From: an uncultured Nitrospira sp.
GTDB taxonomy: Bacteria > Nitrospirota > Nitrospiria > Nitrospirales > Nitrospiraceae
NCBI GenBank assembly: GCA_902500785.1
Contig: CABVRW010000008.1
Span: 19,095-83,094, forward strand
Reading direction: 5' to 3'
Length of the DNA: 64,000 nucleotides
Shown here: piece by piece, positions 1-64,000 of the stretch
How the letters are laid out: every line of letters begins with the position of its first letter
Position numbering within the stretch: position 1 is the first letter of the stretch
The notes under the pieces: model-generated
Databases searched by the model: none
What the model was told of the DNA's origin: nothing
Seen by the model: the letters and a program-made list of their open reading frames with translations, nothing else
Translations under genes and position numbers: made by a program

Positions 1-906
1 AACGTCGTGGCCGCCTGCCGTCTGATTCGGGAATCCAAGGCCGATATTTTTCACTCCCAGGATCCGACCGTGCTGACCTATTTGGCGCAGCGCATCCATC
101 CCCGCCGCGCCCACCTGGTCACCAGCCGCGACCCGCGAGAGTTGAGCGACTGGTGGATCGAATTTCTCTATGCGACCCCGATGCGCCGTCTTCTGACGCC
201 TCTCAATTACCTTACAGAGTCCGGGCTGCTGGTGAGACAGGCCGTCCGACGGGCCGACGCGGTGTTCTGCCCCGCACATTTCCTGAAAGAGAAGGTCAAA
301 CGCTTGTACGGACTGTCCGTGTTGCCCACGTTGTTGCCCAACCTGATCGACGTGCCCGCGACCGTGCCGCAGAAAAGTGCACGTCCGACGATCACCTTTG
401 TGGCTCGATGGGACAAGCGCAAACGGCCCGGGTTGTTTCTGGAGTTGGCCGCACAGTTTCCGGACTATCAATTTGTGGCCGTGGGACAGGGCAGTGCCTC
501 GGCGGAATCCGGCTTCGATGCCCAGTTGCGTCGGCGGTTTCGTGATGTGCCGAATTTGGACATGCCCGGACTGATTAATCGCTTTCGGGAGCCGGAGCGG
601 ATGCACCGGATCTTGTCGGACACCTGGGTTTTCGTCAGCACGGCGGTGCGCGAAGGGCTACCGTTGACCTTTCTGGAGGCAGCGGCTTACGGATGTCCTA
701 TTATCAGTCGGGTGGATCCGGACCAGTTCGCTTCTCGGTTCGGGAAGCAGGTTCAAGATGATGACTATGCGTCGGCGATCCGCAGTCTGCTCGCCGAGGG
801 ACCGTTGGAGAAAGGTCGTGCGGCGTATACCTATGTGCGGGAGACGTACGAAACCTCAAAGGCTCTGGCAGCCCATCAAGCACAGTACGAGCGGTTTGCG
901 ACCTGA
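1..906 (+). CDS. GT4-family (GT-B) glycosyltransferase, 5' end outside window
   Basis: Frame open from base 1; motifs TFVARWDKRKRP and FVSTAVREGLPLTFLEAAAYGCPII (E-x7-E GT4 signature). Confidence 0.85.
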   Translation, partial: NVVAACRLIRESKADIFHSQDPTVLTYLAQRIHPRRAHLVTSRDPRELSDWWIEFLYATPMRRLLTPLNYLTESGLLVRQAVRRADAVFCPAHFLKEKVKRLYGLSVLPTLLPNLIDVPATVPQKSARPTITFVARWDKRKRPGLFLELAAQFPDYQFVAVGQGSASAESGFDAQLRRRFRDVPNLDMPGLINRFREPERMHRILSDTWVFVSTAVREGLPLTFLEAAAYGCPIISRVDPDQFASRFGKQVQDDDYASAIRSLLAEGPLEKGRAAYTYVRETYETSKALAAHQAQYERFAT

Positions 907-968
907 GTCGATGTACGCGTCCCTCCAGCGCCGCTGATCGATGGCACGCGGCCGATCCCGGAGATTGC

Positions 969-2510
969 ATGTCGGCGAAAGCGGTTTCTAAAGGGATTGT
1001 CTCTGTCGCCGGTTGGTCGGTCGCGAAGCTGGCGACCTCGGCGGTGGTGCTGCCGGTGTTGGCGCGCCTCCTCGGTATCGAAGGGTATGGGCAATATGCC
1101 TATTACCTCGCAGTACTCCTCCTCGCCTCTCAATTCGCCAACGTCGGCATGATGCAGACCATGACGAAGCATGTTGCGGAACGACCGGACGACCTTGCCT
1201 GGTGCCGAGCGGTGGCGCGAGCGGGTGCCCTCATCAATGGGCTGGGCGTGGCGATTGTCGGTGCTCTGGTAGGACTGCTCCTGTTCAGCACCGCACCGCA
1301 AGGAACGCCTGCGTTATTCATGGCTGCCGTTGTCGTAGGCGTCTTGGTGTTCGACCAGGTGTGGTTTTACGCCCGGGGAGTCCTGTACGGCTTGCGGCAT
1401 GAGCAACGCGTGACGATTCCGGCCATGATCGGTGTCGGGGCGGCGGGGGCGCTTGGTGTGGCACTGGCCATCGCTAACCTGGGGGTGCCGGGCGTCCTGA
1501 CGGGGCTGCTTGTAGCGGACTTTTTCGTGGCGATCGTCTGTCTCCGGTCGGTCCTGCGGACGTTGCGGGGAACCGAGCGTGATCGACTCGTGCCCGCAGT
1601 GCCGTTACCGACACGGCAGTTATTGCGATTCGGATGGTCTGCGATGCTGTTCTCGGTGTTGAACATGGCCCTCTGTTCGCTCGATGTCATCCTGGTGCGC
1701 CACCTGGCCGGAGGTGCCCAAGCCGGCCTCTATGCCGCCGCCGTGCAATGGTCCCAGTTCGTCTGGTTTATCCCGATTGCGGTGGAGGGTGTCATGCTGC
1801 AATCGACGGCTCGTTTGTGGGCCGAACAGCGAGTGGGGGAGGTGAGCGCATTGGTGAGCCGGCTTCTGCGGTATGTGATGCTGGGCACCGCGTTCCTGCT
1901 TCTGATCGTGTTCGTCCTTGGCGATCAGCTTGTCGCGCTGTACTTTGGCCCACAATTCGCCCCCGCCGTCATAGGATTGCGACTGTTGGTGCCCGGCGCC
2001 TTGGCCTATGCGATGGCGCGTGTGTTGTGGCCCGTGATCCAAGCGGGCGGCGAGGGAGGTCATTTGGTCCGGGTCATGATCGCGACGGTGCTGGTGGATG
2101 TGGGAATGTGCTGGGCCTTGGTTCCGCATTGGGGCGCCGCGGGGGCCGCGTTAGCCACGTCCCTGTCGTTCGGACTGGTGGCGGGCGGCTATGCGTGGGT
2201 CTTACGCCGGCGGCAGGTCCGCATCTTCGAGGGATTGGCGGTCTCCCGATCGATGGGGCTGCTTCTTGGAACCGGCGCCGCGATCGCCGGCGGAGCGGCA
2301 TTGGTTGCGACGCCGATTCTGTCGGTCCTGGTAGGGTGCGCCATCGGGGCGGTGGTGTATTGGAGCGGAGTGTTTTGGTTGGGACTCCTGCGGGTGGAGG
2401 AAGTCGAGCAATTGATGCAGAGTTTGCCGGGCGCCTTCCGGCAGGTGGGTGTCAAAACCTTCCGTTGCCTGGCGCCGGTCCTGATGAGACTCAAACCGAA
2501 CGGCACATGA
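969..2510 (+). CDS. Wzx-like oligosaccharide flippase (MOP/PST family)
   Basis: 513 aa, many hydrophobic helices, RLLGIEGYGQY near N-terminus and AGLYAAA mid-protein; lies between glycosyltransferases. Confidence 0.85.
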   Translation: MSAKAVSKGIVSVAGWSVAKLATSAVVLPVLARLLGIEGYGQYAYYLAVLLLASQFANVGMMQTMTKHVAERPDDLAWCRAVARAGALINGLGVAIVGALVGLLLFSTAPQGTPALFMAAVVVGVLVFDQVWFYARGVLYGLRHEQRVTIPAMIGVGAAGALGVALAIANLGVPGVLTGLLVADFFVAIVCLRSVLRTLRGTERDRLVPAVPLPTRQLLRFGWSAMLFSVLNMALCSLDVILVRHLAGGAQAGLYAAAVQWSQFVWFIPIAVEGVMLQSTARLWAEQRVGEVSALVSRLLRYVMLGTAFLLLIVFVLGDQLVALYFGPQFAPAVIGLRLLVPGALAYAMARVLWPVIQAGGEGGHLVRVMIATVLVDVGMCWALVPHWGAAGAALATSLSFGLVAGGYAWVLRRRQVRIFEGLAVSRSMGLLLGTGAAIAGGAALVATPILSVLVGCAIGAVVYWSGVFWLGLLRVEEVEQLMQSLPGAFRQVGVKTFRCLAPVLMRLKPNGT

Positions 2511-2578
2511 GTGGAGCGCAGCGTATCGATCCGCAATCGAGTGTTTCCGCATCCTGATTAGGGGACGACTGTCGTTGC

Positions 2579-3472
2579 ATGGCTCGTGATCAACATACCG
2601 TCTCGGTGGTCATTCCCACCGTAGGGCGCGAGACCTTGGCCCTGTGCCAAGCGGCCTTGGCTAAGCAGACTCGACCGCCGGACGAGGTCGTGGTCGTGAT
2701 CGATCAAGCCCGACGCGGGGCGGCGTGGGCCAGAAACGAAGGAATCGGGCGCGCCAAAGGCGACGTGATCGCGTTTGCCGACGATGACGGGATTCCGCCT
2801 CCGGATTGGCTGGAGCGCTTAGTCGCGGCGCTCGATCGGTACGATGCCACCGCTGCAGGAGGGACCTTTCGAGAAACCGATCCCCTGTTGGATGCCATCC
2901 GTCGTCGGAATCCGCTCCCGATGACGGAGCAGCTCGACCCGGGAGGTTTGGTCGGGAACAGCGGCAATATTCTGTTCAGGCGAGCATGTTTGGATGTGTG
3001 TGAGCAAGAGGATGGCTATGTGTTCAATCCATTTTTTAATGGTCCAGGCGAGGATTGGGAACTGATCTGGCGATTGCGGAAACGGGGCGCGACGATGGTG
3101 TATGTGCCCAATCCGGTCACGCATCTGCGCCGGGCGACAGGGAGGCAACATCTCCGTCATTCGTTCCAACGCGGCGTCGGAATTGCTAAGATGTTTCGCC
3201 TGCTGCGCACCGATACGAGCGGCATCGTGCCGCAGGACAGTCTCCTGTGGGGCCAGGGTGGAAGAAAGGCCGATCCGCGCTGGGTCAAAGCCTTGTGGGA
3301 GAAGTCCATTGGGCCCTTTGAGTGGAGGCGTTTTCGAGAAAAACGACATTTTTGGCTGTTTTGGCTGGGCGAGAAAGCTCAAGTTGCCGGGTTTGCCTGG
3401 GAGCTGGTGAGGGGCAGGCTGAGCTCCGGCGGCACCCATCCCTGGACCGTTCAGAAACAGCCCGACATCTGA
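2579..3472 (+). CDS. GT2-family glycosyltransferase
   Basis: SVVIPT, ARNEGI, IAFADDD (DxD), GEDWEL motifs. Confidence 0.85.
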   Translation: MARDQHTVSVVIPTVGRETLALCQAALAKQTRPPDEVVVVIDQARRGAAWARNEGIGRAKGDVIAFADDDGIPPPDWLERLVAALDRYDATAAGGTFRETDPLLDAIRRRNPLPMTEQLDPGGLVGNSGNILFRRACLDVCEQEDGYVFNPFFNGPGEDWELIWRLRKRGATMVYVPNPVTHLRRATGRQHLRHSFQRGVGIAKMFRLLRTDTSGIVPQDSLLWGQGGRKADPRWVKALWEKSIGPFEWRRFREKRHFWLFWLGEKAQVAGFAWELVRGRLSSGGTHPWTVQKQPDI

Positions 3473-3488
3473 TAAGGACGTGCGAATC

Positions 3489-4829
3489 ATGAGTCAGCTG
3501 CAGTTGCGCACGAAGGCATGGTTTGGAGATGAGGTCCTGTCGATCGACCTCCCCGCTTCCTGGAAGGTCGTCGAAGTCGGTCCACAGGACAAGCCTGCCC
3601 TTACCATAGATGCGATGCGAGCGGTCTTGAACCGACCGATCGGCACTCCGCGCCTTTCCGAGATCGCACGAGGTAAGAGCAGGGCCGTTATTCTGGTGGA
3701 CGACCTCACCAGACCGACTCCAGCCGCCGATCTGCTCCCGTTGCTCATTGAAGAGCTGACGCGTGGTGGCCTCCCCGAACAGGCCATCACCGTCATGCTC
3801 GCAGGAGGTACGCATCCGCCGGCGTCCGCCGAGGATAGGGCTAAGAAAGTCGGGTCAAGTCTCTCGTCGGCGATCAAGATCCTGGCACATGATAGTCGGG
3901 GAGACCTGGTGGATCTGGGAATGTCGCCCGGAGGCCTGCCGCTCAAGGTCAACCGCACCGTGTTGGAATGCGACCTCAAGATCGGAATAGGATGCATCTA
4001 TCCCCACCCGATAGCCGGATTTTCCGGCGGTGCAAAGATCATTCTCCCGGCGGTCTGCGGCGTCGAGACGACCAGAATGATGCATGATTATCTGCGCGGA
4101 TCTCGTGAGCGCGGCGGCTCTATCGATACGGAATTGCGGCGGGATATGGTGGCCGTCGCGCGAAAAGTCGGACTCGACTTTATTACGAATGTGATCTTGA
4201 ACCATCGACGAGAGATCAGCGGACTGTTTGCGGGCGATATGGTGTTGGCGCATGAGGAAGGCGTCCGTTCGGCACAGCGGATGTACGGGATTTCTGTGCC
4301 GCCTGAAGCCGATGTAGTGGTGGCGGATATGTACCCCTTCGATACCAGTTGGCAATTCGCCCAAGATCGAGGGATGTGGCCGATCGAGGGCGCGAGGCCG
4401 GGGGCATCCCGGGTGGTCATTGCCGCTTGTCCTCTCGGCATGGGCAGCCATGAACTCTTTCCGGTCGCCAGTCCGCTCTGGTCGCGTATGGCCAGGCGCA
4501 TCACGCACTTTCGACTGGCCGACCTGGATCGCCCCTTTGAGAAACTCCGGACGGTGGCCAAGCTGCTCCGACAGAAACAGCAGCAGATGATGGTCCTATC
4601 ACCGGGCTTGAATCAACATGATCTACAATCAATGTTTCCCCATGCCCAATGGTACGGAGATTGGGCGACCCTTCTGGCTGAGCTGCGCGCGCGTCATGGC
4701 GACGGCCCGGTGACCGTGGCCCTGTATCGCTGTGCTCCTTTTCTCATTCCGGGAGCGACGGAGCAGACGCAAGAAGTCGGGGCGCCCGCAGACGCGCCGC
4801 AGCGACTCACCGCATCGACAGCATCGTGA
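3489..4829 (+). CDS. LarA-family (lactate racemase / DUF2088) nickel-pincer-type 2-hydroxy-acid racemase or epimerase
   Basis: LarA motifs LNRPIG, VDDLTRPTP, AGGTH, HPIAGFSGGAKIILP, NVILN; alternative start GTG 3480. Confidence 0.8.
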   Translation: MSQLQLRTKAWFGDEVLSIDLPASWKVVEVGPQDKPALTIDAMRAVLNRPIGTPRLSEIARGKSRAVILVDDLTRPTPAADLLPLLIEELTRGGLPEQAITVMLAGGTHPPASAEDRAKKVGSSLSSAIKILAHDSRGDLVDLGMSPGGLPLKVNRTVLECDLKIGIGCIYPHPIAGFSGGAKIILPAVCGVETTRMMHDYLRGSRERGGSIDTELRRDMVAVARKVGLDFITNVILNHRREISGLFAGDMVLAHEEGVRSAQRMYGISVPPEADVVVADMYPFDTSWQFAQDRGMWPIEGARPGASRVVIAACPLGMGSHELFPVASPLWSRMARRITHFRLADLDRPFEKLRTVAKLLRQKQQQMMVLSPGLNQHDLQSMFPHAQWYGDWATLLAELRARHGDGPVTVALYRCAPFLIPGATEQTQEVGAPADAPQRLTASTAS

Positions 4830-4836
4830 GGACCTG

Positions 4837-5709
4837 ATGAATACCGGCATCTGGCTGTTCCTTGAAGTGGTCTTCGATACGGTGATGTTCGCGCCCTATC
4901 TCTTGCGCGGGAACTTTTCGTCACGCCTCAAGGCCGGCATCCTCCTGACCTATGTGCGCCTGAGCATCAAATTATTGCTGATCCATCCGTTCCGGCCGAT
5001 CACGGAGGAGAAGGTATTTGGATTTGCCATCCGGTGTTTCAACTATCGGACCATGCATTTGCTGTTCCGAGTGATTCTGTTGCGCAATGAATACTACTTT
5101 GAGTCCTCCAACCCGCGGCCGGTCATTTTCGATTGCGGCGCCAACATCGGCCTGGCCACGCTCTTCTTTAAGTGGTTGTACCCGCACGCTGAGATCTATG
5201 CGTTTGAGCCGGACAGGGATACGTTTGCTCTGTTGAAGCGCAATGTCGAGGCGAACAATCTGGCGGGAGTGCATCTCTACAATGTGGCCTTATCCGATAG
5301 GGTGGGCACGGCCGAATTTTATATGGATCGCGCGAATCCCGGATCTTTGCGCATGAGTCTGAACTACCAGCGCATGCCGAAAGATACGAGTACGGTCGAG
5401 ACCCTCACCCTCTCTGAGGTGATCGGACGAGAGTTGCCGAACAGGGACATTGATTTTCTCAAGCTCGACGTAGAAGGCGCGGAAGATGCGGTGCTCGGGG
5501 ATCTCGCAACCACAGGCCGGCTGAAGGCGGTTCGCGAAATGCTGATCGAGTTCCATCACAAAATCGGCGGCGAGCGCGCGAAGCTGGGGCCGTTTCTGAC
5601 CGCCCTGGAGACCCACGGCTTTGACTATCAAGTCGATGCCGTGTGCATGCCGCTCTATGCCCCCGGTCGGTTTCAAAATATCATGCTGTATGTCTATCGC
5701 GCCGCGTGA
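4837..5709 (+). CDS. FkbM-family SAM-dependent methyltransferase
   Basis: IFDCGANIG, YAFEPD, IDFLKLDVEGAE, MLIEFH; ATG at 4837 chosen over the longer ORF from 4732. Confidence 0.9.
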   Translation: MNTGIWLFLEVVFDTVMFAPYLLRGNFSSRLKAGILLTYVRLSIKLLLIHPFRPITEEKVFGFAIRCFNYRTMHLLFRVILLRNEYYFESSNPRPVIFDCGANIGLATLFFKWLYPHAEIYAFEPDRDTFALLKRNVEANNLAGVHLYNVALSDRVGTAEFYMDRANPGSLRMSLNYQRMPKDTSTVETLTLSEVIGRELPNRDIDFLKLDVEGAEDAVLGDLATTGRLKAVREMLIEFHHKIGGERAKLGPFLTALETHGFDYQVDAVCMPLYAPGRFQNIMLYVYRAA

Positions 5710-5764
5710 CCCGCTACCGCTCGGTCTTGACCTGGAGCCGGCGGCGACAGGTTCACCCAATCTC

Positions 5765-7321
5765 ATGAGCCGGATTGAGCGCGCCCCCACTACGACAGAC
5801 TTTATCACGGTCGGCCTGCTGTTGTTGGTCGTCATCGGCAGCGGGCTGGTTCACCTCGACAGTTTTCCCCCGCTCTGGTTCGACGAGGGATGGACGGTCT
5901 GTGTCGCGCGGACATGGGTCGAGACGGGGCATCACGGCTGTCTGCTTCGTGGCGAGCCGGCACCGCCCTCACTGGCGGCGCATTTTCCCGTGATCGCGTC
6001 GGTGGCGGCCAGTTTCAAGCTCTTCGGTATCGGCATCTGGCAGGCTCGGGTCGTCGGCTTACTCTACACATTCGGCGCCTTGCTGCTGTTGTATATAGTC
6101 GCGCGTCGCATCTATTCCCGCCCGGTGGCCATCGCCGCTCTCCTGCTCCTGATAGTGGTTCCGCTCAAATGGTCGATTCACCCCTTGTTCATCGGGCGTC
6201 AGGTGTTGGGTGAGATGCCCATGTTGTGTTTTCTCTTGGCCGGATTCGCCTGTGTGTTGCGAAGCGAGAAGCAGCGCGGCTGGCTGGCTGCGGCCATCGT
6301 CTGTTGGAGTCTTGCCTGGTGGACCAAAGGACAACTGGCTCCTTTCTTCGTGGCTTCGCTGACCGGCACGGCGATGTGGGCCGGCCTTCGTGGAGATTGG
6401 TTCACCCTCCGTCGGGTGGCTGTCCTGTTGGGCGGCTCATGGGCGGGGTATCGACTGCTGGTCGCGACGAAGGACCTGTTATTGGCCGGTCACACGATGC
6501 CGCATCCGCCGGTGGATGGCATGACGGAGGTCATCGCGCTGGTCCTCGTGCCGTCGATTCGCCTGGAGACGATCCGGCACATGCTGGCCACCTGGCCGGA
6601 ATATACGATTGGCTTGGGATATGCGGCCTGGGGTCTGTGGAGGCCCGCCTCATCTTCGCGTAGCCGATCGATCGAGCCGGTTGAGCGGACGGTTGGGGTG
6701 ATGCTGTTGATCCTCTCGATCAGCTGGCTGGCATGGTTTGCATTCCTTTGTGCGGGCGAGCCCCGCTATGCCGTGCCGGGGCTCTTTATCGCTGCGCCAT
6801 TTGCCGCGGCCATGTTGTACGAGTTCACCCATGGCTTCAGTGTCACGTTTCTGTGGCGAGCCCTGTCGGCTCTCCTGCGAACCAGGCCCATCACGCGTGA
6901 GGGGATCCAGGCTGCGGTGGTCGTTGCACTGCTCGCCGTCATGGGATGGGTCGCCATACAGGAGCGCTATGCGTTTCGTGCGCGAGAGGATGAGCGAGAC
7001 CTGTTTGCGCTGACCGACTATCTGCGTGCCACCACGCCTTCGACCGCGCTGATCGAAACGTATGACAGCGAGCTGTTTTTGTTTCTAGATCGTCCGTATA
7101 CCTATGCTCCGCCCAAAGTGCTCGTGGATGTGATCGGGCACGAGCAATATCCGGAATGGCCGGTGACCTACGATCCACTGGAAGCGAAGCCGGACGTGCT
7201 CGTCGTCGGGGAGTACGGGCGCTGGGCCGGTTTCTACAAGCCGCTGATCCAGCAGGGTCGCATCCGGCTCGTGGCAACCATCGGGCGGTATCAGGTCTAT
7301 GAACCGGTCGGTTCCGAGTAG
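5765..7321 (+). CDS. ArnT/PMT-like (GT-C) integral-membrane glycosyltransferase
   Basis: PPLWFDEGW loop after first TM helix, many TM segments, soluble C-terminal domain; start uncertain (5690 or 5765). Confidence 0.75.
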   Translation: MSRIERAPTTTDFITVGLLLLVVIGSGLVHLDSFPPLWFDEGWTVCVARTWVETGHHGCLLRGEPAPPSLAAHFPVIASVAASFKLFGIGIWQARVVGLLYTFGALLLLYIVARRIYSRPVAIAALLLLIVVPLKWSIHPLFIGRQVLGEMPMLCFLLAGFACVLRSEKQRGWLAAAIVCWSLAWWTKGQLAPFFVASLTGTAMWAGLRGDWFTLRRVAVLLGGSWAGYRLLVATKDLLLAGHTMPHPPVDGMTEVIALVLVPSIRLETIRHMLATWPEYTIGLGYAAWGLWRPASSSRSRSIEPVERTVGVMLLILSISWLAWFAFLCAGEPRYAVPGLFIAAPFAAAMLYEFTHGFSVTFLWRALSALLRTRPITREGIQAAVVVALLAVMGWVAIQERYAFRAREDERDLFALTDYLRATTPSTALIETYDSELFLFLDRPYTYAPPKVLVDVIGHEQYPEWPVTYDPLEAKPDVLVVGEYGRWAGFYKPLIQQGRIRLVATIGRYQVYEPVGSE

Positions 7322-7354
7322 AGGGAGCGACGCGCGATGCCCTGGGCGATGACC

Positions 7355-8365
7355 TTATCTCTTCGCCGTCGATTTCTGTCGGGCCGTATCGACGAGCCCT
7401 CGAATGGCAGTGATGATGAGCTCCGGTTGATCGAACTGAACAAAATGACTGCTCTGCTCAGCCAAGACTTGTCGACTATTGGATGAGAGTTTCGTCAAAT
7501 CTTGCTGTAGATCCAGCCACATTTTCCTGAACTTGACGGGATTGACTTGGCCGGGCATGTCGGGCCACCAGACGGGCCCGGTCGCGGTGACGACGACCAA
7601 CGGAAGGTCGCCGAGTGAACCACTGTGGCGGACCTGTTCCAATGTTTCCATCAGCGCATACCCTTCATCGGCCAGCGTTGAGACATAGCCGGTCCGTAGC
7701 CAGCCGGCGCGCAGCACCGGTCGGATGGCCTCCGGCACCTTCTCTTCCTGTCGGACCAACAACGGCGGTAGGGTATCGAAAGACGCCAAGAATCGGGGAA
7801 TGCCCAGGATCGTCATCGCGCGGATGACAGGTAGCATCGCATGACCGGCGTTGGCGAAGGCTCTGAATTCGGTCTGGCGCATTTCCAATTCATGTCCCGC
7901 ATCGACTAAAACCAGGCCCACCACCGCATGGGAATGTTCCTGGCGGTAGAGTCGAGCGACGAACCCACCGAGTGAATGGCCCACAAGAATATACGGGTCG
8001 GAGATGCCGGCGCGCGTCAGCAATTGATGGAGTTCTCGTGCCATGCGCTGTCCCGTGCGAGGCAAGGGGCCGCGCTCGCTCCATCCGAGTCCGGCGCGGT
8101 CATAGGCGCAGACCCTGGTCACCTTTGCCACTTCCGGCTGCACCAGACTCCAGTAGAGTGACCAGCCAGGCGCTGCGGCCTCCAGCACGACCGTGGGACT
8201 GCCGTTCCCGACGCAATAGAGATGGAGCCGGTGACCGCCGACATCGACCATCTGGCCGGGAGGCGGATACTCCTTCCGGTCTAAGACCAAGCCGACGATC
8301 TGATAGAGCGCGCCGATCAGCGCGAAGAGAAGGATTGTGCCGAACAACCACTTGAGTATACGCAT
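7355..8365 (-). CDS. alpha/beta hydrolase with N-terminal membrane anchor
   Basis: VDVGGHRLH, CAYDRAGLGWS, nucleophile elbow GHSLGG, SSHFVQFDQP. Confidence 0.9.
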   Translation of the reverse strand: MRILKWLFGTILLFALIGALYQIVGLVLDRKEYPPPGQMVDVGGHRLHLYCVGNGSPTVVLEAAAPGWSLYWSLVQPEVAKVTRVCAYDRAGLGWSERGPLPRTGQRMARELHQLLTRAGISDPYILVGHSLGGFVARLYRQEHSHAVVGLVLVDAGHELEMRQTEFRAFANAGHAMLPVIRAMTILGIPRFLASFDTLPPLLVRQEEKVPEAIRPVLRAGWLRTGYVSTLADEGYALMETLEQVRHSGSLGDLPLVVVTATGPVWWPDMPGQVNPVKFRKMWLDLQQDLTKLSSNSRQVLAEQSSHFVQFDQPELIITAIRGLVDTARQKSTAKR

Positions 8366-8601
8366 GGGAGCTATGATCCAACGTTATGGGTGACGGAAGC
8401 AAACGAGGACCATCAGGTACACCGCCGTGGACCAATCTCTTGGCATTGTCCCAATCGGGAGTTCAGGAAGATTCTGATGCGCCCGCTCAGGCACTGGATG
8501 ATTGCGTGGGGTCAGACCGTCCGGCGGGGAGGGCGTCTATGGCCCCTGTCGGCAGCTGCGGGTGCCAGGTTGACTAAGCCATGGACAGCACATCGCGCGT
8601 T

Positions 8602-8998
8602 TCAGACGGAATAGTGTTCCTGCAGATGATCGCGCTGGAAACGCACGATGTATCTGATCAACAGCTCCCGGTTCTGGTTGGTCATCCTGACGAAGCGGGC
8701 ATGAAGGCGGTACGCATCACCTGGGATAGGGACGGGATCAAGCCGCAACACTTCGAGTGAGGACTTGAAGGGAACTTGGTCAGGAAGGAGGAGTGTGAGG
8801 GTAAGGACTTTGCCGGGCTTGTAGATTGTCGTGACCGTCACGCCGATACCGCCGCCACTGAGGTTGACGGATTTCTCCGAGAGCTCACCCCTCCGTGGTG
8901 TCCGTCTCGAGTTGAATGCAGATGGGCAGAATGGCGGTGATGCGATAAAATTCGCGGCGTTCTCTTCCGGACGACTGTGAGGGCCTGTCGGGTGGCAT
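8602..8998 (-). pseudogene. PilZ-domain (c-di-GMP receptor) gene with +1 frameshift in a G4 run
   Basis: ATG at 8998 reads MPPDRPSQSSGRERREFYRITAILPICIQLETDTTEG-stop (RxxxR motif); shifted frame continues ELSEKSVNLSGGG (NxSxxG motif) to TGA 8602; span 397 nt = 3n+1; run is CCCC at 8888-8891 on + strand. Confidence 0.8.
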
Positions 8999-9103
8999 GG
9001 CGAGAGCAAGTATAACAAAGTCGGCGGATACGAGGATGTCCATATGCGCGTCATCGACCAGATCGACGCGAGGATGGAGGCTGAATCACCCCCGGGTTGA
9101 TGT

Positions 9104-9751
9104 TCAGTTGGACTTCTTCATCGTGCGATGCCAGCGGCGCAGGTTCTTAAGGTCGGGCAACTTCGTTTTACCGTTGAAGAGATAGTTTCCGATCACGCCG
9201 TAGAGATCGTAATCGACGAAAAGCGGACGATCGGACAACAAGAATGGAGACGATGCCAGCATGTTATCGATCGGCATCAATAGCTCAGCGAATTGAGTGA
9301 TGAGGTACTTGCGGTGGTTGGTCCATTCCTGGAGACAACCCTTTCCAAACTTCCGTTCCTTGTGACGGACCAGCATGACGCGTTCGATCAGGGGCCGGGA
9401 GGAGATCACGTAGGTATCGTTGACCTTGAACCCCACCATTTCTAAATCATTCTCGATATAGCGGGACAGAATCAGCTGGAGGCCCTCGCACTCTTTCGGG
9501 AACAGGCCGAGCTTGAAGCGTCGGTTAATGTAGCGCGCAACCTCCTGCCCGAAGTCCGTGACATCACAAACCGCTTGTTTCCCATCGACCACACAGGGCA
9601 CCGTATAACCACGTCCATTCGTGGCTCTGACGATGGACGCCCGCTCGTGATAAGGGATGTTGCACAGACGAAATGGGATGCCATGCCGTTCCAGGATATG
9701 CCGCACAGTGATGGCGAACGGCGACCAGGGAAACTGAATCAGGGTAAGCAT
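9104..9751 (-). CDS. glutathione S-transferase family protein
   Basis: N-terminal FPWSPF, cis-Pro TVPCVVDG, C-terminal FLLSDRPLFVDYDLYG. Confidence 0.85.
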   Translation of the reverse strand: MLTLIQFPWSPFAITVRHILERHGIPFRLCNIPYHERASIVRATNGRGYTVPCVVDGKQAVCDVTDFGQEVARYINRRFKLGLFPKECEGLQLILSRYIENDLEMVGFKVNDTYVISSRPLIERVMLVRHKERKFGKGCLQEWTNHRKYLITQFAELLMPIDNMLASSPFLLSDRPLFVDYDLYGVIGNYLFNGKTKLPDLKNLRRWHRTMKKSN

Positions 9752-9848
9752 GGCAGCTATCTATATGAACGAAGGGTCAAATAACTTCAGGGACGGGGCC
9801 CTCTCCTGCAGCCGAGCCGATGCCCCATAACACAGACTGAATCGGTAA

Positions 9849-10013
9849 TTATGTGTGATTCGAGCCTGATTCGTGAAATTCTCTCAGAATCTCTGCTTTC
9901 TGATAGAGCGTTTCGACGGTGCAAGTTGTGGCGATGGGATTATCTTGCGCGATGAACTGGTGGATGTTGTGCAGCCATCGTTCGGCTTCAGCCGTCCAGA
10001 TCACTTCTGCCAT
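9849..10013 (-). pseudogene. truncated ParE/RelE-family toxin (54 aa)
   Basis: MAEVIWTAEAERWLHNIHQFIAQDNPIA...ILREFHESG resembles the ParE/RelE N-terminal half, then TAA at 9849-9851; below the ORF-track cutoff, translated by hand. Confidence 0.7.
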
Positions 10014-10186
10014 GTCTTGATACGGCGTCCCATCTCTTCGTGGCTGATCGTTCTCCCGGCATCAGAGTCAGCAAGTCCCCTCTTGACCATTCGAGCGAAG
10101 GACAACTCTCGCAGGATCTCACCGTACGAACTATCGTCGGGCTGGTTTTGAAGTATCTTTGCGATCTGTTCTTTGGCGGAAGGCAT
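10001..10186 (-). CDS. addiction-module antitoxin (61 aa)
   Basis: MPSAKEQIAKILQNQPDDSSYGEILREL...RGLADSDAGRTISHEEM; GGAGG SD upstream; overlaps toxin start by 13 nt. Confidence 0.8.
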   Translation of the reverse strand: MPSAKEQIAKILQNQPDDSSYGEILRELSFARMVKRGLADSDAGRTISHEEMGRRIKTWQK

Positions 10187-10282
10187 AAACACCTCCCTGC
10201 AGTGTATGTCCAAGGGCACAACATTCGGTTGAATATCCCCTTATCCCGCGGAACCTTAGAAGAATAGCGAGAGGACCCTCGA

Positions 10283-10311
10283 TTTACAAGCGACAGGTGG
10301 GTTGTTAGTAT
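10283..10311 (+). promoter_or_regulatory. sigma70-type promoter of cstA, probably leaderless
   Basis: TTTACA (10283-10288), 17 bp, TAGTAT (10306-10311); ATG 10319 is 7 nt downstream, no SD. Confidence 0.6.
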
Positions 10312-10318
10312 GCCGCGC

Positions 10319-12325
10319 ATGAAAACGGTCTATCGTCTGCTTTGGGTGCTGCTCTCAATCCTTGGCGCCGTGGCGCTCGGCCATGTCACCGGGCTCGTCA
10401 ATCCCCATGAAAAAGTAAATGGCCTGTGGCTGGTCGTGGCGGCGGCCTGCATCTATGTGTTGGCCTATCGGTTCTATGGCCGCTGGTTGGCTCGTCATGT
10501 CGTGCAGTTAGACGACAAGCGCTTGACGCCTGCCGTGCGTTTGAACGACGGCGTGAACTTTCACCCGACCAATAAGGTCGTGTTGTTTGGTCATCATTTC
10601 GCGGCCATCGCGGGGGCGGGCCCGTTGCTCGGCCCAGTGCTGGCAGCGCAGTTTGGGTTTCTCCCAGGATTTCTCTGGCTGGTGGTCGGCGCGGTGCTGG
10701 CGGGGGCCGTGCAGGACTTCATCATCCTCGTCGCTTCGATGCGGCGTAACGGCCGCTCGCTGCCGGAAATCGCCCATGACGAACTTGGCTCCATCACCGG
10801 AACGGCAACGGCGGTGGCGGTGCTCTTTATTGTGGTGGTGGCGTTGGCGGGACTGGGCTTCGCGGTGGTCAATGCGCTGTATCACAATGCTTGGGGGACG
10901 TTCACCATCGCCATGACGATTCCCATCGGCTTCATCATGGGTTTCTATCTTCAGAAGTTTCGCCCCGGCGCAGTGGCCGAAGTGTCGGTGATCGGGTTGG
11001 TGCTGCTGGTGGCGGCGGTGTTGTTCGGACGTGTGGTCGGCCAGTCATCTGTTGCCTGGCTCTTCGAGTTCGACAAGCCGGCGCTGGTGTGGCTGTTGGC
11101 CGGCTATGGATTTCTCGCATCGGTATTACCGGGCTGGATGTTACTGGTGCCGCGCGGCTATCTCTCCACATTTATGAAACTGGGCGTGGTGTTGTTGCTC
11201 GGCTTCGGTGTGATCCTCATGGCGCCGACGATCGAGATGCCGCGCGTGACCTCATTCGCGAACGGCGGCGGACCGATCATTCCCGGCACGCTGTTCCCGT
11301 TTCTCTTCATCACGATCGCCTGTGGGGCGGTCTCGGGCTTCCATTCGCTGGTGTCTTCCGGCACGACGCCCAAGATGATCGAACAGGAGTCGCAGGCTGT
11401 GGTGGGATATGCGGCGATGCTGTTGGAAAGTTTCGTCGGTGTGATGGCGTTGATTGCGGCCTCGGTGCTGATTCCCGGCGACTATCTGGCGATCAATACG
11501 ATGCTCTCCGCGGAGACGTTGACCACGATGGGGTTCGCGCCCGCTCGGATTGCGGAACTGTCGCAGTTGGTCGAAGTAAACGTGGCGGGCCGGCCGGGAG
11601 GGGCGGTGTCATTGGCGGTGGGCATGGCGTCCATCTTTGCCGCGCTGCCGGGCATGGCAGGGTTGATGGCCTATTGGTATCAGTTCGCGCTCGTGTTCGA
11701 GGCACTGTTCATCTTGACGACCATAGATACGGGCACGCGTGTGGCACGGTATCTGATCCAGGAAATGGCCGGCAGGGTGTATGCGCCGTTTCGACAGATG
11801 AATTGGTGGCCCGGGGTCTTGCTGAGCAGCGCCTTTGTGGTAGGCGCGTGGGCCTACTTGATCGGGACGGGGAGCATTTCGACGATCTGGCCGATGTTCG
11901 GGGCGGCGAACCAATTGCTCGGGACGCTGGCGCTCTGCATCGGGACGACGGTATTGATCAAAATGTGGAAGTCATCCTATCTCTGGGTCACGGCGGTACC
12001 AATGTTGTTCGTGGGCGGGATCACGCTGGCCGGCTCGTATGAGATGTTCTGGATGTTTTTGGCGAAGGCGGCGCCGCTCGCGGCGGGGCAGGCCGTTGCG
12101 CTCTATCTTGATGCCGCGTTGGTGGCGGTGGTGGCGATTCTCGGTGTGGTCGTCTTGAGCGACAGTATGAAGCAATGGTATGGGTACGTGATTCTGAAAC
12201 GTCCGTTCAGCAGCAGCGAAGTGATCGCCACGGCCGGCGGGGGCTCCGCCGGTTATATTCGGACGGCCATCCACCGGCACGATGAGCGCGGGTTCAAGCT
12301 GCCGGACGGAACCGGCTGTTGCTAG
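10319..12325 (+). CDS. cstA: carbon starvation protein A (CstA/BtsT-type pyruvate/peptide transporter)
   Basis: VLFGHHFAAIAGAGPLLGP, LFITIACGAVSGFHSL, IWPMFGAANQLL. Confidence 0.95.
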   Translation: MKTVYRLLWVLLSILGAVALGHVTGLVNPHEKVNGLWLVVAAACIYVLAYRFYGRWLARHVVQLDDKRLTPAVRLNDGVNFHPTNKVVLFGHHFAAIAGAGPLLGPVLAAQFGFLPGFLWLVVGAVLAGAVQDFIILVASMRRNGRSLPEIAHDELGSITGTATAVAVLFIVVVALAGLGFAVVNALYHNAWGTFTIAMTIPIGFIMGFYLQKFRPGAVAEVSVIGLVLLVAAVLFGRVVGQSSVAWLFEFDKPALVWLLAGYGFLASVLPGWMLLVPRGYLSTFMKLGVVLLLGFGVILMAPTIEMPRVTSFANGGGPIIPGTLFPFLFITIACGAVSGFHSLVSSGTTPKMIEQESQAVVGYAAMLLESFVGVMALIAASVLIPGDYLAINTMLSAETLTTMGFAPARIAELSQLVEVNVAGRPGGAVSLAVGMASIFAALPGMAGLMAYWYQFALVFEALFILTTIDTGTRVARYLIQEMAGRVYAPFRQMNWWPGVLLSSAFVVGAWAYLIGTGSISTIWPMFGAANQLLGTLALCIGTTVLIKMWKSSYLWVTAVPMLFVGGITLAGSYEMFWMFLAKAAPLAAGQAVALYLDAALVAVVAILGVVVLSDSMKQWYGYVILKRPFSSSEVIATAGGGSAGYIRTAIHRHDERGFKLPDGTGCC

Positions 12326-12380
12326 CAGCGGTTGGATTAAGCGGGATCCGTGACGCGTCACGACTTACGAGGAGGACATC

Positions 12381-12878
12381 ATGGCTGACCAATCATCCTT
12401 TGATGTAGTGTCGGAAGTGAATATGCAGGAAATGAAAAACGTCGTCGATCAGGCAACGAAGGAGATCAAGCAGCGGTTTGATTTTAAGGACTCGAAAACC
12501 GAGCTCACATTGAGGGAGAAGGAAAAGGAACTGATGGTGCTGTCCGACGACGAGTACAAGCTCAATGCGGTCAACGAAATAATCAAGTCGAAATGTGTCA
12601 AGCGCGGGGTCTCGCTGAAGGCGTTCGAGTACGGCAAGATCGAGCAGGCGCTTGGCGCCACAGTCCGGCAGGTGATCAAGATTCAAAGCGGTATTGCCTC
12701 AGAGAAGGCCAAGGAAATCACCAAGGCCGTCAAAGAGTCCAAGTTGAAAGTGCAGGCGCAAATTCAGGGCGAACAGGTGCGCGTGATCAGCAAGAGTAAA
12801 GATGATTTGCAGGCGGCGATCGTCTTCTTGAAGGGGAAAGATTTTGGGATTGATTTGCAATTCACCAACTACCGCTAG
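12381..12878 (+). CDS. yajQ: YajQ-family nucleotide/c-di-GMP-binding protein
   Basis: SFDVVSEV, RFDFK, QAQIQGEQVRVISKSKDDLQ, LQFTNYR; AGGAGG SD. Confidence 0.95.
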   Translation: MADQSSFDVVSEVNMQEMKNVVDQATKEIKQRFDFKDSKTELTLREKEKELMVLSDDEYKLNAVNEIIKSKCVKRGVSLKAFEYGKIEQALGATVRQVIKIQSGIASEKAKEITKAVKESKLKVQAQIQGEQVRVISKSKDDLQAAIVFLKGKDFGIDLQFTNYR

Positions 12879-13028
12879 GGGCAGGATGCTGACACGAGGC
12901 CCCAACTGCGATCTCGGTCGATCGTCCGCCTCAATGTGCAGCATAGAGCACGCCTCGGTGGCCGAACCTCGCTGCGGCCTGGATGGATGGCCCGTTTGAG
13001 CATCCTGGAGGGAGTCCGAACGCTGGGC

Positions 13029-14048
13029 ATGACACAATTCCTCGCGCTCCTTTTGCTGACCTCGCTGTCTCTCGGCGGATGTACGGGCAGCGACCCGATC
13101 GTCGTCATTGAAGTGCACCCCACCAATCCGGACATTCTCTATATCGCCACCAACGACTACATCTATAAAACGCGTGACGGCGGGAAGACCTGGAGCAATC
13201 TCTCGAAGGGGATGAGTTATTCGCGGGTGATCGCGTTGGCGATCGATCCGGCGTACCCCGCGACGGTGTATGCCGGGACGAAGGGAGATGCGGTCTATAA
13301 AAGCTATGACGGCGGTCAACGCTGGACGTCCATGCGAGTTGGATTGGACGATGCCACGATTTCCTCCGTCGTGAATCAATTTGTCTTCGACCCGGCGGAC
13401 GACACCCACATTTTTCTGGCCACCACCATGGGGGTCTTCGAGTCGAAGAATGCCGGTGAGCGGTGGGTGAAGCGGATGGAGGGCATGAAGGAAGTGCTGA
13501 TGGTCGTGACGCTGGGGATGGATCCCACGCGCTCGTCGGTGCTCTATGCCGGCACCAGCGGCGGTGTGTATAAGTCGAGCGATCAGGGGGCGCATTGGGT
13601 GCAGGTGAATCATGGCCTGGTGCCGGAGGGGTTGGTGAAGACGTCGCGCGCACTGGGCGTCACGTCCGTACAAGTCGATCCCTTTACGCCGGACACGGTC
13701 TATGCCGCGACGTTGGCCGGTCTCTACAAAACCACGGATGGCGCGGCCTCCTGGGTGCGCATCGGCGGATCGCTGCAGGATCAAATGATCGTGGCGATGG
13801 TGCTTGATCGTGTGCGGGCCGGGGTCATGTATGTGGCCGCACGAGATGGCATCCATCGGAGTGAGGACGGCGGGAAGACCTGGGCGGCATTGAATGAAGG
13901 GCTGTCGACCACCAATATACGGTCGCTTGCGCAGAGCGCCATGAATCCACGGCTGTTCTATGCCGGAACGAACGGCAGCGGGTTGTATCGGAGTATGGAC
14001 GGAGGTGCCCATTGGGAGGCGCTTCCATCGGTCTTTCCTAAGGAATAG
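13029..14048 (+). CDS. lipoprotein with BNR/Asp-box beta-propeller (VPS10/Ycf48-like)
   Basis: Signal peptide ending LGGC; about 7 repeats of [YF]K[ST]xD[GQ]Gx[TS]W; start uncertain (12936 or 13029). Confidence 0.8.
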   Translation: MTQFLALLLLTSLSLGGCTGSDPIVVIEVHPTNPDILYIATNDYIYKTRDGGKTWSNLSKGMSYSRVIALAIDPAYPATVYAGTKGDAVYKSYDGGQRWTSMRVGLDDATISSVVNQFVFDPADDTHIFLATTMGVFESKNAGERWVKRMEGMKEVLMVVTLGMDPTRSSVLYAGTSGGVYKSSDQGAHWVQVNHGLVPEGLVKTSRALGVTSVQVDPFTPDTVYAATLAGLYKTTDGAASWVRIGGSLQDQMIVAMVLDRVRAGVMYVAARDGIHRSEDGGKTWAALNEGLSTTNIRSLAQSAMNPRLFYAGTNGSGLYRSMDGGAHWEALPSVFPKE

Positions 14049-14072
14049 CGAGACGATCCGGCGGGCAGCGGT

Positions 14073-14414
14073 TTACCTGCGAGATTGGTGGTTGAGGGAG
14101 GAGTCGCCGATTGCGGCGCCGACACCCCGCATCTGCACGGATGACGAATTCTCGGCGTTTTCTGCTGAGTTGATATCAAACCCGAATGCATTCGGAAGCG
14201 TGGTGTCCTGTGTCTGAGCGCCCACTCGATCCGGCAAGTTGCTGTCTTTGAGATCCTCTCCTCTTCGTGGGCGCAGTGATTCGTTGACATTGCTATAGGG
14301 CGAGACCGTGGCTCCGATGTCGGCCCCGAAACTGGGATTGAGGGATCGATTCAAATTGGTATTTTCGATGTCCCCGCCGATTCTGGTCGGGATCGTGGTG
14401 TCTTGGATGTCCAT
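14073..14414 (-). repeat. 6-7 degenerate ~13-aa protein repeats, consensus [QNK]-[DE]-[ST]-x-L-x4-G-x-D-I
   Basis: QDTTIPTRIGGDI, NRSLNPSFGADI, NESLRPRRGEDL, KDSNLPDRVGAQT, QDTTLPNAFGFDI, NSSSVQMRGVGAAI. Confidence 0.6.
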
Positions 14415-15167
14415 GCCTGTCGGCGCTGAGGCCGGCGGTCTCCTGGGGCGGATGTCATGCGTGATCGCCGCACGCTCCTCCTCGATGCGCCGTGCTTCGC
14501 GCGCGCGCTGTTCGTCATCCAACGCATCAAGCTTATCGAATCGTTCGCCTAGTCCCTGGATCCGCGTCTTGATCTTCGTGAGATCGTCTCGCGCGATGGC
14601 GACCGTCCCGACGATTTCGCTCAGTGTCCACTGGCGCGCAAAGGTGCCGAGTTTGGGTGATTGGCCTGGTCCGCCGCCCAGTCCTTCTGCTCCGCTTCCC
14701 ACGCCGAATCCCGCACTGTTGTAGATGCCCTTTTGTTGCACCGACATCAGAATGTGATTGGACTGTTCCAAGAGTTCGTCGAGGCGCTCCACGGAATCGA
14801 ACTCACTGGCGCAGCACTCGAGGAATTCCCGATACTCGCGCGTGAACTTCGAGGCTTCGTTTTGGATCTCGACGATCTTGAGCGGTTTTTTCGGAATGGC
14901 CTCAGCGTGGTCGGCCGCGTCGAGCTTATCCGGCTTCTTGGCGTCGCGCTCCGCGTCGTACAGGGGGGTGCAGCCTGCATCGGGAGTGGCGGTAATCCGC
15001 TTGTCCGCCGTGCGGTTTGGACACCAATAGATTTTTCCAGGCTGGTTCAATGGGTTGTCCGGTCTGAATTCTCCCGCTTGTGTGGACGGCAGCAGGCCGA
15101 CCAGGAGAAGCCCGGCAAGCAACGGGGTCAGCGGACGCGGATGGTGGATCGAACTCGTATGCATCAT
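14073..15167 (-). CDS. exported hypothetical protein with Cys-paired N-terminal module, coiled coil and C-terminal degenerate repeats
   Basis: Signal-like LLAGLLLVGLLPSTQA; IYWC..AGC; long single ORF filling the gap between neighbours; start at 15167 inferred. Confidence 0.7.
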   Translation of the reverse strand: MMHTSSIHHPRPLTPLLAGLLLVGLLPSTQAGEFRPDNPLNQPGKIYWCPNRTADKRITATPDAGCTPLYDAERDAKKPDKLDAADHAEAIPKKPLKIVEIQNEASKFTREYREFLECCASEFDSVERLDELLEQSNHILMSVQQKGIYNSAGFGVGSGAEGLGGGPGQSPKLGTFARQWTLSEIVGTVAIARDDLTKIKTRIQGLGERFDKLDALDDEQRAREARRIEEERAAITHDIRPRRPPASAPTGMDIQDTTIPTRIGGDIENTNLNRSLNPSFGADIGATVSPYSNVNESLRPRRGEDLKDSNLPDRVGAQTQDTTLPNAFGFDINSAENAENSSSVQMRGVGAAIGDSSLNHQSRR

Positions 15168-15304
15168 GAATGTGATGATGCCCCGGGGAGGGCGTTGTGT
15201 CAATAAAAGGGGGGAATTGCGATGCGCTTGAAAAGCTCGGTGCTGTTCGTTACCCTCCGGCCATGACACGGTTCGATCATGTTCTTGACTGAATAGGATT
15301 GCCA

Positions 15305-16597
15305 ATGCCTGTGATGTATATCGATGAAGCGGCCGGCTATGCCGGGCAAGAAGTGACGATTCGTGGGTGGCTCCGCAGTCGGCGAGACAAGGGGAAGCTC
15401 CATTTCCTGATCGTGCGGGATGGGACCGGCGACATCCAGGCCGTCGTGAGCAAGGGAGCGGTGGGGGACGAGCAGTTCGCTCGGTCGGCGGAACTCACGC
15501 AAGAGTCCAGTCTCGTTCTCACAGGCACGCTCCGGCAGGATGCGCGCGCGCCGGGAGGGTACGAACTCGATGTGCTGCGGCTTGATGTCTTGCAGGTGGC
15601 GGAACCGTTTCCGATTCAGCCGAAGGAGCACGGCACGGGGTTCTTGATGGAGCATCGTCACCTCTGGCTGCGCTCCAGCCGGCAACATGCCGTGCTGCGC
15701 GTTCGGCATGAGATTATTCGGGCCTGCCGAAACTTCTTCGACGATCGTGGATTTACGCTGGTAGATGCGCCGATTTTCACGCCGAATGCGTGCGAGGGGA
15801 CGACGACACTGTTCCAGACGCAATACTTCGACGAGACGGCGTATCTGACGCAGAGTGGGCAACTTTATAGTGAAGCAACGGCGGCAGCGTTTGGAAAAGT
15901 GTATTGCTTCGGCCCGACCTTTCGCGCGGAAAAATCCAAGACGCGACGGCACTTGATGGAGTTTTGGATGGTTGAACCCGAGGTAGCGTTCGCGCAATTG
16001 CCGGACATGATGGAGTTGGCTGAACAGTTCCTGTCCCACGTTGTGGCGGCGGTGCTGAAGACTCGTCGCGCCGAGCTTCAGCTGCTTGAGCGAGATCTCG
16101 AGAAGCTGGAGCGTGTGACGGCGCCGTTTCCGCGCATCACCTATGAGGAAGCCATTGAGATTCTTCAGCGGAAAGGGAATCCTGCGAAGCCTGGAGACGA
16201 TTTTGGGGCGGATGATGAGACGATTCTTTCCAATGAATTCGATCGACCCGTGATCGTGCACCGATACCCCGCGGCATTAAAAGCATTTTATATGGAGACG
16301 GATCCGGAACGGCCGGATCTAGCGCTGTGCATGGATGTACTGGCTCCGGAAGGTTATGGAGAAATTATCGGCGGCGGCCAACGTATCCATTCCCATGAGA
16401 AGCTCTTGGCGCGCATCGAGGAGCATCATCTTCCCGCTGAAGCATTTCAATGGTACCTCGATCTCCGTCGATACGGCTCAGTCCCGCATGCCGGGTTTGG
16501 AATGGGTATTGAGCGGGCTGTGGCCTGGATTTGCGGCTTGGAGCACGTGCGAGAGACGATTCCCTTTCCTCGGATGCTCTATCGTTTATACCCGTAG
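15305..16597 (+). CDS. asnS: asparagine--tRNA ligase
   Basis: OB-fold N-terminus, [53 protein letters not shown]. Confidence 0.93.
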
Positions 16598-16745
16598 CAG
16601 TGCGTCGTGATTGCTGCCTGGTTTTCGGCAGAAACGATCATTGAAATGCAGGTATTCAATCCGACTGATTTCTCAATCGTTCGTCCATTTTCCTGCCCAG
16701 TTTTCCGATCTGCCTCTCTGGAAATATAGGTCTACAGTGGGTTAG

Positions 16746-16777
16746 TTTCCCACAGAGTTGTCCACAAATGTGGATAA
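16746..16777. promoter_or_regulatory. DnaA-box cluster upstream of the dcw promoter
   Basis: TGTGGATAA 16769-16777 (exact reverse complement of TTATCCACA), TTGTCCACA 16758-16766 (1 mismatch), TTTCCCACA 16746-16754 (2 mismatches). Confidence 0.7.
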
Positions 16778-16853
16778 CTAGGCGGTAAAATTCAGCCGAA
16801 TACAACGTGTGTCTGAACTGAACAATATTCTTGATATGTAGGGGTAAATTCTG

Positions 16854-16881
16854 TTGACAGCTATTTGGTTGGGTGTATACT
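16854..16881 (+). promoter_or_regulatory. sigma70 promoter of the dcw cluster
   Basis: TTGACA 16854-16859, 16 bp, TATACT 16876-16881. Confidence 0.75.
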
Positions 16882-16892
16882 CCAGCCAATGT

Positions 16893-16918
16893 GTGGGGTG
16901 AAGTGGGTGGAAATGGAG
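16893..16918 (+). promoter_or_regulatory. MraZ-type operator: three repeats at exact 10-bp period
   Basis: GTGGG 16893, GTGGG 16903, ATGGA 16913; lies between the -10 element and the rsmH start; third repeat overlaps the SD. Confidence 0.7.
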
Positions 16919-16920
16919 AT

Positions 16921-17844
16921 ATGGATTCTGCTCGCGATTCCCATGAGCCGGTTTTAGTCGAAGAGATTTTATGTTGGCTGCAGTGTAAACCCGGTGGAGT
17001 TTACGTGGACTGCACTCTTGGATATGCAGGGCTGGCTGCTCGCCTTCTCGAACGCACCGCTCCAGATGGCATCCTTGTTGGGATTGATCGCGATGCAACG
17101 GCACTCGCGGAATCGCGCATGCGTCTGCAAGACGTCCGGTCTCGGGTGCATATTCGACATGGGAATTTTTGCGATCTCAAAGTTCTGGTTGCCGACTGTG
17201 GGGTGCGGCTAGTGGATGGCGTGATTTTTGACCTTGGGGTGTCCTCGCCTCAGCTCGATCGTGCGGAGCGCGGATTCAGTTTTCGGGAAGACGGCCCATT
17301 GGATATGCGCATGGATCAGCACGAAGGCCGCACTGCCGCGGATCTTGTCCGAGACTTGCCGGAGACCGAGTTGGCCGACGTGATCTATCAACTCGGCGAA
17401 GAGCGCTACTCGCGCAGAATTGCCCGCGCGATTGTGCAGGCGAGAATGCAGGGGGCCATCGAGACAACCGGGGCATTGGCGGCTGTGGTGGAGCGAGCCG
17501 TGCCGGCGTCGTATCGGCACGGTCGGATTCATTGTGCGACGCGTACCTTTCAGGCGTTACGGATTGCCGTGAATCGTGAGTTGGCTGTGCTGGAGCCGGC
17601 GCTCCGGGATGCTGTCGACATTCTGGCGCCTGAGGGGCGGGTCTGCGCCGTCTCGTTTCATTCACTTGAAGACAGAATCGTCAAGCATACATTTCGGGCG
17701 CTGGCGAACGGCCCCGAAGCTTCCGTGCGAGTGTTGACGAAAAAACCGGTCATCGCCTCGGACAACGAGCGTCGCCAAAACCCTCGATCGCGAAGCGCAA
17801 AGTTGCGCGTCGTGGAGCGAACTTCCAAGGAGTCTATGTCATGA
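16921..17844 (+). CDS. rsmH: 16S rRNA m4C1402 methyltransferase
   Basis: HEPVL, VDCTLGYAG, DLGVSSPQLD, RGFSF, TFQALRIAVN, SFHSLEDRIVK, NPRSRSAKLR. Confidence 0.97.
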   Translation: MDSARDSHEPVLVEEILCWLQCKPGGVYVDCTLGYAGLAARLLERTAPDGILVGIDRDATALAESRMRLQDVRSRVHIRHGNFCDLKVLVADCGVRLVDGVIFDLGVSSPQLDRAERGFSFREDGPLDMRMDQHEGRTAADLVRDLPETELADVIYQLGEERYSRRIARAIVQARMQGAIETTGALAAVVERAVPASYRHGRIHCATRTFQALRIAVNRELAVLEPALRDAVDILAPEGRVCAVSFHSLEDRIVKHTFRALANGPEASVRVLTKKPVIASDNERRQNPRSRSAKLRVVERTSKESMS

Positions 17845-18173
17845 AAGCCGTCGCGTTTGCCGCGGTCACGTTGCTGGTGTTGCTCTTTGTGTGGGAGCGG
17901 GTGGACATCGTTCGCATCGGCTACCACATCGAGCGGCTGAAGACGCAGAAGGTCCTCCTTGAGCGTGAGCGCGACGAATTGCGCGTCAAACTCTCGGGAT
18001 TTACGGCGCCTGAGCGGATCGCGCGCTTGGCCAGCGACAAGTTGGGGATGATGCAGCCCGAGAAGGGCCAGGTCGTGGTCGTCAATATCGAGCCGGAAGC
18101 GCCGGCCAATCCAGTCGTGGCGGAGGGTGAGGTGCGGATCGCCAAGAACATCGTGACGCGGAGAGCGCGATAG
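17841..18173 (+). CDS. ftsL: cell division protein FtsL
   Basis: TM plus coiled coil, APERIARLA; between rsmH and ftsI with ATGA overlap. Confidence 0.85.
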   Translation: MKAVAFAAVTLLVLLFVWERVDIVRIGYHIERLKTQKVLLERERDELRVKLSGFTAPERIARLASDKLGMMQPEKGQVVVVNIEPEAPANPVVAEGEVRIAKNIVTRRAR

Positions 18174-19891
18174 TGACTGCGACACCTTTTCGTGGTCGCC
18201 GTCTCGTGGTGGCCTGCGGGCTGGTGGTGGCGTTTATGCTGGTGATTGTCCGCCTCGTGAACCTCCAGGTGATGCAGGCGGCGGAACTGACCGTGAAGGC
18301 CGACCGTCAACACCAGAAGAACGTTACCCTGGAAGGCGCGCGCGGGACGATCTACGATCGAAACAGCAAGGTGCTGGCAATGAATATGGATGTGCCCTCT
18401 GTCTTCGGAGTTCCCACCTCTCTCGGGAATCCCGGTCTCACGGCGCGCAATCTCTCGCCGATTCTCCACGTCAAGGCGACGGAACTCGAAAAGAAGTTGA
18501 AGCAGGACAAACATTTCGTGTGGCTCGCGAGAAAGTTGGAGCCCGAACAGGGGCGGCGGCTTGAGCGGCTGGCTCTCGATGGGGTCGGCGTCGTGATGGA
18601 GGGGCGCCGCTTCTATCCCAAGGGGCCCTTGCTGTCGCATGTGCTCGGATTTGCCGGTATGGATGATCGTGGGCTGGAGGGGGTGGAACTGCGCTATGAG
18701 CAATACCTGCGTGGTGAAAAGCGAGCGGTAGTGTTGCAGCGCGATGCGTTGGGCCGCGCCGTATTTCCGAAAGGACTCAACCAGGAAGGCGCGGCAGCGG
18801 GGAATAGTCTGACCCTCACCATAGATGAAGTGATTCAGTACATCGCCGAAAAAGAGCTGGATGAGGCCGTCACCGGGTCCAATGCCAAGTCCGGCACGAT
18901 CATTGTCATGAATCCCAAGACCGGTGCGGTGTTGGCCATGGCTGTCAGCCCGCGCTTCGACCCCAACACGGTCGGTGCGCTGCTCCCGGACCGATGGCGC
19001 AACCGCGCGCTGACGGACACCTATGAGCCGGGGTCCACCATGAAGTCCGTGATTGCGGCGGCGGCGCTCGAAGAGAAAGTGATGACGCCCGGGAGTATGA
19101 TCTATGGAGAGAACGGACAATTCTCCATCGCCAAAACGATCATTCACGATCACGAAAAAGCCGGATGGATGACCTTCGCACAGATGATTCAGAAGTCGAG
19201 CAATATCGGCGCGGCCAAAGTCGGCATGGCCTTGGGTGAATGGCGGGTATTCGATTATCTCAAGGAGTTCGGGTTCGGCGAAAAGACCGGCATCGATTTG
19301 CCTGGTGAAACAGCCGGGTTGCTGCGAGGACCACGTCAGTGGGGAAAGCGGTCCCTGGCTTCGATTTCTATGGGGCAGGAGATTGGCGTGACCCCGTTGC
19401 AGATGGTCACAGCCGTGTCGGCCATCGCGAACGGTGGCGTTCTGATGAAGCCCTACGTGGTCTCCGAAATCCGGAATGCCAAGGGACAATTGATGGCCGA
19501 AACCATGCCGCAGCCGAAACGGCGCGTTATCTCTGCCGATACGTCCAGGACCTTGACGACGCTGTTGGAGGGCGTGGTCACGGTTGGGACTGGTGGGAAG
19601 GCCGCGATTCCGGGCTTCCGAGTGGCCGGCAAAACCGGTACGGCTCAAAAGGTCGACCCCCGCACCGGTGCCTATTCTTCCACGTTGCTGGTCGGGTCTT
19701 TCCTCGGTTACGTTCCAGCGGAAGACCCCCGTCTGGCGATGATCGTGCTCATCGACGAACCGCGCGGTGAGGGCTGGGGTGGTGTCGTCGCAGCGCCGGT
19801 ATTCCGTCGTGTCGGCGAGCAGGTGCTCAATTATCTGGGTGTGGCGGTGGATGAACCGATCAAGCTAGCCATGGCCGGCGTTAAATCCTGA
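18173..19891 (+). CDS. ftsI: septal peptidoglycan transpeptidase PBP3
   Basis: RGTIYDRN, YEPGSTMK (SxxK), KSSN (SxN), GKTGTAQK. Confidence 0.97.
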   Translation: MTATPFRGRRLVVACGLVVAFMLVIVRLVNLQVMQAAELTVKADRQHQKNVTLEGARGTIYDRNSKVLAMNMDVPSVFGVPTSLGNPGLTARNLSPILHVKATELEKKLKQDKHFVWLARKLEPEQGRRLERLALDGVGVVMEGRRFYPKGPLLSHVLGFAGMDDRGLEGVELRYEQYLRGEKRAVVLQRDALGRAVFPKGLNQEGAAAGNSLTLTIDEVIQYIAEKELDEAVTGSNAKSGTIIVMNPKTGAVLAMAVSPRFDPNTVGALLPDRWRNRALTDTYEPGSTMKSVIAAAALEEKVMTPGSMIYGENGQFSIAKTIIHDHEKAGWMTFAQMIQKSSNIGAAKVGMALGEWRVFDYLKEFGFGEKTGIDLPGETAGLLRGPRQWGKRSLASISMGQEIGVTPLQMVTAVSAIANGGVLMKPYVVSEIRNAKGQLMAETMPQPKRRVISADTSRTLTTLLEGVVTVGTGGKAAIPGFRVAGKTGTAQKVDPRTGAYSSTLLVGSFLGYVPAEDPRLAMIVLIDEPRGEGWGGVVAAPVFRRVGEQVLNYLGVAVDEPIKLAMAGVKS

Positions 19892-19892
19892 T

Positions 19893-21401
19893 ATGACGCT
19901 TGATGAACTGATCAGTCCCATTCATGGGCGTCTCGGAGTGGTGGAGCTGACCGGAGACCAGCGCGTGACGGTTGCCGGCCTGACCGACGATTCTCGGACC
20001 GTGGGGCCTGGATCACTCTTCGTGGCCGTGCAGGGCGAGCGAGTCGATGGCCACGAGTTTTTAGATCGAGTGGTTGGCGCGGGGGCAGCGGCCGTGGTTG
20101 TGCAGCGACGCCTAGCGGTCGGCTCGATTCCTTCCGTTCGCGTGCAGGACTCGCGCGCGGCGCTGGGCATCCTTGGCAGCCGATTCTATGGGGATCCCTC
20201 CGTTGCGTTACGGATGATCGGTGTGACGGGGACCAATGGGAAGACCACGACGACCTATGTCGTCAAAACCATGCTCGAAGCCGTGAACCGGCAGGTCGGG
20301 CTCATCGGGACGGTCGCCTATCTTGTCGGGAAGGAGTCGATTCCCGCCTCCCATACCACACCGGGGGCGTTGGAGTTGCAGAAACTATTTGCACGGATGG
20401 TCGAGGCAAGGATGGATACGGTGGTGATGGAGGTGTCGTCTCATGCGCTGGCCTTGGAGCGGACCGCAGGCTCCGAGTTCGATGTCGCGGTGTTTACGAA
20501 CCTGACCCAAGATCATCTCGACTTTCATCTCGATATGGAACGGTATTTTCAGGCGAAGCTCAGACTCTTCACCGAGTTGGGGCAAGCGGGGGCGAGCAAG
20601 CCGCGGAAGCGAGCGATCATCAATGTGGATGATCCCTGGGGCGCGAGGATCTCTCAGGCCTGTACGGTTCCGGTGTGGACCTATGGTTTGCGCCAGCAGG
20701 CTGATCTCCGAGCGGAAGACGTCACGTTGTCGGCGGCCGGCACCAGCTTCACGTTGCGCAGCCCCCTCGGGAACTGTTCCATCCAGAGCCGACTGGTGGG
20801 CGAGCATAATGTCTACAACCTCTTGGCCGCCATCGGCGTGGTTTTGCAGGAAGGGTTGACGCTGGATCAAGTCCTCTCGGCCGTGGGAGCGGTCTCCCAC
20901 GTGCCCGGGCGGTTCGAGCGGGTCGAGGCAGGACAGGATTTCACGGTGGTGGTGGACTATGCGCATACGGAGGACGCTTTGGTGCGGTTGTTGGCAGCGG
21001 CCCAGGCGCTGCGCACCGGCCGCATCATTACCGTCTTCGGGTGCGGCGGGGATCGGGATCGGACCAAGCGCCCGAAGATGGGGCGTGCGGCCGTGCAGTA
21101 TAGTGACATGGTGATTCTGACGTCGGACAACCCGCGTACCGAGGATCCCGCCGCCATCCTGCGCGAAGTCGAGGTCGGGGTCAAAGAGGCGCTGGCCGAG
21201 CGAGGTCATGTTCACTATCGCATGATTGCGGATCGTCGGGCGGCAATCGAATCGGCCATTCGTGAGGCGAACACGGGAGATATGGTGTTGATCGCAGGGA
21301 AGGGGCACGAAGACTACCAGATCCTGGGAACCACGAAACATCATTTCGACGATCGGGAAGTCGCGCGCGACGCAATCGGCACACTCCGGCCAGGAGCCTA
21401 A
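19893..21401 (+). CDS. murE: UDP-MurNAc-dipeptide--meso-DAP ligase
   Basis: GVTGTNGKTTT, MEVSSH, VDYAHT, DNPR (mDAP-type), AGKGHE. Confidence 0.97.
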   Translation: MTLDELISPIHGRLGVVELTGDQRVTVAGLTDDSRTVGPGSLFVAVQGERVDGHEFLDRVVGAGAAAVVVQRRLAVGSIPSVRVQDSRAALGILGSRFYGDPSVALRMIGVTGTNGKTTTTYVVKTMLEAVNRQVGLIGTVAYLVGKESIPASHTTPGALELQKLFARMVEARMDTVVMEVSSHALALERTAGSEFDVAVFTNLTQDHLDFHLDMERYFQAKLRLFTELGQAGASKPRKRAIINVDDPWGARISQACTVPVWTYGLRQQADLRAEDVTLSAAGTSFTLRSPLGNCSIQSRLVGEHNVYNLLAAIGVVLQEGLTLDQVLSAVGAVSHVPGRFERVEAGQDFTVVVDYAHTEDALVRLLAAAQALRTGRIITVFGCGGDRDRTKRPKMGRAAVQYSDMVILTSDNPRTEDPAAILREVEVGVKEALAERGHVHYRMIADRRAAIESAIREANTGDMVLIAGKGHEDYQILGTTKHHFDDREVARDAIGTLRPGA

Positions 21402-21440
21402 GCGAGGGAACGCATGCGGGAGCATGGAAGTCGGGGTCTC

Positions 21441-22877
21441 ATGGCGCTGTTTACCGTGGAAGAGATCTGTGAAGTCTTGAGCGTCAGACCGCCGGCGGGG
21501 CTGGGGCCCGCAGGCTTAAAACAACGGATCCGACGCGTGGTGACCGATTCACGTTTGGTGCGTAAGGGTGACCTGTTTATCGCCTTTCAGGGCGAACGAT
21601 TCGACGGGCATGCGTTCGTCTCGAAGGTGTTGGCGCAGGGTGCCGTCTGCGCCATCGTGCAGGAGGATTATCGATTGCCGCCGGCGCGGAAACATGCCGG
21701 GGTGGCCATCTTGCTCGGGGTCAGGGATACGCTCGAAGCCTATCAACGGCTGGCCACGCACTATCGCAATCGATTTCTCATTCCGGTCATCGCCATCACG
21801 GGGAGCAACGGCAAGACGACGACGAAGGAAATGGTCGCCCATGTGGTCGCTCAGCGCTGGAAAACGCTCAAGACCGAGGGCAATCTCAATAATCGTATCG
21901 GAGTTCCCCAAACCCTGTTTCAACTGGCGCCGCGCCATCAGGCTGCCGTGATCGAAATGGGAGTGGATCAACAGGGGCAAACGACTCGGCTTTGCGAAAT
22001 CGCGCGGCCTAGGATCGGCGTGATTACCAATATCGGACCGGACCATCTGGAATTCTTTGGAAGTATGGAAGGGTCCGCCCAAGCCAAAGCCGAGTTGCTC
22101 GACCATTTACCGCAGGACGGTGCGGTGGTGTTGAACGCCGACGACGAGTATTTTGACTATCTCGCAGCTCGGGCGCAGTCTCGGGTCGTGGCATTCGGAG
22201 TGTCTCCGAAAGCCGCGGTTCGCGCCGTAAATATTCGGAGCGATGAAAAGGGCGGAACGGTCTTCGGGCTGATGATGCCGGGCAGAAGTCGTCAGACGGA
22301 AATTCGAATCCGGACGCAGGGCCGGCACAATGTGAGCAACGCCCTGGCGGCTGCCGCTGTGGGGTATGCATTGGGCTTGTCGGGGACAGCTATCGCCGAA
22401 GGATTAGCCAAGTTTCGCCCGGCTGCGATGCGATCTCAGATCAGTACCTCCCATGGGGTGCAGGTGATCAACGATTGCTACAACGCCAATCCGGCCTCAA
22501 TGCAAGCGGCCATTCAGCTTCTGGCGGAACTCGGCCGGGGGAAACGTTCGATTGCGGCGCTGGGCGACATGTTGGAATTGGGCGCGGACAGCAAACGGAT
22601 GCACCGTGAGGTGGGAGCGTTTCTCGCCGCTCAAGGGATCGGACATCTGCTGGCCTGCGGTGACTTGGGGCGAGAGTTGGCTGAAGGGGCGCGACAGGCT
22701 GGCATGGCGTCCGACCGGATCGCTGAACTGCCCGATGCGGCTGCCGCGGCCGCGGTCCTGGCGCGGATGGTCCGCCAGGGAGACGTTGTGTTGATCAAGG
22801 CCTCGCGAGGGATGCGAATGGAGCAGGTGGTGGAAGTCGTGACGGGGATGCGACGGGTCGCACGAAAGGCCTGCTAG
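21441..22877 (+). CDS. murF: UDP-MurNAc-tripeptide--D-Ala-D-Ala ligase
   Basis: AITGSNGKTTTKE, GNLNNRIG, NDCYNANPAS, KASRGM; alternative start 21414. Confidence 0.97.
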   Translation: MALFTVEEICEVLSVRPPAGLGPAGLKQRIRRVVTDSRLVRKGDLFIAFQGERFDGHAFVSKVLAQGAVCAIVQEDYRLPPARKHAGVAILLGVRDTLEAYQRLATHYRNRFLIPVIAITGSNGKTTTKEMVAHVVAQRWKTLKTEGNLNNRIGVPQTLFQLAPRHQAAVIEMGVDQQGQTTRLCEIARPRIGVITNIGPDHLEFFGSMEGSAQAKAELLDHLPQDGAVVLNADDEYFDYLAARAQSRVVAFGVSPKAAVRAVNIRSDEKGGTVFGLMMPGRSRQTEIRIRTQGRHNVSNALAAAAVGYALGLSGTAIAEGLAKFRPAAMRSQISTSHGVQVINDCYNANPASMQAAIQLLAELGRGKRSIAALGDMLELGADSKRMHREVGAFLAAQGIGHLLACGDLGRELAEGARQAGMASDRIAELPDAAAAAAVLARMVRQGDVVLIKASRGMRMEQVVEVVTGMRRVARKAC

Positions 22878-22941
22878 TCGGCAGGGACATGCAAGGGAGC
22901 TTTAGGGTCCGCTGATCCATAGCGGGCACAGATGCCGTAGG

Positions 22942-24018
22942 ATGCTATACAACTGGCTATACCCACTTCACACACAGTTTTCGTTTCTGAACGTCTTTCG
23001 GTACCAGAGCTTCCGGATTATCTATGCGGCGGTCACGGCGTTTCTGATCGCCTTTGTCATGGCCCCCTGGGTCATCCGGAAATTGCAGGAGATTAAGCTC
23101 GGCCAGCAGATTCGGGACGATGGGCCGAAGCGGCACTTGGCCAAAAGCGGAACGCCGACCATGGGCGGGATTCTCATCATCTTCGCGGTGGTGCTGTCCA
23201 CTCTGCTGTGGGCCGATATGACCAACCGGTACGTCTGGATGGTGGTGGTGGCGACCGTGGGATTTGGGGCGGTCGGATTCGCCGATGACTATCTCAAATT
23301 CATCAAGCGGCAATCGAAGGGGCTCTCGGCAGGACAGAAGTTCACGTGCCAGATTCTGGTGGCGTTGACCATCGGGGTCTTTCTGTACACGTTGCCCAGT
23401 TATACGACCAAACTGAGCGTGCCGTTCTTCAAATACTTCACGCCCGATCTGGGCTGGTTCTACATCGTGTTCGTCATTCTTGTCATTGTCGGCAGCTCCA
23501 ACGCCGTCAATTTGACGGACGGACTCGATGGGTTGGCGATCGGTCCGGTCATGATCGCCTCGCTGGCCTATACGATTGTGGCCTATGTGACCGGGAATCG
23601 GGTGATGGCCGAATATTTGCTTATTCCCTATATCGAAGGCGCAGGAGAAATCGCCATCTTTACCGGAGCCATCTTGGGATCGAGTCTGGGCTTTTTGTGG
23701 TTCAACACCTATCCGGCATCTGTCTTTATGGGGGATGTGGGATCGCTCCCCTTAGGAGCGGCACTCGGCACGGTGGCCGTCATTAGTAAGCATGAATTGC
23801 TGTTGCTCCTGGTCGGCGGCGTGTTCGTGATCGAAGCGCTGTCGGTCATCTTGCAGGTCGGTTCGTATAAGCTTCGGGGGAAACGTATCTTCAACATGGC
23901 TCCCATCCACCATCACTTTGAGATGAAGGGGTGGGACGAACCGAAGGTCGTCGTGCGTCTGTGGATCATTGCCATCTTGCTGGCATTGCTCAGCTTGAGC
24001 ACGCTCAAACTGCGGTAG
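22942..24018 (+). CDS. mraY: phospho-MurNAc-pentapeptide transferase
   Basis: [36 protein letters not shown]. Confidence 0.98.
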
Positions 24019-24027
24019 GCGCGTCGC

Positions 24028-25416
24028 ATGAATGTCAAAGATCAGCACGTCACGGTCGTCGGGTTAGCGCGAAGCGGCGTCGCCGCCGCGCGGTTGCTGG
24101 ATCAGCTCGGCGCAAAGGTGACGGTGGCGGATCGGAAAGAGCCGCAGGAACTAGATGCCGTGTTATCACAACTGGACCAGGGAAAAATCGCGGTGAATGT
24201 GGGGGCGCAGTATGAATCGGCGCTGGACCTGGCCGATCTCGTGGTCATCAGCCCCGGCGTTCCCACGCAGCTCGAGGCGCTCAAGCGAGTGCGGGCTCGC
24301 GGGGGGCGTGTGATTGGAGAATTGGAATTAGCCTCCCGATTTGTGACCGCGCCGATCGTAGCGGTGACCGGAACCAATGGGAAGAGCACGACGGTGACGT
24401 TGATCGGCAAGTTTTTGCAGGAGAGCGGGAAGCGCGCATTCGTCGGCGGCAATCTCGGCATCGCAGCCAGTGAAGCGGCACTCCACGGCCTCGCGATACA
24501 GTCGGGAACCGCTGCGCCCTATGAGTATGTCGTGTTGGAGGTGTCCAGTTTCCAGCTGGAGACGACCGAGCAGTTCCATCCCTGGATCGCGACGGTGTTG
24601 AACGTGACCTTGGATCACATGGATCGGTATGCCTCGGTGGACGACTATGTGGCGGCGAAAGCGAACATCTTTGCCAATCAAACGGCCGGCGACTACTCCC
24701 TATTCAACTTGGACGACGCGCGGGTCGCCGGGCTTCGCGGGCGCACGAAGGCCTCCGTGTTAGGGTTTAGCCGCAGCGTCGCCAGCGCAGCGGGTGTCGT
24801 GGGAGCTACGGTGCTGGACGGAGACTGGATCGTGACGACGGTTCGGGGGACGCGAGAGGAAATTTGTCGCCGGAGCGACATGCGGCTGATCGGACTCCAT
24901 AACGTGGAGAATGTGATGGCGGCCGTGACGTATGGCCTGCTCTGCGGCTGTACCATCGAGGCCATTCGCACGGTACTCCGCTCGTTTCCCGGTCTGGAGC
25001 ATGCCCTCGAGGTGGTGCGCGAGCGCCGGGGGGTTCGCTTCGTGAACGACTCAAAGGGGACCAATGTCGATGCGGTGCTGAAGGCCTTGGAGGGAATTGA
25101 GCAGCCGATCTGGTTGATTGCCGGAGGACGTGACAAGGGGGGCGACTTCTCTCGCCTCGAAGGCGCAATCCGAGCAGGGGTGAAGGGGCTCATTCTCATC
25201 GGCGAGGCAGCCGGCCGTATTCAGGCTGCGATGGGTGATTTTGACCGATGTCGTCCTGCAGCGACTCTCCGCGACGCCGTGGAGCTTGCTGCTCGCGAGG
25301 CGCAGCCCGGTGAGGTGGTCTTACTCTCGCCGGCCTGCGCCAGTTTTGACATGTTCGCGGATTATCAAGACCGGGGCCGGCAATTTAAGGCGCTGGTGCA
25401 GGCGCTGCCGGCTTGA
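24028..25416 (+). CDS. murD: UDP-MurNAc-L-Ala--D-Glu ligase
   Basis: [36 protein letters not shown]. Confidence 0.97.
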
Positions 25417-25451
25417 GGTCGGATGCGCACGGGAGGATCGACAGCTGAACG

Positions 25452-26660
25452 ATGGCACAACATGCGCTCGGGACACTGACGTTGCCCTGGTCGATCTCGA
25501 GCCCACGGGCTTCCAAACGCGTGCCGGTCGACCCGGCGCTCTTGGCGATCACGCTGGTGCTTGCGCTGGTGGGGGTCGTGATGGTGTACAGCGCCAGTGC
25601 GGTGGTGGCAGGAATTCGGTATCACGATTCATGGTACTTCCTCAAGCGCCAGCTGGCCTGGTTGGCCGCTGGTCTGCTGGTGATGCATCTCATTTCGAAG
25701 ATCGACTATACCATTTGGAAGAAACTGTCGATTCCGCTGTTGTTCATGACGGCAGTGTTGCTGGTATTGGTGCTGGTCCCCTCACTCGGCAGTGCGGCCA
25801 AGGGGGCGCGTCGATGGCTGCATCTCGGTCCGATCAACATTCAACCGGCCGAGCTGACCAAGTTTATGGCGGTGATTTACGTCGCGGCCTATTTGAGCAA
25901 GAAGCAGGACCAGCTCAACCATTTTTCACGCGGGTTGTTACCGCCCTTGATTGTGCTCGGCCTGCTCAGCGGATTGGTCTTGCTGGAGCCGGATCTGGGC
26001 ACCGTCGTGGTGATGGGTTTGGTCGTCGTCACCATGCTGTTTCTAGCCGGTGCGCGCATCAAACATCTCGGCCTCCTCTCGCTCTGTGCCTTGCCGGCGG
26101 TGGCGGCGCTGATTTTTGGATCGAGTTATCGGCGGCAGCGTATATTGGAGTTTCTGCATTCTGCGAAGGATCCGACCGGCGCAGGGTATCAAATCAATCA
26201 GTCGTTTTTGGCATTCGGCAGCGGCGGACCATTTGGTGTGGGGCTGGGCGAGGGGAAGCAGAAGTTGTTTTTTCTGCCGGAGGCGCATACGGACTTCGTG
26301 CTGGCGCTGGTCGGCGAAGAGTTGGGGTTGGTCGGGAGTGTGGCGATCGTGCTGCTGTTCGGTCTGTTCGTCATCAAGGGGTTTCAGATCGCGGGGCGGG
26401 CGCGGCACCCGTTCGGTCGGCATCTGGCGATGGGCATCACCATGCTGGTCGGTATGCAGGCCTTGGTCAATGCGGGTGTGGTGACCGGACTCTTGCCCAC
26501 GAAGGGACTGACCCTGCCGTTCGTCAGCTACGGCGGGTCGTCATTGGTGGCCAATTTGTGCGGGGTAGGAATTTTATTGAGCATTTCACGCGATCGGCAA
26601 GGTGGGAAGGAAAGCAGCGGGCCGCGAGTCGTGCGCAAGCGTGGAGTGGTAACAGAATGA
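25452..26660 (+). CDS. ftsW: SEDS peptidoglycan polymerase FtsW
   Basis: GARRWL, IQPAELTK, LEPDLGT, FLPEAHTDF, TLPFVSYGGSS. Confidence 0.97.
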   Translation: MAQHALGTLTLPWSISSPRASKRVPVDPALLAITLVLALVGVVMVYSASAVVAGIRYHDSWYFLKRQLAWLAAGLLVMHLISKIDYTIWKKLSIPLLFMTAVLLVLVLVPSLGSAAKGARRWLHLGPINIQPAELTKFMAVIYVAAYLSKKQDQLNHFSRGLLPPLIVLGLLSGLVLLEPDLGTVVVMGLVVVTMLFLAGARIKHLGLLSLCALPAVAALIFGSSYRRQRILEFLHSAKDPTGAGYQINQSFLAFGSGGPFGVGLGEGKQKLFFLPEAHTDFVLALVGEELGLVGSVAIVLLFGLFVIKGFQIAGRARHPFGRHLAMGITMLVGMQALVNAGVVTGLLPTKGLTLPFVSYGGSSLVANLCGVGILLSISRDRQGGKESSGPRVVRKRGVVTE

Positions 26661-27778
26661 ACGTGGTGATCGCAGCCGGTGGAACGGGAGGCCATCTCTA
26701 TCCGGCCGTTGCCGTCGCGCGTGAGTTTTTGCGGCGCGATCCGTCCACCCATATTCTGTTTGTCGGCACCACGCGTGGAATCGAACGCAAAGTCTTGGCC
26801 CATGAAGGCTTCTCCTTACAGTGCATTGATGCCAACCCCTTGATGGGGAAGAGTCCTTTCGAGATCGTCAAGTCCGTGATGACCTTGCCGAGGAGTCTTT
26901 GGCAATCGCTGGGAATCCTCAAGCAGCAGGGGGCCGATCTCGTGTTCGGCGTGGGCGGGTACACCAGTCCGGCGATGCTCGTGGCGGCGTTTCTGCGGAG
27001 GATTCCCGGGGTGATTCTTGAGCCGAATGCCTATCCCGGCATGGCGAACAAAGCGGTCGCGCCCTTTGTGCAGCGGATATTTCTGGCCTTCGAGTCGACC
27101 GTGAAATTTTTCGATCGTGGCAAGATCAGCGTGGTGGGGACACCCGTCCGGCAGGCGTTTCTGGAATCGGTCGACCCGGATGCGGGCCGACCGGGCGCAC
27201 GCGCCACTCGGCATCTATTGATTTTCGGCGGGAGTCAGGGCGCGAAGGCCATCAACTCGGCGGTGATCGACGCCCTGCCGATGCTCGCCGACATGAAGGA
27301 CCGGCTCCTCATCACGCATCAAACCGGTGAGGCGGACCATGCCCGAGTCGTGGCCGCATATGCCGAGGCCGGGATCTTCGCGCAGGTGGTGCCCTTCCTC
27401 TTCGACATGCCGACGGTGCTTCGAAGCGTCGATCTCGTAGTGGCGCGGGCCGGAGCCATGACGATTGCCGAACTCACGGCCTGTGGAAAGGCGGCGATTT
27501 TGATTCCGCTTCCGAAGGCGATCTACAACCACCAACTGCGGAACGCCGAGGTCATGGCCCAAGCCGGGGCCGCCCTGCTCCTGCCGCAGGCGGATTTGAC
27601 CGGTGCCGCTTTGGCGCAAGCCGTCACGGAGCTTCTGCGAGAGCCGCAACGCTTGCAGGCCATGAGTCGACACAGTTGGAATATGCGACGTAGCGATGCG
27701 GCGGAAACCATCGTTCGTGAGTGTTACGACGTCATAAGGAGGCGCCATGAGACCAGCGGGAGCGCTCGCGCCCTATGA
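26657..27778 (+). CDS. murG: lipid II GlcNAc transferase
   Basis: AAGGTGGHLYP, GVGGYTS, IFGGSQGA, ARAGAMT, HQLRNA; true start 26657 inside the longer called ORF. Confidence 0.97.
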   Translation: MNVVIAAGGTGGHLYPAVAVAREFLRRDPSTHILFVGTTRGIERKVLAHEGFSLQCIDANPLMGKSPFEIVKSVMTLPRSLWQSLGILKQQGADLVFGVGGYTSPAMLVAAFLRRIPGVILEPNAYPGMANKAVAPFVQRIFLAFESTVKFFDRGKISVVGTPVRQAFLESVDPDAGRPGARATRHLLIFGGSQGAKAINSAVIDALPMLADMKDRLLITHQTGEADHARVVAAYAEAGIFAQVVPFLFDMPTVLRSVDLVVARAGAMTIAELTACGKAAILIPLPKAIYNHQLRNAEVMAQAGAALLLPQADLTGAALAQAVTELLREPQRLQAMSRHSWNMRRSDAAETIVRECYDVIRRRHETSGSARAL

Positions 27779-27860
27779 ACAACGAGACCGGGAGGCACAG
27801 CAGCATGACAAGAACGGCGCACACAGACCATTTCGCGAGCAAGGACTAAGGCGGACGGCC

Positions 27861-29249
27861 ATGTTCAGAAAGACACAGCATATTCATCTGGTGGGGATCG
27901 GCGGTTCAGGAATGAGCGGGATCGCCGAAGTGCTGCTGACGCTTGGATACAAAGTCAGCGGTTCGGATCTGAGCCAGTCGGAAACGACCCGACGGCTTGA
28001 GGAATTGGGCGGGCGCATCGCCATCGGCCACCACGAGTCCAATATCGGCGAGGCGCAAGTGGTGGTGATCTCCTCCGCGGTGGCCGCCGCCAATCCCGAA
28101 GTGGTCGCGGCGAAAGCGCGGCAGATTCCGGTGATTCCGCGCGCCGAGATGTTGGCGGAATTGATGCGGTTGAAATTCGGTGTCGCGATCGCCGGCGCGC
28201 ACGGCAAGACAACGACCACCTCGATGGTGGCCAATGTGCTGGCGCAAGGCGGGTTGGATCCCACCATGGTCATCGGCGGCAAGGTCAACGCGTTGGGGAG
28301 CCACGCCCGGCTGGGACGCGGCGATCTGCTCATTGCGGAAGCCGATGAGAGTGACGGGTCGTTCCTCCGCTTGGCCCCGACCATCGCCGCGGTGACGAAT
28401 ATCGACCGCGAGCACCTGGACCATTACGGAAGCATGGAGCGGCTCAACGACAGTTTTCTGGAGTTTGTGAACAAGGTGCCGTTTTATGGTTTGGCGGTCC
28501 TCTGCGCCGACGATGAGCGTTTGCGCAATCTCCTTCCGCATGTGGTCAAGCGGTATCAGACGTACGGGCTGGATGAGCATCCGGGTTTGGTGCCTGACTT
28601 TCGAGCCACCGACATCAATTTGCGGCAGTGGGGCTCGGAGTTTCGCGTGTTCTTTCGTGGGCGAAACCTCGGTCCGTTCCGGCTGTCCATTCCCGGCATC
28701 CACAATGTGTCGAATTCGTTGATCGCGATCGCCATCGGCGTCGAGTTGGATATTCCCGTCGATCTCATTCGGAAAGGCCTCGCGGCGTTCAGCGGAGTGG
28801 AGCGGCGGTTTCATCTACGCGGGGAGAAAGCCGGCATCATGGTCGTGGACGACTATGGGCATCATCCGACCGAAGTGCGGGCCACGATCGCAGCGGCGAA
28901 GCAAGGCTGGGATCGACGCGTGATCGTGTTGTTCCAGCCGCATCGGTACAGCCGTTCGCGCGATCTGATGGAGGAATTCGCCCATGCGTTCGATCAGGCG
29001 GATGTGCTCTTTATGACGGAGATTTATGCGGCCGGCGAACAACCGATTCCCGGCGTGTCCGGTGAGAAGCTGGTGGAGGCCGTGCGTGCCGCCGGGCACC
29101 CGTCGGCCACCTTTCTGGAGCGCAAGGACACGATGGCTGACCAGGTGCTGCCCACGTTGAAATCCGGGGATCTCGTGATTACCCTCGGTGCAGGGGATAT
29201 TTGGAAAACAGGGTTGGCGATCCTTGAGCGGTTGCCGGCCTCGGACTAG
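27861..29249 (+). CDS. murC: UDP-MurNAc--L-alanine ligase
   Basis: HLVGIGGSGMSG, AGAHGKTTTT, EADESDGSF, DDYGHHPTE, FQPHRYSR. Confidence 0.98.
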   Translation: MFRKTQHIHLVGIGGSGMSGIAEVLLTLGYKVSGSDLSQSETTRRLEELGGRIAIGHHESNIGEAQVVVISSAVAAANPEVVAAKARQIPVIPRAEMLAELMRLKFGVAIAGAHGKTTTTSMVANVLAQGGLDPTMVIGGKVNALGSHARLGRGDLLIAEADESDGSFLRLAPTIAAVTNIDREHLDHYGSMERLNDSFLEFVNKVPFYGLAVLCADDERLRNLLPHVVKRYQTYGLDEHPGLVPDFRATDINLRQWGSEFRVFFRGRNLGPFRLSIPGIHNVSNSLIAIAIGVELDIPVDLIRKGLAAFSGVERRFHLRGEKAGIMVVDDYGHHPTEVRATIAAAKQGWDRRVIVLFQPHRYSRSRDLMEEFAHAFDQADVLFMTEIYAAGEQPIPGVSGEKLVEAVRAAGHPSATFLERKDTMADQVLPTLKSGDLVITLGAGDIWKTGLAILERLPASD

Positions 29250-29265
29250 TACGAGGCTTACGACG

Positions 29266-30198
29266 GTGTCGCGCGGAGCGGGCAAAGATGATCAGGCGAG
29301 AAACAGGATCGACTGGGAGCGCATGCTTGAAGGTGTCCGTGGATTGGTCACGTACGAGGCCTCATTGCAAGGCTACACCTCATTCCGCATCGGCGGACCG
29401 GCGGAAGTCCTGGTGGAGCCGGCCGATGTGGAGGACCTTGCCCGAGTGGTGGCACGGGCTCGTGCAGAACACCTTCCGGTTTTCGTGGTGGGGGGGACGA
29501 ATGTGCTCGTTCGCGACGGAGGTATTCGCGGGATTGTGGTCAGCCTGCGGCAACTCAAAGGCATCCGCCAGGAGCCCGATCATGTCCTCTATGCGGAGGG
29601 GGGCGTGGGCATGCCGACGTTGATCGGATATGCCATTCGCCGTTCGTTGGCCGGATTGGAATGGGGCGCCGGTATTCCGGGCACGGTTGCGGGTTGTGTG
29701 GTGATGAATGCAGGGACGCGATTGGGTGAAATGAAGGATTCCGTGAAGGCCGTTCGTATGGTGGATTCGCGCGGCCTGGTGGCGGATATTCGTGCGGACC
29801 AGATTCCCTTCAGTTATCGACGGGCCCATTTGCCGCGCGGCGTCGTGGCGGGTGTCTGGTTGCAATTGAGACCTGGCGATCATGACCAGATCGAACACAG
29901 GGTGAAGGAGTATCTGCAGTACCGGAAGCATACCCAGCCGCTCACATTACCGAGTGCCGGGTGCGTGTTCAAGAATCCTCCTCAGGATTCGGCCGGTCGT
30001 CTCGTAGATGCGGCAGGTCTGAAGGGCGCCCGCATCGGAGATGCGCAAGTGTCGGAGAAGCACGCGAATTTCATGGTGAACGTCGGCCATGCGCGCGCGG
30101 CCGATGTGTTGGCCTTGATCAAAAAAGTCCGCGCGGCGGTGAAAAAAACGTCGGGTGTGAAATTGGAGTTGGAATTGAAGGTCGTCGGTCAGGCCTGA
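29266..30198 (+). CDS. murB: UDP-N-acetylenolpyruvoylglucosamine reductase
   Basis: YTSFRIGGPA, GIPGTVAG, MNAG, SAGCVFKNP, SEKHANF; start uncertain (29266 GTG or 29323 ATG). Confidence 0.95.
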   Translation: MSRGAGKDDQARNRIDWERMLEGVRGLVTYEASLQGYTSFRIGGPAEVLVEPADVEDLARVVARARAEHLPVFVVGGTNVLVRDGGIRGIVVSLRQLKGIRQEPDHVLYAEGGVGMPTLIGYAIRRSLAGLEWGAGIPGTVAGCVVMNAGTRLGEMKDSVKAVRMVDSRGLVADIRADQIPFSYRRAHLPRGVVAGVWLQLRPGDHDQIEHRVKEYLQYRKHTQPLTLPSAGCVFKNPPQDSAGRLVDAAGLKGARIGDAQVSEKHANFMVNVGHARAADVLALIKKVRAAVKKTSGVKLELELKVVGQA

Positions 30199-30207
30199 CG
30201 CAGATCG

Positions 30208-31206
30208 ATGAAGGGAGTGGACGTGACGGAACGGAAGCCGCTGACGCGTTCGAAAATAGGGGTGCTGATGGGCGGACAATCGTCGGAACGCGAAGTCTCG
30301 CTCAAGACCGGCGAGGCGGTCCACCGCTCACTGGTGCGAAGCGGTTACGATGCGGTGCCCATCGATGTCGGGCCAGGATTGTCGCGCACCTTAGAGAAGC
30401 AGGGAATTGAAATTGGATTCCTGGCCTTGCACGGCCCGGGAGGCGAAGACGGTGCGATTCAAGGATTCTTGGAGACGCTCGGCATTCCTTATACGGGCTC
30501 GGGGGTCCGAGCCAGCGCGCTTGGCATGCATAAGGTGGTGACGAAGACGGAATTGGCGGCGCAGGGCATTCCGGTGCCGAAGGGGACGGTGGTGTGGCGA
30601 GGAACGGCTCCCAGCCTGGGGCGCCTGCTCGCTACGTGCTCGTTGAAGCTACCGGTGGTCGTCAAGCCTGCGAGTCAAGGCTCCACGATCGGTGTGACCA
30701 TTGTCCGTAGGCCGTCGCAATGGAAAGAAGCGTTGCGTGTGGCCCATCGATACGACGAGGAAGCGATGGTCGAGACCTTTATTCCGGGACATGAGGTCAC
30801 GGTGTCGATCCTGGGTGGTGCCGAGGGGGCCGTCACCGGCTTGCCGGCGGTTGAGATTGTGGCTCCGGACGGATTTTATGACTTCTCGGCGAAATACGAG
30901 AAGGGTCGGACGCAGTACCTGTGCCCGGCGCCGCTTCCTGCCGCGCTGACTCGGCAGATCCGGCAACTGGCGATCCAGACCTATCAGGCCTTGGGTTGCA
31001 GCGGGGCGGCCCGGGTTGATTTTCGCATTACTCCCAAGGGCAAGCCGTTTGTACTTGAAATCAACACCGTGCCGGGGATGACGGAGACGAGTCTTCTGCC
31101 CATGGCGGCAGGGAAGGCCGGACTGTCGTATGACACATTGACGGAGCGAATTCTCCAGTCCGCGCTCCAGCGGGCCGGAGTCGGATCATTTCGCGCAGTG
31201 AGGTAG
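30208..31206 (+). CDS. ddl: D-alanine--D-alanine ligase
   Basis: GGQSSEREVSL, LHGPGGEDG, GSTIG, FYDFSAKY, LEINTVPGMT. Confidence 0.97.
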   Translation: MKGVDVTERKPLTRSKIGVLMGGQSSEREVSLKTGEAVHRSLVRSGYDAVPIDVGPGLSRTLEKQGIEIGFLALHGPGGEDGAIQGFLETLGIPYTGSGVRASALGMHKVVTKTELAAQGIPVPKGTVVWRGTAPSLGRLLATCSLKLPVVVKPASQGSTIGVTIVRRPSQWKEALRVAHRYDEEAMVETFIPGHEVTVSILGGAEGAVTGLPAVEIVAPDGFYDFSAKYEKGRTQYLCPAPLPAALTRQIRQLAIQTYQALGCSGAARVDFRITPKGKPFVLEINTVPGMTETSLLPMAAGKAGLSYDTLTERILQSALQRAGVGSFRAVR

Positions 31207-31208
31207 GG

Positions 31209-32078
31209 ATGTCGGTGCGGTGGCGCAAGGTGTGTGCAGCCAAAGTGAATCCGCGGGCGAACGCCCGTTCGGAATCTGCGCCGGATCGCCAGCGGGCCGG
31301 CGAGGCCGGTGGGTACTGGTCGCGATTGGGCCGGGGGGTGTTGATCTCGTTGCGGGTGATCGCCACGGTGACCGTTCTGGTCGGCGGTTGTTCGGGGCTG
31401 TTCGTCCTCGCGCGGGAAGTGGGCCCCTTGACGCGGGAATGGTTTCTGGTGCGCTCCGTGACGGTGAACGGGCTGCACCATGTGACGAGGAAGGAAGTCA
31501 TCGGCAAATTGGCATTGAAGTCGGATACCGCCCTCTATTCCATCAATCCGTCATGGTTGGCCGAGCGGCTCAAGGCCCATCCCTGGATCAAGGATGCGAC
31601 GGTGGCGCTGAAGCCCTTGCATGAAATCCATATCGACATCGTCGAGCGGGAACCTGCGGTGGTGGTGCGCACGCTGGCAGAGAATCTGCTGACCGATTCG
31701 GAGGGCTTCCTGCTGGCGCATCTCGGAGCGGCGGATGATCCGACCTTGCCGATTTTGTCGGGTGTCGACGGGAAGCGGTTGATACAGGGGAAACGTGAGG
31801 ATCGTCGTCCCGTCCAGGTCGGTGCGGCCTTGGCTCGCATGGTGGGGCAAACGACCGGGGGGCGACCGGATATCAATGTGGGGAACCTCAATAACTTGGT
31901 GGTGGTGGTCCAGGGCGTGACGTTTCAATTCAGCGAGTCGTCGATGGATCAGCAATGGTATCGGTTTCTCAAAATGCGGCCCGCATTGCGTGATGTGGCC
32001 TTTGACGGCGAGGGCGCCAGGGCGAATGAAATCGATCTTCGCTTTGCCGACCGCGTCATCGTTCGAGGAAGGGGGTGA
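31209..32078 (+). CDS. ftsQ: cell division protein FtsQ/DivIB
   Basis: Basic N-tail, single TM, POTRA (VTVNGLHHV..PWIKDA), IDLRF; between ddl and ftsA. Confidence 0.9.
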   Translation: MSVRWRKVCAAKVNPRANARSESAPDRQRAGEAGGYWSRLGRGVLISLRVIATVTVLVGGCSGLFVLAREVGPLTREWFLVRSVTVNGLHHVTRKEVIGKLALKSDTALYSINPSWLAERLKAHPWIKDATVALKPLHEIHIDIVEREPAVVVRTLAENLLTDSEGFLLAHLGAADDPTLPILSGVDGKRLIQGKREDRRPVQVGAALARMVGQTTGGRPDINVGNLNNLVVVVQGVTFQFSESSMDQQWYRFLKMRPALRDVAFDGEGARANEIDLRFADRVIVRGRG

Positions 32079-33319
32079 GCCGAGTGTCTAAGCGGGATCA
32101 TATCTTGGTCGGACTCGACATCGGGACCACCAAGATTTGTGCGATTGTCGCCGAAGTGCCGGAGGAAGGCCCGCTGAACATCATCGGTGTCGGCTCCTGC
32201 CCTTCGCGCGGGCTTCGCAAGGGTGTGGTGGTCAATATCGAGAGTACGGTGGAGTCGATCAAGAAGGCGGTCGAAGAAGCGGAACTCATGGCGGCCGTGC
32301 AAATCAATTCGGTCTACACGGGTATCGCAGGCAGCCATATCTCAGGAGAAAACCTCAAGGGCGTCGTGGCCCTCAAGAAGCAGGAAGTCACGCGCGACGA
32401 CATCAGTCGGGCAGTGGAAAGCGCGCGGACCCTCGCGGTGATTCCTCACGAGCGGCGTATTCTGCACGTGTTGCCGCGCGAATTCATGGTTGATGATCAA
32501 GAAGGTGTCCGTGAACCGCTGGGCATGTCCGGCAACCGTCTGGAGGTCAACGTTCATGTGATCACCGGGGCCGTGACCTCGGCGCAGAACATCATCAAGA
32601 GCGTGAACCGGGCGGGACTCGACGTGGTGGATATCATCTTGCAGCCGCTCGCGTCGAGCGAAGCCGTGTTGAGCGCCGAGGAGCGGGAGTTGGGGGTCGC
32701 TATGGTGGACCTGGGCGGCGGGACGACCGATTTGGCGATCTTCCTCGACGGCAGCATCCGGCACACGGCGGTCCTCCCGATCGGCGGACAGAATCTGACC
32801 AAGGATCTGGCCATCGGGCTTCTGACGTCGCAAACCGATGCCGAAAAAATAAAAGTGCAGCATGGGATCGCCCGCACCGAGCTGGTGCTTGGTCATCAAA
32901 TGGTGGAAGTGCCGTCCGTGGGCGATCGGCCGCCGCGGCAATTCACGCGCCGCGATATCGCGGAAATCCTCGAGCCGCGAGTGGACGAGATGTTCGAACT
33001 GGTCAAGCGGGAAATCGTACGAGCCGGGTACGAAGGGATGTTGGGCGCCGGGGTGGTGATTACCGGCGGCACGTCGCTCCTGGAGGGCATGCCGGATGCG
33101 GCGGAGCGAGGGTTGAATCTTCCTGCTCGGCGCGGCATGCCGACCGGCATCGGCGGGCTGCGGGATATTGTCAGCAATCCGATGCACGCGACCGGCGTCG
33201 GACTGCTGCTGCACGCGCGTCAACATGCCGACCACTTGGAGGCGGCCGGCATCCGTCACGGCAAAGGCTTGGGGAAAGTGTTCGATCGTATGCGATCGTG
33301 GATGTTCGAGTTTTTCTAA
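32075..33319 (+). CDS. ftsA: cell division protein FtsA
   Basis: [28 protein letters not shown]-terminal amphipathic helix [10 protein letters not shown]. Confidence 0.98.
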
Positions 33320-33372
33320 CTTTCGCGGACGGCATGAGGCCGGGCCGCGCCATCGTCAAGGGAGGTGCCACG

Positions 33373-34575
33373 ATGTTTTCATTTCAAGAGGAGCCGCAGT
33401 CACCCGTTCGTATCAAGGTGATCGGTGTCGGAGGGGCCGGATGCAACGCCGTCAATACCATGATTACCGGCGGATTGTGCCGAGTCGACTTCGTGGCCGC
33501 CAATACCGACGTGCAGGCGCTGGAGCGGTCCCAGGCATCCTATAAAATTCAGATCGGTCCGGAGCGAACCCGCGGCCTGGGCGCCGGCGCCAAGCCTGAA
33601 GTGGGGCGCGACGCGGCGTTGGAAAGCAAGGATGAGATTCGGGAGAGCCTGGTCGGCGCCGACATGGTGTTTGTCACCGCCGGCATGGGCGGCGGTACCG
33701 GGACCGGCGCGGCCCCGATCGTGGCCAGCATCGCGCGTGAATTAGGGATTCTGACCGTGGCCGTTGTGACCAAGCCTTTTCAGTATGAAGGCCATCGGCG
33801 GATGAGCCATGCCGAGGAGGGCATTCGCGATCTTGGTCGTCACGTCGATACGCTGCTGATTATCCCGAATCAACGGTTACTCGGGATTGTGGACAAGGCC
33901 ACTCCGTTGCTGGATGCGTTCAAGGTGGCGGACGATGTGTTGCGCCAAGCGATTCAGGGGATTGCGGACGTGATTACGACCATCGGCTTGGTCAACGTCG
34001 ACTTCGCCGACGTGCGGACCATCATGGCGCACACCGGACGCGCGGTGATGGGCATGGGGATCGGACGTGGCGCCAATCGAGCGCAGGAAGCGGCACAAAA
34101 AGCGATCTGCAGCCCCTTGCTGGAAGAGGGCAGTGTCGAAGGCGCGCGCGGGGTCCTGCTGAATATCACGGGTGGGCCGAACATGTCGCTGCATGAAGTG
34201 GAGGAAGCGGCCTCGATCGTCCAGCATGCGGCGGATGCCGAAGCGAACATCATCGTCGGACAGGTCATCAATCCCGAGATCGGCGATGATCTGATCGTGA
34301 CCGTGATTGCGACCGGCTTCGAGCGGGAAGAGCAGCCGGTCTCGCGCCCGGTGGCGGCGGCTGAGCGCCCCGCGACGCGGACACCCAATGGACGTCCAGC
34401 GCAACAGGTGCTGACCGGGGTGCATGCCACAGGATCGGATCGGCCCCATAAAGATTTGGACCGTCCAACTTTCCTGCGGCGCATGGGTGAGACGCGGGAA
34501 GCGGTGGAGCGAATCGCGGTGGTCGGGGACGATGAGTGGGATGTGCCGACCTTCCTGCGGAAGCAGGCTGACTGA
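33373..34575 (+). CDS. ftsZ: cell division GTPase FtsZ
   Basis: [33 protein letters not shown]; GGAGG SD before ATG 33373. Confidence 0.99.
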
Positions 34576-34615
34576 GTAGGCCGCGGCATCGGAATTTGTA
34601 GAGTCGGGAGAGCGG

Positions 34616-35353
34616 ATGGCGTCAGAGGTCATCACCGTGCCGTCGTTTGCGACGCACGCGGATGGGGTAGAACATTTTTTCGGGACCCGGTTGTCGTGCG
34701 TGTCGGTGACGCCGGGCGGCGCCTCTGCGCCCGGATCCCGGCATCGCGATCAAGCCGCGACGGTCATGGTATCCGTCAAGCAGGTGCACGGGACGGATGC
34801 CTTGGTGGTCGATCGGCCGGTCGTGCAGGGAGAGGCGTTTGAGGGAGGTTGGGATGCGCTGGTGACCGACCAACCCGGGGTGATGGTGACCGTGCGGACG
34901 GCGGACTGTGTACCCGTGCTCCTGCATGATCCAGTGCGGCGCGTGGTGGCAGCGATACATGCAGGCTGGCGGGGAGCGGTGGCCGGCATCGTGCCGAAGA
35001 CCGTGGCGTTGCTCGTCAGCCGTTTCGGAGCGACAATCGGTCGGTTGCAGATGGCGATCGGTCCTTCCGCCGGTCCCTGTTGCTACGAAGTGGATGAGCC
35101 GGTCCTTGCGCGATTGCGAGAGGTCTTTCCCGAGTGGCAAGCTGTCGTGAAGCCGGTGAGCCGCCAGAGGGCGCACCTCGATCTGCGTGCGTTTGTGCGT
35201 CGGCAAGCACTGGCTGATGGGCTGGATGCCGAACGAATCACCACGGTCGATGCCTGTACGATCTGTCAGCCCGACTTATTCTTCAGCTACCGCCGCGAAG
35301 GCGTGGTGAACGGGACGATGGTCAGTGGGATTGCTCTGGTGTCTCGCCGGTAG
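34616..35353 (+). CDS. pgeF: peptidoglycan editing factor / purine nucleoside phosphorylase PgeF (YfiH/YlmD)
   Basis: QVHGT, DALVT, TADCVPVLL, HAGWRG, IGPSAGPCCYEV, FFSYRR. Confidence 0.95.
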   Translation: MASEVITVPSFATHADGVEHFFGTRLSCVSVTPGGASAPGSRHRDQAATVMVSVKQVHGTDALVVDRPVVQGEAFEGGWDALVTDQPGVMVTVRTADCVPVLLHDPVRRVVAAIHAGWRGAVAGIVPKTVALLVSRFGATIGRLQMAIGPSAGPCCYEVDEPVLARLREVFPEWQAVVKPVSRQRAHLDLRAFVRRQALADGLDAERITTVDACTICQPDLFFSYRREGVVNGTMVSGIALVSRR

Positions 35354-35460
35354 GGGTGCGATCGGCTTACTGCGGGCTTGATTCCCGGCGCCTGCCTGAT
35401 ACCCTGCCCACAGGGGCACGAGGGTAAGGAAGAAGATGGAGCAATCCGCAAGGTGGCAGG

Positions 35461-36168
35461 ATGGATGCAGAGCCAGGGACGATTGCCGGTCGGGTTCGAA
35501 CGGTGCTCGACGAAATCCGTCGTGCGGCCGTCCGTGTGGGGCGTGCCCCGGACGCGGTGCGTCTGGTGGCCGCCTCCAAGACCGTATCCGTGGACCGGCT
35601 GCGAGAGGCGGTCGATGCCGGCGTTCGACATGTTGGAGAAAACCGCCTCCAGGAAGCCCTGCCGAAAATCGACGCGTTAGGACGGGAAGGAATCGTCTGG
35701 CACTTTATCGGATCGCTGCAGCGGCGCAAGGTCAAGTCGGTCGTCGGACGATTTGAGACGATTCATTCGGTCGACAGCCTCGCATTGGCTGGGGAGATCG
35801 ATCGGCAGGCGAAGGCGGCGGGTCTTCGGCAACGTATCTTGTTGGAAGTGAATGTCGGAGGAGAGGTGAGTAAAGGCGGGTTTGCGCCGGAGACACTTGT
35901 GGCGGACCTGGCCTCCTTGAATGAATTCGAGCATCTGGACATTCGCGGCCTCATGGCCATTCCCCCGCCCACTCCGACAGCGGACGGCGCGCGTGCTTAC
36001 TTTCGGCAACTTCGGACACTCGCGGAGGCATTGACAGCGCGAGGACACAGGAACATTAATATGCAGGAACTCTCGATGGGCATGTCGCACGACTATCCTG
36101 TCGCGGTTGAAGAGGGCGCCACGTACGTGCGAGTCGGCACGGCGATTTTCGGAGCGCGAGGTGAGTAG
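35461..36168 (+). CDS. yggS: PLP homeostasis protein (YggS/YlmE/PROSC)
   Basis: LVAASKT, GENRLQE, WHFIGSLQ, LSMGMSHDY, VRVGTAIFG. Confidence 0.96.
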   Translation: MDAEPGTIAGRVRTVLDEIRRAAVRVGRAPDAVRLVAASKTVSVDRLREAVDAGVRHVGENRLQEALPKIDALGREGIVWHFIGSLQRRKVKSVVGRFETIHSVDSLALAGEIDRQAKAAGLRQRILLEVNVGGEVSKGGFAPETLVADLASLNEFEHLDIRGLMAIPPPTPTADGARAYFRQLRTLAEALTARGHRNINMQELSMGMSHDYPVAVEEGATYVRVGTAIFGARGE

Positions 36169-36172
36169 GTCG

Positions 36173-36979
36173 ATGCTGACGCAGCCGATCGCATTTCTCG
36201 GGGGCGGGCAAATGGCGGAGGCCTTGATCGGCGGTCTGCTGGCCGCGCGTGCCTGCGAGCCCGCATCCATTTGCGCGACGGACCCGGTTGCCGCGCGCCG
36301 CGATGCGTTGAAGTCGCGCTTCGGCATTCACGTCGGCGATAACAATACCAAGGCGGTCCGCGAGGCCGATCTGGTGGTCCTTGCGGTGAAACCGCAGGCG
36401 ATGCCGGCGGTGCTCAGTGAGGTGGGGCAGGCACTGACCGGGAAATTCGTCGTGTCTATCGCAGCCGGCGTGACGACGGCTTGGATTCGCGAACGGGTTG
36501 TGGCACCCAGGGGAATCGTGCGGGCGATGCCGAATACTCCGGCATTGGTGCGCGAAGGGGTGACGGCGCTGAGCTATCAGGCGGATGTGCAATCCGACGA
36601 TCTGGGAGCGGTACGGACATTGTTTGAAGCGGTCGGCTCGGTGGTCTCTGTCGAAGAACGACTGATGGACGCGGTGACCGGGTTGAGCGGGAGCGGCCCG
36701 GCCTATGTATTCGTGGCCATCGAAGCGTTGGCCGACGGCGGAGTCAGGATGGGATTGCCCAGGGCGACCGCTGAACTGCTGGCCGCACAGACGGTTCTGG
36801 GCGCTGCACGGATGGTTTTGGAGCGGGGTGAGCATCCGGCCCGATTGAAAGATCAGGTGGCGTCGCCCGGCGGCACGACGATTGCCGGGTTGTATCAGTT
36901 GGAGGCCGGTGGAATGCGGAGCTGTTTGATGGCGGCCGTTGAGGCGGCTACGAAACGTTCACAGGAGTTGGGACGCTGA
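36173..36979 (+). CDS. proC: pyrroline-5-carboxylate reductase
   Basis: FLGGGQMA, LAVKPQ, RAMPNTP, TGLSGSGPAY, SPGGTT. Confidence 0.97.
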   Translation: MLTQPIAFLGGGQMAEALIGGLLAARACEPASICATDPVAARRDALKSRFGIHVGDNNTKAVREADLVVLAVKPQAMPAVLSEVGQALTGKFVVSIAAGVTTAWIRERVVAPRGIVRAMPNTPALVREGVTALSYQADVQSDDLGAVRTLFEAVGSVVSVEERLMDAVTGLSGSGPAYVFVAIEALADGGVRMGLPRATAELLAAQTVLGAARMVLERGEHPARLKDQVASPGGTTIAGLYQLEAGGMRSCLMAAVEAATKRSQELGR

Positions 36980-37275
36980 TGTTTGTGATGAGCAATGTGC
37001 TGCAGGGGACGGCGACGGTGTTGGACACGGTGTTATGGCTGTATATGTGGGTCATCATTGCCCGCGCATTGATTTCGTGGGTGAACCCCGATCCATGGAA
37101 CCCGATCGTCCAGTTCTTGGAGCGCGCGACGGAGCCGGTGCTCGCCCCGATCCGTCGGCTGATCGGCTGGCGCATGGGCATGGATCTCTCGCCGATGATT
37201 GCGATCCTGATCCTTGTCTTTTTGCAGTATGCCGTGGTTCAATCGTTACGAGATATCGCCGTGCGGATGCACTAA
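36979..37275 (+). CDS. yggT: YggT/YlmG family membrane protein
   Basis: SWVNPDPWNP, TEPVLAPIRR, DLSP. Confidence 0.93.
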   Translation: MFVMSNVLQGTATVLDTVLWLYMWVIIARALISWVNPDPWNPIVQFLERATEPVLAPIRRLIGWRMGMDLSPMIAILILVFLQYAVVQSLRDIAVRMH

Positions 37276-37296
37276 CCGTCGGGCAAGAGGTGTCGC

Positions 37297-37809
37297 ATGA
37301 AAATCACTCCCATCGACATTCAGCAGATGGTCTTTCAGGTCAAGTTCCGGGGGTACGATCGGGACGAAGTGAACCGGTTCCTCGAAGAGCTGGCGCTGAC
37401 CGTGGAGAATTTGAATCGAGAGAACGGGGCACTTCGCGAAAAGCTGACCGCAACCGAGCAACTGGTCACCGACTTGCGACGGACGGAGGCGACGCTCTCC
37501 AATACCTTGGTCTCGGCCCAGACGTTGGCCGAGGATGTGAAACGGTCTGCGCAGCGCGAGTCCGACCTGATTGTGAAGGAGGCCGAGCTGAAAGCGAGTG
37601 AGATTATCAGGCAGGCGCGGGTGAGTCTCTCCGATATGCAGCGTGGACTGTCGGACCTCCAGAAGCAACGCCTGATGATGGTGGAGCGATTCCGTTCAAC
37701 CCTGCGCTCGTTCGAGCGCATGTTGGAAGTGGAAGAAAGCGACGCCTATCAGCCTGAAACGGCCTCGGTCGAAGGAAAGTTGGCCGGCGAGTCAAGCACG
37801 GCCCGTTGA
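37297..37809 (+). CDS. divIVA: DivIVA-domain protein
   Basis: ITPIDI..F..KFRGYDRDEVNRFL followed by coiled coil. Confidence 0.93.
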   Translation: MKITPIDIQQMVFQVKFRGYDRDEVNRFLEELALTVENLNRENGALREKLTATEQLVTDLRRTEATLSNTLVSAQTLAEDVKRSAQRESDLIVKEAELKASEIIRQARVSLSDMQRGLSDLQKQRLMMVERFRSTLRSFERMLEVEESDAYQPETASVEGKLAGESSTAR

Positions 37810-37908
37810 ACAGCCTACGCTCCCCCGGCATTCCATTCCCACCAGCGACCAGGGCGACCAGGGGAGTTCCACTCTTCCATCTTTCCTTCTCTCTCGCTGT
37901 ATCACGCG

Positions 37909-37921
37909 TAGGCTCCTATCG
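37909..37921 (+). promoter_or_regulatory. candidate -10 element for a leaderless hydrolase transcript
   Basis: TAGGCT 37909-37914, 7 nt before ATG 37922; pyrimidine-rich upstream region with no SD. Confidence 0.4.
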
Positions 37922-39052
37922 ATGGCCAGATTAGATCCAGTGCAGTCCGCGCTGCAGGCAGCCGTCGACGAGGGCACCTTTCCTGGTGCCGTGTTGGCCG
38001 TCCGACTACGCGGGACGGTGGTCTATGAGGGTGCCGTGGGCCGCCTGTCCTCGCAGGCTCCGAGCGAAGCGGTTACGGTTCAGACCTGCTACGACCTAGC
38101 CTCTTTGACCAAGGTGCTGGCGACGACCACAGCCTTGGTCCTGCTGATTCAACGTGGACTGGTGACGCTGGAGGATCGGATTGATCGCATCCTGATTGAA
38201 CTTCAGGGAAGCCCGGTCGGATCTGCAACCCTTCGTCAGTTGCTCACCCACAGTTCTGGGCTCCCCGGCTGGCGCCCCTACTATGAGCGGATCGCTGCCA
38301 GGGGCGCTCCTCACTCTGAATTTCTAGGGCGAGTCGCGGCGCGACAGGCGATGGTGGGCTATATCGCGCAGGAAAGCCTGCTCTACGAGCCAGGCTCCCG
38401 CAGCCTGTATAGCGATCTGGGCTTCATGTTGTTGGGTTTCGCGGTGGAACGGTCGGCGGGTGAATCATTGGATCAGTTCTGTGGCAGTCAAATGTACGGT
38501 TCGCTTGGGGCAGAGCCACTCGCGTACGTTCCGCGAGGACCGAATGCGATGTTTGCTAGGGCATTGGGGCCGGACTGCGTGATGGCGCCGACTGAAGAGG
38601 ATCCCTGGAGGGGACGCACATTGTGCGGCGAAGTCCATGACGAAAACGCTTTCGCTCTGGGGGGCGTGGCCGGCCATGCCGGATTGTTTGGAAATGTGCG
38701 CGCCATATTCGCCGTGACGCGAGCATGGATGGATGGCCGGCGCGGAAAGGCGGGGCTGCTGAAGCCGGACCTCGTCACCATGTTTACGACTCGTCAGCAG
38801 GACGTGCCGAAATCCAGCTGGGCTTTGGGGTGGGATACGCCGTCTGTGCCGTCTTCCTCGGGAACTCGCTTTACACCCGAATCATTCGGGCATCTCGGGT
38901 ATACCGGCACCTCGTTGTGGCTTGATCCGGTCAAGGAATTGGAGGCGGTGTTGCTCTCGAACCGAGTCCACCCCACGAGAAGGAATGAACGAATTAAGGC
39001 CTTTCGCCCGCTGATTCATGATCTGATTTGCAGGGAATTTTTAGGAGACTAG
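37922..39052 (+). CDS. beta-lactamase-fold serine hydrolase, AmiE/YfeW-like
   Basis: YDLASLTK (SxxK), YSDLGF, GEVHDENA..GGVAGHAGLF, GHLGYTGT; no signal peptide. Confidence 0.88.
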   Translation: MARLDPVQSALQAAVDEGTFPGAVLAVRLRGTVVYEGAVGRLSSQAPSEAVTVQTCYDLASLTKVLATTTALVLLIQRGLVTLEDRIDRILIELQGSPVGSATLRQLLTHSSGLPGWRPYYERIAARGAPHSEFLGRVAARQAMVGYIAQESLLYEPGSRSLYSDLGFMLLGFAVERSAGESLDQFCGSQMYGSLGAEPLAYVPRGPNAMFARALGPDCVMAPTEEDPWRGRTLCGEVHDENAFALGGVAGHAGLFGNVRAIFAVTRAWMDGRRGKAGLLKPDLVTMFTTRQQDVPKSSWALGWDTPSVPSSSGTRFTPESFGHLGYTGTSLWLDPVKELEAVLLSNRVHPTRRNERIKAFRPLIHDLICREFLGD

Positions 39053-39369
39053 GCAGGCCGGTCGGGATAGTCGGTCCAGGTTTCTTTTTCGGCTAGATAT
39101 CGATTGCCCTTAAAGTTCAGGCGTGTGCGCAGCCGGGTAAAACCAACTCCCAGCAATTTCTCGACGACGGCCTTAACCGCAGCGCTCGTGGTGGAGTGCG
39201 CGGAGCCTTCAACGGCGTAGGCTTCATAGGTGACCTTCCCCGTATATCCAGCCGCCACGCGATTGACGAGGACGGCCCGATTAAAATATCGATCGCTCGG
39301 GTCGATCCCCTCGACTTGATGCCGTTCGATTAATCCCTCTTTCTTAAAGAGGAGGGGGAGTCCACTCAT
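39049..39369 (-). CDS. hypothetical protein (106 aa)
   Basis: ORF with GGAGG SD and a candidate promoter (TTGCAC 39439-39444, 17 bp, TATAAT 39416-39421 on minus strand). Confidence 0.7.
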   Translation of the reverse strand: MSGLPLLFKKEGLIERHQVEGIDPSDRYFNRAVLVNRVAAGYTGKVTYEAYAVEGSAHSTTSAAVKAVVEKLLGVGFTRLRTRLNFKGNRYLAEKETWTDYPDRPA

Positions 39370-39415
39370 ACAAACCTCCGTCGATCATCCGTAGGGGCCC
39401 GCCTCACGCGACCAG

Positions 39416-39480
39416 ATTATAGGCACCTCCTTTCCGGAGTGCAACCGTCGTTGACAAGGTTCTGCAGGGGTTTCTATGAT
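39416..39480. promoter_or_regulatory. divergent sigma70 promoter pair
   Basis: Plus: TTGACA 39451-39456, 18 bp, TATGAT 39475-39480; minus: TTGCAC, 17 bp, TATAAT. Confidence 0.6.
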
Positions 39481-39540
39481 GCGCGGTTCGCGTAACATTG
39501 TCCGTTAGTCCGGACGCCGATTCGAGCACCGTCCACTTCG

Positions 39541-40083
39541 ATGAACATGAATATCCCCAATAGCCTGACGATGCTGCGGATCCTGTTGATCCCGGTCTAC
39601 GTAGGGTTGCTCAACTATGAGCACTTCGATTATGCGCTGGCGACTCTCTTTGTCGCCGGGCTGACGGATGCGCTTGACGGAACCATCGCCCGGGTGGCCA
39701 ACCAGCGGACGAGACTCGGGGAAGTCCTGGATCCCCTGGCGGACAAGCTGATGCTCACGACCGGGTTTATCACACTTTCCGTGATGCACCTCGTCCCGCT
39801 CTGGCTCACGATTCTGGTCGTCAGCCGCGATCTGATGTTGATGCTGGGTGCGGCCGTCGCCCATTTCACCAACACGCAGGTAGATATTTCTCCGACTGTG
39901 TTGGGGAAGGGAACCACATTGATCCAGTTGGCGACGCTGGTGGCCATCGTCTTTTTTGCCTCTCGACAGCTCGATCTCACCACACTGGACCCACTGCTGT
40001 ATCTCATGGGCGGGGTCACCCTGCTCTCCGGCCTGCACTATCTTTCCCGAGGCTACTGGCACATCACCTCCGGCCCGGCCTAG
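39541..40083 (+). CDS. CDP-alcohol phosphatidyltransferase (PgsA-like)
   Basis: NIPNSLTMLR, TDALDGTIAR..LGEVLDPLADK signature. Confidence 0.92.
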   Translation: MNMNIPNSLTMLRILLIPVYVGLLNYEHFDYALATLFVAGLTDALDGTIARVANQRTRLGEVLDPLADKLMLTTGFITLSVMHLVPLWLTILVVSRDLMLMLGAAVAHFTNTQVDISPTVLGKGTTLIQLATLVAIVFFASRQLDLTTLDPLLYLMGGVTLLSGLHYLSRGYWHITSGPA

Positions 40084-40149
40084 CGCGTCATGCTCGCGCG
40101 GAGTCACTGTCCATCGGCTCGCCGCCCTGTTGTGCTTTCACGCATTCGT

Positions 40150-40178
40150 TTGACAGTTTTTAGGTCGTCTTATAGACT
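40150..40178 (+). promoter_or_regulatory. sigma70 promoter of pilC
   Basis: TTGACA 40150-40155, 17 bp, TAGACT 40173-40178. Confidence 0.6.
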
Positions 40179-40245
40179 TCGATCATAGTTTCCCGCTGCA
40201 TCCGTACGTGTCCTGCCTGGCGTTCAAAGGAGTGAAAACAACGCT

Positions 40246-41463
40246 ATGAGTACATTCGCCTATGTCGGCCGAAACCGCCAGGGTGCTGTGAAAAAGGGCG
40301 AACTCACCGCCAAGACGCGGGATGAGGCGGTGGACCAGCTTCGCAAGCAACAGGTCGTCGTCACCAGCCTGGAAGAGAAGTCGGGCAAAGGCGGAAAGTT
40401 CAAATTTAGTCTTGGGAGCGGGCTCAACGACAAGGATTTGGTGGTATTTACGCGCCAATTCGGGACGATGATCAATGCCGGATTGCCCTTGATCCAATGC
40501 CTCGACATTCTGGCCACTCAGTCTGAAAACAAAGTACTGCGAGAAACGGTCGGCGACGTGAAGAACAGTGTGGAAGCAGGATCCACATTCTCCGATGCGT
40601 TGAAGCGACACCCCAAGGTGTTCGACGACCTCTATGTCAACATGATCCATGCCGGGGAAGTAGGAGGACTGCTCGACACGATTCTGACTCGTTTGGCCAA
40701 GCACATTGAAAAGACGATGAAGCTGAAGAGCCAGATCAAGTCGGCGATGGTGTATCCCTCGGCCATCGTCGGAGTGGCGGTGATCATCATCAGCGTGCTG
40801 ATGGTGTGGGTCATTCCCGTATTCGCGAAGATGTTTCTTGAAATGTCTGGTGGAAGAGTCGGATTGCCGGGTCCGACGCAGATCGTGATCGACGTCAGCA
40901 ACTTTTTCCAGAGTTATTGGTATGCCATGGCTGGTGCCATGGTGGCCTCGGTCTTTGCGATTAAGCGCTACTATGCCACCGTGAACGGGCGTGTGGTCAT
41001 CGATCGGCTGCTTCTGAAAGTTCCGATCGTCGGAGATCTGATCAGAAAAGCTTCCGTCGCGAAGTTCACCCGCACGCTGGGAACATTGATCACCAGCGGT
41101 GTGCCATTGCTCGAGGGGCTGAGCATCTGCGCCAAGACCTCCGGCAACAAGGTCATTGAGGAAGCGCTGATGAATGCTCGCGTGAGCATCAGCGGAGGAA
41201 AAACGATCTCCGAGCCGCTGGCCAAATGTAATGTGTTTCCCAAGATGGTCACCCATATGATCGCCGTCGGGGAGTCGACCGGTGCGCTCGATGCCATGTT
41301 GGGGAAAATCGCGGACTTTTATGAAGACGAAGTCGATCAGGCAGTCGAGACGCTGACCTCGCTGCTCGAACCGATCATGATGGTGGTGTTGGGTACGATC
41401 ATCGGATTTATCGTCATTGCGATGTATCTCCCGATCTTCACGATGGCATCGGCCATCCAATAG
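40246..41463 (+). CDS. pilC: type IV pilus platform protein PilC (GspF family)
   Basis: FTRQFGTMINAGLPL, GEVGGLLD, SAMVYP, AVGESTGALD, LEPIMMV. Confidence 0.95.
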   Translation: MSTFAYVGRNRQGAVKKGELTAKTRDEAVDQLRKQQVVVTSLEEKSGKGGKFKFSLGSGLNDKDLVVFTRQFGTMINAGLPLIQCLDILATQSENKVLRETVGDVKNSVEAGSTFSDALKRHPKVFDDLYVNMIHAGEVGGLLDTILTRLAKHIEKTMKLKSQIKSAMVYPSAIVGVAVIIISVLMVWVIPVFAKMFLEMSGGRVGLPGPTQIVIDVSNFFQSYWYAMAGAMVASVFAIKRYYATVNGRVVIDRLLLKVPIVGDLIRKASVAKFTRTLGTLITSGVPLLEGLSICAKTSGNKVIEEALMNARVSISGGKTISEPLAKCNVFPKMVTHMIAVGESTGALDAMLGKIADFYEDEVDQAVETLTSLLEPIMMVVLGTIIGFIVIAMYLPIFTMASAIQ

Positions 41464-41603
41464 CGACGCCATACACTCGCGTCCGGTTTCCGGCGCGTGG
41501 CCTGATCGTCTCAACGGGCCACGCGCCGCACATCCATCAGGGCGACGCGCCCCCCATGCTGTCCTCAACCTTTCCAACTCGAACCACCGGCGAAGAGACG
41601 TCC

Positions 41604-43364
41604 ATGAACAGCCATGCGCGGTCTTCGCAACCTGGAGACGATCTGCATGCGTCGCCGAGCGCGCGCTCGATGCCGGAACTGAAGACAAGGCTTCAGTGGT
41701 TGATGGGCCTCCGGGTGGTCGTGGTGACGTTGATGCTGGGATTGTCCTTGGCGTTTCAGCCGTCGCGCGGCGAACTGGTCCCGACCTTCTCCGCCTTGAT
41801 CATCTTCACCTACGCCACCACGATCGTCTACGCGCTCTTGCTGCCACGACTGACCGCCCCCGGTGCGCTGACAATCTTCACATATGTGCAGGTGGGCCTG
41901 GACTTTGTCCTGGAGACCGTCCTGGTGGCGAGAACCGGCGGGATCGAAAGTCCATTTGCGGTCCTGTACGTCATTACGGTGACTGTCGCCAGTCTCGTTC
42001 CACATCGACGCGTGGGGTTGGTGACCGGAGCGGGTTGCACGCTTCTTTTCGGCGTGGTCGTAGCGGTGCAGTATGGCGGTCTTCTGCAGAGTTCCGGCTG
42101 GCTGCCTGTCAGTAAGCTGGCGGGTGTGGAAACATTGCAAACGTTCGGAGTCTACGGGCTGGCGTTTCTGGTCGTCGGATTCTTGAGCGAGGTGTTGGCG
42201 GATCAGCTTCGTCATGCCGATCAGTCATTGCGAGAGAAAGAACAGGGCCTCAGCCGGCTTCAGATCTTCCACGAGAGTATCGTGCGAAGCATCAGCAGCG
42301 GCGTGTTTACAACTGATGAAGAGGGGCGCATCACATCCTTCAATCCGGCGGCGTATGAGGTGACTGGATTTGCCTTTTGGGACGTTCAAGGGAGGATGTG
42401 GCGGGATGTCTTCAATTGGCACCCCGGCGACCCGCAGGAGGACGCCGCGTTGACATCGCTGTCTCCCTTGCGGTTCGAGGTGGAATGCTTGCACGCGGAC
42501 GGGAGTCGGCTTGTCCTGGGAATGACGGTGTCTCCGTTGCACGAGCAAGGCACGCAGCGAGGCCTCGTGGGCGTGTTTAAGGATCTCACGCAAATTCGAT
42601 ATCTGGAAGAGGAGATGCGTCGGCGTGAATGGCTGGCCAACCTGGGCGAGATGTCGGCGGGAATGGCGCACGAAATCCGCAATCCACTCGGCGCGCTTGC
42701 GGGGGCGATGCAGATGTTGCGGCAGGATGTCGGATCCGATGAAACCAGTCAACGTTTGATGGATATCGCCATTCGAGAGGCCAGGCGTCTCGACAATATC
42801 ATTACCGAGTTTCTGCAGTACGCTCGCCCGCCTGCGTTGAATTTGGCGGAACACGATTTGAACAAAGTCCTTGCCGATACGCTGGATCTGATCCAACATG
42901 AAGCGCGGTCTCGAACCGGCATCACGATCGTCTCCCGCCTAGCGCCGAACCAGCTCGTGGCACAGGTCGATCAAGATCAGTTGAAGCAAGTCTTCTGGAA
43001 TTTAGCCGCCAATGCCTTTGATGCCATGTCCGGCGGAGGCACCTTGACGATTGCCACAGGATTGCGGCGGGTGGAGGTCGGCGGACGCCGATCCGACGTG
43101 ATCGAAATTGGGTTTCAGGATAACGGGGAAGGCATTCCCAAACAGAACTTCGACAAGATCTTTCTGCCGTTTTTCACCACGAAAAAAGAAGGCTCCGGGT
43201 TAGGGCTCGCCCAGGTCCATCGCATTGTGGAGTTGCACGATGGGTGGATCAAGGTCGAGAGCGAGGTCGGGCAGGGGGCACGGTTTGTCGTGTGTCTCCC
43301 ACAGTCCGCAGAGACGGGTGTCCAATTGCGGCATGAAGGAAGGGAACCGTGGAAAAGATTTTAG
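41604..43364 (+). CDS. pilS: PilS-like sensor histidine kinase (multi-TM, PAS, HisKA, HATPase)
   Basis: About 6 TM helices, AHEIRNPLG, WNLAANA, PFFTTKKEGSGLGLA; between pilC and pilR. Confidence 0.85.
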   Translation: MNSHARSSQPGDDLHASPSARSMPELKTRLQWLMGLRVVVVTLMLGLSLAFQPSRGELVPTFSALIIFTYATTIVYALLLPRLTAPGALTIFTYVQVGLDFVLETVLVARTGGIESPFAVLYVITVTVASLVPHRRVGLVTGAGCTLLFGVVVAVQYGGLLQSSGWLPVSKLAGVETLQTFGVYGLAFLVVGFLSEVLADQLRHADQSLREKEQGLSRLQIFHESIVRSISSGVFTTDEEGRITSFNPAAYEVTGFAFWDVQGRMWRDVFNWHPGDPQEDAALTSLSPLRFEVECLHADGSRLVLGMTVSPLHEQGTQRGLVGVFKDLTQIRYLEEEMRRREWLANLGEMSAGMAHEIRNPLGALAGAMQMLRQDVGSDETSQRLMDIAIREARRLDNIITEFLQYARPPALNLAEHDLNKVLADTLDLIQHEARSRTGITIVSRLAPNQLVAQVDQDQLKQVFWNLAANAFDAMSGGGTLTIATGLRRVEVGGRRSDVIEIGFQDNGEGIPKQNFDKIFLPFFTTKKEGSGLGLAQVHRIVELHDGWIKVESEVGQGARFVVCLPQSAETGVQLRHEGREPWKRF

Positions 43365-44728
43365 TCGTCGATGACGAACAAGGCTTGCGCGAGGTGTTGA
43401 GCATCATGCTCAAGCGGGCGGGGTACGCCGTCACCGTGGCCTCGGACGGCGACGAGGCGATCGCGCAAGTTCAGAAGGAAATTTTTGATCTCGTCATCAC
43501 CGACCTCAGAATGCCCAAAGTGGGTGGTCTCGAGGTATTAAAAGCCGTCAAGGCGTCCTCGCCGGACACCGTCGTTTTGATGATCACGGCCTTCGCGTCC
43601 GCCGACTCAGCGGTTGAAGCGATGAAGCACGGCGCCTACGATTACCTGACCAAGCCCTTCCAGGTCGATGAGGTCCAGCTGATTATACGCAACGCCATCG
43701 AACGACGCCGGCTGTCGACGGAGAATATGCTGCTCAAGCGGGAACTGGCCAGCCAGTCGTCGTTTTCCCAAATTATCGGGCAGAGCGATGCGATGCAGAG
43801 AGTGTATGACGTCATTAAGAAGGTGGCCGATTCCAAGAGTAATGTGCTGATCGGTGGTGAAAGCGGAACCGGCAAAGAACTGGTCGCTCGGGCCATCCAC
43901 TTCAACAGCGCCCGCGCATCGATGCCGTTCGTGACGGTGAACTGCAGCGCGGTGCCGGAAACTTTGCTGGAAAGCGAACTATTCGGCCACATGAAGGGTT
44001 CGTTCACGGGGGCGATCTCCAACAAGGCCGGTCTGTTCGAAGTGGCGAACGGCGGCACGATCTTTCTCGATGAGATCGGCGATACGACGCCCGCCATTCA
44101 AGTGAAACTGCTGCGCGTGATTCAGGAACGTGAGTTCAGGCGAGTGGGCGGGACCCAGGACGTGAAGGTGGATGTCCGCATTGTGGCGGCCACGAATCGG
44201 GATTTAGAAAAGGCTGTCGCGGAAGGCGCCTTTCGGGAAGATCTCTACTACCGGTTGGATGTCATCCCGATCAAGCTCCCGCCGTTGCGTCTGCGGACCG
44301 GTGACATTCCGTTGCTCAGTCAACATTTTCTAGAGAAATTCGCCAAGGAAAGTGGTAAACCAGTGCCGACGATGAGCCAGGAGGCCATGCGCGTGCTGTT
44401 GGCGCATGAGTGGCGAGGCAACGTTCGGGAATTGGAGAACGTCGTCGAACGTGTCGTGGCCTTCACAACGGGATCGTCGGTGACGGATGCGGATATTCGC
44501 GGATGGCTCCATAAGCCGATGAGCAACCAGCAGGCTCTGCCCTCTGAGTTGCCCGAGGACGGCCTTGATCTGGAAGGGCTCATCAACACGATCGAGAAAG
44601 ATCTACTGTTGAAAGCGCTCGAACGGAGTCAGTGGGTCAAGAAGCGAGCCGCGCGGTTGTTGCGGTTGAATACCCGGTCGTTCCGGTACCGTCTCGAAAA
44701 ATACGAAATCAAAGGAGGCCGGGATTAG
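43349..44728 (+). CDS. pilR: PilR-like sigma54-dependent response regulator
   Basis: REC (ITDLRMP), GESGTGKE, ESELFGH.KGSFTGA, FLDEIG, FREDLYYRL, C-terminal HTH. Confidence 0.88.
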   Translation: MEKILVVDDEQGLREVLSIMLKRAGYAVTVASDGDEAIAQVQKEIFDLVITDLRMPKVGGLEVLKAVKASSPDTVVLMITAFASADSAVEAMKHGAYDYLTKPFQVDEVQLIIRNAIERRRLSTENMLLKRELASQSSFSQIIGQSDAMQRVYDVIKKVADSKSNVLIGGESGTGKELVARAIHFNSARASMPFVTVNCSAVPETLLESELFGHMKGSFTGAISNKAGLFEVANGGTIFLDEIGDTTPAIQVKLLRVIQEREFRRVGGTQDVKVDVRIVAATNRDLEKAVAEGAFREDLYYRLDVIPIKLPPLRLRTGDIPLLSQHFLEKFAKESGKPVPTMSQEAMRVLLAHEWRGNVRELENVVERVVAFTTGSSVTDADIRGWLHKPMSNQQALPSELPEDGLDLEGLINTIEKDLLLKALERSQWVKKRAARLLRLNTRSFRYRLEKYEIKGGRD

Positions 44729-44748
44729 CGCCGCCCAGTAATCTGCGA

Positions 44749-45648
44749 GTGAACTCTACCATCCTGCGTGTTCGGACTCCTGCGAAAGTAAATCTCATCC
44801 TCCGCGTACTCGAACGGCGTCCTGACGGCTTTCACACCGTCTGGTCGCTGATGCACACGGTGGGACTCGAAGATGAGTTGACCTTCTCGATTCAGCCGAG
44901 CAACGATTCTCATATCGCCTTGCGCTGTGACCATGCCCTGCTGGGGGCGGATCAGAGCAATCTGGTGTACCGAGCGGCGCAGCTCGTGTTGGCGCGAGTC
45001 GATCGCGCCGTTGATCTGTCGATCACGCTCACCAAGCGCATTCCGCTGGGAGCCGGCTTGGGTGGTGGAAGCAGCGACGCGGCGGCGACCATTCTCGGTC
45101 TGACTCGCCTCCTGGAATTGAACTGGTCGATCGAGGAGATGGCGGAGTTGGGGCAACAACTGGGGAGTGATGTGCCGTTCTTTTTTGTGGGGCCTGCCGC
45201 TTGTGTCACCGGTCGAGGTGAAGAGGCGCGATCCGTGCGGATGACCGGAACTCGCTGGATTGTGCTGGTGAATCCCGGTTTTCCCGTCGAAACGAAATGG
45301 GCCTATCAACAACTCTCGGCAAGCAGATCATCCGTACGCCCGCTCTCCCCGGCACTGGAGCAATTGGGAAGCCGTTCGGTGCTGGATTGGTCGGAGCTCC
45401 TACCGTTAGTCGAGAACGATTTTGAAGCTCCTGTCTTTGCGCAACATCCTGTCCTGGCCGAGATCAAGGCTCAGTTGCTGGGCCAGGGGGCTGAGGCTGC
45501 CTTGTTGTCCGGCAGTGGCGCGACGATGTTCGGGGTCTTTTCTGGGCAGGTCGAGGCGGAACGAGTCGCGGCCTGGTTTGCCCGAGACCCGAAGACGAAG
45601 GTCTATGCCGTGCGGGCGGGAGGCACCTCGGTTACCAGTGTAGTCTGA
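44749..45648 (+). CDS. ispE: 4-diphosphocytidyl-2-C-methyl-D-erythritol kinase
   Basis: PAKVNLIL, KRIPLGAGLGGGSSDAA, LGSDVPFF, LSGSGAT; GTG start inferred. Confidence 0.96.
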   Translation: MNSTILRVRTPAKVNLILRVLERRPDGFHTVWSLMHTVGLEDELTFSIQPSNDSHIALRCDHALLGADQSNLVYRAAQLVLARVDRAVDLSITLTKRIPLGAGLGGGSSDAAATILGLTRLLELNWSIEEMAELGQQLGSDVPFFFVGPAACVTGRGEEARSVRMTGTRWIVLVNPGFPVETKWAYQQLSASRSSVRPLSPALEQLGSRSVLDWSELLPLVENDFEAPVFAQHPVLAEIKAQLLGQGAEAALLSGSGATMFGVFSGQVEAERVAAWFARDPKTKVYAVRAGGTSVTSVV

Positions 45649-45767
45649 GCGATGAGGCGGAAAGGCGCATCCGTAAGGGCGGCCAATGGATCAAGGGACT
45701 AGTGACTGGATCGTGGGTCTGACGCGCCGCAGATCCGACAGCGGGGTCCTTGCATGCCGCGAATTGG

Positions 45768-45797
45768 TTGACAACTTCCCAGTGTTTTCGCTATTGT
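45768..45797 (+). promoter_or_regulatory. sigma70 promoter of prs-rplY-pth
   Basis: TTGACA 45768-45773, 18 bp, TATTGT 45792-45797. Confidence 0.55.
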
Positions 45798-45945
45798 GCT
45801 GAGCTTCGGTAGGCGTCCTCTTGTCCTGACAGTGCGCGAGGTCAGCGGGACTTACAGCGGGTCCCGTCCGTGCCCACCGTTTTTACGAATTCGACAAGCA
45901 CCGTTACAGCATTGGCATCGCCTCGTAGGGTAGCGAAGGGGTGGA

Positions 45946-46887
45946 ATGAATAGGGAACTCAAGCTCTTTTCGGGCAGCGCCAATCCTGCGTTTGCGCGCG
46001 CGATCTGCTCATATCTCGACTTACCCCTCGGTGCGGCCACGGTGTCCTCGTTCAGCGACGGGGAAATTCGGATCCGCGTGGAGGAGAACGTACGCGGAGC
46101 AGACGTCTTTGTCGCCCAATCCTGCTGTTCCCCGGTGAACGATTCGATCATGGAAATGCTCATCATGATCGATGCCTTGAAGCGCTCGTCGGCCAACCGC
46201 ATTACGGCGGTGATTCCCTATTTCGGCTATGCCCGACAAGACCGCAAGGATCAACCGCGTGTGCCGATCTCAGCGAAGCTGGTGGCCGATATCATTACGA
46301 CTGCCGGTGCGGACCGGGTACTCACGATGGACCTCCATGCGAGCCAGATCCAGGGATTTTTCAATATTCCGGTCGACAATCTCTATGCGTTACCGGTGTT
46401 GATGGACGACATTACGAAGCGGAAGATTGAGGATCTGATCGTCGTATCGCCTGATGCCGGCGGGGTAGAGCGCGCCCGGGCGTTCGCCAAACGGTTGCAA
46501 ACCAACCTCGCCATCATCGACAAGCGTCGAGAAGGGCCCAATCAGGCGCAGGTGATGAATATCATTGGCGATGTGCAGGGGAAGAGCGCGTTGTTGCTCG
46601 ACGATATGATCGATACTGCGGGAACGATCGTGCAGGGCGCCCAAGCCTGCTTGGATAAAGGGGCGCGTGAGGTGTGGGCCGGATGTAGCCACGGAGTCTT
46701 GTCGGGACCTGCATTGGAGCGGATTCAACAGTCCGGTCTGGCGGAAGTGCTGGTGACCGATTCGATTCCTCTGCGTGGCAAGGAACAGCAATGTCCGAAA
46801 CTCAAGGTGTTGTCGGTGGCGCCTCTGTTCGGGGAAGCCATTCGGCGTATCCATGAAGATGAATCAGTCAGTTCGTTATTCGTGTAG
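45946..46887 (+). CDS. prs: ribose-phosphate pyrophosphokinase
   Basis: FSDGEI, PYFGYARQDRK, DLHASQIQGFF, VSPDAGG, DDMIDTAGT. Confidence 0.98.
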   Translation: MNRELKLFSGSANPAFARAICSYLDLPLGAATVSSFSDGEIRIRVEENVRGADVFVAQSCCSPVNDSIMEMLIMIDALKRSSANRITAVIPYFGYARQDRKDQPRVPISAKLVADIITTAGADRVLTMDLHASQIQGFFNIPVDNLYALPVLMDDITKRKIEDLIVVSPDAGGVERARAFAKRLQTNLAIIDKRREGPNQAQVMNIIGDVQGKSALLLDDMIDTAGTIVQGAQACLDKGAREVWAGCSHGVLSGPALERIQQSGLAEVLVTDSIPLRGKEQQCPKLKVLSVAPLFGEAIRRIHEDESVSSLFV

Positions 46888-46924
46888 GCCGTCCGCGTCG
46901 AGCGACAGGTCGAGGAGGAGTATC

Positions 46925-47692
46925 ATGAAATTTGAATTAACCGTTGAAAGCAGAGAGGGCGGAGGCAAGGGACCCGCGCGTCAACTTCGCCGGGCAGGCC
47001 GGGTTCCGGCCGTGTTGTATGGGCAGGGGGAATGTCTCCTCCTTTCGGTCAAGCCCGAGGAGCTGGTGAAAGTTCTGCGGTCTCAGGCGGGATCCACCGC
47101 CCTCATTTCGCTCACGATCAACGGCGCGAAAACCAAGGCCAAGCGCACGGCGTTGTTGCGTGATTTCCAGGTTGATCCGATCGCGGGGAGCGTCCTGCAC
47201 GCCGACTTTTTTGAAGTGGCGATGGACAAGCCGATTCGCGTCAAGGTTCCCGTGCACTTGACCGGCGGTCAGCCGCTTGGACTGAAAGAAGGCGGTGTGC
47301 TTCATCACGTGTTGCGTCAACTGCATGTCGAGTGTCTACCGTCGCTCCTGCCGGACTTCATCGAGGTCGATGCGTCGCAGCTCCAAATCAACGAGGGCAT
47401 CCATCTGAAGGATATTCCGAAGACGGAGGGGTTGCGATTTCTGGACGATCCTGAACACATGGTCGTGAGCGTCGCCGCACCGATGACCGATGCCAAGCTC
47501 GAATCATTGCTCACTACCGGGGCTCCCGGTGCCGAAGGCGGCAAGGAACCGGAAGTGGCCGTGAAGGGCAAAGGCGCGGTTGAAGGGGCCGCCGGCGCGG
47601 AAGCCGGCAAGGCGGGTGACGCCAAGGCCGGGGCTGCTGCGCCTAAGGCCGGAGCAGCGCCCGCGAAGAAGGAACCGGAAAAGAAGAAGTAG
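46925..47692 (+). CDS. rplY: 50S ribosomal protein L25/Ctc (long form)
   Basis: GKGPARQLRRAGRVPAVLYG, HADFF, GLKEGGVL, Ala/Lys/Glu-rich tail; GAGGAG SD. Confidence 0.96.
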   Translation: MKFELTVESREGGGKGPARQLRRAGRVPAVLYGQGECLLLSVKPEELVKVLRSQAGSTALISLTINGAKTKAKRTALLRDFQVDPIAGSVLHADFFEVAMDKPIRVKVPVHLTGGQPLGLKEGGVLHHVLRQLHVECLPSLLPDFIEVDASQLQINEGIHLKDIPKTEGLRFLDDPEHMVVSVAAPMTDAKLESLLTTGAPGAEGGKEPEVAVKGKGAVEGAAGAEAGKAGDAKAGAAAPKAGAAPAKKEPEKKK

Positions 47693-47697
47693 TCGCA

Positions 47698-48288
47698 TTG
47701 CACCTGCTCGTTGGATTGGGCAATCCTGGGGCTGAGTATGCCGACACACGGCATAATGTCGGCTGTTGGGTGATCGAGCGGGCTGCGGCGCGGTGGTCGA
47801 TACGTCTCACCAGGAAAGGCGCGGCCCAGCGAGGCTCGGGTCGCGCCGGTTCCAAACTTGTCGAGCTTGCCTGTACGCTTGACTGGATGAATCTCAGTGG
47901 TCCACCCCTCAAAGGGCTCCTTCGCGAACTCTCCCTGACCCCCGATGCGCTCGTTGTGGTACATGACGATTTAGATCTCGATCCGGGACGTTTACGGATC
48001 AGGCAAGATGGCGGAAGCGGCGGGCACAACGGCATCAAATCTATCCTTGAAGCATTGGGAACGCCGCGGTTCGTACGTCTCAAAATCGGCATCGGTCGTC
48101 CGGCGCCGAGGCAGGATACGGCCGACTACGTGTTGGAGCCTGTCTCCCCCGAGGAGATGGCGGTCTATGACCCGTGCCTCGACCGAGCAGTGGATGCGCT
48201 GGAACTCCTGCTGAACCGCGATCTCGCCACTGCGATGAATCAATTTAACGTGCGAGAGAAACCCGAGAGCGAGGAGCGACCGAGTTAG
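47698..48288 (+). CDS. pth: peptidyl-tRNA hydrolase
   Basis: VGLGNPG..Y..TRHNVG, VVHDDLD, GGHNGIKS, RLKIGIGRP; TTG start. Confidence 0.97.
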   Translation: MHLLVGLGNPGAEYADTRHNVGCWVIERAAARWSIRLTRKGAAQRGSGRAGSKLVELACTLDWMNLSGPPLKGLLRELSLTPDALVVVHDDLDLDPGRLRIRQDGGSGGHNGIKSILEALGTPRFVRLKIGIGRPAPRQDTADYVLEPVSPEEMAVYDPCLDRAVDALELLLNRDLATAMNQFNVREKPESEERPS

Positions 48289-48494
48289 CCTCACGACGAG
48301 CGTCTTGTGCGCAGAGTATCTGTGATAACTCCGAGTCGCCCGTATGAGCAAATCGGGAAACGTGATCGGCCTGGAGATCCGTGGAACACCACCTTTCGCA
48401 GGGCGTCCTGAGCGGCAAACAGCAGCGGGATTTCCAAGCACTCTGTCCGCAATACTCGGCGCGACTATGGTAGAGTGACCTATGCGCGTCTCCC

Positions 48495-49712
48495 ATGGAA
48501 GAGACCATGACGACGTCTAGCCATCCACCCCTCTCGCTTTTGCAGTTCGATAGTTCCCCTGAGCGCGGATTCCTGCCGGCGACAGACCCGATGGAGCACC
48601 TTCCCGATGAACCGATTCTGAATCAGGTCGGGACAGAGCTGCCGAAGTTCTTGACCGCCCGACAGTTTCGACATTTTATCCAGGACCATCAGGAGGTCAT
48701 GGGCCCGGTGGCGGATGACTGGGGCCTCGACACGTTTCGTTGCGTGATGCGTACCCTGTCTTTTGCCGGTCACGCCTATGTCTGGGAAGATCCCGACCAT
48801 CCTGCTTCCCGCCTGCCGTCGAGTCTGGCCTTACCCTGGTACAGTGTCGCGCAACAGCTCGGACGTCCACCGGTGCTGTCCTATGCCTCGTATGCGCTGC
48901 ACAATTGGCGTCGGCTTGATCCGCTGAAGCCCATCGAGTTAGGCAACGTCGTGCTCCTGCAGAATTTTCTCGGCGGCTTGGATGAAGAATGGTTTGTTCT
49001 GGTGCACATCGACATTGAGGCTAAGGCGGGGCCGGGCTTGGCGGGCTTGGTCCAGGCTCAGAACGCGGCCCAGGAGAAGAAGGACGAAGAAGTGCTCCAG
49101 GGCCTACGCGCGCTTGCCAGCTCGCAGGAAGCGATGCGCGACACCCTGCTCCGCATGCCGGAACGCTGTGACCCGTACATCTATTACAGTCGCGTACGGC
49201 CCTATATTCACGGCTGGAAGAACAGTCCGGCATTGCCGGAGGGGCTGATATATGAAGGGGTCGCAGACTACGCCGAACGACCGCAACAGTTGCGCGGCGA
49301 GACCGGCTCGCAAAGTTCAATTGTTCCGGTTCTAGACGCCGGCCTCGGCGTTCCCCATGCCGATGATCCGCTGACGCAGTATCTCCTAGAGATGCGGGAC
49401 TATATGCCTGCGCGCCACCGGGCGTTTGTCGTCGCGTTGGAACAGCGAGTGGATGCGCGACAGCGCCCGCTGCTGCACGGCTATGTTCGCGATCGCAAAA
49501 CGACCCATCCTGAATTGTGGAAGGCCTTCTGTGCCTGCGTGGACCTGCTCGCGCAATTCCGTGAGATTCACATCGGCTACGCCGAGCGGTATATCTTTCG
49601 ACAACATCAATCGCACGCCAGTAATCCCACTGCCGTCGGTACCGGCGGCACGCCGTTCATGCCGTATCTGAACAAGCACCTCGAAGAGACGAAGCGCTTC
49701 ATTCTGGACTAA
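48495..49712 (+). CDS. indoleamine 2,3-dioxygenase-family heme protein
   Basis: RGFLP, RPPVLSYASY..NWR, EEWFVLVH..IE, RVRPYIHGWK, RGETGSQSS, YMPARHRAF, FREIH (proximal His), GTGGT. Confidence 0.88.
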   Translation: MEETMTTSSHPPLSLLQFDSSPERGFLPATDPMEHLPDEPILNQVGTELPKFLTARQFRHFIQDHQEVMGPVADDWGLDTFRCVMRTLSFAGHAYVWEDPDHPASRLPSSLALPWYSVAQQLGRPPVLSYASYALHNWRRLDPLKPIELGNVVLLQNFLGGLDEEWFVLVHIDIEAKAGPGLAGLVQAQNAAQEKKDEEVLQGLRALASSQEAMRDTLLRMPERCDPYIYYSRVRPYIHGWKNSPALPEGLIYEGVADYAERPQQLRGETGSQSSIVPVLDAGLGVPHADDPLTQYLLEMRDYMPARHRAFVVALEQRVDARQRPLLHGYVRDRKTTHPELWKAFCACVDLLAQFREIHIGYAERYIFRQHQSHASNPTAVGTGGTPFMPYLNKHLEETKRFILD

Positions 49713-49798
49713 GCGTCAGCTCGCGCCCCAATGCCGCTGTTCTGGAGTGGAATACTGGCGCCAGACTTCGTACACTCCGTATAGTGTCACTCTGACTT

Positions 49799-50011
49799 AT
49801 GCGCAAACCCGGCGAACCAATCTACCTGCGGATTCACTTCATTGCCCTGACGTTGGTGATTGTGGCTACGGTGGCGCTACCACGCGCGGTGGAGTTTTTT
49901 GTCGGTCCGTTGGGTTTCCGCACCCGGGCACTGGCAGGGTTGGGTATTGCCGTAGCCGGTGGGATTGCCTTGTATCTTCTCTACAATTCCTCCGCCCGCA
50001 ATGAGCCGTAG
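49799..50011 (+). CDS. small two-TM membrane protein (70 aa)
   Basis: Two hydrophobic stretches; fills the gap; TATAGT -10-like element just upstream. Confidence 0.6.
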   Translation: MRKPGEPIYLRIHFIALTLVIVATVALPRAVEFFVGPLGFRTRALAGLGIAVAGGIALYLLYNSSARNEP

Positions 50012-50170
50012 CGGGATGGCGGAATCATTCTCTCGATTCTCAGCCAGCGTGCGGACACCTTCAACCGTCATGCATTCGACATCCCTCGCTTAGGCGAATG
50101 GAAGTTGTCCAGTCTCCTGCGCCGATTGCCTGATATGATCAAGATATGCCTCGCCCATGGAGTAAGCACC

Positions 50171-50812
50171 ATGGTGTGGAGAAGGTTTGCGTGCAGTTGG
50201 TTGAGTGCCGGGTTGTTTTGTTGTTTGCTTCTTTTCCTCTCGCCCTCTCCATTGAAGGCCGAGTGGTATGCGGCCGCTCAGCTAGGAGCAAATTTCGCCG
50301 ATCCCATCCGGAATGTTCGAGGAAGCGGCACTCTTGCAGGTCGGGATGCCCCGAACTTCAATTTGAAAACCAGCCCAGCGTTCGGCGGCAAGCTGGGCGT
50401 CTTTCCCAACCATGGGATCTTCGGGCTTGAATTGGATGTCTCGCAGAGCACCCCGCACATCAAAAATCTCGATGATGTGCCGGGCATCCATCTTGCCGTC
50501 ACCAATATCGGCGCCAACGTGCTGTTACGGTATCCCGGGGTGACCTGGCAGCCCTATATCGGCGGTGGTCCGGCCTTGCTCGTGGCGCGACTCGGCCGTT
50601 CCTCAACGACGGAACGTGATACACAAGTCTCGGTCGGTGGGAATGTGCTGGTCGGCATCAGGGCCTTTGTGACACCTAGGGTGGCGCTCTTTACCGAATA
50701 CAAATATACCGACTCCACGTTTCGCTTCGGCGGCGCGTTTGGACCGGTGGGCGGGTTCGACGGCACCTATCGGGCACATCAACTGTTTGTCGGCCTGTCC
50801 TATCATTTCTAG
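50171..50812 (+). CDS. outer-membrane beta-barrel protein (OmpA/OmpW-like)
   Basis: Signal peptide, QPYIGGG, LFTEYKY, C-terminal VGLSYHF; start uncertain. Confidence 0.85.
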   Translation: MVWRRFACSWLSAGLFCCLLLFLSPSPLKAEWYAAAQLGANFADPIRNVRGSGTLAGRDAPNFNLKTSPAFGGKLGVFPNHGIFGLELDVSQSTPHIKNLDDVPGIHLAVTNIGANVLLRYPGVTWQPYIGGGPALLVARLGRSSTTERDTQVSVGGNVLVGIRAFVTPRVALFTEYKYTDSTFRFGGAFGPVGGFDGTYRAHQLFVGLSYHF

Positions 50813-50823
50813 GAGGTACAGCC

Positions 50824-51189
50824 ATGACGCGCTCGATCGTTTCCATGTTCGTCGCAAGTGCGTTGTTGCTCCTGGCGGGCTGTGCGCAGTCGGTCCACCA
50901 AGCGCAGCGTATAGCCAACAGCGACGTTATGGTCGATCCAGGCTATGCGGGTACCCAGTCCTATTCCTATTGGCCGGGTCCTAGATATGGCCCGGGGTAT
51001 GGGCTCGGATATGGCGTCGGGTACTGGGGAAATCCGTTCAGATACTATGGTGGTCCCTACGGGCCGCTGGGTTTCGGCTGGTACGGAGGATATGGTGGCT
51101 TCGGCGCGGCGCGTCCGCCATCTGGTTCGGCCGGGCCTCGTCCGACGCTTCCGCTCAATGCGCCCCCGCAGTTTAGGAAGAGGCCTTGA
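50824..51189 (+). CDS. Gly/Tyr/Pro-rich lipoprotein
   Basis: Lipobox LLAGC; GPRYGPGYGLGYGVGYWGNPFRYYGGPYGP; GGAGG SD. Confidence 0.8.
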   Translation: MTRSIVSMFVASALLLLAGCAQSVHQAQRIANSDVMVDPGYAGTQSYSYWPGPRYGPGYGLGYGVGYWGNPFRYYGGPYGPLGFGWYGGYGGFGAARPPSGSAGPRPTLPLNAPPQFRKRP

Positions 51190-51316
51190 GTCTGGGCTCC
51201 CCACAGAGGTGGCACTCTTCGAATGTGATACCATCTCTCGCGGTCTGCGGCTGATGATGAATGGGGACGATCCTTACGGAACGCCTGCCCGCCTATTCTT
51301 TTAATGGCTCCGCTGT

Positions 51317-51346
51317 TTGACACATTCTTTGGGGCTGTGGTACCTT
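51317..51346 (+). promoter_or_regulatory. sigma70 promoter of rpsF-ssb-rpsR
   Basis: TTGACA 51317-51322, 18 bp, TG-g-TACCTT (51341-51346). Confidence 0.6.
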
Positions 51347-51380
51347 GCCCAGCTCATGTCGGCTCGTCCGGCATACCTAC

Positions 51381-51420
51381 ACCTCGCTCCCATCGAGAAT
51401 GGGGGCCAACGCCCAGGAGG
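51381..51420 (+). promoter_or_regulatory. candidate S6:S18 autoregulatory leader
   Basis: Hairpin CTCCCAT/ATGGGGG (51387-51405), then CCA (CCR motif), then AGGAGG; upstream CCT can pair with the SD. Confidence 0.5.
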
Positions 51421-51427
51421 AATCTGC

Positions 51428-51781
51428 ATGGAACTCTATGAGTCCCTGTTCATTATTCGTCCGACATTAAACGACGAAGAAACGACCGCGCTGATCGAGA
51501 AGATGAAGGGTACCGTTACGAAGAACGGAGCTTCGCTTGAGCGGGCTGAGAATTGGGGCCGTAAAAAACTCGCCTACGAGATTAAACGTGAGCGCAAAGG
51601 CACGTACGTCTACTTCTACTTCAAGGGTCCAGGCGCGGTGATCGCCGAATTGGAGCGCGCGTACCGACTGGAAGATTCGATCATAAAATTTTTGACCGTG
51701 AAGTTGGAGCAGGAACCTGCTCCGCCCAGAGGTGCCCCAGTCGTCGCGGCACAAGGAGCGACCGTTGGCGGGGTTCAATAA
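51428..51781 (+). CDS. rpsF: 30S ribosomal protein S6
   Basis: YESLFIIRP, WGRKKLAYEI, G.YVYFYF. Confidence 0.97.
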   Translation: MELYESLFIIRPTLNDEETTALIEKMKGTVTKNGASLERAENWGRKKLAYEIKRERKGTYVYFYFKGPGAVIAELERAYRLEDSIIKFLTVKLEQEPAPPRGAPVVAAQGATVGGVQ

Positions 51782-52157
51782 AGTCATTCTGGTCGGGAAT
51801 CTGACTCGCAATCCGGAGTTGCGTTATACGCCCAGTGGGACGCCGGTGGCCAGCTTTGGGTTGGCGACGAGTCGGCGTTTCAAGCAGGGGGATGAACTCA
51901 AGGAAGAAGTCTGTTTCATCGACATTGTGGTGTTCGGGAAGCAGGCAGAACATTGCGGGCAGTATCTGAGCAAGGGCAACGGCGTGATTATCGATGGACG
52001 GCTTCAGCAGCGCCGTTGGGAGACCGAAGACGGGCAGAAACGTAGCAAACACGAAGTCGTGGCGCAAGGCGTGACCTTTCTGCCGAAGCGAGGCGAGGCA
52101 GGAAGTGAGAGCGGCGGCTCACACGAGGAACCTTCATACGACGACGAACAGTTGTAG
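51765..52157 (+). CDS. ssb: single-stranded DNA-binding protein
   Basis: FNKVILVGNLTRNPELRYTPSG, GRLQQRRWE; TTG start after AAGGAG. Confidence 0.96.
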   Translation: MAGFNKVILVGNLTRNPELRYTPSGTPVASFGLATSRRFKQGDELKEEVCFIDIVVFGKQAEHCGQYLSKGNGVIIDGRLQQRRWETEDGQKRSKHEVVAQGVTFLPKRGEAGSESGGSHEEPSYDDEQL

Positions 52158-52172
52158 CAGACGGAGGCGAGT

Positions 52173-52430
52173 ATGGAACGAGGAGATCGTGGAAATAGCG
52201 GGGGCGGCGGCGGTCGGTTTTTTCAGCGCCGCAAGCCATGCCGGTTTTGTGTCGATAAGGCGCCGATTGATTTCAAGGATGTCGGCTTGTTGCGGAATTT
52301 CCTGACCGAGCGCGGACGGATTGTGCCGCGACGCATCTCCGGAAATTGCCTGCAGCACCAACGAGTGCTGACCGTGGCCGTGAAGCGCGCCCGCCAGATC
52401 GCCTTGGTTAGTTTCGCTGAAGAGCGATAG
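52173..52430 (+). CDS. rpsR: 30S ribosomal protein S18 (Zn-binding form)
   Basis: [29 protein letters not shown]. Confidence 0.97.
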
Positions 52431-52526
52431 GGCGAGGGACAGATTTTGGTGAGTCTTGGATCAGGTGTTCGAGCCGTCTGTCCCCCCTTTCATCGGGGGG
52501 CGGTTCTCTCTGTCGTAACGGTGGTT

Positions 52527-53120
52527 ATGGATACGCTCAATCCAGCGATTGTCGACATCGGCCCGGAAGGCCTGTCTCTCTCGTGCACGGCCACGGGGAC
52601 GCAACTCGGCTTGGATGAGCCGGAAGAAAGGTTTCAGGGGCCACTCGCGATTCAAGCGGAACTTGTCCGGCAGGAAGGGCCGATCACGGTCACCGGAACA
52701 TTAGAAGGGACGGCGATTCGCCAGTGTGTTCGCTGTCTCACGGATTATTCCGATCCCCTCTTCGTCACCTTGTATGCGGAGTATTTGCCGCAGGCGGGTG
52801 TGGCGACCAAGCCGGCTCCGGTGGAACAGGGGCGGAAAGGTTCGAGACGCGCTGCCGAGCCGGTTGAGCCTGATGAGGAGGCGGCAGAGGAAGATGAAGT
52901 GTATTTGTATCAGGGCGACCACCTGGATCTGGTTCCAATGGTGCGCGAGCAGGTGATCTTGGCTGCTCCGATGCGACCGTTGTGTCGGGAAGAATGCCTT
53001 GGTCTCTGTCCGCAATGCGGTCAGAATCTCAATGAGCGTCGTTGCGGCTGTCCTCCAGAGCAAGGGCCGAGTCCCTTTCGTGTGTTGCGGGGGCGCCAAT
53101 CCAAAGGTGGAAACGCCTAG
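52527..53120 (+). CDS. yceD: YceD/DUF177 family protein
   Basis: CVRCL, LCREECLGLCPQCGQNLN..CGC; directly upstream of rpmF. Confidence 0.9.
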   Translation: MDTLNPAIVDIGPEGLSLSCTATGTQLGLDEPEERFQGPLAIQAELVRQEGPITVTGTLEGTAIRQCVRCLTDYSDPLFVTLYAEYLPQAGVATKPAPVEQGRKGSRRAAEPVEPDEEAAEEDEVYLYQGDHLDLVPMVREQVILAAPMRPLCREECLGLCPQCGQNLNERRCGCPPEQGPSPFRVLRGRQSKGGNA

Positions 53121-53158
53121 TTTGTTAACCGGGACATGTGCCCGTTGAAGGAGTCGTC

Positions 53159-53344
53159 ATGCCAAATCCAAAACACAAACATTCACGGTCCCGGCGAGAC
53201 ATGCGGCGAACCGCCAAGACGCGGCTGGTTCCGCCTGGATTTTCGCTGTGTCCGCAATGCCACGAATTAAAGTTGCCGCACTACACCTGTATGAATTGCG
53301 GGACGTATAAGGGCAAGGCCGTCATCGTCGTCGAGGAATCCTAA
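53159..53344 (+). CDS. rpmF: 50S ribosomal protein L32
   Basis: [28 protein letters not shown]; AAGGAG SD. Confidence 0.96.
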
Positions 53345-53496
53345 CTGCAGATTCTTTTCCAGGCGTGATTCGGGTACAATTGCGCACTGTGATCACGATC
53401 CGACGCCATGTCATGCGTGAGGCCGTTCAGGTCCTGGCCGGCAAGGCGTCCCTACACGATTCTTCATACCTCTATTCAGTGGACCGCTAACCGCAC

Positions 53497-54528
53497 ATGA
53501 AGATTGCCGTCGATGCGATGGGCGGAGACCACGGACCGGCCCCGGTCATTGAAGGCGCGATGCAAGCCGCGCAGGAACTGGGGGTCGGTATTATTCTGGT
53601 CGGCAAACAGGATGAGCTGGCCGCCGCATGCTGCAAACTCAACTGCACCGATACTCGGATCACCATTCGCCATGCGCCGCAGGTGGTGGAGATGCACGAG
53701 TCGCCGGCCACGGTGGCACGAAAGAAGCGCGACTCGTCCATTTGGGTGGCGACAGAGCTGGTGAAATCAGGAGAAGCCGATGCAGTCGTGAGCCCGGGGA
53801 ATACCGGCGCTAGCATGGTGGCGTCGTTCTTCGTGCTGGGGTTGATCAAAGGTGTGGAGCGACCGGCGATCGCCACGATGTTGCCGACGTTGACGGGGAG
53901 CGCGGTGATGCTCGACGTCGGCGCCAATGTCGATTGTACGGCTCAGCATCTTGAACAATTTGCCCTGATGGGGAATGAGTTTGCCCGGCACGCGTATGCC
54001 AAGCCCACTCCGCGTGTGGGACTCTTGAGCATCGGGGAGGAAGATAGCAAAGGGAACGAGGTCACCAAGGAAGCCTTCAAACTTCTGAAGGCCAGTCCGC
54101 TGAATTTCATCGGTAACATCGAGGGGCGGGAAGTCTACAGCGGAAGCGCCGATGTGGTGGTCTGCGACGGGTTCATCGGGAACGTGGCGCTCAAGATCTC
54201 GGAAGGTGTCGCGGATGTCATCAAGAAATTGCTGATGAAGGAAATCTCAGGTTCGTGGCTCGGGCGATTGGCGTACCCGCTGATTGCGAAGCCGTTGCTG
54301 AACCTGAAGCGGAAAATAGACTATGCCGAGTTTGGCGGCGCCCCATTGCTGGGAGTCAACGGGACGACCATGATTTGTCACGGCCGTTCGTCCGCCAAAG
54401 CGATCAAGAATGCCATCCGACGCGCCAAGGGCCTCGCCGAGACTCGGCTGGATGAGCTCATTCAGCGTGATATTGAAGAGAGTTTGAGGCGGCACCAAGA
54501 CGAAGGACCGGAAGGGAAAGAGGCGTGA
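53497..54528 (+). CDS. plsX: phosphate acyltransferase PlsX
   Basis: IAVDAMGGDHGP, GNTGA, RPAIA, DVGAN, LLSIGEE, DGFIGN, HGRS. Confidence 0.97.
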   Translation: MKIAVDAMGGDHGPAPVIEGAMQAAQELGVGIILVGKQDELAAACCKLNCTDTRITIRHAPQVVEMHESPATVARKKRDSSIWVATELVKSGEADAVVSPGNTGASMVASFFVLGLIKGVERPAIATMLPTLTGSAVMLDVGANVDCTAQHLEQFALMGNEFARHAYAKPTPRVGLLSIGEEDSKGNEVTKEAFKLLKASPLNFIGNIEGREVYSGSADVVVCDGFIGNVALKISEGVADVIKKLLMKEISGSWLGRLAYPLIAKPLLNLKRKIDYAEFGGAPLLGVNGTTMICHGRSSAKAIKNAIRRAKGLAETRLDELIQRDIEESLRRHQDEGPEGKEA

Positions 54529-55502
54529 TACGAGCGCGAATCACCGGAACCGGGGCGTACGCTCCGGAACGAGTGATGACGAATGCCGATGTGGAGAAGT
54601 TGGTCGCGACGTCCGATGAGTGGATCCGTGAGCGGACGGGCATTCGCGAACGGCGTATCGCGGCAGAAGGGCAAGCCTGTTCCGATCTGGGATTGATCGC
54701 CGCCGAACGTGCCTTGAAGGCTGCCTGCATCTCTGCCGGTGAACTCGATATGATTCTCCTGGCAACCTGCACGGGGGACATGCCGTTACCCTCGACCGCT
54801 TGCCTGCTCCAGCATCGGCTCGGGGCGACCCGCGCAGCGGCCTGTGATGTGTCTGCTGCCTGCTGCGGATTCGTATACGCGCTCGGTGTGGCCGATGCGT
54901 ACATTCGAACCGGCATGCGGCATGTGCTGGTCGTGGGATCGGAAGTCATGTCGACGATTACAGATTGGACGGATCGCAATACCTGCATTCTGTTCGGGGA
55001 TGGTGCCGGTGCGGCGGTGGTGAGCGCTTCGGAGGGCGAACGCGGGGTGCTGTCCACCCATTTGCACTCCGACGGCAGTCTGTCTGATTTGATTGTGGTG
55101 CCCGGCGGTGGGACACGAATTCCTCCCTCCGAAGCGATGATGCGCGAGCGATCGCAGTACATCAAGATGAAGGGCAATGAAACGTTCAAGGTGGCGGTAC
55201 GGACGCTCGAGGAGGTGGCGCGGGAGACGCTGGCTGCGCATCACCTGTCGGTCGAGGACATCGATGTGTACATTCCCCACCAGGCAAACTTGCGGATCAT
55301 TAAAGCCGTGGCCGACCGCCTGGGACTGCCACTCGAAAAGGTGGTCTTGAATATGGACCGATACGGGAACACGTCCGCCGCGTCGATTCCCATTGCCTTG
55401 GATGAAGCTGTGCGCGATGGGCGGGTCACAGAGGGACAGTTGGTGATGTTCGGTGCCTTTGGGGCGGGACTGACCTGGGCTTCGGCATTGGTGCGCTGGT
55501 AG
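54525..55502 (+). CDS. fabH: beta-ketoacyl-ACP synthase III
   Basis: WIRERTGIRER, AACCGF, LFGDGAGA, PHQAN, GNTSAASIP, FGAGLTW. Confidence 0.97.
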   Translation: MIRARITGTGAYAPERVMTNADVEKLVATSDEWIRERTGIRERRIAAEGQACSDLGLIAAERALKAACISAGELDMILLATCTGDMPLPSTACLLQHRLGATRAAACDVSAACCGFVYALGVADAYIRTGMRHVLVVGSEVMSTITDWTDRNTCILFGDGAGAAVVSASEGERGVLSTHLHSDGSLSDLIVVPGGGTRIPPSEAMMRERSQYIKMKGNETFKVAVRTLEEVARETLAAHHLSVEDIDVYIPHQANLRIIKAVADRLGLPLEKVVLNMDRYGNTSAASIPIALDEAVRDGRVTEGQLVMFGAFGAGLTWASALVRW

Positions 55503-55608
55503 TCGGGAGAGACTGTGTCGACACGTGTCAGTCGCGATGGCTGCGCATTGATCGTCTCGCTTTTTCCCGTTGACATTGAGGTTGGTTTCTACGATACCTT
55601 ACGCGGCT

Positions 55609-56562
55609 ATGATGGCGTCACAAATTGGATTTTTGTTCCCCGGACAGGGGTCGCAATCCGTGGGGATGGGACGTGGGTTCTATGAGGCGCTTCCGTCGGT
55701 CAAGACGGTCTATGATGAAGCCTCCTCGATCCTCGGCTATGATATTGCGCAGCTCTGTTTCGAAGGTCCGGCTGAACGGTTGAATATGACGGAATATACT
55801 CAGCCGGCGCTGCTGGTCAGCAGCGCGGCGGCGCTGAAGGCGTTTGAACCAGCCGGGGTGAAGCCGCTGGCTGTGGCCGGGCACAGTCTCGGTGAATATT
55901 CGGCAGTCTATGCGGCAGGTGGGGTATCGTTTCGGGATGCCGTGGCGCTCGTGCAGAAGCGCGGCCGATACATGGCCGAAGCGGTGCCTCCGGGGACCGG
56001 GCTTGTCGCGGCCTTATTGGGGCTGTCTGCGGATGTCGTCATGGCGGCCTGCCAAGAGGCTGCTTCGGTGGGTGTGGTGGCGGCCGCGAATTTTAACTCT
56101 CCCGGCCAAGTCGTCATCGCCGGAGAAAAGGCTGCGGTCGAACGGGCGATTGAGCTTGCCAAAACCAAGGGATGCAAGAAGGCGATTCCACTCCCGGTCA
56201 GTGTGCCTGTTCATACGCCACTGATGCAGGGAGCGGCAGACCGGCTCGCCGCCGAGTTCGGTGGAGTGGCCTGGCGAGATTTGAGCGTGCCGTTGATCAA
56301 TAATGCCGAGGCTGCGTCGCTGCAGCGATCCGAAGATATCCGTGCCTCACTGGTCCGGCAGTTGCCGTCATCGGTGCGGTGGGAAGAATCGGTGCTGGCG
56401 ATGTCCAGGCTCGGGGTGACGACCTTCGTCGAGATCGGGCCGGGCACAGTGCTGACGGGGTTGGTGAAGCGGATTCTTCCGGGCGCCGTCACGGCGAACG
56501 TGAATGATCCGAAGTCGCTGGAGGCGACACTCACGATGTTAGGTGTAGAGGGTCACGCGTAA
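55609..56562 (+). CDS. fabD: malonyl-CoA:ACP transacylase
   Basis: FPGQGSQ, TQPAL, GHSLGEY, NFNSPGQVVI, IGPG. Confidence 0.97.
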   Translation: MMASQIGFLFPGQGSQSVGMGRGFYEALPSVKTVYDEASSILGYDIAQLCFEGPAERLNMTEYTQPALLVSSAAALKAFEPAGVKPLAVAGHSLGEYSAVYAAGGVSFRDAVALVQKRGRYMAEAVPPGTGLVAALLGLSADVVMAACQEAASVGVVAAANFNSPGQVVIAGEKAAVERAIELAKTKGCKKAIPLPVSVPVHTPLMQGAADRLAAEFGGVAWRDLSVPLINNAEAASLQRSEDIRASLVRQLPSSVRWEESVLAMSRLGVTTFVEIGPGTVLTGLVKRILPGAVTANVNDPKSLEATLTMLGVEGHA

Positions 56563-56591
56563 GACGTGTTGAGATTGCAGGGAGCAGGCTG

Positions 56592-57335
56592 ATGTCATTA
56601 CAAGGAAAAGTAGCGATTGTCACCGGCGGGGCTCAGGGGATCGGACGCGCCATTGCGGAAGCGTTGGCGGAGGATGGCGCAGACATTGCGGTGGCAGACC
56701 TCGATCCAGGGCGCTCGCAGGAGGCCGTGGCGGCGATTCAAAAGTTGGGGCGACGAGCCCTCAGCGTGAAGGTGAACGTGGCTGATTGGAACGATGCCAA
56801 GGCCATGGCCGGTCACGTGATGCAGGAGTGGGGTAAGATTGATATTCTGGTCAACAACGCCGGCATTACGCGCGACGGATTATTGCTCAGGATGAAAGAG
56901 GAAGATTGGAATCTGGTCTTGCAGGTGAATTTGAATGGAACCTTTCATTGCACGAAAGCCGTGTTGCTTCCGATGACCAAGCAGCGGTATGGGCGGATCG
57001 TCAATATTGCCTCGATCGTCGGGGCAATGGGGAACATCGGACAGGCGAACTATGCGGCGTCGAAGGCGGCGGTGATCGGGTTCACCAAGACGGTGGCACG
57101 CGAATACGCGAGCCGAGCGGTGACGGTGAACGCGGTGGCGCCGGGGTTTATTGATACGGCGATGACCCAGGGGCTGTCGACAGAGGTCAAGGAAGCCCTG
57201 CAGAAGCAGATTCCATTGGGACGTCTGGGGCTCCCGTCCGACATCGCGTCGGCGGTGCGATTCCTGGTGTCGGATGCAGCGTCGTACATCACGGGGCAAG
57301 TGTTGCACGTGAACGGTGGCATGCTCATGGTATAA
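56592..57335 (+). CDS. fabG: 3-oxoacyl-ACP reductase
   Basis: TGGAQGIG, LVNNAGITRD, NYAASKA, NAVAPGFI, GQVLHVNGG. Confidence 0.97.
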   Translation: MSLQGKVAIVTGGAQGIGRAIAEALAEDGADIAVADLDPGRSQEAVAAIQKLGRRALSVKVNVADWNDAKAMAGHVMQEWGKIDILVNNAGITRDGLLLRMKEEDWNLVLQVNLNGTFHCTKAVLLPMTKQRYGRIVNIASIVGAMGNIGQANYAASKAAVIGFTKTVAREYASRAVTVNAVAPGFIDTAMTQGLSTEVKEALQKQIPLGRLGLPSDIASAVRFLVSDAASYITGQVLHVNGGMLMV

Positions 57336-57431
57336 ATGAGTCAGGTCGGGTGGCCGGGTTGGTTCTCATCGATCCGGAATATCTCGGCGAGGAATGTGGA
57401 GGCTACGATGGGGAAGGAGGTGGGCAAGTCC

Positions 57432-57665
57432 ATGGCTACAGTAGATGAACGGGTGAAGAAAATTATTGCCGAGCAATTGGGGGTCGAGGAAGAAGAAGTG
57501 ACGCTTGAGGCCCATTTCGTTGAAGATTTGGGCGCCGATTCGCTCGACACGGTCGAATTGGTCATGGCCCTGGAAGAAGAGTTTGAGATCGAGATCCCGG
57601 ATGAGGATGCGGAAAAGATCCTGACCGTCGGGAAAGCGTTGGACTATATTAAAGAGAAGGCCTAA
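57432..57665 (+). CDS. acpP: acyl carrier protein
   Basis: [20 protein letters not shown]; AAGGAGG SD before ATG 57432. Confidence 0.98.
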
Positions 57666-57678
57666 CGGAAGCGTAGAT

Positions 57679-58929
57679 ATGCACGATCGACCTGCCAGAC
57701 GCGTCGTGGTGACCGGTCTCGGACTGGTAACCCCCCTGGGGACCGGAGTGGAGAAGACCTGGAAGGCGCTCTGCGCCGGAGAGTCCGGTATCGGTCGAAT
57801 CACGAAATTCGATCCGAGCGGGTATGATGCGCAGATCGCCGGAGAGGTCAAGGATTTCGATCCGGCGCAGTTCATCGAGAAAAAAGAAATCAAGAAGATG
57901 GACACCTTCATCCATTATGCGGTGGGGGCGAGCCAGCTGGCGGTGGATGATGCGAGGCTCAAGGTGGCGCCCGAAGAAGCCACGAGGGTCGGGGTCTATA
58001 TCGGGTCCGGTATCGGCGGGCTCGGGTCCATTGAACATTACCACGATGTGCTCAAGGAAAAAGGCCCAGGGCGGGTCTCCCCGTTTTTCATTCCGATGAC
58101 GATCATCAATCTGGCCTCCGGGCAGGTGGCGATTCGGGTTGGCGCAAAGGGGCCGAATTCGTGTGCCGTGACGGCTTGCGCGACGGGCAATCACTGCATC
58201 GGCGATGCGTATCGGCTCATTCAGCGCAATGATGCGGATGTGATGATTGCCGGAGGCGCTGAGGCAGCGATTACACCGCTGGGCGTCGCCGGGTTTGCAT
58301 CCGCGAAAGCCCTCTCTTTCAGAAATGACGAGCCTACGAGAGCCAGCCGTCCATTCGACAAGGATCGCGACGGCTTTGTGTTGGGTGAAGGGGCCGGCGT
58401 GGTCGTGCTGGAAGAGCTTGAGCATGCCCGTGCGCGTGGCGCACGCATCTATGCTGAAGTGATCGGATACGCCATGAACAGTGATGCCTACCATATTACC
58501 GCGCCGCCCGAGGATGGAGAGGGCGCAGTTCGCTGCATGGAAATGGTATTGAAGGATGCGGGCGTGGCTAAGGCGGACATCGGCTATATCAACGCCCATG
58601 GCACCTCTACCATGGCGGATGCCATCGAAACCAAGGCGATCAAACATGTCTTTGGGGAGCAAGCCTACCGTATTCCTGTCAGTTCGACGAAATCCATGAC
58701 GGGCCATCTGTTGGGTGCGGCCGGAGGGATTGAAGCGGTGTTTAGTATTCTCGCGCTGCATCATGGCATGTTACCTCCCACGATCAACCTTGATCGTCCC
58801 GATCCCGCCTGCGATCTTGACTATGTGCCCAATACAGCGCGTCCTGCCAACACTCAGGTGGTCCTGTCAAATTCCTTCGGCTTCGGCGGGGTCAATGCCT
58901 GTTTGCTCTTTCGCAGGTGTGACCAGTAA
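57679..58929 (+). CDS. fabF: beta-ketoacyl-ACP synthase II
   Basis: [38 protein letters not shown]. Confidence 0.98.
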
Positions 58930-58956
58930 TCCTCTTCAGGGCACGAGTCAGGTCCT

Positions 58957-59661
58957 ATGACGCCCGCAACGTCAATCGAGGCGGTCCAACGCCTTCTGGG
59001 CTACCGTTTCCATCAGCCTCGTCTATTGGAAGAAGCGCTGACCCACAAGTCGTACTCCAACGAGCGGCGCAGCAAAGATCGAACCCAGAACGAACGCCTG
59101 GAGTTTCTCGGCGACGCGGTGTTGTCGCTTGTCATGAGTGAGTATCTTGCGGCAGAATTTCCCGGTAGTAACGAGGGCGGCCTTTCCAAGCTGAAGGCCC
59201 ACCTCGTGAGCGAGGCCTCACTCGCGAAGGCGGCCCGACGCATGAAGCTCGGTCGACTGTTGCGGTTGGGGAAAGGCGAAGAACTTTCGAAGGGACGGGA
59301 GAAACACTCGCTGTTGGCGGACGCGCTTGAAGCCTTGATTGCGGCCGTCTATCTGGATGGTGGGCTTGACGCAAGCCGAAAGTTTACGTTGCGCGTGCTG
59401 GAGGAGGAATTGCTGGCGACGCGTGCGGAACAGGCCAGACCCGGGATGGAGGATTACAAGACGCAGTTGCAGGAGGTCTGCCAGAAGCGATTCGACACCT
59501 TGCCGCAGTATGCGACGGTGCGGGAATCTGGTCCTGATCACGAGAAGGTGTTTGAGGTGGAGTTGACGATTCAGGGAGTCATGCGAGGAATCGGGTACGG
59601 TCACAGCAAGAAAGAGGCGGAGCAAATGGCAGCGAAGGAAGCGCTGGCGCAATTGATGTGA
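58957..59661 (+). CDS. rnc: ribonuclease III
   Basis: NERLEFLGDAVL, ADALEALIAAVYLD, dsRBD DYKTQLQE..GPDH..SKKEAEQ.AA. Confidence 0.98.
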   Translation: MTPATSIEAVQRLLGYRFHQPRLLEEALTHKSYSNERRSKDRTQNERLEFLGDAVLSLVMSEYLAAEFPGSNEGGLSKLKAHLVSEASLAKAARRMKLGRLLRLGKGEELSKGREKHSLLADALEALIAAVYLDGGLDASRKFTLRVLEEELLATRAEQARPGMEDYKTQLQEVCQKRFDTLPQYATVRESGPDHEKVFEVELTIQGVMRGIGYGHSKKEAEQMAAKEALAQLM

Positions 59662-59697
59662 AGAGATACACCGGCGGCAGACCGACAAGAAGGAGGC

Positions 59698-60345
59698 ATG
59701 ATGGCACAACGACGATGGAACAGTCGGTTCGGACTCGCAGGAGTGATGAGCCTGCTCATGACAATCGGTATGACGGGGATCGGCTCGGCGGCGGCTCCGG
59801 CCGGCAGCGAGTCTGTGAGCGCCAGTAACGCGCGGGCGGTCATCAAGACGAAGTTCGGCGATATCGAGATCAAGTTTCTTCCGGATATCGCGCCGAAGCA
59901 CGTCGAGAACTTCATCAAGTTGGCCAAGTCCGGATTCTACAACGGGACGATCTTTCACCGGGTGATTCCGGGATTCATGATTCAGGGCGGCGATCCGAAT
60001 ACAAAGGATTCGCTGAACAAGAGTGCCTATGGCCAGGGTGGACCTGGACACAATGTGAAAGGCGAGTTCAGCGACCTGCCTCACAAGCGTGGCGTGGTCT
60101 CCATGGCGCGGGCCCAGGATCCTGACAGCGCCGGCTCTCAGTTTTTCATCGTCGTCGAGGAGTCGCGTTTTTTAGACCGAAAATATACGATCTTCGGCGA
60201 GGTGGTCAAAGGGATTGGTGTGGCGGACAAGATCGTGGCGCTGCCGAGGGTCATGTGTCAAACCGGTGCACCGAGTCCTGCGGACAAAGGCCCCTGTGAC
60301 AATCCGATCGATCGGGCAGAAATGACCGTTACGATTATTGACTGA
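59698..60345 (+). CDS. exported cyclophilin-type peptidyl-prolyl isomerase
   Basis: Signal peptide; FHRVIPGFMIQGGDP, VSMAR, SAGSQFFI, YTIFGEV. Confidence 0.95.
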   Translation: MMAQRRWNSRFGLAGVMSLLMTIGMTGIGSAAAPAGSESVSASNARAVIKTKFGDIEIKFLPDIAPKHVENFIKLAKSGFYNGTIFHRVIPGFMIQGGDPNTKDSLNKSAYGQGGPGHNVKGEFSDLPHKRGVVSMARAQDPDSAGSQFFIVVEESRFLDRKYTIFGEVVKGIGVADKIVALPRVMCQTGAPSPADKGPCDNPIDRAEMTVTIID

Positions 60346-60410
60346 GCCGAGGAGAGATGCGCCTGGTGCGGATCCCTCTTAGCGCGTTGGCCCAGTGTGG
60401 TGGAAACCGG

Positions 60411-60986
60411 TCAGAAGGGTTGGTCCTGTTGTTGTGCCCGCACCAACGTCAAGAAGTGAACAAGAGCTTTGGTGATTCGCTCGGCATGAGAGGCGGAGCG
60501 AAACAGCAAGGTGTCCTCAGGAAACTGTGCCTTGAGTTCCGTGACTGCGCCGGTACAGTAGCTGGTCTTTAGAACACAGGGTCCGCTGCTCTTGCAGGTC
60601 ACACGGACTCCGTAGAGGACGAGGTTGTTCTCGCGGGTGTCTTGGCCTTGGTACTCGATCCTGTCGATGTCGTGCAGATCGAAGTGTGTGAACCCCGTAT
60701 TGATGTCGTCATGTCCGTGATTGAGCTCGACCGTGCCAAGTTTGGTCCCCGTGGGAATCACGGTGTAGATCTCGGTAATTTTCGTCGGGGTCCCGGCTTT
60801 CGGGGTTCTGCAACTGAGGCTACGGACAAAGCCGTGAGTATTGGCCATATCGCTGATGAACTGCACCGTGTCATCCAGGGTTTGGCTAGTCGCTGCGGCA
60901 GGTAAAAAAATGACGCAGGCCAGCGCCCACGCAAGGTACACCGAACTGAGCGGCAGTGATCCTGGATTCCTCTTCCCCTCATGCAT
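60411..60986 (-). CDS. secreted hypothetical protein with four Cys in the mature region
   Basis: GGAGA SD before ATG 60986; signal-like YLAWALACVIFLPAAATS; no family recognised. Confidence 0.65.
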   Translation of the reverse strand: MHEGKRNPGSLPLSSVYLAWALACVIFLPAAATSQTLDDTVQFISDMANTHGFVRSLSCRTPKAGTPTKITEIYTVIPTGTKLGTVELNHGHDDINTGFTHFDLHDIDRIEYQGQDTRENNLVLYGVRVTCKSSGPCVLKTSYCTGAVTELKAQFPEDTLLFRSASHAERITKALVHFLTLVRAQQQDQPF

Positions 60987-61148
60987 GGTCGTTCTCCCTG
61001 AGAGCCGTCGCCCGCGGAACGTCAACGGCAGTCCTTACCGTACTGAAACCTCATAGACACTGCAATCCCTACTTTGACGCAACGTCGGAAGCGACGCAAT
61101 GCCACCAGTAGATTCGGTGATGCCTGCTGATGAGGACAACGGGTGCGG

Positions 61149-62192
61149 TCACGCCACGTCTTGTGCGATTTCGGCCGGGAAAATAGTCGGATCGAGGGGA
61201 ATAATCGGGGAAAGATCGATCTGTTCCGCAATGGGTCCGAATCGGAAAGTATTCAGCAACGTTGAAATTCTGAATTCCATTTTTTCGAGATTCTTATAGT
61301 GGAATAGTCGAGAGAGAAACGGTCCTTCCATATGCGGTTGCTGCGGATCCAGTTCCCACGGATGAAAGTACATGATCAGAGGGCGGCCTTGTCGTTCAAT
61401 CCGTCGCAACAATCCGCAGAGTGCCGGAAAAGGCAGGAGGCGGAAATAGCTGCCGCCGGCGATGGGGAGCCGTACTCCTCCCAGGTTGACAGTGGACGGT
61501 GGGAGTTCCCAGATGGGGCCGGAAGAGGTCTGTTTTAGATGGTGCCAGGGATCGGATCCGGGCACGCCGCAGTGGTCGTGCCGGATCGGAACGACACTGG
61601 AGTCATAGGTATGACCTTCTTCAGCTAAGATCGGCAGGGCCCACAGAGTTTCGCGAGTAATGGTGAATCCTGGTGCCCGATAGCCTTGGACCGGAGCGCC
61701 CGTGAGGTCTTCGAGAATCTGTTTCGCTTTTCTCACGTCTGCACGAAATAATTCCGGAGTTTGGGCGGTGACCAACTCATGGCCATACCCATGTGAAGCG
61801 ATCTCATGGCCACATTCGAGGATCTGCTTGATGAGCCCCGGATGGCGTTCCGCGACCCATCCTAAGACAAAGAAGGTCGCTCTCGTCTGGTAGCGGGCGA
61901 GCAGTTCGAGCACCTTGCAGGTGTTCGGAGTGACGCGACTTTCAAAGGAGCTCCAGTGCCGTCGGCGAATCGGCGAATCGAAGCGGGAAACCTGAAAATG
62001 TTCTTCGATGTCGAATGTCAGACAATGCACTGGTGAGATCCTTGGGTGTAGGGTTTTGCCTACTAGGCGAGACAAGCTAGGGTTGTCATGCGGATGTTTG
62101 AGAAGCAGGTCACAGAGAAGACCCTTTCGACGTGCTTTGTATACTATGTGCGCATGACGAAGTAAAGCAAAGTTTAAGCCATACCATTTCAT
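61149..62192 (-). CDS. polysaccharide deacetylase, XrtA/PEP-CTERM-associated type (NodB domain plus DUF3473-like tail)
   Basis: LTFDIEEHFQV, ATFFVLGWVAE, HEIASHGYGH, GYRAPGF, YDSS, YFHPWELDP; start uncertain (frame open to 62468). Confidence 0.85.
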   Translation of the reverse strand: MKWYGLNFALLRHAHIVYKARRKGLLCDLLLKHPHDNPSLSRLVGKTLHPRISPVHCLTFDIEEHFQVSRFDSPIRRRHWSSFESRVTPNTCKVLELLARYQTRATFFVLGWVAERHPGLIKQILECGHEIASHGYGHELVTAQTPELFRADVRKAKQILEDLTGAPVQGYRAPGFTITRETLWALPILAEEGHTYDSSVVPIRHDHCGVPGSDPWHHLKQTSSGPIWELPPSTVNLGGVRLPIAGGSYFRLLPFPALCGLLRRIERQGRPLIMYFHPWELDPQQPHMEGPFLSRLFHYKNLEKMEFRISTLLNTFRFGPIAEQIDLSPIIPLDPTIFPAEIAQDVA

Positions 62193-62358
62193 TAGGTATT
62201 TCAATCCGATAGTCTTAATAGTCGAGAAATATTCCCCAAACTGTATCGGAGAATTCACTGCATGAGTATCTTGAAAGATACACTCGCGGTACCCGTCAAG
62301 ACCGATGAGGGGGAGACTCAGGGGAGGCAGGTCGCGTAGGAGCGTGCAGAGCTGTCGA

Positions 62359-63606
62359 TCAGGCCGCGTGTCTCGTTGTGGCACTATCTGGTAGTTGTGG
62401 CTGGAGCGGCACGGTAAATCGGAAGACGGAACCGGATCCTGGTTCGCTTTCCGCTCCGATATGTCCACCCATTAATTCTACAAGCTGTTTGCAGATGGCT
62501 AGGCCCAGTCCAGTTCCGCCATATTTTCTGGTCGTGGACCCATCCGCTTGTACAAACGGTTGAAATAGTTTCGCAAACGCGCTGGGAGCGATACCGATTC
62601 CATTGTCCACGATAGAAAATCTAATGTGCGTGACCTGGTCATGCTGTCCTGACAGTTCGCCATATCGGGTGGCGGGAAATTCAAGACGTTGTTCAGGTGG
62701 TCGTTGATCGAGATCCACCAGGACGGAGACCCGTCCCTGATCGCTGAATTTGATCGCGTTCGCCAGCAAATTGCTGAGAACCTGTTGCAGTCTGGCTGGA
62801 TCACCACACAAGGCGCTCGGCACGTCGTCGGCGATGTGAGAGGTCAGCAGCAGGCCCTTCCGCTGCGCCCGCTCCGCAAAGAGCGCCAGGACCCGGTTGA
62901 GAAACGTGGGCAGGTCGAAGTCCAGCAATTCGAGAGACAGTTTTCCTGATTCGATCTTGGAGAAGTCCAGAATGTCGTTGATGATGACCATCAAGGCATC
63001 GCCCGATGAGCGGATCGTCTGGGCACAGTCCAGTTGTTCGGCGGTGAGGGGCGTGTCGAGCAGCCAGTCCGTCATTCCCAGGACGCCGTTCATCGGGGTG
63101 CGGATTTCGTGGCTCATGGTCGCCAGGAATTCGGATTTGAGGCGAGCCCCTTCAACCGCGGCATCGCGAGCTTGCGTGAGGGTGGCCTGACTTTCCCGGA
63201 GTTCCTGGAGTACCTGGCTGGCGCGCACCATATAGCGAATCCGGTGCGTCAGCAGCATCGCATTCAGAGGTTTGACAATAAAATCGGTGGCGCCGGCATC
63301 GTAGGCTTTGGTGATGGACTCAAAGTCGTCCAGTCCGGTCATGATGAGAATGGGGGTATGTTCGCCGCCCGGCAGCCGGCGTAAGGCCGCACAGGTGGCA
63401 AAGCCATCCATGCCCGGCATCATGACGTCGAGCAGCACCACGTCCGGCGGGGACTTCTGAAAGACCGCGCACGCTTCCATTCCGTTTTGCGCCTCTTCCA
63501 CCTCCCACCCGGCCTGTTCCAAAGCTTCGCGAGCGAACATACGCAGGATGATATCGTCATCCGTAATCAACGCATAAGGCAATCGTCCTGGTGTAAGCGG
63601 GTTCAT
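62359..63606 (-). CDS. cytoplasmic hybrid kinase: REC-HisKA-HATPase_c
   Basis: [63 protein letters not shown]; no TM. Confidence 0.92.
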
Positions 63607-63986
63607 GGCTGATTCTCCTTGGCGATCTCGTTTCGAAAGACGGTACAAGCGGCGAGATAGTCAGCGTGCAACTGTATGAACAACCGGTCGGCATCGACGA
63701 GATTGTTGCGGCTCCCCATGGCTTCAAGCTCCTTGCAGCCGGCTGCCACGGCGATGGCGCCGAGTTGAGCGCTGCTCGATTTAAGCCGGTGTGCGATGGC
63801 TTGGAGTGCCGTCGCATCGTTGGCGCGAATGGCATCCCGCAGCGCATCCACGCTCTCCCGCGAATTGTCGAGATACTTGCGCAGCACGGAGGCCAGCACA
63901 TCCGGACGATTGGGGCGTTGTAGGGCACGGATGCCGTCCAGGGCCTTGAGGTCCATGCCGGTCGCCGTTGCGGTCATCTCCGGCAC
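63603..63986 (-). CDS. stand-alone Hpt phosphotransfer protein
   Basis: AHRLKSSSAQLGA..C.ELE; overlaps kinase start by 4 nt; start uncertain. Confidence 0.9.
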   Translation of the reverse strand: MPEMTATATGMDLKALDGIRALQRPNRPDVLASVLRKYLDNSRESVDALRDAIRANDATALQAIAHRLKSSSAQLGAIAVAAGCKELEAMGSRNNLVDADRLFIQLHADYLAACTVFRNEIAKENQP

Positions 63987-64000
63987 GGACTTGCTTGTGG

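Follow-up and report, generated by a model that had tools for sequence, protein, structure and literature searches.

A stand-alone indoleamine 2,3-dioxygenase-family haem protein of Nitrospira with a putative histidine-type distal pocket

The locus and its flanking genes

The window, by which we mean the whole 64,000-nucleotide stretch of a Nitrospira genome that was analysed, carries an open reading frame of 405 amino acids exactly at 48495-49712 on the forward strand, where it is the longest frame, and this frame encodes a protein belonging to the family of indoleamine 2,3-dioxygenase, or IDO (Table 1). Given that the ATG at 48507 (codon 5) is conserved in relatives while the ATG at 48495 is not, translation most likely starts at codon 5 to yield a product of 401 amino acids, which is also the length of most homologues. 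The spacer between IDO and the upstream gene pth was aligned across 16 loci of the N. defluvii-like lineage (lineage I), and the nine-nucleotide element TGGTAGAGT was the sole well-conserved block in this otherwise poorly conserved spacer. It is followed in the alignment by a GGAG-type ribosome-binding site and then by the ATG corresponding to codon 5 of the listed frame. A simple sigma-70 scan did not call TGGTAGAGT, as a −35 match is missing, and a search of the leader RNA gave no Rfam match. The IDO gene seems to be transcribed from this putative promoter of its own rather than as the tail of pth. Some relatives carry an insert of 1.3 kb between pth and IDO, in which the sole ORF is small, encodes a secreted product and runs on the other strand.

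Table 1. Features of the IDO locus, in window positions; residues are numbered by the 405-amino-acid frame, and hIDO1 denotes human IDO1.
Feature	Position	Strand	Basis
Extended −10-like promoter element TGGTAGAGT (candidate)	48468..48476	+	about 30 nt upstream of start codon
Ribosome-binding site GGAAGAG (putative)	48497..48503	+	sequence reading; GGAG-like block conserved at same position in relatives
IDO-family haem protein CDS	48507..49712 (longest ORF from 48495)	+	PF01231, AlphaFold2 model, dN/dS, conserved ATG
His171 codon, distal pocket, at hIDO1 Ser167 position	49005..49007	+	alignment to hIDO1
Arg235 codon = hIDO1 Arg231 (ion pair with Trp carboxylate in hIDO1)	49197..49199	+	alignment, invariant
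Glu269-Thr270-Gly271, DE loop, in place of hIDO1 Gly262-Ser263-Ala264	49299..49307	+	alignment
Arg356 codon = hIDO1 Arg343, propionate-binding position	49560-49562	+	alignment, invariant
His359 codon, predicted proximal haem ligand (hIDO1 His346)	49569..49571	+	alignment, invariant
GTGGT JK-loop motif (Thr383 = hIDO1 Thr379), predicted to bind substrate ammonium and carboxylate	49638..49652	+	alignment
tm70, 70-aa two-TM ORF, neighbour only	49799..50011	+	directly downstream of IDO in N. defluvii-like lineage

The original prediction placed the IDO gene after pth, and pth is indeed found upstream at 47698-48288 with a match to PF01195. The gene order rplY-pth-IDO-tm70-OMP-lipoprotein-rpsF is kept only in lineage I, and in N. 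moscoviensis-type genomes IDO is located after metK and ahcY and before a ferritin-like/VIT1 gene. The short downstream frame tm70 is a real gene (dN/dS 0.04-0.08) with two hydrophobic stretches and no Pfam match; it adjoins IDO in 24 lineage-I loci and is absent from lineage-II loci. Being confined to lineage I, tm70 was rejected as an IDO partner. Because the neighbours differ between Nitrospira lineages I and II, with tm70 occurring only in I, the IDO gene has no conserved operon partner.

Fold, active site and clade membership

The original prediction had recognised a complete, stand-alone IDO-family protein from a full set of IDO motifs, and all four motifs it quoted lie in the translation (RVRPYIHGW at 233-241, GETGSQSS at 268-275, FREIH at 355-359 and GTGGT at 382-386), so that the protein has the Arg for substrate binding, the proximal His and the GTGG loop. 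The search it proposed with the Pfam IDO profile bore this out by a full-length match to PF01231 that is far beyond chance (E 6.6e-83; 279.2 bits versus a cut-off of 26; profile positions 4-411 of 412), and the NCBIfam profiles gave no match to the protein. Sequence search of the PDB returned human IDO2 (E 1e-56) and IDO1 (E about 1e-39) as the closest solved relatives, and no solved structure of a bacterial IDO member was present in the PDB copy searched. An AlphaFold2 model built from a 48-sequence alignment reached a pLDDT of 94.5 and a pTM of 0.93, and comparison of the model by Foldseek gave TMq values of 0.87 to IDO2 and 0.85 to IDO1 with a probability of 1.00, consistent with the two-domain all-helical IDO fold. 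The pLDDT of the model dips at the GTGGT JK loop, as expected for a flexible loop. No transmembrane segment or signal peptide was found in the protein (maximum Kyte-Doolittle value of 1.17 in a 19-residue window). Since no hydrophobic stretch is long enough for a membrane span or a signal peptide, the product is predicted to be a cytoplasmic, soluble protein of about 45 kDa.

Residues were mapped by aligning the protein to human IDO1 (hIDO1), for which we used what we take to be the reference sequence and which agrees with the alignment obtained in the PDB search. Six positions are kept, with hIDO1 His346, Arg343, Arg231, Thr379, Tyr126 and Phe163 corresponding to His359, Arg356, Arg235, Thr383, Tyr130 and Phe167, respectively. 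By contrast, Ser167 is changed to His171, Cys129 to Tyr133, Phe226/Phe227 to Tyr230/Tyr231, Phe164 to Val168, and Gly262-Ser263-Ala264 to Glu269-Thr270-Gly271. In hIDO1, Arg231, the GTGG motif, Gly262 and a haem propionate grip the amino-acid part of tryptophan, while Ser167 reaches the indole N-H via a water molecule and the Ala264 amide contributes to the oxyanion hole (PMC5700043). The mapped residues, both kept and changed, are all invariant in 121 Nitrospira-type homologues. The resulting distal pocket is markedly more polar than that of IDO1 or IDO2, and the Nitrospira protein possesses neither the distal Ser/Thr at position 167 nor the Gly262-Ser263-Ala264 DE loop that mark an animal-type IDO. 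The amino-acid handle is thus intact and the distal side remodelled relative to hIDO1. This non-IDO1-like distal pocket had been overlooked in the original prediction.

The His/Glu/Tyr pocket signature was found in 72 of 107 full-length representatives clustered at 50%, and His occupies the hIDO1 167 position in 85 of the 109 sequences used for tree construction. In this tree of 109 sequences, which left out the assayed Erythrobacter, Neptuniibacter, Gemmatimonas and S. scabiei proteins, a single branch (SH-aLRT 97) divides the sequences with His167 from those without it, human IDO1 and a sponge sequence being on the non-His side, and the Nitrospira proteins form one clade with a support of 100. 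The Nitrospira protein therefore groups, as judged by tree and pocket residues, with a large and distinct bacterial clade, for which we use our own name, His-type. Labelled His-type members come from Thermodesulfobacteriota, Armatimonadota, Ca. Binatia, Acidobacteriota, Proteobacteria and Parcubacteria, and His-type genes are carried on plasmids of the cultured organisms Sphingobium (as a Gln262 variant), Methylocystis and haloarchaea. When nine non-Nitrospira lineages were sampled, the signature was present in all nine (9/9), and among their neighbouring genes no kynurenine gene and no recurrent neighbour was found, the gene standing alone there as well. With the His-type pocket spread over so many phyla, it is not a Nitrospira adaptation. 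A literature search found no biochemical assay of any member of this clade, and the top matches to a Sphingobium query included none labelled as the assayed Erythrobacter IDO.

Candidate reactions and the nitrite-oxidising host

Taking the fold, the invariant amino-acid handle and the gene context together, we consider it probable that the protein works in the cytoplasm as a haem b oxygenase with a His ligand, that it binds L-tryptophan or a close analogue, whose indole ring it oxidises or opens with O2, and that it does so as a stand-alone enzyme with no downstream pathway. Under this reading, the ferrous-O2 haem would attack L-tryptophan, or an indole amino acid closely related to it, at the C2=C3 bond, and His171 would hydrogen-bond the indole N-H directly in the manner of the distal His of tryptophan 2,3-dioxygenase (TDO). 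The product would be N-formylkynurenine, which would go no further than kynurenine and formate, if it is deformylated at all. Because the product would stop there, the protein would have an accessory role, clearing or turning over tryptophan or species of indole amino acids, rather than one in energy metabolism or NAD supply. Several observations count against a tryptophan oxygenase: an autotroph obliged to make tryptophan gains nothing obvious by destroying it, the distal pocket is polar, and the gene is lost or reduced to a remnant in some relatives. Moreover, given that the tree separates the Nitrospira clade from the animal branch, the protein may be a member of a slow branch, and tryptophan may then not be its true substrate.

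The main rival, which we regard as a real possibility though an unlikely one, is a different chemistry or a different indole substrate. The protein would then be an IDO-fold haem enzyme catalysing a reaction other than tryptophan 2,3-dioxygenation, such as ring chemistry, a monooxygenation or a peroxygenation, with some other indole or aromatic amino acid as substrate (for example, tryptophan in a substituted, oxidised or nitrated form), and with the polar His/Tyr/Glu pocket tuning the reaction. The distal pocket differs from that of IDO1/IDO2 at seven positions, all of them clade-invariant, and enzymes for the downstream kynurenine steps are absent. On the other side, the residues that position tryptophan (Arg235, Thr383/GTGG, Tyr130 and Phe167) are invariant, so that the substrate should still be a tryptophan-like alpha-amino acid, a distal His is also used by true tryptophan dioxygenases of the TDO family, and in no lineage sampled are there tailoring or biosynthetic genes close by. 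The superfamily of haem-dependent aromatic oxygenases covers monooxygenase and rearrangement chemistry, and IDO itself has monooxygenase activity (PMC12921851). According to PMC4217691, which cites Yuasa et al. 2011 and 2012, IDOs form three main branches, in each of which eukaryotes and bacteria occur together, and efficient tryptophan dioxygenases are described there only in the branch of mammals, fungi, Gemmatimonas aurantiaca and Streptomyces scabiei. By the same account, the characterised IDOs outside this branch are very poor tryptophan dioxygenases: fungal IDO-gamma, Erythrobacter litoralis and Neptuniibacter caesariensis, which stand for the other two branches among the enzymes assayed, are very slow.

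A related idea, which we find quite doubtful, takes the whole His-type clade to be not tryptophan dioxygenases but a distinct haem oxygenase or sensor with an as yet unrecognised substrate or ligand, which as a near-core Nitrospira gene would serve a purpose tied to lifestyle, for example getting rid of tryptophan that has been nitrosated or nitrated, or chemistry of O2 or N-oxides.

That the host is a nitrite oxidiser, as the original prediction presumed and as two copies of NxrA with a TAT signal in the genome confirm, raises the possibility that the protein handles gases or N-oxides by storing or sensing O2, dioxygenating NO or reducing nitrite. The original prediction had proposed such a role from the example of IDO-like myoglobins and of human IDO1, which has been reported to reduce nitrite. 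We consider this role improbable. The distal His and Tyr residues may resemble those of globin distal pockets, and the gene looks constitutive and stands alone without pathway partners. However, the same pocket signature is found in Armatimonadota, Binatia, Acidobacteriota, Thermodesulfobacteriota, Alphaproteobacteria, Parcubacteria and haloarchaea and is therefore no adaptation to nitrite, and a pure gas binder would have no need of the invariant amino-acid-binding Arg and GTGG loop. In addition, NxrA has a TAT signal for export, while the IDO protein is predicted to stay in the cytoplasm. The two genes also differ in distribution, as NxrA occurs in 150 of 201 genomes and 25 of 33 genera of the family versus 13 of 33 genera for IDO, and at least ten NxrA-positive family genomes lack IDO (G168, G041, G045, G046, G052, G053, G057, G059, G062 and G064). 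IDO is thus dispensable for nitrite oxidation, and a core nitrite or NO role for the protein appears unlikely.

The family name would suggest an enzyme that opens tryptophan catabolism or a kynurenine route leading to NAD, and NAD synthesis had been among the options of the original prediction. We searched the genome, which is 99.6% complete, for kynurenine genes versus nadA/nadB as had been proposed there. Neither kynureninase nor a PF04199 cyclase/KynB-type formamidase was found in the whole genome, TDO (PF03301) matched neither the IDO protein nor anything else in the genome, and no kynureninase above the family cut-off was found in any of 41 relatives (0/41). A search for 3-HAO gave no match here, but none in its control genomes either. 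By contrast, NadA is present together with NadB, the latter above its equivalog cut-off, and NAD is made through these two enzymes. A PF04199 cyclase-family gene is present in 23 of 24 genus relatives and could be taken for a KynB partner. However, the relatives' cyclase reaches 88 bits where the KynB equivalog cut-off is 223, starts with a stretch that resembles a signal peptide and is encoded between a RuBisCO-like gene and dsbA. In the genome studied it has been cleanly deleted, leaving 196 bp between its two neighbours (contig C12), while IDO is intact. With its sub-cut-off score, exported look and deletion here, it was rejected as a partner. Because kynureninase and KynB are absent while NadA and NadB are present, a kynurenine route, be it to NAD or catabolic, is rejected as very improbable, being already contradicted by this census, and the NAD option falls with it. 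The prediction's further statement that the window holds neither kynurenine nor pyrrolnitrin genes stands, and for kynureninase, KynB/cyclase and TDO it now extends to the whole genome. As for pyrrolnitrin, PF08933 (PrnB) did not match the IDO protein at E <= 1, no neighbouring prnA/C/D was found, and a search for tryptophan halogenase gave only a marginal match of 18.5 bits elsewhere in the genome.

The gene had also been described as inserted among housekeeping genes, implying a special or recent acquisition. This does not agree with its distribution: 24 of 25 genomes in the genus carry PF01231, as do 137 of 201 in the family, and a few of the family genomes hold IDO remnants or a stop codon while some relatives are without the gene. 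When related loci were searched with a narrow alignment of IDO homologues, the best 80 loci in named genomes were all from Nitrospira or Nitrospiraceae, including Ca. N. defluvii and N. moscoviensis. Ca. N. defluvii is a near relative of the genome studied, and the two IDO proteins share 84% identity. Against eleven relatives, the dN/dS of IDO is 0.05-0.10, with pth in the same range, and the GC content of IDO equals that of its flanks. We conclude that the gene has been inherited vertically in Nitrospira under purifying selection, and that it is an ordinary gene of the genus, neither an island nor a special insertion. A recently acquired island gene or a decaying passenger is hardly credible, as the flat GC skew over 48-51 kb (positive in the flanks), the shifting gene position between Nitrospira lineages and the remnants in a few relatives are contradicted by unremarkable GC content, a monophyletic Nitrospira clade, near-universal presence in the main genera, low dN/dS and a conserved promoter element.

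Relation to known haem dioxygenases

In soils, fresh water and wastewater plants, nitrite is oxidised mainly by Nitrospira, whose accessory metabolism has been mapped only in part. We found no relevant paper on a Nitrospira IDO, and the supplements of the N. moscoviensis model paper mention neither indoleamine nor kynurenine. A "kynurenine formamidase" is listed in the N. marina proteome supplement, which carries no IDO label. That a near-universal, strongly conserved putative haem oxygenase is missing from the metabolic model searched represents a small gap in the Nitrospira map. Although the gene encodes a known and widespread kind of protein, it serves as a pointer to a poorly characterised bacterial IDO clade with a His/Glu/Tyr pocket that extends over many bacterial phyla and some archaea, and Nitrospira, Methylocystis and Sphingobium represent tractable sources for its first characterisation.

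The closest known counterparts of the protein are human IDO2 (PDB 9uyy/9uz1; 33% identity) and IDO1 (5wmu/2d0t; 27% identity), with which it shares the fold, the proximal His, the Arg for the tryptophan carboxylate, the GTGG JK loop and the equivalents of Tyr126 and Phe163. It differs from them in having His171 where the human enzymes have the distal Ser167 (Thr in IDO2-like sequences), in falling on the other side of the main tree split, and in being a bacterial protein without a kynurenine pathway. Of the IDO1 sequences in the PDB, the engineered S167H mutant of hIDO1 (6cxu; also 6cxv), which has His at the same distal position, scored highest in our search. The mutant, however, is a single engineered change within an IDO1-type pocket, whereas the natural clade adds Tyr133, Tyr230/231 and Glu269.

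TDO opens the tryptophan ring in a haem-dependent manner with a distal His contacting the indole N-H. The Nitrospira protein may resemble TDO/KynA (PF03301) in this chemistry, but belongs to a different fold family and has no PF03301 match. PrnB (PF08933) is a member of the same superfamily of His-ligated haem aromatic oxygenases, and some members of the His-type clade have a faint precomputed PF08933 match. The Nitrospira protein differs from it in its lack of such a match at the threshold used and in the lack of a convincing tryptophan halogenase in the genome. The IDO fold also serves O2 storage, with no dioxygenase activity, in the gastropod-type IDO-like myoglobin, mentioned in PMC4191572, a paper which further proposes that the ancestors of IDOs oxidised a broad range of indoles. 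Finally, the protein is comparable to the bacterial IDOs of Yuasa, Ushigoe and Ball (2011), which are sporadic and mutually exclusive with TDO (PMC4191572), and many of which, by the summaries in PMC4191572 and PMC4217691, are unlinked to kynU and turn over tryptophan at a very low rate.

Genes flanking the haem-protein gene

The 70-aa ORF that we call tm70 lies immediately 3' of IDO, the PF01231 haem-protein gene, at every N. defluvii-like lineage locus, and it still adjoins IDO in one relative without the outer-membrane protein and lipoprotein genes. Its dN/dS of 0.04-0.08 indicates strong purifying selection. A Pfam search with tm70 returned no match, no paralogue was found in its own genome (GCA_902500785.1), and tm70 was not found at the lineage-II (N. 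moscoviensis-type) loci. The TTG start listed for the outer-membrane beta-barrel ORF places about 20 extra residues ahead of a signal-peptide-like segment; the dN/dS value computed for this ORF was read out of frame and is disregarded.

In lineage-II Nitrospira the housekeeping genes around IDO are different: as at the N. moscoviensis locus (L083), the gene order is metK, ahcY, IDO, a Cys-rich ORF and a ferritin-like/VIT1 iron-transporter gene, with the cytochrome c biogenesis genes ResB, CcsA and DsbD upstream. The Cys-rich ORF 3' of lineage-II IDO is about 40 aa in length, has one TM helix and was found in a further locus (L070) too.

Features at the IDO locus and in related genomes
Feature	Location	Strand	Remark
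Second exact copy of TGGTAGAGT	window 44753-44761	-	near pilR/ispE junction
tm70, 70-aa ORF	window 49799-50011	+	two hydrophobic helices
Outer-membrane beta-barrel ORF	window 50105-50812	+	ambiguous start
N. moscoviensis IDO locus	L083:5339-10441		housekeeping context unlike that of the window
PF04199 cyclase-family gene in relatives	L098:3826-4737		signal-peptide-like N-terminus

The spacer between pth and IDO

The presence of two copies per window of TGGTAGAGT, the extended -10-like element upstream of the IDO start, was equalled in just 1 of 100 shuffles. The spacer itself varies among relatives, with an insert of about 1.3 kb in three loci (L010, at 168-1459, L022 and L023) and a pth-IDO gap of 4.4 kb in a fourth (L020). 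The L010 insert carries an opposite-strand ORF of 169 aa with a signal peptide.

Gene decay, gene loss and unexpected carriers

Four otherwise complete Nitrospiraceae genomes (G093, G101, G113 and G213) retain IDO as remnants only or with an in-frame stop, indicating occasional decay of the gene. Outside the window, at C12:18648-20549 of the own genome, a PF04199 cyclase-family gene (303 aa) has been cleanly lost. It is present in 23/24 genus relatives, with a RuBisCO-like gene (form IV/MtnW-like) on one side and dsbA on the other, and the gap between these two neighbours in the own genome is only 196 bp.

IDO of the His-type clade also occurs in Parcubacteria/CPR-like genomes (L092/L093, homologue P0127; and P0132), where it has housekeeping surroundings (murC, dprA, topA, relA). 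Haem synthesis is not expected in such organisms. Another carrier, CAADGJ010000223.1 (L017), has the record title 'uncultured Nitrosospira sp. isolate NOB2'; its locus has the Nitrospira-type order ispE-prs-rplY-pth-IDO-tm70 with an IDO identity of 82%, and the record is probably a mislabelled Nitrospira bin.
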